In this document: positions 1 to 29,318 of the stretch, one piece after another
Numbering within the stretch: position 1 is the first letter of the stretch
Layout: each line of letters starts with the position of its first letter
Virus record (IMG/VR): IMGVR_UViG_3300017761_002137
Coordinates: 1-29,318 of that record
Source of the DNA: a virus
Lineage: Duplodnaviria > Caudoviricetes
Reading direction: 5' to 3' (one strand)
DNA length: 29,318 nt
Made by a program: the position numbers and the translations under genes
The notes under the pieces: model-generated
Told to the model about the DNA's origin: nothing
What the model saw: only the letters and a program-made list of their open reading frames with translations
Databases searched by the model: none

Positions 1-3000
1 AACCTCGCTGGTGGAGCAACAGATGCCGGAAGGGTCTTGAGAGGAAAGCGTGAATACGACATTGATGGGTATAAAACACTTGAGACTGAACACGATTCTA
101 AAGTTGAAAGAACAGCGGCCACATTGTTTGGAACAGGCAAGCCAAGCCAACAACAAATCGCTGTTGTTGATGCCGCTATTAAAGCATCAGAAGATACGCC
201 TATCGGAGAACCAGGAGATATTGCTGGCGAAATTGAAAAGGTTGAGAAAAGAACTGGCCGAAATGTCATCAAGAAAATTGAAGGCAAGATTAAAGAATCA
301 ACTGAACCAAAGAAAGAAGAGCTTCTTATTTCATTTGAGAATTTAGATGCAGATAAAAAAATCAAAGGAATTACGCTTAAATATAATCCACAGAAGGTAA
401 ACGTAGCCAAAAACATTAAAGATTTCATTATCGGCAAGATGGTTGACTATAGGAAAACGCTTATTAACCAAGGCGCAAGCGGACTTGAATCTACATTCTG
501 GCAGACGATGAGTAACAATGAGAATAAACCTGGCCCACTTGGGGAAATTGATCAGGCGCAAAACAACGAACTTGCAAAGATTGTTCAGAAGACGCTGATT
601 GATCTTGGACTCAAAGGTGAACCCCCTAATACCAAGATGACAGACATTGAGAAGGTTGCATCTATTTTGAACAAGCAGAAGTTGAGTGATGAGAAAAGAC
701 TTGAAGCTGATAGCAGGATTGTTGAGGAAATTGAACGCAGAAGAGAAAGTGATCTTGCGTCTGGTTATACGCCGGAAGTTGTAAACGCAAAGTATGACAT
801 TATTCTTGATGCGTGGAATCAATCAATGAGCAGACAGCTTAATATGCCTGTTAGTGACAATATGCTTCAGCGTCTAATTAGTTCCGAACTAAAAGAGCAA
901 AACATAAATATTAGCAATTTAATTGAAGAGGCTGACGGAAAAGTAGTAGTAAAAACAAAACAAGGAATTGTTGATTCTATTATTCGTAAAATTTACGGAG
1001 TATCCAAAGAGTTTGAAACGGGAATAGAGATGGATGAAAACTACGATGGTCTTAAAAGCTATTTGGAACAATCCATTGATAATATGTATGCGCGGCAAAT
1101 TGAAAAGAAGAATGCCGCATATGCAAAGCGCCAGGCTAAAATATCATTGCGTAACAATGTTGAAGGGCAGGCTCAGTCCATTGTTGATCAACTGGCAAAT
1201 CAATTGTCCGATACTCCAGTATTCCCAGAAAAACAAGAGAATCAAGTTAAGGCTATTGTTCAACAAGACTTGAGGCAGAGGCCGGACATGAATCGCAAGC
1301 AACCATGGACAAGCCAGCTTACAGCTAAACTCATGCAGGCAGGCGTAAGCGAAGCACAGGCCCAAACAATCTCTGACCTCGTATGGAGACAGCATGAGAT
1401 CAAGACAATGGATCGTGAGCTTAAAGAGCTTGAGACGGCAGCAGAGAAGGGTTCTCTTGCAGTCATTATCCAACGCATCAAAGATACGCCACTTGAGGAT
1501 CAACAGAAGCCGGAATGGATGCAGGGCGTAATTCGTGAATACCTGATTGAAGCAGGGTTATCAAGCCAAGCCGCAGATACCGCTGCAAGGCTATATGAGA
1601 GCGTTATTGCTGAAAGGTTCGCAGAAGCCAAGCAGAAGGCATTTGAAGACACTCTGGCTAAGTCTGCACCATGGAATAACTATCTTTCCAGAAATGCTCA
1701 ACTTGGTAAGAATGCGCTGAAGAAGATTCAAGACGCAATCAGAACCGGAGTTCTTGATCCAACTCAAACCACAGAAGGCATCATTGCAAAAGAAAATGGG
1801 TGGTCTGGATTTAGTAAGGAACAACTTACGCGCATTGTTCAGTTGGATGGAATTCTTTCTGATAAAAATTCGGATGAGGTTACTAAAGCAGAAACGATAT
1901 CTGAACTTAACAAGATTATCGTTAAGGCAAAGATGCCAGTTAGGTTCAAGGATGCAATTGGTGCTTACTATGTAGCACAAGCCCTCATGGGTATTCCAAC
2001 GCTTTTAGTTAACATTGTTTCTCCAGTTGGTTTTTCTGTGCGTAATATGATTACTGACATTGGTAAGTATGCCTTTACTGAACCATCTCGTATCCCAATG
2101 GCATTTGAAACATTCTTGGATAGTATGAAATCTTGGTATAACCAGTCATCGTATGCATTCAGAAACCAAATTTACATGAATGATGTCGTTGAATATTTGC
2201 AAGGGCAAAATGTCCTTCGTGAGTTATTTGACAAGGGAAAAGATCAATGGGCTAAAGGTGACTATGCTAACGGAATGGCAAACATGCTTGTTGGTATGAC
2301 ACAAATTACTGGGCGCGTTCTTTCTTCTCTTGATCAAGGTGCTATCTCTGCTTTGGAAAATCAAAACATTACTCGTTACGCAATGGAGGCAATGAAGCAA
2401 AACAATATTCCGCAGAATAAGCGCAAGGAGTTTGCAAACATGATTCTTCATATGCGTAGGCAGACATACAAGGAGAATGTTTCAAATGGTATGGCGGGTG
2501 ATCGTGCTGGGGTTTTAGCTGATCTTGCTGTCCGTAATGAGATTGTAGCTGGACTTTCTGAATTGGGAATAAAAGATAAGGTATTAGAATCGGCAATTAA
2601 TGATGCGCTTCAGACCGTTGGAAGAAACAAAACGATTGATATAGACAGTCTTTCTGGGACAACGAAAAAGCTTTCTGATGAAGGCATACTTTCTTATTGG
2701 CCAATTTCATTCCTTGAAAAGATTGCAAGTGGTGCAGCTAAAGAAGGGCCAGGCATGCAGATATTTTCAAAGATGCTTTATGGATTTGCACTTGTTCCTG
2801 CCAGAGTGTTCCATACAACAGCATGGTATTCTCCATATGGGTTTGTTCGTCTTGCAGTTGATAAGTATAAGAAAAACAAAGGCGAAGATTCTCCATATGC
2901 AATGAGTCTTCAGACTGAACTTCAATACAAGCAAAGACTTACAGAAACAATTGCTGGCTCTATCGTTATGCTGGGACTCGCTGCACTTGTAGAAAGTTCT

Positions 3001-3954
3001 ACTGATGATGACGAAGAGAAAAAGTTTAAAATTGTTATTACTGGAAATGGGCCAAGTTATAGTGGTGATAAGCAATACTATGATGCTTGGAACAAGAAAT
3101 ATAAACCATACAGTCTTCACATTGTAATGGGTGATACGATTATCCCAATCAACATTGGAAGAGGCGGTGAAGCATTGTTTTTCCCAATAATGTTGGCAGG
3201 AGCATTGGATGACTGGAAAATTAAAGAAAAGCTTAACCTCGCCAAAAAAGAACCTAAAGAACTTAACCTTGCAGTAGAGGCATTGGGTTCAGCGTTCTTT
3301 GCATTAGCCCAAAGAGGCCCATATGCTGCATTCAGTAAACCTTTATTTGATGCAACCAAAGACGGAAAGATTACTGAAGAGCTTGTTGGCCAAGCCGGAT
3401 TCTTTGGTAAAACATTTATTCCAATTATTGGCTCTTCTCTATCAAGGAACATTTCCGACCTAATCAATGATCCGGTTGACAGGTCTTCATTGCAGGGGGC
3501 TATCTATGCCAACACCCCTATTGTTGGCCCGTGGATAGGCACTAAGGCTCTTAATGCCCTTGGGCAACCCATGAGGGCGGATGACTGGGGAGACAAGCTA
3601 TTTAAGCTTGGTGTGCCAGTAGTATTCTCATTCCCTAAAAATACTCCAGAAAATGAACTCAATGAGTTGATCCTAAAGAAAGGTAGCGGCCCATCTATTC
3701 CTACAAGAAGTAATGCACAGAAGCGTTTCGGAGATGTATTGACTGACAAGGAATTTGAAACATATGTCCGTGAGTATGGAAGGGTTGTATCAGACAAGAT
3801 GTTCAAGAATAGAAAGAAACTTGAAAGTATGTCCGTAAAGAACTATGATGACGAACTTGAAGGATATGTTAGAGGATATTCAATTGGTGATACTAAAATC
3901 ACAGGTGCTGCTGACATGGCTGTTCGTGCAGTCAAACGATCAAGGAACGAATGA
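1..3954 (+). CDS. Giant internal virion / DNA-ejection-like protein (5'-truncated)
   Basis: Frame is open from base 1, so the TTG at 37 is probably not the true start. >1300 aa, helical, with hydrophobic segments in the C-terminal half and an 'NALGQPM' type C-terminal region as in large podovirus internal proteins. Function inferred from size, composition and context. Confidence 0.6.
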   Translation, partial: NLAGGATDAGRVLRGKREYDIDGYKTLETEHDSKVERTAATLFGTGKPSQQQIAVVDAAIKASEDTPIGEPGDIAGEIEKVEKRTGRNVIKKIEGKIKESTEPKKEELLISFENLDADKKIKGITLKYNPQKVNVAKNIKDFIIGKMVDYRKTLINQGASGLESTFWQTMSNNENKPGPLGEIDQAQNNELAKIVQKTLIDLGLKGEPPNTKMTDIEKVASILNKQKLSDEKRLEADSRIVEEIERRRESDLASGYTPEVVNAKYDIILDAWNQSMSRQLNMPVSDNMLQRLISSELKEQNINISNLIEEADGKVVVKTKQGIVDSIIRKIYGVSKEFETGIEMDENYDGLKSYLEQSIDNMYARQIEKKNAAYAKRQAKISLRNNVEGQAQSIVDQLANQLSDTPVFPEKQENQVKAIVQQDLRQRPDMNRKQPWTSQLTAKLMQAGVSEAQAQTISDLVWRQHEIKTMDRELKELETAAEKGSLAVIIQRIKDTPLEDQQKPEWMQGVIREYLIEAGLSSQAADTAARLYESVIAERFAEAKQKAFEDTLAKSAPWNNYLSRNAQLGKNALKKIQDAIRTGVLDPTQTTEGIIAKENGWSGFSKEQLTRIVQLDGILSDKNSDEVTKAETISELNKIIVKAKMPVRFKDAIGAYYVAQALMGIPTLLVNIVSPVGFSVRNMITDIGKYAFTEPSRIPMAFETFLDSMKSWYNQSSYAFRNQIYMNDVVEYLQGQNVLRELFDKGKDQWAKGDYANGMANMLVGMTQITGRVLSSLDQGAISALENQNITRYAMEAMKQNNIPQNKRKEFANMILHMRRQTYKENVSNGMAGDRAGVLADLAVRNEIVAGLSELGIKDKVLESAINDALQTVGRNKTIDIDSLSGTTKKLSDEGILSYWPISFLEKIASGAAKEGPGMQIFSKMLYGFALVPARVFHTTAWYSPYGFVRLAVDKYKKNKGEDSPYAMSLQTELQYKQRLTETIAGSIVMLGLAALVESSTDDDEEKKFKIVITGNGPSYSGDKQYYDAWNKKYKPYSLHIVMGDTIIPINIGRGGEALFFPIMLAGALDDWKIKEKLNLAKKEPKELNLAVEALGSAFFALAQRGPYAAFSKPLFDATKDGKITEELVGQAGFFGKTFIPIIGSSLSRNISDLINDPVDRSSLQGAIYANTPIVGPWIGTKALNALGQPMRADDWGDKLFKLGVPVVFSFPKNTPENELNELILKKGSGPSIPTRSNAQKRFGDVLTDKEFETYVREYGRVVSDKMFKNRKKLESMSVKNYDDELEGYVRGYSIGDTKITGAADMAVRAVKRSRNE

Positions 3955-4583
3955 TTGAATACGAATATATTGATAGGTCTACATCTCCTCCTGGCAACTG
4001 GAACATAAAGGTTCCTCAAACCGGAGTTGTTTTTAATCATTACGATTACAGGTCTATTTGCAATTCATACAAAAACCATTGTGCGGCTAATGGAATATTC
4101 CTTACGCCAACATGGGAGGATGAGTTTATCTCTGAAATGTGTAAGCAAAACACAAAGTGGGGAAGGTTATGCGGAAGGATTAGTATGAAGAAAATACACA
4201 GAAGAAGACTTTCACTTACATCAGTTTTGTCATTCTTGAATATGATGAAAGCATGGGCGCAATCTACCTTGTCCGGTAAAAGTGCATTTGTAACGCAGGC
4301 TGAAGCCGAAGAGAGGGCTTCTGTGTGTGCTGATTGTCCAATGAATGTTACGCTTCAGTTTTCATGTGGTGCGTGTATGGGCGCGGTTATGACACTAATG
4401 AGTTCTATTATTGGGAACAAAAAAACAGAGAGAGACAAAGACCTTGGGGCTTGTCTTGTGTGCAGTTGCTCATTGAAGGCAGCGGTTCATGTTCCCGTTG
4501 ATGTGCAGCGAGAAGGATTAACTGATGAGATTAAAGAAGACTTTGATAAAATTGAACATTGCTGGAAAAAAATAAGAAAATAA
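3951..4583 (+). CDS. Cys-rich putative Zn-binding phage protein
   Basis: ATGA overlap with the upstream gene; CxxC clusters (ERASVCADCP, CGAC, CLVCSC, CWK). Confidence 0.6.
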   Translation: MIEYEYIDRSTSPPGNWNIKVPQTGVVFNHYDYRSICNSYKNHCAANGIFLTPTWEDEFISEMCKQNTKWGRLCGRISMKKIHRRRLSLTSVLSFLNMMKAWAQSTLSGKSAFVTQAEAEERASVCADCPMNVTLQFSCGACMGAVMTLMSSIIGNKKTERDKDLGACLVCSCSLKAAVHVPVDVQREGLTDEIKEDFDKIEHCWKKIRK

Positions 4584-4667
4584 ACTTTTTACATGAGAGA
4601 AACTTTGGAATGATAAGGCTGTTAAGGCAGTTGGGTTTTTATTGAAATGGTTTTATGCAAGGTTTGA

Positions 4668-6461
4668 TTAGTAAATAGAACGGAATTTACTGAACGCTTG
4701 TTTCCATCCGCCGCTCGTTATCTTATTGTTCGTATTTAACGCCTTTGTTGCTTGAGAGCTATCAAGGTTCAATCTTTCCCTTGCGAGAGCCAGCAGGCCC
4801 ATCCCAGCGTCAGCAATGTCCGGTGAGATACCAAACCTTGATTTCATTTCAGACTTTGGCAGAACTTTGATGCGAAGTGCCAGGTTCTTCTCTCCATTTG
4901 GATCAAGTTTCCTCATACACATTTCCCGCAGCAACTCATCTCCAATTCCCTTAACCTGCCCTGTCCTCATATATTCTTTTGCTGAATACCAAATTTCCGA
5001 TACGGAGTTAACATACCTTTCGTGAGATGGCGTTGGATCATAGGCTGAAACTGGATTATCAGATGCTCGTCCACCAAACTGAAGACCATATACATCTTTT
5101 GACCATGCTACCGAGATAAAATCTCCCAATGGCCCACCAGCACCGGACTTATCATACCCAGCATTTTTTGGTTGAACCCCCCGTGACACACATTCATTTC
5201 TGAACCATTGCACTACTTGCTGTGATCTTGTCAGTGATTTGTCTGTAACATCCTCACTGAACACAAGAAACTCGTCATACTGAAGACCTCGATATCCGTG
5301 GGGTTCCGCCAGCTTACCAACAGTACCAAAGTATAGAACGGTTCGATCTCCTCCATTTGTAAACGAAGGATCAAGGAATGCTACTTTTGTTTTGTCATTA
5401 TCCAGCCATATTGCTTTTTCGGTAGCCTTAGAATTCAAGATTTCTACCTCGGAGTAAATTTGATCGGTGATTCCTGCTGGACACCAGAATCCCCGATACA
5501 TTCTCCAGAATGAAGAGGTGTTCTTAGCATCCTCTGGAATTTTCTCAAAGTCTGCTGGCCCTTCCATCCATGAGTAAATTTTCTTTCTTGCGACCATGTT
5601 AGGATTCTTCAATCCATCAAAGTGTAGACACACTCCACGATCTGTTTTCCATTCCTGATCGTCCACATCAATTGAATCCCATCCCTCTTTGGGCTTGGCA
5701 AACTTACCGAAAGCATCAACATACGAGGCAGGGTTTGAAATACCAATAAACTGAAAGTGTTCGCAACCTTTAGACAAGTTGAAGAACGCAACTTCAGTAA
5801 TAGCCTCGGATAACTCTGACAACTCATCAGCCACAAAGATTACATTCTTATTGTGGATACCCTGCATCTTACCAGTAGCATCACGCTCTTTCTTCTTTTC
5901 GCCAGGGATCAGTACAATACCGGAAAGGTCTGATCGCTTTCCATCTCGACCTACATAGCTGATCTTGTTTTCAGAATCAACAAGATGCCCAGGCAGTCCA
6001 AGTTGTTCACAAACCCCCCAGTATCGAGTAATCTTACCCCAAATACGCTGCTTTGATGCCTTGATGGTAGTTGATGTTGCAAGGACTGTGGTGTTCTCTG
6101 GATCGGCAAGGTAGTTGACGATAGCCCATATTGCGTACGCTTCTGATTTACCGCAACCACCGGAACCAGCTATTGCAAGATACTCATGTTCACACGCTGC
6201 ACGAATCATTTGTTCAGCCCAAGGATGCCAAATAAAATGGACTGTGGCTTTAGTGTCACGCTCTGGCCAGAATGCTCTGGCTATTCTTTGGAAGTGATGG
6301 AATGTATCAACATCACCAGTGTCCTTCGGAATCCTTTTCGTTATCTTCTCTCGGAACATAGCCAACTCAATAGCTATTTGGTGTGTGTTTTTTCGCCAGT
6401 TAAACCCATATTGGTGCAGGTAGCCTTCAATGGGATCGCCAAAAATCGGAACAGAATTCAT
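4668..6461 (-). CDS. terL: Terminase large subunit
   Basis: Walker A GSGGCGKS, Walker B IFVADE, coupling motif ISNP, RNase H-like nuclease acidic motifs FLDPS..GGDRTV, YDKSG and SPDIADA. ATG at 6461 preferred over TTG at 6464. Confidence 0.9.
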   Translation of the reverse strand: MNSVPIFGDPIEGYLHQYGFNWRKNTHQIAIELAMFREKITKRIPKDTGDVDTFHHFQRIARAFWPERDTKATVHFIWHPWAEQMIRAACEHEYLAIAGSGGCGKSEAYAIWAIVNYLADPENTTVLATSTTIKASKQRIWGKITRYWGVCEQLGLPGHLVDSENKISYVGRDGKRSDLSGIVLIPGEKKKERDATGKMQGIHNKNVIFVADELSELSEAITEVAFFNLSKGCEHFQFIGISNPASYVDAFGKFAKPKEGWDSIDVDDQEWKTDRGVCLHFDGLKNPNMVARKKIYSWMEGPADFEKIPEDAKNTSSFWRMYRGFWCPAGITDQIYSEVEILNSKATEKAIWLDNDKTKVAFLDPSFTNGGDRTVLYFGTVGKLAEPHGYRGLQYDEFLVFSEDVTDKSLTRSQQVVQWFRNECVSRGVQPKNAGYDKSGAGGPLGDFISVAWSKDVYGLQFGGRASDNPVSAYDPTPSHERYVNSVSEIWYSAKEYMRTGQVKGIGDELLREMCMRKLDPNGEKNLALRIKVLPKSEMKSRFGISPDIADAGMGLLALARERLNLDSSQATKALNTNNKITSGGWKQAFSKFRSIY

Positions 6462-6468
6462 CAAAAAA

Positions 6469-6496
6469 AGATTACAATAAATTTGAATTATCGCAA
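6469..6496 (-). promoter_or_regulatory. Sigma70-like promoter for terL
   Basis: Minus strand TTGCGA-N16-TAATCT, 7 nt upstream of the ATG at 6461. Confidence 0.55.
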
Positions 6497-6503
6497 ATAG
6501 TTA

Positions 6504-6531
6504 TTGCAATAAAGTTGGTATCTGTTAATTT
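6504..6531 (+). promoter_or_regulatory. Sigma70-like promoter for the head operon
   Basis: TTGCAA-N16-TAATTT with extended -10 TGn, 9 nt before ATG 6541. Confidence 0.55.
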
Positions 6532-6540
6532 TGCTGGGAC

Positions 6541-6897
6541 ATGACATTCTTACAAGAGTTAGGGCTTCAAAAAACAAAGTCAGAGATTTTCATTGACAAT
6601 AAGCGACCAGACATTGACTTTAATATTATTGTAACACCAGAAGATTATGCTAATGGAAATAAACACAATCCTACTAAATCTCCGCTTGCTCTCGCTACAT
6701 CAAGGGCAATTGAGGGAAGTGGATTCGTGTTGGATCGGGCAGGCTTTAAAGTTATCATTATTTCTCGCGGTATTTATGAGTATGGTTTCTTTATGCCTCG
6801 GAGGGTGTGGCGGAAGGTGAATTGCCAAGAGTTCGTGGATGAGTGTTCTCCAATGCACTCAATAAAATTCAAGGCAACATTCACAATGCTATTTTAA
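6541..6897 (+). CDS. Hypothetical phage protein
   Basis: 118-aa ORF heading the operon, 1-nt gap to the next gene; contains VTPEDYANG...SPLALA. Confidence 0.6.
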   Translation: MTFLQELGLQKTKSEIFIDNKRPDIDFNIIVTPEDYANGNKHNPTKSPLALATSRAIEGSGFVLDRAGFKVIIISRGIYEYGFFMPRRVWRKVNCQEFVDECSPMHSIKFKATFTMLF

Positions 6898-6898
6898 T

Positions 6899-7849
6899 AT
6901 GAAGCTAACAATACCAGTATCAAGGCATGATCGTTGCCTAATCCCAAACCTCGTTAAGTCCCTTGAATCCTTTAAGCCTGGCACAGACCATGAGCTTATT
7001 ATCTTTGGATCACGCGAAGTTGAGCAAGATGTTTTGGAACTTGAAAAGAAAATCAAGCATCTGTTTGTTTCTTCTGAAACATTGATCATTAATGATACGA
7101 TGTTGGGATGGCCAATGTCATGCAACTTTTACTTCCAGCAGTTATGCAAACATATTTCCGGTAAGAAAGACACTGATGCATTTATGTGGTTTGAGCTTGA
7201 TACCACAATTATTAAGCCTAATTGGTTAGACATAATTTCTGATGAATACTATGCGGATACAACAAAGGCAATTAAGGAAAAGCGCCTACCATCTATTTAC
7301 CTTGGCACAAGAGAGCGTGTATATGAGGGGAAGGCTGGCGAGCTACTGCCGGAATCGCTTGCTGGACAACGTATGGCTCCAATTGGAGTGTATTCCAAGG
7401 AGATATGCCTTTCTCCTGTATTGAATTCTTTGTCTCTTACGAACAGACATTGGACGCATGTTATCCAATGGTATGTTGTTAAAAGATTAAAAAACTCTCA
7501 ATTAATTCAAAACAACTGGCGTACAAAAAACTATCGCCATGAACAAGAAAACATTGTATGTGATTCGGATGCCAACTTGGCTTGGGGCATTCATTGGAAT
7601 AATCCATTGAATGATAACGCTGTTCTTGTACATGGGTGTAAGGATAGTTCACTCTTCAAGTTATTGTTGGACAATAATAATAACGATATGAAAATGATAA
7701 AGAACTTGTCGGTTGAGGATGCGGAAGACATTGTGGATGATCTTGAAGATGTTTCGGATTTGGACGCAGAAAAACAAACGAAGATATATAAGCAACGCGC
7801 ATCTAACCTAAAGTTCCTCAAGAAAAACAAAAAGGAAACTGAAGAATGA
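6899..7849 (+). CDS. Putative GT-A fold glycosyltransferase
   Basis: GT2-like N-terminus (LTIPV...LVKSL...HELIIF), DxD-like WFELDT, late LVHGCKD motif; acidic/basic C-terminal tail. Confidence 0.5.
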   Translation: MKLTIPVSRHDRCLIPNLVKSLESFKPGTDHELIIFGSREVEQDVLELEKKIKHLFVSSETLIINDTMLGWPMSCNFYFQQLCKHISGKKDTDAFMWFELDTTIIKPNWLDIISDEYYADTTKAIKEKRLPSIYLGTRERVYEGKAGELLPESLAGQRMAPIGVYSKEICLSPVLNSLSLTNRHWTHVIQWYVVKRLKNSQLIQNNWRTKNYRHEQENIVCDSDANLAWGIHWNNPLNDNAVLVHGCKDSSLFKLLLDNNNNDMKMIKNLSVEDAEDIVDDLEDVSDLDAEKQTKIYKQRASNLKFLKKNKKETEE

Positions 7850-10152
7850 GCGATGCATTAGAAACACTTTCAAAAGAAGGAACACCTCCAACGTCGAGGA
7901 TAAAAGACGCAAGATCAGCCTATGAGATTTGGGAGACACTACGACGAGCGGATGCCGTTTCGTCTTTTGACCGCAGTAAGATTGATGCTGCGTATGATAA
8001 CGAAAGACCATACGACGAAAGGGCATTGATCAATGCAGGGCAGTCATACAGGGTCAATGTATCTTGGGGGTTTGCAAAGCAGGTTCTTGATACTGCAATG
8101 GCCGGATACACCGACATTATCAATGCGCCGCAAACATTCTTTTCTTGCCCTACACTTTACGGGACACAGACAGAGAATGACGAGTTGTCTCAAGTTGTGG
8201 CTCAAGAGGTAACTGCCGCCATCCGGTCTTGGCGCAATTTCTTTCCGACATACCTCAAGCTTTGCAATAGCTTTATTAAGCATGGTGTTGGAGTTGTGAT
8301 GTTCAACGATGAGTGGGATTGGCGTTGGAAGTCCACAGATATGTCGGATTTCAAAATCCCTCGTAAAACAGAGATTGGTCAGGATAACATCGATGTAGCT
8401 GCTTGCTTGCGTTTCTATAGCCCCACACAGCTTTATCAGCTTATCAAGGATGAAGAGACAGCAAAAATCCACGGGTTCAATATTGAGGCTTGTCGCAGGT
8501 CAATTATCCAGTCCGTAAACAATAACAACAACTACTCTAACTTTAGGCAATACGATTGGGAGAAGTTGGAGACGGAACTTAGGAATAATGATTTGTTCTT
8601 TACAACGCAGGCTGCAAACCAGCAGTCAATTCGCGTAGTTCATTTGTGGGTAACTGAATTTGACAATCGTGTATCGCATTACATGATTAACGACGATAAC
8701 TCTGTTCAAGATTTTTTATTCAAGAAAGTTGGCAGGTTTGAAAATAGCTATCAGGCATACACAGTATTTACCTATGGCGTTGGAACAAACGGATATTATC
8801 ATGGAGTTCGCGGCCAAGGATATGATGTCTTTGCAATCAATGGTGCTTTGAATCGCGCATACTGCTCATTGCTTGAGATTGCATCGTTTGGTTCTGCGCC
8901 AACATTCCAACCTAAAGATGAGACTGCATTGCAAGAGATGCAGTTTATCCCAAATGGAATCTATAATTTGCTTTCGCCAGGAATTGAGGTCATTAAGGAT
9001 ACTATAATTCCTAATGTTTCCAGCGGAACCCTGCCAATTGTGAGTGCATTCACTCAACTCTTCCGTGAAAGAACGGCAAGTTATAATACGGAATCTTTGG
9101 TAAACACTTCGGTTGAGAAGTCCGCTACACAAGTACGCGCTGAACTTAGCAATATTGCTAAAATGAGCGTGTCAAGTTTGAACCTTTTCTTTGATCCATG
9201 GGAATCACTAATGCGAGAAATGGTGCGTAGACTTAAACGCAAGGACTATGATGCCCGTGAACCTGGAGGTAAGCAGGTAATTGAGCTTCATAAGCGTCTT
9301 CTCCGTAGGGGTTCTGAATCGTTTGGTGCGAAGGATAGATACCTACAAGCCTTCTTTGACCTTGATGTGGATAGGTTGCGGATTACAAAGCCAGTAGGAG
9401 CCGGATCAGAGGCTGCTCGCATGGTTTCCTTTGATCGCCTTATGGGAATATTTGGTAGCCTTCCAGACTTTGGTAAGCAAAACCTTATTTGGGATATTGC
9501 TTCCGAAACAGCAGGGTATGAGAATGCTGCTCGTTATGCCATTCAGCCAGGTGACTCTGAGCGTCCTACTATTGATGCATCCATCGCACAAATTGAGAAC
9601 AATCAACTAATTGCAGGCAGCAATATACAAGTTCTTGATGGTCAGAACAACCTTGTTCACGCCAAGGTTCATGTTGAGGCACTTAATCCTTTGGTTACTC
9701 AAGCGCAAGAATTGCTTGAACTTGATCCAATGCAACTGGCTCCAATGCTTGGCGGTATCAATGCTCTTAATGCCCATGTAGCACAGCATGTTGAATTGCT
9801 ATCTCAAGACCCGCAAATGCGTAGTGAGTCGGCAATGTTCCGTCAGGTTCTTCAGAACGCAGACGAGATTCTCCACAATGGCACTCTGAAAGTTCAGAAG
9901 CTTATGGCTCAACAGCAACAGCAAACGATGATGCAAGGTGGAGCAGAACCAGAGCAGACTCAACCTCAAATTGATCCTGCGGTCTTGGCAAAGATTGATT
10001 CTGAAAGATCAATCCGGCAAGCAAAGCTTGAAATGGATATGCAGACACACCAGCAAAAAATGGTTATGAGACAACAAGAAGCATCGCAAAAATTAGCATT
10101 GAGAGATGCCGAGGTTGCAAGTAAAATTCAAACACAAGGAGTTAGGGTATGA
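7846..10152 (+). CDS. Portal protein
   Basis: 768 aa, lies between terminase and scaffold/capsid genes; helical with a Q/M-rich C-terminal barrel-like tail as in P22-like portals. Confidence 0.75.
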   Translation: MSDALETLSKEGTPPTSRIKDARSAYEIWETLRRADAVSSFDRSKIDAAYDNERPYDERALINAGQSYRVNVSWGFAKQVLDTAMAGYTDIINAPQTFFSCPTLYGTQTENDELSQVVAQEVTAAIRSWRNFFPTYLKLCNSFIKHGVGVVMFNDEWDWRWKSTDMSDFKIPRKTEIGQDNIDVAACLRFYSPTQLYQLIKDEETAKIHGFNIEACRRSIIQSVNNNNNYSNFRQYDWEKLETELRNNDLFFTTQAANQQSIRVVHLWVTEFDNRVSHYMINDDNSVQDFLFKKVGRFENSYQAYTVFTYGVGTNGYYHGVRGQGYDVFAINGALNRAYCSLLEIASFGSAPTFQPKDETALQEMQFIPNGIYNLLSPGIEVIKDTIIPNVSSGTLPIVSAFTQLFRERTASYNTESLVNTSVEKSATQVRAELSNIAKMSVSSLNLFFDPWESLMREMVRRLKRKDYDAREPGGKQVIELHKRLLRRGSESFGAKDRYLQAFFDLDVDRLRITKPVGAGSEAARMVSFDRLMGIFGSLPDFGKQNLIWDIASETAGYENAARYAIQPGDSERPTIDASIAQIENNQLIAGSNIQVLDGQNNLVHAKVHVEALNPLVTQAQELLELDPMQLAPMLGGINALNAHVAQHVELLSQDPQMRSESAMFRQVLQNADEILHNGTLKVQKLMAQQQQQTMMQGGAEPEQTQPQIDPAVLAKIDSERSIRQAKLEMDMQTHQQKMVMRQQEASQKLALRDAEVASKIQTQGVRV

Positions 10153-10487
10153 CACAAAGGCAGCTATTTCAACTAAATTCAGACAAGGTATCAATGCTTG
10201 AATCATTATTGCAGATGCCGATATTTAAGGAGGCAGTTACCATAGTAAGGCAAGAATGTTCACCTAAAGCACCAACGGACATTGAAGCAGCTAAGTCAAT
10301 TGGGGCCGAAGAATTTGTTAACAAGTTAACTCTTTTAACAAGAGTGAACCAAAAGAAGTTGAATGATTTGGACAAAGAGTATATTGTTCAAGCGCGAAGA
10401 AAGCTTTTGTCTACTGGGCTATATACAGAAGACGAAATATTGGAGGCAGAACGCCTTTCAATGGGAACAAACAATCAACAGGAGTAA
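10149..10487 (+). CDS. Hypothetical head-module protein
   Basis: ATGA overlap with the portal gene; 112 aa. Confidence 0.65.
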   Translation: MTQRQLFQLNSDKVSMLESLLQMPIFKEAVTIVRQECSPKAPTDIEAAKSIGAEEFVNKLTLLTRVNQKKLNDLDKEYIVQARRKLLSTGLYTEDEILEAERLSMGTNNQQE

Positions 10488-10491
10488 TATT

Positions 10492-10605
10492 ATGAAAAAC
10501 AAAGAAACAGCAGTTAAAGCACCGACAACTTCCAGCAAGAAAACGAGCGTTGGAACCAAGAACAAATCTTGGGGCGACCGTCATCGTGCGGGAATCAAGA
10601 AATAA
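10492..10605 (+). CDS. Small basic protein (37 aa)
   Basis: MKNKETAVKAPTT...RAGIKK; GGAG just upstream; fills the gap between its neighbours. Confidence 0.45.
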   Translation: MKNKETAVKAPTTSSKKTSVGTKNKSWGDRHRAGIKK

Positions 10606-10610
10606 GTAAT

Positions 10611-11768
10611 ATGTCAGAACAAACACAAGAAGCACCAACAACAACAGACTCGGCAATCTCTAATTTAAAGAGTGCGCTAACATCCATTGCTAACAATGAC
10701 CTTGCTGTCCAGCAGCCGAAGGAGAGTAAGCCAATTGAGCCTACTCAACCTTCACCAACAGAAACAAAACAAGAGACGCAGACCGAGCCTGCTGGAGCAA
10801 GCGAGGAAAATAAAACTGAAACTACTACTAAAGATGTTCAGTCCGAAGTAGAGCCAACTGAAGACAAGGCTAAGATTCGCTGGAAAGAATTGAAGCAAGC
10901 AGAGACTGAACTTAAAACCGCACAGCGAGAACTTGCAGAACTTAAAGCCAAGGGGGAAGAGTATGAGCAAGCCGCAAGTGAAGTATCTGAACTTAAAGAA
11001 CAACTTGAAGCTATTCAGCAAGAGCGCGAAGCACTTGATGGAGAACTTTATCTAACAAGGGTTCAGTCAACGAGGGAGTGGAAGCAATACATTGCAGAAC
11101 CTCTGAGCCAAATCATTCAAGACGCAGAGTTTTATTCCCAAAGAAATAAGACGGACGCTGGAGAGCTTATCAATGCACTTCAAGCTGATAGTAATGGTGA
11201 TCCAGCACAACTTGAAAACTTGATCTCCGATTGGTCTGAACGGGATAAAACAAAAGTTTGGGCATTGGCAGATAACTTGCTTCAGATCGAAAAGCGCAAG
11301 GGTGAGCTTGAAACAAATTCAAAGGCTGCATACGAGGCTTCTATGGAGCGTCAAGGCAAGGAACAGCAGGATCAATATAAGCAATATATTGCTCAAAGAG
11401 AAACTGCCGTGAGTGAGGTTTTGCCAAAGATCAGCGAAAAGGTATTTAGTCTTTTGCCGGAAGATAAAAGGCCGGATATGAACAAGCTTCAGCAAGAAGT
11501 TATGGGTTACGATGAGTGGCCGGAGAATCTCAAGGTTTACGGAATTCTTGGAGCAACCGTTCTTCCTGACTTGGTTGACCAAATCACTTCGCTTCAACAG
11601 CAATTGAATGAAAGTAAGGAAAACAATATAAAGCTTCGTGGTGGCGCTCCTGCTGCCGCTGGTGGAAATTCCCCCAGAACTCCAGGCGAAACATCAAAGG
11701 CAGTTGACTACACAAAGGTTGATACAGATGACTTTGTTAAGAGTCTTGTAAGCAGAATTTCTGGATAG
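10611..11768 (+). CDS. Capsid scaffolding protein
   Basis: Acidic, low-complexity N-terminus and long coiled coil, directly upstream of the major capsid gene; ATG 10611 (MSEQTQ) preferred. Confidence 0.7.
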   Translation: MSEQTQEAPTTTDSAISNLKSALTSIANNDLAVQQPKESKPIEPTQPSPTETKQETQTEPAGASEENKTETTTKDVQSEVEPTEDKAKIRWKELKQAETELKTAQRELAELKAKGEEYEQAASEVSELKEQLEAIQQEREALDGELYLTRVQSTREWKQYIAEPLSQIIQDAEFYSQRNKTDAGELINALQADSNGDPAQLENLISDWSERDKTKVWALADNLLQIEKRKGELETNSKAAYEASMERQGKEQQDQYKQYIAQRETAVSEVLPKISEKVFSLLPEDKRPDMNKLQQEVMGYDEWPENLKVYGILGATVLPDLVDQITSLQQQLNESKENNIKLRGGAPAAAGGNSPRTPGETSKAVDYTKVDTDDFVKSLVSRISG

Positions 11769-11792
11769 CGTTGCATTGGTGTAGATGCTAAG

Positions 11793-11828
11793 TAGGGCGG
11801 GATTAAAAACCCCGTCCTATTTTTTTTT
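11793..11828 (+). terminator. Rho-independent terminator after scaffold
   Basis: TAGGGCGGG-N9-CCCGTCCTA stem followed by a 9-T run. Confidence 0.85.
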
Positions 11829-12072
11829 ATTATTGTTAAAAATAATGCTTGCTTATTTTAACAGCGTAACTTATTTGTCGAAGTGCAAGTTGTAGGACTT
11901 GTTTAAAAATCTTACATGGATCGCTGATTCCTTAACATCAGTAAATAAATTGAGCTTATAAATCCGAAAGGTCTTTGAGGTGGCTCACCAAAGAAAAATA
12001 ACACAATTACATTTGGCAACTTAAAAGCTCTTGTAATTCACAACCAAACTTAAAATAGAAAGATAAAATAAT

Positions 12073-13260
12073 ATGTCTCAGTATAATCTCGCTGATGTAA
12101 ATAATCAGCTTCAACAGGAAGCCGGACGAATCGGTGAAATGATTTCGTCCAAACTCATCGCAACTGACCCTTGGAATCGTCTTATCAAACAAGACAACTT
12201 CCCTGCTGGAATGGGCGAATCCATTCAGACTCTTATCCAAGAGCGCACAACTGTTCCTAACGCATCCTCGACTGCGTGGGAAGATGTTGGAACTAATGAT
12301 GGCACTGGCAATACTTGTAACCCAACACCACAGGTTGTTGAGTTTGCTCGTACTCTCAAGAGCTACAACCTGCAACAGTCCGCTATCCGTTCTCCTGGCT
12401 TCTGTGTGAATGATCTTCGCACCGCTTGGAAGGCTGAAGAGCAGCTTGCTGGTGAAGTTAAGGTTCTTAAAGAGAACTCCCAGTGGTTCTGGAGCAATCG
12501 CTACCGTGATGAGTTTTCTCGTCTCGCTGGCAACAAGGTTGTTACTGATGTTAACGACTCGTTGGCAATGTCCACAAGCGGATCGAACCAAGCGTTCCCT
12601 GCTGCGGCTCCTGCTTATGCGCTCGACCAAGGTATCCTCGATCAGTTCTATCTTGATCTCTCCCGTGATGCGGCTGAAGGTCATTATGCAATGGTTGATG
12701 GTGAGCCTCAGTATGGTCTCATCTGCTCGCCAGAAACAAGCAACTACCTCAAGAAACAGAATGCCGATATCCGTCAGGACTTGCGCTTCTCTTCGCAGGT
12801 TGATGAGCTTATCAAGCCATTCGGTGCTGCATTCAGCTACAGCGGCTTTGTCCACTTGGTTGATCGTCAGGCTCCTCGCTACAACTTCGTAGGTGGCGCG
12901 TTCGTTCGTGTGCCGTTCTTCAGCACTGCCCCTGCCAACACTGGCAACAAGGCTGTTGTGAACCCAGCATACCGCACCGCTCCTTATGAGGTTAGCTTCA
13001 TCTACAACCCACATGTCTACACCTCGCGTGTTGCACAAGTTATAACAAGCCCAGGTTCCGGCCTAAAGTTTGATCCTGTTAACTATCGTGGTGAGTTCAT
13101 GTGGATCAACAACAAGGATAATGCGAACAACATCCTTGGTGTGAATGGTTACTTCTACGCTCTGTTCATGCAGGGTTCACAGCCAAAGCGCACTGAGTGG
13201 GGTTATGCTATCATGCATCTCCGTTGCTCGCCAGCTACGCTGTATCAGACCTGCTCCTAA
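12073..13260 (+). CDS. Major capsid protein
   Basis: 395 aa, follows the scaffold, strongly biased codon usage (AAC, TTC, ATC, CGT), flanked by terminators. Confidence 0.8.
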   Translation: MSQYNLADVNNQLQQEAGRIGEMISSKLIATDPWNRLIKQDNFPAGMGESIQTLIQERTTVPNASSTAWEDVGTNDGTGNTCNPTPQVVEFARTLKSYNLQQSAIRSPGFCVNDLRTAWKAEEQLAGEVKVLKENSQWFWSNRYRDEFSRLAGNKVVTDVNDSLAMSTSGSNQAFPAAAPAYALDQGILDQFYLDLSRDAAEGHYAMVDGEPQYGLICSPETSNYLKKQNADIRQDLRFSSQVDELIKPFGAAFSYSGFVHLVDRQAPRYNFVGGAFVRVPFFSTAPANTGNKAVVNPAYRTAPYEVSFIYNPHVYTSRVAQVITSPGSGLKFDPVNYRGEFMWINNKDNANNILGVNGYFYALFMQGSQPKRTEWGYAIMHLRCSPATLYQTCS

Positions 13261-13274
13261 GAGCTAACAGATCA

Positions 13275-13316
13275 AGCGCGGGGAGGTATTGAGCTTCCCC
13301 GCGCTAATCTCTTTTT
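13275..13316 (+). terminator. Rho-independent terminator after capsid gene
   Basis: AGCGCGGGGAGG-N7-CTTCCCCGCGCT stem followed by AATCTCTTTTT. Confidence 0.8.
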
Positions 13317-13338
13317 GTAACTTTAACGAAAGACAACT

Positions 13339-13647
13339 ATGGACGAAAATAAAAAAGGCGGTCTTGCGGTTATGATTGGTATGGGTGCAGCTTCTAATGA
13401 AGTGGTTTTTACAGCACCGGAAGGAATGGATGTTTCAGAAATGAAAGAAGGCGAGGAGAAAGAAATTCTTGCTATGGTTCGCTATGCTGGCGATGGACAA
13501 TTTACATTGGTTTCTGTTGATGGATACCCACTCGCTGAATCTGGTGACGAAGAAATGCCAGAAGGATATGAAGATGGTGAAGAAAACGAAATGGAAGAAG
13601 AAGAGTCTTATCCACAACGACTTCAATCCCGCGCAGGATTGGCATAA
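13339..13647 (+). CDS. Highly acidic hypothetical protein
   Basis: 102 aa, E/D/M-rich. Confidence 0.65.
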   Translation: MDENKKGGLAVMIGMGAASNEVVFTAPEGMDVSEMKEGEEKEILAMVRYAGDGQFTLVSVDGYPLAESGDEEMPEGYEDGEENEMEEEESYPQRLQSRAGLA

Positions 13648-13648
13648 T

Positions 13649-13801
13649 ATGGCACAAGCTCCAGAACACGGAGATTCGGAATACAATCTTCTGCTAAAGA
13701 TAGCGGAGAACTTTGGCGTTATTGTTGAGCATGGAGATTCAAAAGAAGTTTTGCTTTACAAGATTGCTGAAAAAACTTATGAATCAACAAATCAAACTTA
13801 A
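13649..13801 (+). CDS. 50-aa protein with two HGD-x4-LLxKIA repeats
   Basis: ATG 13649 (MAQAPEHGDSEYNLLLKIAE...EHGDSKEVLLYKIAE) lies 1 nt after the previous stop; the longer start at 13469 overlaps the previous gene. Confidence 0.65.
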   Translation: MAQAPEHGDSEYNLLLKIAENFGVIVEHGDSKEVLLYKIAEKTYESTNQT

Positions 13802-13816
13802 TTAGAATTTAAATAT

Positions 13817-16320
<2,504 letters not shown>

Positions 16321-16324
<4 letters not shown>

Positions 16325-17565
16325 AATTAACGGATTCCAGTGCGGCAAATGTAGGATTAAACGCAGTAAGAACAATTACATCTGCGACAAGTGCGTTCCG
16401 GCAGTTTATGGTTTACTCGGCCACAACCATTTCGTCGGTTATTTCTGGTGCAATCGGTATTATTAAAAATGGTAGTGGCACATTAACACTTTCGGGGAAC
16501 AACACTTTTACTGGAGGAGTAACCATATTGGACAACGGTATCCTCACTCTTGCAAACGCAAACGCCGCTGGAACTGGAACGATATTTCTCAAATCAACTC
16601 AAACTGGAGCTTTTAACACTCTTACAGTGAATGGTGGACTTACCATAGCCAACCCCATCAGCATCGACAGTAGCACAGGCCGCGAGGGTATAGCCAGCAC
16701 GGGAACAGGCAACACCAGTTTGACAGGGGGCATTGCAATAACAACGCCAAATTCGACAACGATTTATATCAGCAACACGCAATCATCTGGAAACCTTACC
16801 GCGTCTGGAGGCATCAGCGGATCAACATTTGTCGGAACAATTTCGTTGCGAGGAAGTCAGTCCGGAAATAGTTCGTTTTTAAACGGAGTAATATCATTGT
16901 CACCAACCACATCATTCGTTGATATTAACGCAACTGGAAACTGGACGCTCAATACCGCTGGAAGCACTTATGTTCAGACGATAATAAACGGGGCTGGGAG
17001 TTGTGTTTTAGGAGTCAATAATGCTCTTTCAACAAGTTCTTTTCTGAACAATGCCGTGACCACCTCCACTGGCTCAGTTGATTTAAATGGATACAACCAA
17101 TCGCTCGGAGGTTTGGCCTCGGTTGTTCCTACAACCGGAAATGGTGTACGCATAGTTAATAATGGATCAGTCAATTCGGTTTTAACTATTGCAGGCATGA
17201 CTGGAGATCGAACACATAACGGAACGATTGTGGACGGCACGACAAATAACATTTCTGTCGTTATGAATAGTGCCGGGCGCATACAGATATTTAATCGTGT
17301 TAATACCTACACAGGATCAACAAGCATCACCGCAGGAACACTCAGAATTGCCGCTCTAATCAGTGGGCCTGCTGGTAAATTTTCGTTAGCAAATTTTACA
17401 AACACAACACTTTCTGTAACATTTACTACTGCTCCACTCGTGGGTGAGACTTACCGATTGCTGCCCGGAGCCACAACGCAAACATACGCAAGCGTGACAC
17501 TCGTGGGCGCACCAAGCCGAACCGCAACTTACAATTCTGCAAATTCAACTTTAACAATAGCATGA
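16321..17565 (+). CDS. Adhesin / receptor-binding protein with autotransporter-associated beta-strand repeats
   Basis: IIKNGSGTLTLSGNNTFTGGVTI and NTYTGSTSITAGTLRI match the passenger-associated repeat consensus; T/S/G/N-rich; no beta-barrel or signal peptide seen. Confidence 0.75.
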
Positions 17566-17753
17566 TAATTCCGCCTAATGAAAACGGATGGTCGTTTGAT
17601 GAGTCCATTAATTGGAAATTGGTTTATTCTGAAAAAACAATTATATTTTACGAGCAAACCGACCAAGCTATTTCAACGCAGGAAGTTTTATTTGTAGGCA
17701 CGGAACAAGAATGCGACGATCAGATTAAATTACTCGACCTTAAATACCCATAA
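17562..17753 (+). CDS. Small acidic protein, possible fibre chaperone
   Basis: 63 aa, ATGA overlap with the adhesin gene. Confidence 0.5.
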   Translation: MIIPPNENGWSFDESINWKLVYSEKTIIFYEQTDQAISTQEVLFVGTEQECDDQIKLLDLKYP

Positions 17754-17772
17754 CAAACAGAAGAAACAGAAA

Positions 17773-17955
17773 ATGGATACGAACTCATTTAACGCAGGAA
17801 TGGCAGGAGTGTTAGCTACAGCGACATCTGTGGGAATTTCTTTCTTGCCAGAAATCGAACAATGGCTTCGCGTGGGTTCTCTTTGCATTGGTATTGTAGT
17901 TGGCATAGCATCGCTTTCTGTTATCATCAGAAACTGGAACAAGAATAAAAACTAA
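17773..17955 (+). CDS. Small membrane protein, holin-like
   Basis: 60 aa, two hydrophobic segments, basic C-terminus. Confidence 0.5.
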
Positions 17956-17956
17956 T

Positions 17957-19717
17957 ATGCCTATCACATTTCCAACACCAACAACTATTGGGGAGCAATT
18001 TTCATCCGGCGGGAAGACGTGGGAATGGAATGGTTATGCTTGGAATTCTGTAGCTAATGCATCTGCTATTGGAGCAACAGGAGCTACGGGTGCAACAGGC
18101 ATTACTGGAGGGGCTGGAGCAACTGGCGCAACAGGCGCAAGCGTGACGGGAGCTACTGGTGCTACGGGAACCGCTGGAGTAGACGGAGCAACTGGTTCTA
18201 CAGGAATTGGTAGCACAGGCGCAACAGGAATCGGTAGCGTTGGAGCGACTGGAGCAACTGGTATTTCTCCAGATACCTCTACGTTCGTTCAAAAATCTGG
18301 AGACACAATGACGGGTAAGCTTACGCTTCCAGCGTCAACAACAGTAAATAGTGGTTTAAATATCCCATACGGAGTTGATCCTACCTCTCCTAATTTGGGG
18401 GATATTTGGGCAATATCTACTGGTATTAGAATGCGAAGAGGAACAAGTGGATCGCCGGAAACAATAGATTTAGCAACTCTTAAAAGTAATGCTTTTACTG
18501 CATTACAAACAATTAACGCTCCCGTTACTTCTGGTAATACTTTAACAGTAACAAATTCAGCCGCATTTAATACTCCGAGTTCTGCCGCCGCATTTACATC
18601 TACTGGAACTTCTCCAACAGTTCTTGTAACTCAAAACGGCAATGGTGGCGGATTGAAAATCACAAACACAACGGGAACAGGAGACTGTCTTCGCATCGAG
18701 GACGAAACTCCAACTCCAGACACCACTCCGTTTGTTGTAAGTGCAACTGGCAAGGTTGGAATTGGTGTAGAACCCGATAACTTAGTTGCGTTAAAACTTG
18801 ATTCCACTGGCATCAAGTTTGGTGACGGAACCATTCAAACTACAGCTACTATTGCAGGGGCAACAGGAGCTACTGGCCCATCGGCAGGTGGAGGAACAGC
18901 TAACATACAAATTTTTACATCAATCTCAACTTGGACAAAACCAACAAACGCTAAATCCGTAAACATCCAACTTTTTGGTGGTGGGGGGGGTGGTGGTGGT
19001 GGCAGAAAAAATACTTTTTCTGGAGCGCAAAAAGGTGGAGGTGCAGGTGGTGGCGGGGGAAGTTATTTAAATATAACAATTCCTGAAAGTGTTTTAGGTA
19101 ATACTGAACTTATTACTATAGGTGCTGGCGGAACAAGCGGCACAGGGACTGCAATAAATGGAAATGGTGGGGTTGGTGGAACTGGTGGAAATACAACATT
19201 TAACTCTTTAATTTGTGCAGGCGGGAATGGTGGTGGATTTGGTTCGGATGGTGGAGGCGCGGGAGGTATTGGAATTTTACAAGCAAATAATGGCGGTAAT
19301 GGAGGATCATCTACACCCGGAGGTGTTGGTTTGCCAACTTCTGCTACTACTTTTACTCAATATGGTGGTGCTGGAGGTGGTGGCGGAGGATCAGTTTCTG
19401 CTACACCGGGAACATTTTTCGCAGGAGGCACTGGCGGAAGATCAAATGTTTTAAATTATATCGGTGGAACAAGTGGGGCGGTTGGAGTTGATGGCGGGGC
19501 AGGAATAAATAACGCATCTGCAACAACTGGTCTTTTTTCCGTTGGATCAGGTGGTGGGGGGGGTGGTGCGGGAATTATTGTTTCTGGAGGCAATGGAGGC
19601 GCAGGAGGATTTCCCGCAGGTGGCGGTGGTGGGGGGGGGGCAACTGAAACTGGCGCAACTTCTGGTGCTGGTGGCGTGGGCGGTGCAGGCATGGCAATTA
19701 TCACAACTTATTTTTAA
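17957..19717 (+). CDS. Collagen-like fibre protein 2 with Gly-rich C-terminal domain
   Basis: N-terminal FPT..TIG...[11 protein letters not shown] motif, GAT repeats, central module paralogous to fibre 1, then IFTS..TWTKP...GGGGGGG glycine-rich domain. Confidence 0.85.
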
Positions 19718-19735
19718 ATGATCGAACAAATCAAA

Positions 19736-20026
19736 ATGAAAACACTACTACTAAAAGCACTGTCGTTACTTACCGGAGCATCTAAATCTGTATTGGAGTT
19801 TATTATTCCAATCTTGAAACATAGCACTGCGAATATCTTAAAGGCACTGCTTCCAATTGCCGTTGAAGTTGTATCTTCTTTGGTAGACTCTTCTGCAAGT
19901 GGAGATGAGAAGCGCAAGATTGCTGGAGAAAGAATCAAGCAAGCCGCACTTAAAGAAGGTATGGATGCCTCTACAAGGGCAGTTAACCTTGCAATCGAAC
20001 TGGCTCTTTCCCGCATCGGAAAATGA
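19736..20026 (+). CDS. Holin-like protein
   Basis: Hydrophobic N-half, SGDEKRKIA and VNLAIELAL resemble LL-H-type holins; start may be 19718 or 19736. Confidence 0.45.
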   Translation: MKTLLLKALSLLTGASKSVLEFIIPILKHSTANILKALLPIAVEVVSSLVDSSASGDEKRKIAGERIKQAALKEGMDASTRAVNLAIELALSRIGK

Positions 20027-20484
20027 ACGGAGACAAGCCATGGTGGCAGAGTAGGACGATCATTGGAATCGTTGTTATGCTGCTCGCTCAAGCTTTAAAG
20101 TGGTTCAATGTAGATATCATAAACGAAGAACTTACGGACATTGTTACTATTGCTATGGAGATGGCGGGTGCAGGACTTGCTGTTTACGGGCGCGTGAAGG
20201 CTCGTAAGACGCTTCGCAGGACAAGACCAGGGGGATTGTTCAATCCCAGTGCAGAAGTGCGTAAAGCAAAGCCCGTGAGAAATAAGATATTCGGTTTGCT
20301 TTTGGCAATGACTGCATGCTCGTATGGTCAGATGTATCCATCAAATGTCTGGTATGAGAACCCTATTAAGTTTACCGAGATTGTAGATCAACGCTCATTC
20401 CTTGTTAGGCTTATTGATAGCCTCAAGTATAGCATTGCGTTGTTCCCGCTCAAGGGAGAGATCAAGGGTTCTGCTGACTTTTAA
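20023..20484 (+). CDS. Membrane protein of the lysis module
   Basis: KPWWQSRT followed by two transmembrane-like segments; directly upstream of the endolysin. Confidence 0.55.
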   Translation: MNGDKPWWQSRTIIGIVVMLLAQALKWFNVDIINEELTDIVTIAMEMAGAGLAVYGRVKARKTLRRTRPGGLFNPSAEVRKAKPVRNKIFGLLLAMTACSYGQMYPSNVWYENPIKFTEIVDQRSFLVRLIDSLKYSIALFPLKGEIKGSADF

Positions 20485-20486
20485 TT

Positions 20487-21041
20487 ATGCCTAAAAGAAT
20501 TGACATGGCTGGGTTCATCTTGGATTCAGAAGCCCGTAGGGACAAACAAGGAAACCTCAAGGTCTATGATCTGCCTGCCGCTGATGGTGGTGGATCGTAT
20601 GAGGTTGCCGGAATCAATGATCGCTATCATCCAGAAGCTGCGAGGAAGTTGAAGAACCTTATTCAAGAGGGTAAGCATTTTGAAGCAGAAGAATATGCAA
20701 AGGCATATCTAATGGACTACACAAATGTAGTTAGCAACTGGACTCGCAACCCTGCTGTTGAGGCATTCCTTCGTGACACAGCTTTTAATCGAGGGCCGAA
20801 AGGTGCATTGCGTATTTTGCAAATTGCATTGGGAGTTCCAGACGATGGCAAGTTTGGCCCCGTTACCCAAGCGGCTATGGGGAATGGAAGTCCAGCAGAA
20901 CTACTGGATAAGCTACGCAAGGCAAGGGAGACATATGAGATTCGTATAGCACCTCCGGTTGGAGCGAGAAAGCAGTTCTGGGCAGGTCTTCAAAACAGGT
21001 GGGACAATGCGCTAAAGTTTAGTAAGGGATTTATTGTTTAA
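20487..21041 (+). CDS. Endolysin, GH108-like with peptidoglycan-binding region
   Basis: SE...DGGG.YEVAGI catalytic-like region and DTAFNRGPKGALRILQIALGVPDDGKFGPVT. Confidence 0.8.
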   Translation: MPKRIDMAGFILDSEARRDKQGNLKVYDLPAADGGGSYEVAGINDRYHPEAARKLKNLIQEGKHFEAEEYAKAYLMDYTNVVSNWTRNPAVEAFLRDTAFNRGPKGALRILQIALGVPDDGKFGPVTQAAMGNGSPAELLDKLRKARETYEIRIAPPVGARKQFWAGLQNRWDNALKFSKGFIV

Positions 21042-21046
21042 CAATT

Positions 21047-21184
21047 ATGGAACAAAAAGATAGTCAGACCAAAGAGTTGGAAAAAGAAAACGCAAAACTT
21101 AAAGAAATTCTAAGGCAATGTCTCAAGGCAAGGCAGATTGCCCATGTAAAACAAATCATTAGAGAGGCGTTTACAAATGAGTGA
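21047..21184 (+). CDS. Small coiled-coil protein (45 aa)
   Basis: Read manually: MEQKDSQTKELEKENAKLKEIL...; below the ORF-track cutoff; fills the gap. Confidence 0.5.
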   Translation: MEQKDSQTKELEKENAKLKEILRQCLKARQIAHVKQIIREAFTNE

Positions 21185-21461
21185 TGCAATCAAATCAGCA
21201 ATGAAACGGCTTGGTGTGTCCGGTGTGAATAAACCTAAACGGACACCAGGAGCAGCGAAATCCCATGTAGTTCTTGTGAGTGACAATGGAAAACCAAGAA
21301 CGATTCGATTTGGACAACAAGGTGTATCCGGCTCTCCCAAACGCGAGGGTGAGTCTGAGGCAGATCGCAAGCGTAGGGCATCATTCAAAGCTCGCCATTC
21401 AAAGAATATTGCTAAAGGAAAAATGTCTGCTGCATATTGGGCTGATAAAACTAAATGGTGA
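21177..21461 (+). CDS. Conserved basic phage protein
   Basis: IRFGQQG...RRASFKARH...K.SAAYWA...W pattern, common in aquatic phages. Confidence 0.7.
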   Translation: MSDAIKSAMKRLGVSGVNKPKRTPGAAKSHVVLVSDNGKPRTIRFGQQGVSGSPKREGESEADRKRRASFKARHSKNIAKGKMSAAYWADKTKW

Positions 21462-21498
21462 TAAGCCAATAGTTTACGCAAGCGCATTAAAATTATTT

Positions 21499-21526
21499 TT
21501 GACTTGTTCACATTTATTGTTAGTAT
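21499..21526 (+). promoter_or_regulatory. Sigma70-like promoter
   Basis: TTGACT-N16-TAGTAT with extended -10 TGn, 9 nt before ATG 21536. Confidence 0.65.
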
Positions 21527-21535
21527 CCCAACAAC

Positions 21536-21820
21536 ATGAAGCACATCTTCATTAAAATTGATGGAGTGAAATGGAAGATTCTTTTTAAGAAACCAACGCC
21601 AAACGATTACATTGGAGTTGAAGAAGATGACATTGGGCTTTGTGTATCTGAAGACAAAAAGATATTTGTAACACCAGACCCAGATATGGTTCTTGGCACT
21701 GCAATGCACGAAGTTCTTCATGCCTCATTCCCTCAATTAAACGAGGATGCTATTATTGTTGGAGAGAAAGCCCTTGTTCAATTGTTGGACAAATTCCCTA
21801 AAGAACTATTACAAAAATGA
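21536..21820 (+). CDS. Small HExxH zinc metallopeptidase-like protein
   Basis: IGLC...KIFV...TAMHEVLHA. Confidence 0.6.
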   Translation: MKHIFIKIDGVKWKILFKKPTPNDYIGVEEDDIGLCVSEDKKIFVTPDPDMVLGTAMHEVLHASFPQLNEDAIIVGEKALVQLLDKFPKELLQK

Positions 21821-22047
21821 GCTTACGTTACGAACAACTAAATTCACTGGTTAAAACACAGAAATTCCTGCGTGATCTTTTGTATACAGACACTCGACCT
21901 AAGAAAGTATCTGAACTGAAAGAGAGAGCATACAGATGCCTTCGTCATTTTCCACATTTGAAAGAGAATGGAGAGCCAATGTGGAGTCAGGATGACTTCC
22001 CGTGTCCTAAAATTCAACTCATAGAAGAACATGGCGACAATAAATAA
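21817..22047 (+). CDS. BPSL0761-like protein
   Basis: MSLRYE...TQKFLRDL...ERAYRCLRHFP resembles the family pattern (recalled, not searched). Confidence 0.55.
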   Translation: MSLRYEQLNSLVKTQKFLRDLLYTDTRPKKVSELKERAYRCLRHFPHLKENGEPMWSQDDFPCPKIQLIEEHGDNK

Positions 22048-22765
22048 ACAATGGAAGAAATGGATGGCGGTTAGTTGTTCTCACGGAGATCACCTTGACC
22101 CAGAGGCCAGAGACGCTGTGCTTAGATTTAAGGAGAGTTTTAAGCCAAATACTGCCATCCATCTCGGAGACTTCATTGACGCAGCAGCGGCTCGTTCTGG
22201 AGCAATGAATGACCCAAATGCAGCAGATCGTGCAGCATCAGTAGCGGAAGACCTTTCTGCTGGTGTTGATTTCCTACAAGAGCTTCGCCCAAATCATATC
22301 CTATACGGAAACCATGAGGACAGATTGTTCAGGCTTGCCAATTCGCCTAATGCGTTAGCGGCCCATGCTGCAACACTGGTTATCCAAGAGATTGAGAAGA
22401 CTGCAAAGAACCTAAAGGCCAGGACATATCCATATGATATGCAGTCACATCCTATAATTGGAGGCACAAAATTTATCCACGGCTTTATGTATAACGTAGC
22501 CAGTATTAGGGATCACGCAGAAACATTTGGAAATTGCATTATGGGGCATGTGCATCGCACTGGCATAGAACAAGCAAGAACACTCAATGGGGCTACCGGA
22601 TATTCAGTTGGTATGTTGATGCGCTTTGGTGCTGACTATTCCAAAACGAAACGCCAAACGCTTGCCTGGACGCAAGGATTTGGTTACGGATTTTACACAG
22701 ACACACAGATAACAGTAAATATATGCGAACGAAAAAGGGGAAACCCGTGGATGTTGCCGCTATAA
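22031..22765 (+). CDS. Calcineurin-like metallophosphoesterase
   Basis: CSHG, GDFID, GNHE, IHG and GHVHR metal-binding motifs. Confidence 0.85.
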   Translation: MATINKQWKKWMAVSCSHGDHLDPEARDAVLRFKESFKPNTAIHLGDFIDAAAARSGAMNDPNAADRAASVAEDLSAGVDFLQELRPNHILYGNHEDRLFRLANSPNALAAHAATLVIQEIEKTAKNLKARTYPYDMQSHPIIGGTKFIHGFMYNVASIRDHAETFGNCIMGHVHRTGIEQARTLNGATGYSVGMLMRFGADYSKTKRQTLAWTQGFGYGFYTDTQITVNICERKRGNPWMLPL

Positions 22766-22986
22766 ACTCTGCTTGGCAGGGTTTGTTCGACCAAAGCAAA
22801 ACTAATTCTATTGAGGGGCTTAGAAAGGATGGGTGGATTTCCATCTATGAGGCATCTAAGAATATGAATAGATCGCGGCCTGCTGCAAAGGCTGCACTTG
22901 AAAGAGCGGGTGCAGAGTACAAACAATTTGTAATTATTGCTGGAGGCTTTGCGCGGAAGACCGGGTTCTTTAGGCTTAAATGCTGA
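22747..22986 (+). CDS. Hypothetical protein, possible HTH
   Basis: GWISIYEASKNMNRSR HTH-like segment; start uncertain (22723 or GTG 22747). Confidence 0.45.
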   Translation: MDVAAINSAWQGLFDQSKTNSIEGLRKDGWISIYEASKNMNRSRPAAKAALERAGAEYKQFVIIAGGFARKTGFFRLKC

Positions 22987-22987
22987 A

Positions 22988-23015
22988 GGGGGAGAGGATT
23001 TTAACCCCCTCCCCC
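22988..23015. terminator. GC-rich hairpin between convergent operons
   Basis: GGGGGAG...CTCCCCC inverted repeat; no clear T-tract. Confidence 0.45.
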
Positions 23016-23065
23016 ACCATGAACACACAAGCCTGGACGCACACACGCACCCAGCTATGTGTAAT

Positions 23066-23470
23066 CTATTTTATTACTTCCCAATAGTCAATGGGATAAT
23101 TAATTTCTATTTCTGTTTTTTCTTGATCAAAGGACTTAACTTTTTCTTGTTCGATTTGGAGGCGGATTGTCCATGGGTTGTCTTCAGATAGGAGTCCAGA
23201 GTGTCGCAAGCCATCAAGTAGATTCTTTGTGGAAGCTGCGGCGTTGTCTGGATCAAGACACCGGACTCGGAACAGAGTGAAGCGGACGTCAATGCGTCCA
23301 ACAGCGCGTCCCAAGCCAGCTTTTTTTCCTTGTATTGGACTGCCCAGTGTTGGCGCATAGTTTTGTTTAGGGACGGGGTTCTGTATAGGACTGTGAGTTT
23401 TAGTTGCATTGGCTTGTAAAAATGATTGTGAGGCGTTTGGGAATGCCAGCATTAGTTCTTTTTGGGTCAT
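23066..23470 (-). CDS. RusA-like Holliday junction resolvase, catalytic-core frame
   Basis: R..LDPDN....KNLLDGL...LL.EDN RusA-type acidic motifs; N-terminal ~50 aa is P/Q-rich and lacks the usual first strand and helix. Confidence 0.7.
   Translation of the reverse strand: MTQKELMLAFPNASQSFLQANATKTHSPIQNPVPKQNYAPTLGSPIQGKKAGLGRAVGRIDVRFTLFRVRCLDPDNAAASTKNLLDGLRHSGLLSEDNPWTIRLQIEQEKVKSFDQEKTEIEINYPIDYWEVIK
23107..23409 (-). CDS. Overlapping-frame ORF carrying a RusA-type N-terminal strand and helix
   Basis: MQLKLTVLYRTPSLNKTMRQHWAVQYKEKKLAW matches the PSLN...HW...K..W start of phage RusA-like proteins; nested in the 23066-23470 ORF in another frame. Confidence 0.6.
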   Translation of the reverse strand: MQLKLTVLYRTPSLNKTMRQHWAVQYKEKKLAWDALLDALTSASLCSESGVLIQTTPQLPQRIYLMACDTLDSYLKTTHGQSASKSNKKKLSPLIKKKQK

Positions 23471-23733
23471 AGCGTGTATCCATTTTCCTTGGCCCAGGCT
23501 GGATTGTCATGGCATTTAGTATGGCAAAATCTACAGGTTGATAAGAAGGTGTCTTTATTACACAGATTCTTCCCCCTTTTAGCCATGTGGTGAATGTCTG
23601 TAGCATCGCATCCACAAATCTCGCAATATGGATTCAATGCGAAGTGTTCTTTCCTTGCTTGAGAATACTTAACGAGTTCTTTAGAGTGCCTTGCTGACAC
23701 CTTGTTCATCCTACTTCTTCTTAACAGGGGCAT
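23467..23733 (-). CDS. HNH endonuclease
   Basis: CEICG..ATDIHH...RG......CRFCHTKCH. Confidence 0.8.
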   Translation of the reverse strand: MPLLRRSRMNKVSARHSKELVKYSQARKEHFALNPYCEICGCDATDIHHMAKRGKNLCNKDTFLSTCRFCHTKCHDNPAWAKENGYTL

Positions 23734-23911
23734 AATAGCGTTCCATACTTTTTAGAGTTTCAAGGCATTCGCTATTTTCGATTGGCGAATAAACACACTT
23801 TGGAAATTCTTTTCCTCTCATGTGCATATCACCTAATTTATTCAGCTTGAATGGAGAGACGAATATTCTCATCTCCCCATTCTCAAGACCAATGAATGGA
23901 ATCAAATCCAT
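23711..23911 (-). CDS. Hypothetical protein
   Basis: 66 aa, tightly packed in the minus-strand operon. Confidence 0.55.
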   Translation of the reverse strand: MDLIPFIGLENGEMRIFVSPFKLNKLGDMHMRGKEFPKCVYSPIENSECLETLKSMERYYAPVKKK

Positions 23912-23912
23912 C

Positions 23913-24164
23913 CTACGAATCCAGCTTTGACATTATGTTTTTTAACCATTGGTTTTTCTTTTTGGGCTTTGTTTTTTTGGCAGGCTTACGAATTCTTTTC
24001 ATTCTGTAAATGTCCGGTATTGGACTATCTTCAACATAGACTTCGTGTGTGATTGCTTGCTTGCAACAATACCTAATACGCCGGACAAAACAAACATTGT
24101 CTTTGGTTGTCAGAACGCGAGTGTCCTTAACCTCGGTATCCTTACCGCATTCTCTACACTTCAT
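23913..24164 (-). CDS. NrdR-N-like Zn-ribbon protein
   Basis: MKCRECG..TEVKDTR......VRRIRYC; basic tail; no ATP cone. Confidence 0.6.
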   Translation of the reverse strand: MKCRECGKDTEVKDTRVLTTKDNVCFVRRIRYCCKQAITHEVYVEDSPIPDIYRMKRIRKPAKKTKPKKKNQWLKNIMSKLDS

Positions 24165-24654
24165 TTATGAATTTCTTTGCATCTGCCATTAGATTCAATC
24201 TCCCAACAACATCATCTACTGAATATGCGGGATGCTCAATTTGAAGAACAAGTAGTTTGACTAATAGCTTTGCCTCTTGCTGTATCGTATCCTTATCTTT
24301 TACTGCTTTTAAGAATTTAGATAGAAGTGTTTCGCCTCCCTTACCATAAGACAATGCTTTTTCCAGTTCGTCTATACGATCAGCATCCTCTCTTGCGTTC
24401 TTGCGTAGAGACTTGATTACTCCAATGAGGTCGGCCCGTTCCGATTCAATTCGCTCGTTTTTACGCACCAAATCGTTAGCGTTTTGATGTATTGTTGCTC
24501 CTGCAACCAATCGTTGCTGAACGATAGCCCGTAGCTCATTGCGCTCACGCTCCAACTTGCGAGCGAAAGTGACTGTAACGACCTGCAATGGGATTGGGTT
24601 TGTTCTGAGCAGCCCTTCATGTTGTGCAGCATCTGTCTCTGGGGTGGCACTCAT
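24154..24654 (-). CDS. Coiled-coil hypothetical protein
   Basis: TPETDA...FARKLERERNEL phage motif. Confidence 0.6.
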   Translation of the reverse strand: MSATPETDAAQHEGLLRTNPIPLQVVTVTFARKLERERNELRAIVQQRLVAGATIHQNANDLVRKNERIESERADLIGVIKSLRKNAREDADRIDELEKALSYGKGGETLLSKFLKAVKDKDTIQQEAKLLVKLLVLQIEHPAYSVDDVVGRLNLMADAKKFINEV

Positions 24655-25046
24655 TTCGCGCCCTCCCTATGGATCATTTTGATAATCTCTGCAATCGCTT
24701 CCTCTCGGTTGAATGACAGGGAGCAAATACCCACATCCCTCCAGTGTCCGCAATAGAAGACTTGGTAGGTAAACCTCCGGCAATCATCTTCGGACTCGTC
24801 AAGATACCGGAATGGGAAGCCAAGGAACTTTGAGTATCCATTGGGGTTCTCAACCATATCTCGCAACCTTGCAACCTCACCCTGTGAAAGAGAGAGGTTA
24901 TATACCAAAGACCGCACTTCAGCCCTAAGTGAATCTATCTCGCATTGTGCGAGGAGACTGTGATTTACTTCCAGCGGGACATCTTCTGGGCGAGGAATAC
25001 TACGAAAGGTGAAATCTCCCACATATTCTGGCATCGTGTCTTCCAT
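24651..25046 (-). CDS. Hypothetical protein
   Basis: ATG at 25046 (MEDT) follows the upstream stop; ATGA overlap downstream. Confidence 0.55.
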   Translation of the reverse strand: MEDTMPEYVGDFTFRSIPRPEDVPLEVNHSLLAQCEIDSLRAEVRSLVYNLSLSQGEVARLRDMVENPNGYSKFLGFPFRYLDESEDDCRRFTYQVFYCGHWRDVGICSLSFNREEAIAEIIKMIHREGAK

Positions 25047-25047
25047 A

Positions 25048-25446
25048 TTAGTCCTTTTTAAATAGTTCATCGATTATCTTTTCGGTTACTTCTTGGAGTG
25101 ATGGGTAGCAGAGCATATTGAATGACTCACCGTGTTTCTTGATGAATGCCTGCCAGTCCTTGTGTTCTTCCTTGGTGAGCTTGATCGGGTTGGGTCTTGC
25201 TTCTCCAGCCTTGCGGACGATTTCCATCAACTTATCCTGCTTGTTATGTGCGGCAGCTTGGATTTCAGCCTTGTCTGGATAAACACATTGCCGGACGCTG
25301 GTGCATCCTGGTGCTATCTTAACGAGCCAGTAACCCTCCTGTAGCCCAAAGTATGAGTTATCGTCTGTGACTTGTATATATCGCTTTCCTTGTTTGCGGT
25401 AGAGTATTTTTGACTCTACTTGTTCTATGCGTTGTTTTGCGTTCAT
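25048..25446 (-). CDS. Hypothetical protein
   Basis: Start MNAKQ (25446) chosen from promoter position; LYRKQGKRY...EGYWLV. Confidence 0.6.
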   Translation of the reverse strand: MNAKQRIEQVESKILYRKQGKRYIQVTDDNSYFGLQEGYWLVKIAPGCTSVRQCVYPDKAEIQAAAHNKQDKLMEIVRKAGEARPNPIKLTKEEHKDWQAFIKKHGESFNMLCYPSLQEVTEKIIDELFKKD

Positions 25447-25455
25447 GCGAAATAT

Positions 25456-25487
25456 ATCTTGCACTAAATGTAGTGGTGTGTCAATAT
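25456..25487. promoter_or_regulatory. Overlapping divergent promoter pair
   Basis: Minus: TTGACA-N17-CAAGAT (25484-25456). Plus: TTGCAC-N17-CAATAT (25459-25487). Each ends 9 nt before an ATG; CACTA-N4-TAGTG palindrome between them. Confidence 0.6.
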
Positions 25488-25496
25488 CTGATTTCC

Positions 25497-25670
25497 ATGA
25501 AACATACATTCATTCACCTTGGCTGCGAGGTTAAGATCGCAGGTAACGATGTCACAATTTATCGGCAAGATGGAGGTATTGATAAGATCAAATTAAAGTT
25601 GATCCATGATCAAGACACAGCAGAAGAGTTCGTCAAGGACTACATCACGCTCGCTATTGTTAAACAATAA
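25497..25670 (+). CDS. Hypothetical protein (57 aa)
   Basis: MKHTFIHLG..., first gene after the divergent promoter. Confidence 0.55.
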   Translation: MKHTFIHLGCEVKIAGNDVTIYRQDGGIDKIKLKLIHDQDTAEEFVKDYITLAIVKQ

Positions 25671-25685
25671 ACCAGAAAAACACTA

Positions 25686-27404
25686 ATGTGGATACTACCC
25701 AAAAACCTAACCTCTCACACATTTCCCTCTGCTTTGGCTACGGAGGTATCGACCTCGGACTCCACCGAATTTTCGGAGACAGACTACGACTCGCTGCTGT
25801 TTGCGAGATCGAGGCATTTGCTCTGGAAAATGCTTTGTCGAAAATGGAAGCAGGACTCCTTCCTCCGGCTCCGATCTGGAATGATTTACGGACATTCCCT
25901 TGGGAAGAGTTTCAAGATGTCAGCTTGGTATCGGGAGGTTTTCCCTGCCAGCCATTCTCCGCTGCTGGAAAGCGAGATGGAGATCAAGACCCAAGACACC
26001 TCTTCCCATTCATCATTGATGGAATCAAACGATGCAGACCAGGACTTGTTTTCTTGGAAAATGTCGAAGGAATCCTTTCAAGCAAACTTACTGGAGAAGG
26101 TTGGGCAGACCCAGCCGGAACGCCAGTTTTGCTCCATGTCCTTAGAGAGTTGGAACGGGTGGGTTACAAAGCAACGGCAGGAATATTCAGTGCGTCTGAA
26201 GTCGGCGCTCCCCACCAGCGCAAACGAGTGTTCATCATGGCCTACCTCAAATGCGCGGGATTGGAAGGATTCCGGCCCGACCCAAGGCAATCGAAAGAAT
26301 CCCAACTTGGGGACTGCGGTGGTGAAGGATGCGGCGAACTGGCCGACACCTCAAGCGCAGGACACGCAGTGGACGCCGGAAGCATATGCCGCAGCAAAGG
26401 AGAAGCGTGGCGGAAAGATGTTCTTGAGCCTCAACATTGCGGCGCAACAGCATGGCCCAGCCGCCCAGGTCAACCCCAATACGGATGGGAGCCGCCAAGA
26501 GTTGTGGCCAACACCATCAGCGGATGGGGACAGCAGGCCGGGAGTCAATGCGGATCCGGTGAAGTGGCAGCAGATAGCGGATGCAAAGAAGGCACAGGGG
26601 ATCAACAAACAGTTATTCCTGACGACCAAGGTAGCAATGGAGGAGCAGGAGAAGATGTGGAGAACACCATCTGTAGCGGAAGAGAAGAATCAGAATACCA
26701 GCAAGCAAATCTACCTTCAGAACCAAGTGGGGGCGACTCCGAAATCGTGGGCAACTCCAAGATCGTGCAGTGCAATGGCAGCAACAATAACACAAGAGTC
26801 AGCGAACAAAGAAAACAGATTCCCGAATTTAGAAACTCAAGTTGGGAGACAACAATGGGCAACTCCTCAAGCGAGCGACCATATCGAGGGAGCGAGGACG
26901 GCAATTGGGAGCAACCAGAAATGTTTGGGGCGAGACCTGAAAACATGGGCAACTCCAAGAGTGGGTGGACAGGAGAGTGCGGAAACAAGGATAGCCAGAG
27001 GGAAGGACTTGGGTCTACTTGGTCAGGTTCAGGTGGAGACATGGGCAACACCGAACAGCTTCTGTTTCCAGCCTCCAGAGAACACGGAGCAATGGACGAA
27101 GCGAGCGGAATTCCAGCAGACCGAGAAAGGAGTGAATCTACACAAGCCGATTCAGAGCCAAGTGCTACACGAAAACGAGAAAGTGACAGGGCCAATGCCT
27201 CCGAGTGCAGCGAAATTGAACAGCCAATGGGTTACTCAACTCATGGGACTGAATCTCGGTTGGGTATCTCCGAGTTGTCCGGCCTCAGTAATTCAGAACT
27301 GGCCAAAATTCGTGAGTGGATGGTTAAAACTGACAACCGCACGGACGAACTCCGATTGCTCGGAAACGGAGTTGTCCCCGCAACAGCAACCAGAGCTTTT
27401 CTGA
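25686..27404 (+). CDS. Overlapping-frame MTase partner ('beta'): eight W-x-T-P modules plus motif IX-like segment
   Basis: 572 sense codons nested over the MTase; ATG overlaps the alpha GTG (ATGTG); KLNSQWVTQLMGLNLGW resembles motif IX. Confidence 0.75.
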   Translation: MWILPKNLTSHTFPSALATEVSTSDSTEFSETDYDSLLFARSRHLLWKMLCRKWKQDSFLRLRSGMIYGHSLGKSFKMSAWYREVFPASHSPLLESEMEIKTQDTSSHSSLMESNDADQDLFSWKMSKESFQANLLEKVGQTQPERQFCSMSLESWNGWVTKQRQEYSVRLKSALPTSANECSSWPTSNARDWKDSGPTQGNRKNPNLGTAVVKDAANWPTPQAQDTQWTPEAYAAAKEKRGGKMFLSLNIAAQQHGPAAQVNPNTDGSRQELWPTPSADGDSRPGVNADPVKWQQIADAKKAQGINKQLFLTTKVAMEEQEKMWRTPSVAEEKNQNTSKQIYLQNQVGATPKSWATPRSCSAMAATITQESANKENRFPNLETQVGRQQWATPQASDHIEGARTAIGSNQKCLGRDLKTWATPRVGGQESAETRIARGKDLGLLGQVQVETWATPNSFCFQPPENTEQWTKRAEFQQTEKGVNLHKPIQSQVLHENEKVTGPMPPSAAKLNSQWVTQLMGLNLGWVSPSCPASVIQNWPKFVSGWLKLTTARTNSDCSETELSPQQQPELF

Positions 27405-27430
27405 CACTATTGGAGAAACTAAACGGTTGA
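25688..27430 (+). CDS. C5 cytosine DNA methyltransferase, catalytic ('alpha') frame
   Basis: Motif I SLCFGYGG, II CEIE, IV GFPCQPFS, VI LENV, VIII HQRKRVF, X LRLLGNGVVP; motif IX absent; GTG start. Confidence 0.9.
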   Translation: MDTTQKPNLSHISLCFGYGGIDLGLHRIFGDRLRLAAVCEIEAFALENALSKMEAGLLPPAPIWNDLRTFPWEEFQDVSLVSGGFPCQPFSAAGKRDGDQDPRHLFPFIIDGIKRCRPGLVFLENVEGILSSKLTGEGWADPAGTPVLLHVLRELERVGYKATAGIFSASEVGAPHQRKRVFIMAYLKCAGLEGFRPDPRQSKESQLGDCGGEGCGELADTSSAGHAVDAGSICRSKGEAWRKDVLEPQHCGATAWPSRPGQPQYGWEPPRVVANTISGWGQQAGSQCGSGEVAADSGCKEGTGDQQTVIPDDQGSNGGAGEDVENTICSGREESEYQQANLPSEPSGGDSEIVGNSKIVQCNGSNNNTRVSEQRKQIPEFRNSSWETTMGNSSSERPYRGSEDGNWEQPEMFGARPENMGNSKSGWTGECGNKDSQREGLGSTWSGSGGDMGNTEQLLFPASREHGAMDEASGIPADRERSESTQADSEPSATRKRESDRANASECSEIEQPMGYSTHGTESRLGISELSGLSNSELAKIREWMVKTDNRTDELRLLGNGVVPATATRAFLTLLEKLNG

Positions 27431-27606
27431 AAAAGAATATTCCATGCTGGGAACCCTGCGATTCCTGTGAAGATTACAAATGCAATATTCACAAAGAACA
27501 TGTGCATGATTGCGAGTGTGAGCCAATAGATTGGTGGGAGAAGCGTGGAATGTATCCATACCAAACAATAGTAAAAGAATACTTTTTAAAAATAACCCTA
27601 AAATGA
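27427..27606 (+). CDS. Small Cys/His-rich metal-binding protein (59 aa)
   Basis: Read manually: TTG start overlapping the MTase stop, CWEPCDSCEDYKCNIHKEHVHDCEC, stop overlaps the next ATG. Confidence 0.55.
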   Translation: MKKNIPCWEPCDSCEDYKCNIHKEHVHDCECEPIDWWEKRGMYPYQTIVKEYFLKITLK

Positions 27607-27785
27607 GCAACGAACAAAAGGTTTGGCTTGCACTTCAGTCTGCAAAGACGGATATTATCCTTGCGATTGCTGACTACAAGAAACCTAATCACACGGCTTG
27701 CATGGATTGGGTAGACCAAGCGACAGCAAGGCTGATGGAGGCTTATGGTCTGCTTGAAGAAGACAAGGGCGGATACGAACTTTAG
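27603..27785 (+). CDS. Hypothetical protein (60 aa)
   Basis: MSNEQKVW..., ATGA coupling with the previous ORF. Confidence 0.5.
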   Translation: MSNEQKVWLALQSAKTDIILAIADYKKPNHTACMDWVDQATARLMEAYGLLEEDKGGYEL

Positions 27786-27912
27786 AATTTTGAGATGCAA
27801 TAACGTGGTATTGTGGCGGATTGAAACCCTTGGCAGGGCTTGATCTGGTTAGGAATAACACCATCCTCGCAACCACATAAAACGAGGACTCTCAAGTATC
27901 GTTAAACAATAC

Positions 27913-27940
27913 TTGACTCTACACTCAGGCAGTGTAGTGT
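27913..27940 (+). promoter_or_regulatory. Sigma70-like promoter with operator-like palindrome
   Basis: TTGACT-N16-TAGTGT; CTACACT-N5-AGTGTAG inverted repeat at 27919-27937. Confidence 0.65.
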
Positions 27941-27947
27941 TCAATCC

Positions 27948-28089
27948 GCTGTAGAAATACAGCCGTTCGCGTAGAAACGAACGCAATAGAAGATTAAATC
28001 GAAACAACAATATATCATCCCTCCGTCACGGAAATATTTCTACCCGACATTCAATCGGTCTTCTACCGTGGCGGGGGATGGCCCCCTTT
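27948..28089 (+). ncRNA. Candidate structured 5' leader of the replication gene
   Basis: Two hairpins bearing GTAGAAA, a long stem 28016-28080 enclosing TTTCTAC and TCTTCTA, and an alternative GGGGG/CCCCC hairpin. Confidence 0.55.
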
Positions 28090-28092
28090 ATT

Positions 28093-29073
28093 ATGGAATA
28101 CAAAATTGAGCAATATGAACGAGTCGATACTATGCAAGAAGGAAGTATCGAAGATATATTGATTGGAGTAACGAAGCCTTCGATAGATAGGTTGCTAAAG
28201 ATGCAAAACCCAGGAGACTGCATCGCTCTTTATACTTTATACTGCTACATTAGGAAGTGGCAGAAGAATTCAAATGTATTTGCAACATCAGAGTATGTAA
28301 TGAAAGCTTTGGACTGGGGGAGGGATAGGTTTTCAAGAGCAAAGAATCAATTGGTTGAGGCAAAATTTATTGAAGATGTTAAGGTTAGAACAGAAGAAAA
28401 AAAGATAGATGGTTGGTATGTAAAAGTTCGTTATGCAATGAATGCCACACTGGGGAAATTCCACACTACGGAAATCCCACAGGGTGGAAATTCCGCAGAC
28501 AAATACCCTTTACTGATAAATGAAATACCTTTTAATGGTAATGAAATACTTATGCGTGATCAAAGAAGAGAAGAATTTGTTTTGAACAGTAAAATACAAG
28601 TAGAATTAAACGATGCCAGGGCGAAGACAGAAATTGAAATGCAATCAGCAGCTTCGGACTTTGAAACTTTCTACTCCAGTTACCCGCGCAAGGTTTCCAA
28701 AACCAATGCCGAGAAATCGTGGAAGAAACAGAAGTGCGTTCTATCTGAAGTCATGCCATCCCTTCAAAAGCAAATGAAGCTCTGGACTGATCCTCAATTT
28801 ATTCCTCACCCTGCGACATGGCTAAACGGAAGGCGTTGGGAGGATGAAACACCTAATTCAATACCATCACACCAGAACACATATAAAACACACTCTAACG
28901 CCAACCTCGCGCAAAAGAAGCGCAACTGGTATGACATCTGTGAAGAGCGTGGAGAGCGTGAAGCATTCAAAACCTGGGTTACAACGAAAAGACCGGAGGA
29001 ATGGTGCGATTACCTTCCATCAATGGACACTCGTTGGTGGATCGAATTTTCTGATAGACCCGTAGAGTTTTAG
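28093..29073 (+). CDS. Phage replication initiator / replisome organizer
   Basis: N-terminal winged-helix-like region, internal iterons, C-terminal FETFYSSYPRKVSK..AEKSW...FIPHPATWLNGRRWEDE; start 28078, 28093 or 28132. Confidence 0.8.
   Translation: MEYKIEQYERVDTMQEGSIEDILIGVTKPSIDRLLKMQNPGDCIALYTLYCYIRKWQKNSNVFATSEYVMKALDWGRDRFSRAKNQLVEAKFIEDVKVRTEEKKIDGWYVKVRYAMNATLGKFHTTEIPQGGNSADKYPLLINEIPFNGNEILMRDQRREEFVLNSKIQVELNDARAKTEIEMQSAASDFETFYSSYPRKVSKTNAEKSWKKQKCVLSEVMPSLQKQMKLWTDPQFIPHPATWLNGRRWEDETPNSIPSHQNTYKTHSNANLAQKKRNWYDICEERGEREAFKTWVTTKRPEEWCDYLPSMDTRWWIEFSDRPVEF
28445..28552 (+). repeat. Putative replication origin: 16-bp iterons plus AT-rich repeats
   Basis: CCACACTGGGGAAATT, CCACACTACGGAAATC, CCACAGGGTGGAAATT in tandem, then AAATACC..T repeats at 28501, 28523 and a partial one at 28544. 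Confidence 0.7.
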
Positions 29074-29091
29074 TGTTACAATATCAATCCC

Positions 29092-29199
29092 ATGTACCAC
29101 CTAAAGCTCGCTTGGCTTTACATCAAACGCGAATACTATGTCGCTCAGTTCGTTTGGAATGAACTGAAGATTTCAATTCTCCACCTATTTTTGAAATGA
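29092..29199 (+). CDS. Small hypothetical protein (35 aa)
   Basis: Read manually; stop overlaps the next ATG (ATGA). Confidence 0.35.
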   Translation: MYHLKLAWLYIKREYYVAQFVWNELKISILHLFLK

Positions 29200-29318
29200 G
29201 AGATTTTCTAATTATGATTTTAATCGCATTCGCATTCGGATGCACAATTTCCGCTTGGCAACGGGCATCCAAGCCGGACTTCACAATCTGCCCACTCTGC
29301 AATCAACACACAAAATAA
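29196..29318 (+). CDS. Small membrane protein with CxxC (40 aa)
   Basis: MRDFLIMILIAFAFGC...CPLC; ends with TAA at the window end. Confidence 0.4.
   Translation: MRDFLIMILIAFAFGCTISAWQRASKPDFTICPLCNQHTK

Follow-up and report, generated by a model that had tools for sequence, protein, structure and literature searches.

The window analysed here, the whole stretch of a virus record found in freshwater metagenomes (29.3 kb; 43% complete by CheckV), carries two overlapping reading frames for parts of a RusA-like resolvase on its minus strand, each opening with its own ATG, as a preliminary description of this DNA had noted. ORF A (23470–23066; 134 aa) encodes the C-terminal, catalytic half of RusA, and ORF B (23409–23107; 100 aa), nested within it in the +1 frame relative to A, encodes the N-terminal half. 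Upstream of A is an HNH-family ORF (23733–23467, minus strand; PHROG HNH, E = 2.7e-6) whose stop codon overlaps the ATG of A in the sequence ATGA, as that description had stated.

The A protein has a short two-helix N-terminus carrying an FPNAS motif, then a P/Q-rich coil and the catalytic RusA half. Its residues 1–21 (23470–23408, minus strand) lie 5' of the B start and are selected in the A frame; the coil is the +1 shadow of ORF B; and residues 59–127 (23296–23090, minus strand) form the catalytic core. In B, residues 1–42 (23409–23284, minus strand) hold a strand, the motif YRTPSLN, an HW pair and a helix, and correspond to approximately residues 1–50 of RusA. They are followed by a predicted second helix at residues 59–78 (23235–23176, minus strand), overprinted on the catalytic helix of A, and by a Lys/Arg/Ser-rich tail at residues 79–100 (23175–23110, minus strand) with eight Lys or Arg and no Asp or Glu.

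There is no same-strand gene directly downstream of A and B in the window. A terminator-like hairpin (23054–23033) stands 3' of the A stop codon and a G/C-rich inverted repeat at about 23016–22988; the hairpins 3' of A (approximately 23054–22986) face a convergent ORF at 22723–22986. The idea that B is kept open just for coupling to a downstream gene was rejected, because downstream ATGs mostly overlap the A stop (−4, −1, −8) and rarely the B stop. A promoter scan gave hits at chance level only, and the one RNA run (X24) yielded a contig of a 94% relative, which cannot show expression.

An indel at the frame switch was looked for in contigs (Logan) of runs X1 and X3, either of which may be the source sample of the virus record. 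Over positions 23258–23800, which include both starts and the frame switch, the contigs had 0 differences and 0 gaps, and no continuous frame was seen in the contigs or in relatives. The same runs contain a second, more abundant variant of positions 23093–23261 (depth 71–77 versus 12–26) with 17 base differences and, close to both ORF ends, two 1-base gaps that lie 4 bases from each other and compensate; this is likely to be a co-occurring related phage.

A and B resemble complementary parts of RusA

The A protein matched the PHROG RusA families (phrog_1682, E = 4.6e-6; phrog_34, E = 6.9e-4) and had no match in NCBIfam or in Pfam, where PF05866 was not reached; Pfam RusA matches two of 145 A-family members, both weakly. 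No significant family match was obtained for B, nor any RusA match in PHROG or the PDB, and PDB sequence searches returned nothing significant. By profile alignment, A residues 42–123 aligned to residues 42–118 of six single-chain RusA-like proteins (HHalign 97%). B residues 1–50 aligned weakly to residues 2–48 of single-chain RusAs, with the HW pair matched (HHalign 16%; E = 0.0016, a pairwise value from a six-sequence profile). An Atlas search with B, useful as a lead only, placed it nearest to clusters of 80–85 aa proteins (scores 0.88–0.89), of whose members 22% and 43% carry Pfam RusA; these clusters are possibly stand-alone front-half genes in other lineages.

An AlphaFold2 model of A, built from 145 sequences, had a mean pLDDT of 87, with 94–98 in the core. 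It consists of helices at 3–9 and 15–21, a coil at 22–59, and a core at 60–124 with three strands and one helix, the catalytic one; the full RusA fold comprises two helices and a sheet of four strands. In a structural comparison, model residues 57–127 superposed on residues 52–118 of E. coli RusA (1q8r) at rank 1 of 48,161 chains (Z 5.0, rmsd 2.8, 66 residues aligned), a Z score tied with those of unrelated folds (tautomerases, Z 4.9). Foldseek with the same model found nothing significant. The catalytic signature of RusA, D-x-D-N...K...D, is present in A; R68, D73, D75, K82, D86, D97 and Q108 are invariant in 59 A sequences, and N76 is kept in at least 90%. Judged from the spacing of the motifs, which includes three residues inserted ahead of the Lys, D73, D75, N76, K82 and D97 would correspond to E. 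coli RusA D70, D72, N73, K76 and D91, which are given as catalytic in the available part of PMC1636454. The same text locates RusA residues 13–16, together with the loop after them, at the crossover of the DNA, and the equivalent of this segment is carried by B. The catalytic core in A and the missing strand and helix in B are where the preliminary description had put them, with the B alignment being the weaker of the two, and the RusA-like parts of A and B are complementary. The whole fold was not found on one polypeptide; in 59 of 62 loci one half is read in a different frame from the other.

An improbable alternative is that both proteins are made and A works without B, through its FPNAS helices or as a homo-oligomer, with B serving as a DNA-binding regulator or accessory protein. 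AlphaFold2 does fold A confidently by itself, A holds all of the catalytic residues, and B brings an additional helix and a basic tail of its own. However, many homologues lack the N-terminal helices of A or have something else in their place, so these helices cannot in general stand in for the first strand and helix of RusA; at two loci (L077 and L080) A starts only approximately 4 nt before B. B also keeps precisely the elements that A is missing, and in RusA the S13–R16 turn contacts DNA beside the active site, according to that part of PMC1636454.

A further alternative concerns the function of an assembled pair. The chains might form some other branched-DNA nuclease or a non-catalytic binder rather than a Holliday-junction resolvase, as the scarcity of Pfam RusA matches in the family, the insertion between DxDN and Lys, and the novel parts of B would allow. 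We regard this as very improbable, since all catalytic positions are invariant or nearly so and since no other RusA-type gene was found in near-complete genomes: a single phrog_1682 match occurs in each of five phage records, of which three are at least 99% complete, and Pfam RusA was absent from the four relatives among them.

Selection switches frames along the shared DNA

Fourteen viral loci with 79–100% protein identity were compared. The ATG and frame of B are kept in all 14, and the A ATG is present in 13, with the remaining locus ending at a contig edge. Variant alleles from the 12 distinct full-length close loci were sorted by region; approximately 28% synonymous changes would be expected by chance. 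5' of the B start, the A frame had 21 synonymous and 10 non-synonymous alleles, versus 3 synonymous, 25 non-synonymous and 3 stops in the B frame. Across B residues 1–42 the pattern was reversed, with 29 synonymous and 12 non-synonymous alleles in the B frame and 6 and 35, respectively, in the A frame. Across B residues 43–100 it was the A frame again that was protected (27 synonymous and 15 non-synonymous, versus 10 synonymous, 31 non-synonymous and 1 stop in the B frame). Selection thus alternates from A to B and back to A along the shared DNA, an order that would require translation from both starts.

The +1 arrangement is conserved in divergent loci

With A as the phmmer query, 914 representatives from 50% clustering were matched at E up to 1e-3, and 166 of these at 1e-10. 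Among the best 150 of the 914, which were inspected, the common P/Q-rich segment is PSLN...HW read one base off; an HW shadow occurred in 130 of 142 A-family proteins, an indicative figure with no background rate. For the locus set, 122 starting locus ids were reduced by at least eight without a profile match and then by nine more: one without the motif, two with short upstream sequence and six scoring under 100, five of which are entries of one single-chain RusA outside the family (L062/L170). Sixty-two loci remained after collapse at 80% nucleotide identity, including one repeat-junction chimera (L056).

PSLN...HW lay in the +1 frame in 59 of these 62 divergent loci, and in none did it lie in the A frame or the third frame (0/62 each); the other three carry variant motifs in +1, judged by eye. 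The suggestion that the PSLN frame might lack conservation can thus be set aside. The 59 loci have a median nucleotide identity of 63% and a GC content of 39–65%; they are related by descent, and their counts do not represent independent events. The motif spacing is 34 codons in 56 of the 59. In the clade of the window it is 38 codons because of an imperfect 12-nt tandem duplication (23311–23288, minus strand), located where the end of the B helix overlaps the first strand of A. A 38-codon spacing also occurs in L163 and L127.

The A frame was open across the B-selected region in 59/59 loci versus 15.9 expected, a result partly biased by the choice of loci through A, but a search that started from the B motif agrees with it. 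This search gave 15 DNA stretches, from 14 contigs; in 12 of them the catalytic motif lay in the A frame, in three it was missed by the regular expression or cut off, it was never in the B frame (0/15), and A was open for 29–120 codons upstream in all 15. B alone as query matched two database proteins, and a B profile matched 51, among which (24 of the 51 sequences were read) no single-chain member was found except the defective P0020.

Two matches from a genome collection are labelled Verrucomicrobiota. Within this phylum, 10 of 401 genomes matched; eight of the matches are RusA-like, all eight have a B-type motif in +1 by eye, and they include a more divergent DxDN subfamily. The loci L193–L199, from Verrucomicrobiota-phylum genomes, belong to a more divergent subfamily with the same split, and in five of them the A N-terminus has Cys pairs in place of FPNAS, possibly a zinc ribbon. 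Searches of cultured phage records (tblastn with A, P0036 and P0172) gave no match, so there is no cultured model phage at hand; P0019 as query found no viral loci.

The FPNAS two-helix module of A (23470–23408) is confidently predicted; some members of the family keep it and others lack it, and its Asn/His-Ala codons supply the B ATG in several loci. A DNA pattern for FPNAS found 25 stretches, 14 of them the known close loci; the other 11 comprised one true homologue (L044) and 10 chance matches. In L200 the module stands ahead of an apparently decayed core.

Three database proteins depart from the usual layout: P0003, from a single contig, has an internal duplication; P0022, also from a single contig, has a frameshift in the A N-terminus; and P0020 joins B to the end of A. 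These are probably assembly errors or broken copies. P0020 might be taken as a sign that the split is itself an assembly indel or a recent pseudogene of a single-chain rusA, but it is known from a single contig and its join deletes the DxDN motif. With no indel in the contigs of two runs and the phase kept in 14/14 close and 59/62 divergent loci, such an origin has next to no probability; judged by comparison of the loci, the conserved +1 phase excludes it. The dual-frame gene is real, old and widespread.

The C-terminal half of B

The preliminary description had B lose its protein-like character after the N-terminal part. This is contradicted by the B frame being stop-free across the A core in 59/59 loci. 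From D-8 to D+28, B was open in all 59 versus 4.6 expected from synonymous resampling, with eight open in a third-frame control; as an empirical +1 background, the +1 frames of neighbouring genes were open in 26% of equal windows. Up to D+22, 0 B-frame stops were seen versus 124.7 expected, and up to D+45 there were 11 versus 190, the constraint ending at D+47. Four-fold sites of the active-site helix of A are skewed towards B residues: GGA is used in 41 of 49 Gly codons (background 27%), GCT in 38 of 44 Ala codons (background 18%) and GGC in 49 of 54 Gly codons (background 34%).

AlphaFold2 predicted the second helix at B residues 59–78 (model pLDDT 69). The tail is Ser/Lys/Arg-rich across the family, and the median net charge of B is +13 versus −1 for the A core. 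These patterns of codon use and open frame indicate selection on the C-terminal half of B, which is not junk; a clamp or a DNA-binding surface is the likely contribution of the second helix and basic tail. They are not essential in every lineage: the tail is shortened in L012 by a stop at codon 74, and B is shortened in two of seven more divergent genome loci (L193 and L196), with a stop approximately 8–11 codons after the first Asp.

Start codons and the possibility of a frameshift

A B ATG lies exactly 11 codons 5' of PSLN in 30 of 59 loci and 7–20 codons before it in 48/59 versus a background of 20%; any common start is found in this interval in 57/59 versus 42%. The B start is absent in two of the 59 and is TTG/GTG or displaced in some loci, and an SD-like motif precedes it in only 3/38. 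For A, an upstream ATG is present in 48/59 loci and GTG or TTG in the other 11.

The alternative to two starts is that a programmed −1 frameshift or a transcriptional slip fuses the B N-terminus to the A core, the full ORFs being by-products. The geometry suits a −1 shift, the motif spacing is almost constant, and the window has an in-frame A_AAA_AAG heptamer in the B frame (23327–23321, minus strand) with a foldable stretch downstream (−16.2 kcal/mol, with no control at the window locus). The heptamer is lost in close relatives, however, and was discarded as a site of programmed slippage: a slippery heptamer between HW and the core is found in 7/59 divergent loci for any X_XXY_YYZ and in 5/59 for A/T triplets, and A/T runs of seven in 4/59. 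Nor was a conserved downstream RNA structure found by a simple MFE test of nested folds (mean z −0.16 and 0.10, with 2/59 loci below −2).

The lengths of the two parts also fit poorly with a fusion. From the W of HW to the core D there are 27 codons (31 in the clade of the window), versus 43–46 in five HW-type single-chain RusAs, and the B helix pattern runs 18 residues past HW, onto the codons of the first strand of A. With this overlap and this short spacing, a fused chain would be without the linker and part of the helix, and it would fall 12–19 residues short of single-chain RusAs. Selection on B, moreover, continues past the heptamer, and A has an N-terminus that is itself selected. Stops are avoided, too, in those parts of both frames that would go unread after a frameshift. 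On these comparisons we consider production of one chain by frameshifting unlikely, and the fusion quite improbable as an account of the locus.

A methyltransferase in two frames

A C5-methyltransferase in the same genome is also split over two frames, as had been reported. Frame 1 (25688–27430, plus strand) matches PF00145 positions 3–168 and has a short C-terminal methyltransferase motif; frame 2 (25686–27404, plus strand) matches phrog_1008 and has repeated W-x-T-P motifs. The frames start 2 nt apart, and comparison of one with the other found no similarity. We take the motif IX/X labels to apply to them, and the layout resembles M.EcoHK31I. Both matches occur also in two other genomes (G001 and G002), and in a further one (G005) a weak phrog_1008 match falls within a PF00145 match of nearly full length.

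In these two genes, the preliminary description had seen a hint of a general dual-frame strategy for splitting enzymes. A general or genome-wide strategy is not supported: it rests on two genes, the methyltransferase layout was already known, and a 100% complete genome (G004) has the split RusA and neither methyltransferase match.

Discussion

Both frames are selected, both have start codons and their RusA-like parts are complementary. The earlier reading of the locus as a RusA split between two chains is well supported by this comparative evidence: the two conserved frames would yield separately translated chains, B and A, which probably assemble into one Holliday-junction resolvase. A would be translated by coupling to the HNH stop codon, and B from its internal start without a Shine-Dalgarno sequence. 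The strand and long helix of B would complete the three-stranded sheet of A. Within such a unit, A would give the metal-binding D73, D75 and D97 together with K82, and B the PSLN turn and HW loop, the equivalents of the RusA parts in contact with the crossover. A pair of AB units would then form the usual RusA dimer and may cleave junctions during phage recombination or replication. The gene likely originated when a single-chain rusA suffered a frameshift, an upstream start codon in the frame so created came to its rescue, and overprinting then fixed the layout.

On balance, we favour the broader view that a lineage of uncultured phages, to which up to 914 50%-identity clusters match through A, has an obligate two-frame, two-chain resolvase with overprinted modules and a hidden chain. 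If so, an obligate two-chain Holliday-junction resolvase would span approximately 300 shared bases in two frames, and each chain would have gained a selected module over the coding DNA of the other, with the B helix and tail lying over the A active site. Gene callers would miss the hidden chain, and the family would for that reason be annotated as truncated or hypothetical; the split-frame layout would likewise explain the failure of the Pfam model to reach hundreds of phage proteins that have RusA catalytic motifs. Nested-frame split enzymes would extend from C5-methyltransferases to a nuclease, and to a wide family rather than a single gene. The loci expose a protein family (B) mostly left out by annotation and offer a natural series for the open question of how long out-of-frame overlaps arise and become fixed.

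E. coli RusA (1Q8R, 2H8C and 2H8E; PF05866; PHROG 34 and 1682) is the closest known system. The model of A aligns with residues ~52–118 of its fold, at the modest Z score given above, and A has equivalents of its catalytic residues; the counterparts of B, at a weak score, are the strand, PS.N turn and helix at the N-terminus of single-chain phage RusAs. Both kinds are phage-borne. The E. coli enzyme is, however, one 120-residue chain that forms a homodimer, whereas here each half has a frame to itself. The present gene also has no helix-to-strand linker, A gains an N-terminus not present in RusA, B likewise gains a helix and basic tail, and three residues are inserted before the catalytic Lys. 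The product would work in the manner of RusA but lacks the single-chain feature, so we do not file it as an ordinary RusA member. Among the results listed by a search of open-licence PMC and bioRxiv, no paper described RusA as split or dual-frame; for the gene layout there are precedents in M.EcoHK31I and Rz/Rz1.

In M.EcoHK31I, the beta chain lies entirely in another frame of alpha (PMC2836561 and PMC3404938, as far as the available parts describe it). There, too, a DNA enzyme that is usually a single chain exists as two polypeptides, the smaller wholly inside an alternative frame, and in both systems this small gene has its own start and carries family elements missing from the host chain. 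M.EcoHK31I is a C5-methyltransferase, a different enzyme class from RusA. Both of its chains are needed for activity, according to the same parts, as would be expected of A and B. Its nested chain is described there as carrying one motif (IX), whereas in the dual-frame RusA all of the N-terminal 40% of the fold is on the nested chain, and the catalytic core is a region of constraint in both frames.

The lambda gene Rz1 lies wholly within Rz, in the +1 frame, and their products form one complex (available part of PMC5295617). As described there, sensitive regions of one gene lie over silent ones of the other, just as A residues 21–58 run under B residues 1–40. The Rz and Rz1 products are, by that account, membrane-fusion proteins in two membranes rather than halves of one globular enzyme, and in the RusA gene, unlike Rz/Rz1, a second zone, where the A catalytic helix meets the B second helix, appears to be constrained in both frames.

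Follow-up and report, generated by a model that had tools for sequence, protein, structure and literature searches.

A conserved leader RNA ahead of a phage replication initiator gene, probably a rearranged cousin of the P1 and P4 immunity RNAs

Comparison with homologous sequences indicates that the replication initiator gene of the phage recorded as IMGVR_UViG_3300017761_002137 is preceded by a leader that is a conserved RNA with two covarying long-range pairings. This is an uncatalogued RNA that, to go by our analysis, most likely works as the C4 and CI RNAs do and yet is not a member of their Rfam family; its relation to the P1 and P4 immunity RNAs is probably that of a rearranged cousin. 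The window, by which we mean the whole stretch of 29,318 nt that was analysed, is a 29.3-kb phage record rated 43% complete by CheckV, with genes that include tail, lysis and methylase functions, and all coordinates given here refer to it. The leader lies on the plus strand between a predicted promoter (27913-27940) and the initiator gene (28093-29073).

The initial annotation described the promoter as a good one, which fits half of it: the -35 hexamer TTGACT (27913-27918) is good, whereas the -10 hexamer TAGTGT (27935-27940), set at a spacer of 16 nt, is non-consensus, and the predicted sigma70-type site is absent from the output of a consensus promoter scan of the window. A TTGAC-like -35 element is found with a loose regular expression in all 75 distinct homologous promoter regions. 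The region 27916-27940 contains a palindrome (inverted repeat I4, plus strand, arms 27919-27925 and 27931-27937) that is possibly an operator and that extends to 13 bp in the homologue L071; spacer palindromes with arms of at least 5 occur in 37% of the 75 homologous promoters, as opposed to 17% of shuffles. A separate 12-bp inverted repeat (27892-27916) overlaps the -35 box, and an AT-rich palindrome similar to it precedes the promoter in several homologues.

The gene downstream had been taken for a replication initiator, and profile comparison bears this out: the product of 28093-29073 (plus strand) is lambda O-like and matches phrog_270 at E 8.6e-22. Its start is the ATG at 28093, as in the homologues, an in-frame ATG upstream at 28078 not being conserved among homologous leaders. 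Within the gene lie three iteron-like repeats spaced 16 bp apart (28441-28497; repeat family D1) with AT-rich repeats after them, a sequence arrangement that marks a probable replication origin. The complete relative G002 has its homologue of the initiator gene at the head of an operon, followed by a DnaB-like helicase gene. The N-terminus encoded directly after the leader is freely swapped, with 43 classes of first eight residues among leader loci. One leader can be joined to many different first genes, often with an ORF of fewer than 150 aa before the initiator, and promoter, upstream half and downstream half of the leader appear to recombine, as in L091.

All coordinates given for leader elements in the initial annotation proved correct. 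The upstream half opens with two abutting hairpins. The first, P1 (27948-27963), carries a GNRA tetraloop, as do 45 of 50 leaders, and shows two-sided changes at 5 of its 6 pairs; the second, P2 (27964-27983), comes from predicted folds, with pair counts made on an alignment fitted to the model (A7), and holds in its loop a box that we call a (27971-27977), which resembles the a1 box of the C4 systems. A second box, b (TAGAAGA, 27987-27993), is likewise b1-like, and it is followed by an A-rich linker (27994-28015) that spans 20-24 nt in 92 of 105 leaders and ends in the dinucleotide AU, at positions -2 and -1 relative to the next element. That element is a module (28016-28083) predicted to form a 68-nt processed RNA with a permuted C4-like architecture. 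Its closing stem (28016-28031 with 28066-28080; 15 bp, one bulge) has changed on both sides in 14 of its 15 pairs, again as counted on a model-fitted alignment, and GCC comes directly after it. Inside the stem, the 5' junction strand is a' (TTTCTAC, 28037-28043), partner of a, and the 3' junction strand is b' (TCTTCTA, 28059-28065), partner of b. These two complements are separated by an inner hairpin, Y (28044-28058; 4 bp, 7-nt loop), that was absent from the initial annotation and that varies among leaders as CCG/CGG, GCG/CGC and CUG/CAG, with an A-U to U-A change. The fold of the whole leader has a z-score of -3.14, 3 of 200 shuffles being equally good, and both 7-nt complements reappear in 5 of 20000 trials in which the upstream 50 nt are shuffled. 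A tentative third contact, c-c', joins 28001-28003 to 28050-28052 by 3 bp in the window and by 2-5 bp across leaders, and is weak (3759 of 100000 permutations). The motif GTAGAAA had been noted in both upstream hairpins. The copy in P2 is box a; the copy in P1 is incidental, a role for it having been rejected on the grounds that it agrees with the a box of its leader in just 1 of 50 cases, that of the window, the loop being so commonly a GNRA loop.

Homologues were collected in two ways. Searches with DNA patterns that prescribe parts of the linker and of the inner hairpin, together with the opening bases of b', yielded 50 distinct leaders out of 77 kept loci (the pattern set); of 69 metagenome matches, the 40 that scored above 100 bits with the full model R1 were kept and 29 were discarded, and L093 was removed as unrelated from 37 viral matches. 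L093, L112, L118, L184 and L205 are chance pattern matches from unrelated sources that do not belong to this leader family and have in common a short GC hairpin with a terminator-like hairpin and a U tract after it. The second set dispensed with DNA patterns and consisted of 84 loci reached via DnaB alignment (the DnaB set), in 75 of which R1 detects the leader at E 3e-8 or better, 65 of them distinct. Merged, the two sets comprise 105 distinct leaders. The nine DnaB loci without a leader stay negative with filters off; they have 50-2464 nt upstream of DnaB, and truncation may be the cause, given that elsewhere the distance from the leader to DnaB downstream is about 0.7-3.2 kb. All 13 loci retrieved by searching with the Rep protein also have the leader, one of them being identical to the window. 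A pattern scan of cellular genomes gave 25 matches, none leader-like by eye, the two that were run against R1 giving no match; searches of assembled genome contigs with Rep and with the DnaB of G002 returned no relatives, and blastn of the leader against 50,697 GenBank phage records returned no match. Two sequencing runs, each with a share of 0.04, yielded contigs of relatives; one of these, 227 nt long and ending near 28085, was considered as a sign of an RNA end and set aside, since the end of a contig does not mark that of an RNA and this one begins upstream of the promoter.

Pairing between loop and target, the central proposal of the initial annotation, receives strong support from covariation in these homologous leaders. 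Of the 50 leaders in the pattern set, 49 have 7 or more Watson-Crick pairs between a and a', and 47 have 6 or more between b and b' (49 if G-U is counted), b-b' being broken in L091. Of the 65 in the DnaB set, 61 form 7 or more a-a' pairs with G-U included, the other four having 5, and 63 form 6 or more Watson-Crick pairs between b and b'. When partners are swapped between leaders of the DnaB set, the complementarity of box a falls from 7.1 nt with its own partner to 4.7 nt (10 types) and that of box b from 7.3 to 4.7 nt (35 types), neither difference being reached in 50000 permutations, in which relatedness was handled solely by collapsing to types. On a MAFFT alignment of 31 leaders (A1), 100% of a-a' cells are paired and 5 of 7 pairs show two-sided changes, while controls slid along the same alignment drop to 35-44% pairing. 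The conserved, covarying complementarity that was to be looked for among the leaders of homologous rep genes is thus present in them. Two elements that seem invariant in close relatives, UUAAAU and the CCG/CGG of the inner hairpin, vary in distant ones, so that no constant core is left.

The ends of the closing stem have the form expected of an RNase P substrate. Before the stem, A(-2) is present in 104 of 105 leaders and U(-1) in 102 of 105; after its outermost G-C pair, CC follows in all 105 and RCC in 104, with the pair at +1 itself flipping between C-G (54 leaders) and G-C (51 leaders). These counts were made by a script without a CC requirement, and no counted end position falls within a search pattern. 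The stem is 14-18 bp long and the module 65-72 nt across the 105 leaders. A(-2)U(-1) is described as optimal for bacterial RNase P, with a 3' RCC pairing to GGU in L15, and C4 and pre-SRP RNA are listed there as substrates with an extended stem (PMC10731613); C4, CI and 4.5S RNA, the last of which ends in CCC, are named elsewhere as hairpin substrates of the enzyme (PMC5499578). Five C4 controls (P1, P4, N15, phiKO2 and PY54) have the same AU, stem and RCC ends as the leaders, and the annotated 77-nt mature C4 of P1 spans exactly from +1 to ACC. The RNase P RNAs of two Chthoniobacter-labelled metagenome-assembled genomes (MAGs) that hold related contigs are of class A and have retained the GGU of L15. 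A partner for GCC within the same molecule was also considered and rejected as not universal, an upstream GGY being present in just 72 of 105 leaders. The sequence thus makes it likely that the 68-nt module is cut out by host RNase P as a small RNA.

The likeness to P1 C4 and P4 CI that the initial annotation had sensed holds at the level of both modules, the upstream one having the layout of the c4-a1b1 motif and the downstream one the RNase P-type ends. Like c4-a1b1, IsrK and P4 seqA (RF03163, RF01394), the leader has a -10 box, two abutting hairpins, an a box in the second loop and a b box about 9 nt later; the -10 box and the abutting hairpins appear in the published c4-a1b1 alignment, whose rows are P4, N15, P1, phiKO2 and PY54 (PMC2864571; Weinberg et al., 2010). 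The a box of some members of the leader family, GTGAGAA, is identical to that of P4, and another, GTAGGAA, to that of phiKO2 and PY54. Unlike c4-a1b1, the leader has a GNRA first loop, as opposed to one of about 6 nt, and in place of an intrinsic terminator after b it has the A-rich linker: no such terminator was found on the plus strand at 27994-28015, whereas the controls have one. The downstream module resembles C4/CI (RF01695, clan CL00128) in its long closing stem with AU before and RCC after, in its two single-stranded boxes of 7-8 nt that are complementary to upstream boxes on the same transcript and that vary between phages, and, in the window's subgroup, in the CC after a' and the CGG before b'. 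As with P4 CI, the system is placed at replication genes.

The differences are equally definite. Where C4 is a three-way junction, the leader module is a two-way junction with one inner hairpin, b' being a junction strand rather than the loop of a hairpin (P3), and the module is shorter (65-72 versus 77-79 nt). The order a, b, a', b' is crossed in the leader, while the order a1, b1, b', a' of C4 is nested. Despite the crossed order, b' and a' meet atop the closing stem and so present an unchanged antiparallel surface, and we infer that the module is a circular permutation of the C4 recognition surface in which one hairpin has replaced two. The leader is also without the a2 and b2 boxes, the initiator beginning 12 nt later where C4 systems have icd or ant: a downstream a2/b2 match of 6+6 within 600 nt exists in just 1 of 50 leaders (the shortest stretch searched being 153 nt), and the boxes have 0 or 1 extra match elsewhere per 68-kb genome.

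Model searches are consistent with an RNA outside the known families. The Rfam search that had been proposed gave no score on the leader, in the window or at homologous loci, for the c4-a1b1 and isrK models, and no riboswitch or ribozyme match at the leader. With RF01695 (cut-off 45 bits) there was no match at E<=10 in 27700-28300, none at E<=5 in two sets of homologous loci (18 and 8) and none in 5 records, while the P1, P4, N15, phiKO2 and PY54 controls score 69-79 bits. Conversely, the full model R1 has no match at the C4 regions of P4, P1, N15, phiKO2 and PY54. A model of the upstream half alone, R2, made from 24 of the 50 leaders picked for clean alignment, was run on a 176-kb target consisting of P4, N15, phiKO2 and PY54 whole and 19.5 of the 94.8 kb of P1; it ranks the a1b1 sites of N15 and phiKO2 first and second, at E values of 1.4 and 1.6 that are not significant, and misses P4, PY54 and P1. 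These rankings at most suggest common descent with the C4 clan. The leader family has no match in Rfam 15, and no description of it was found in a literature search for which subscription papers were mostly outside scope. Four motifs were absent from the searched supplements of a survey of viral RNAs (PMC10690425), files 1 and 2 of which fell outside that search and may contain the leader family; a c4-2 motif is mentioned in Weinberg (2017; PMC5737381).

The reading that we favour, with a confidence that falls just short of even, is that of a conserved replication-operon leader from which RNase P would release a permuted C4-like RNA that binds a and b in trans and probably lowers initiator synthesis. 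On a fresh transcript made when the small RNA is absent, a-a' and b-b' would pair in cis ahead of the synthesis of the closing stem's 3' arm, b-b' being the predicted nested fold when the chain stops at 28065. Such pairing would shut the 5' arm into a ring with the linker of about 22 nt, and, on geometric reasoning, the ring would hinder a stem of about 16 bp and 1.5 turns from closing while its 3' end is still on the polymerase. With the stem incomplete the processing site would be absent, and rep would be expressed. Once processed RNA has accumulated, it would occupy a and b, the stem would close fully and the transcript would be cut, possibly being terminated as well where a U tract follows GCC. 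As each cut would yield more small RNA, the shut-off would be self-reinforcing, as in P4, whose CI RNA halts the expression of replication genes through seqA and seqC (PMC4825925; PMC10111431; PMC3632133). Phages with different a and b letters would escape, giving a type specificity comparable to that between P1 and P7, which comes down to four changed bases (PMC5320573). Counting against this reading are the silence of the Rfam models, the non-significant E values of R2, the missing downstream targets and lysogeny markers, the broken b-b' of L091 and the four leaders with just 5 a-a' pairs, and helix letters also change in RNAs that act purely in cis.

What such a device would be for depends in part on how these phages live. 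The tyrosine integrase (PF00589), resolvase (PF00239) and ParA-type (PF13614) families have no match in any of five near-complete relatives, HTH_3 (PF01381) appears below cut-off in two of the five, and PHROGs gives no repressor or antirepressor among the 91 ORFs of G002; divergent genes could escape such comparisons. In contrast to the carriers of C4 and CI, these relatives thus show no lysogeny markers and give no sign of a lysogeny that would need immunity; a likelier use is to time replication or to exclude related phages that co-infect the cell. Related DnaB genes are found on two contigs in Chthoniobacter-labelled MAGs and on two in archaeal-labelled MAGs, only a hint of a Verrucomicrobia host, as the binning of short phage contigs is unreliable. 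We offer a fuller version of our reading more tentatively, with doubt outweighing belief: a circularly permuted RNA of the C4/CI kind, which host RNase P matures and which is fused with its own target, would form a 146-nt leader that times or caps replication in a large group of non-temperate lake phages, dozens of a/b codes giving type-specific exclusion between relatives that co-infect and the topology of the helix, a 1.5-turn stem unable to close within a pseudoknot ring, acting as the switch.

The evidence admits other readings, of which the most serious dispenses with a diffusible RNA. A double pseudoknot on each transcript could set translation or mRNA half-life purely in cis, possibly through RNase P access, with a and b drifting neutrally. 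The single leader copy in each of 5 near-complete 68-kb relatives would suit such an arrangement, as would the absence of downstream targets and of lysogeny markers, the narrow range of linker length and the tentative third contact, which fit a compact fold, and the closing stem that ends 11-13 nt before the AUG in 61 of 65 leaders of the DnaB set. A fold alone, however, has no input for switching, and trans-acting systems are what the leader resembles in its c4-a1b1-like layout and in its conserved ends of the processing type; we regard a purely cis-acting leader as possible, if distinctly doubtful. Improbable to a greater degree is a tRNA-end mimic or a fold that binds a protein or ligand, whether for autoregulation by the initiator or as a riboswitch or ribozyme, in which case the reader of RCC would be something other than RNase P. 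The compactness of the fold, its GNRA loop, the conserved single-stranded bases and the invariant CC would be at home in such an RNA, but the constant core vanishes once distant leaders are included, the N-terminus on the initiator side is exchanged among 43 classes, and the riboswitch and ribozyme models of Rfam are silent at the leader. The rep leaders of IncI and IncB plasmids, in which the antisense RNA Inc is counter-transcribed and a translated leader peptide is coupled to rep, also have long-range loop pairing before a replication initiator gene, and a counter-transcript could by analogy block an activating pseudoknot here. A pseudoknot does stand before the rep gene, with a minus-strand promoter-like site at 28119-28090 and a minus-strand terminator-like site at P2, yet such sites are at chance level in the window (4 promoter-like against 4.3 expected, 3 terminator-like against 2.0), which is without an AUG-started leader peptide upstream of 28078. 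Unlike the plasmid leaders, moreover, the present one has two pairings, RNase P-type ends with an RCC that counter-transcription leaves unexplained, and neighbouring genes mostly without SD motifs, and we consider this mechanism highly improbable.

A last alternative keeps the small RNA and reverses its sign, and it turns on the hairpin Z (GGGGG-ATGG-CCCCC, 28073-28086, with TTTATT at 28087-28092 next to it), which the 3' arm of the closing stem can possibly form, although it has no covariation support. The initial annotation proposed a toggle of termination or translation in which Z takes part; as a conserved terminator Z is rejected. In the window the Z state lies 7.2 kcal/mol above the closed stem (the lowest gaps between Z and stem being script artefacts in which AU pairs lengthen the stem); own and swapped tails fold equally well within subgroups, with 12406 and 6909 of 20000 permutations; and 5 bp plus a U-rich tail occur together in just 14 of 105 leaders. 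Comparison of the sequences indicates that what is conserved is a pyrimidine tail, not a terminator, the 5-nt tail having 0 or 1 purine in 104 of 105 leaders. Z reaches -5 kcal/mol or lower in 50 of the 54 leaders with C at +1, the window's subgroup, where its median is -8.2 kcal/mol, as against 7 of the 51 with G at +1, and a U tract after GCC has the opposite distribution (5 of 54 versus 41 of 51). Cis pairing might then open the stem and let Z cover the start region (OFF), while a short RNA in trans restores the stem and turns rep ON. The almost purine-free tail and the prevalence of Z in the window's subgroup fit this, and so do the 12 nt that are free before the AUG with the stem closed, as opposed to 6 with Z; and because genes of these phages rarely have an SD motif (5 of 31, 5 of 35 and 5 of 36, versus 9 of 23 in N15 and 23 of 52 in P1), structure near the AUG should matter. 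There is a precedent in the related IsrK, which activates its own long transcript, whereas lowered expression is what we propose for the leader. The scarcity of Z in the other subgroup and the lack of covariation between arm and tail within subgroups speak against a general role for it, and we judge activation unlikely. The direction of control in our favoured reading is nonetheless uncertain, inasmuch as an open outer stem would, on the folding model, free Z over the start region in the window's subgroup.

The known C4 and CI RNAs come from temperate phages and satellites of Proteobacteria. If our interpretation is true, the two-box antisense design matured by RNase P would be wider than Rfam models detect, and rewirable, with a permuted minimal version sitting directly on the initiator of phages that seem not to be temperate and that probably infect Verrucomicrobia. 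A large natural family would be added to the non-tRNA substrates of RNase P, and the 105 natural variants, with their 10 types of a and 35 types of b in the DnaB set, would allow direct comparison of cognate with non-cognate pairs and could be used as orthogonal RNA switch pairs.

Two features of the window away from the leader may be recorded here. Two long frames (25686-27404 and 25688-27430; 572 and 580 aa) overlap along the C5 methyltransferase gene, only the 580-aa frame matching Pfam, and a similar double frame is seen in L234 (3469-4374 and 3614-4228). In the tail region, the protein encoded at 16321-17565 contains passenger-associated-transport repeats (PF12951, E 9.7e-11).
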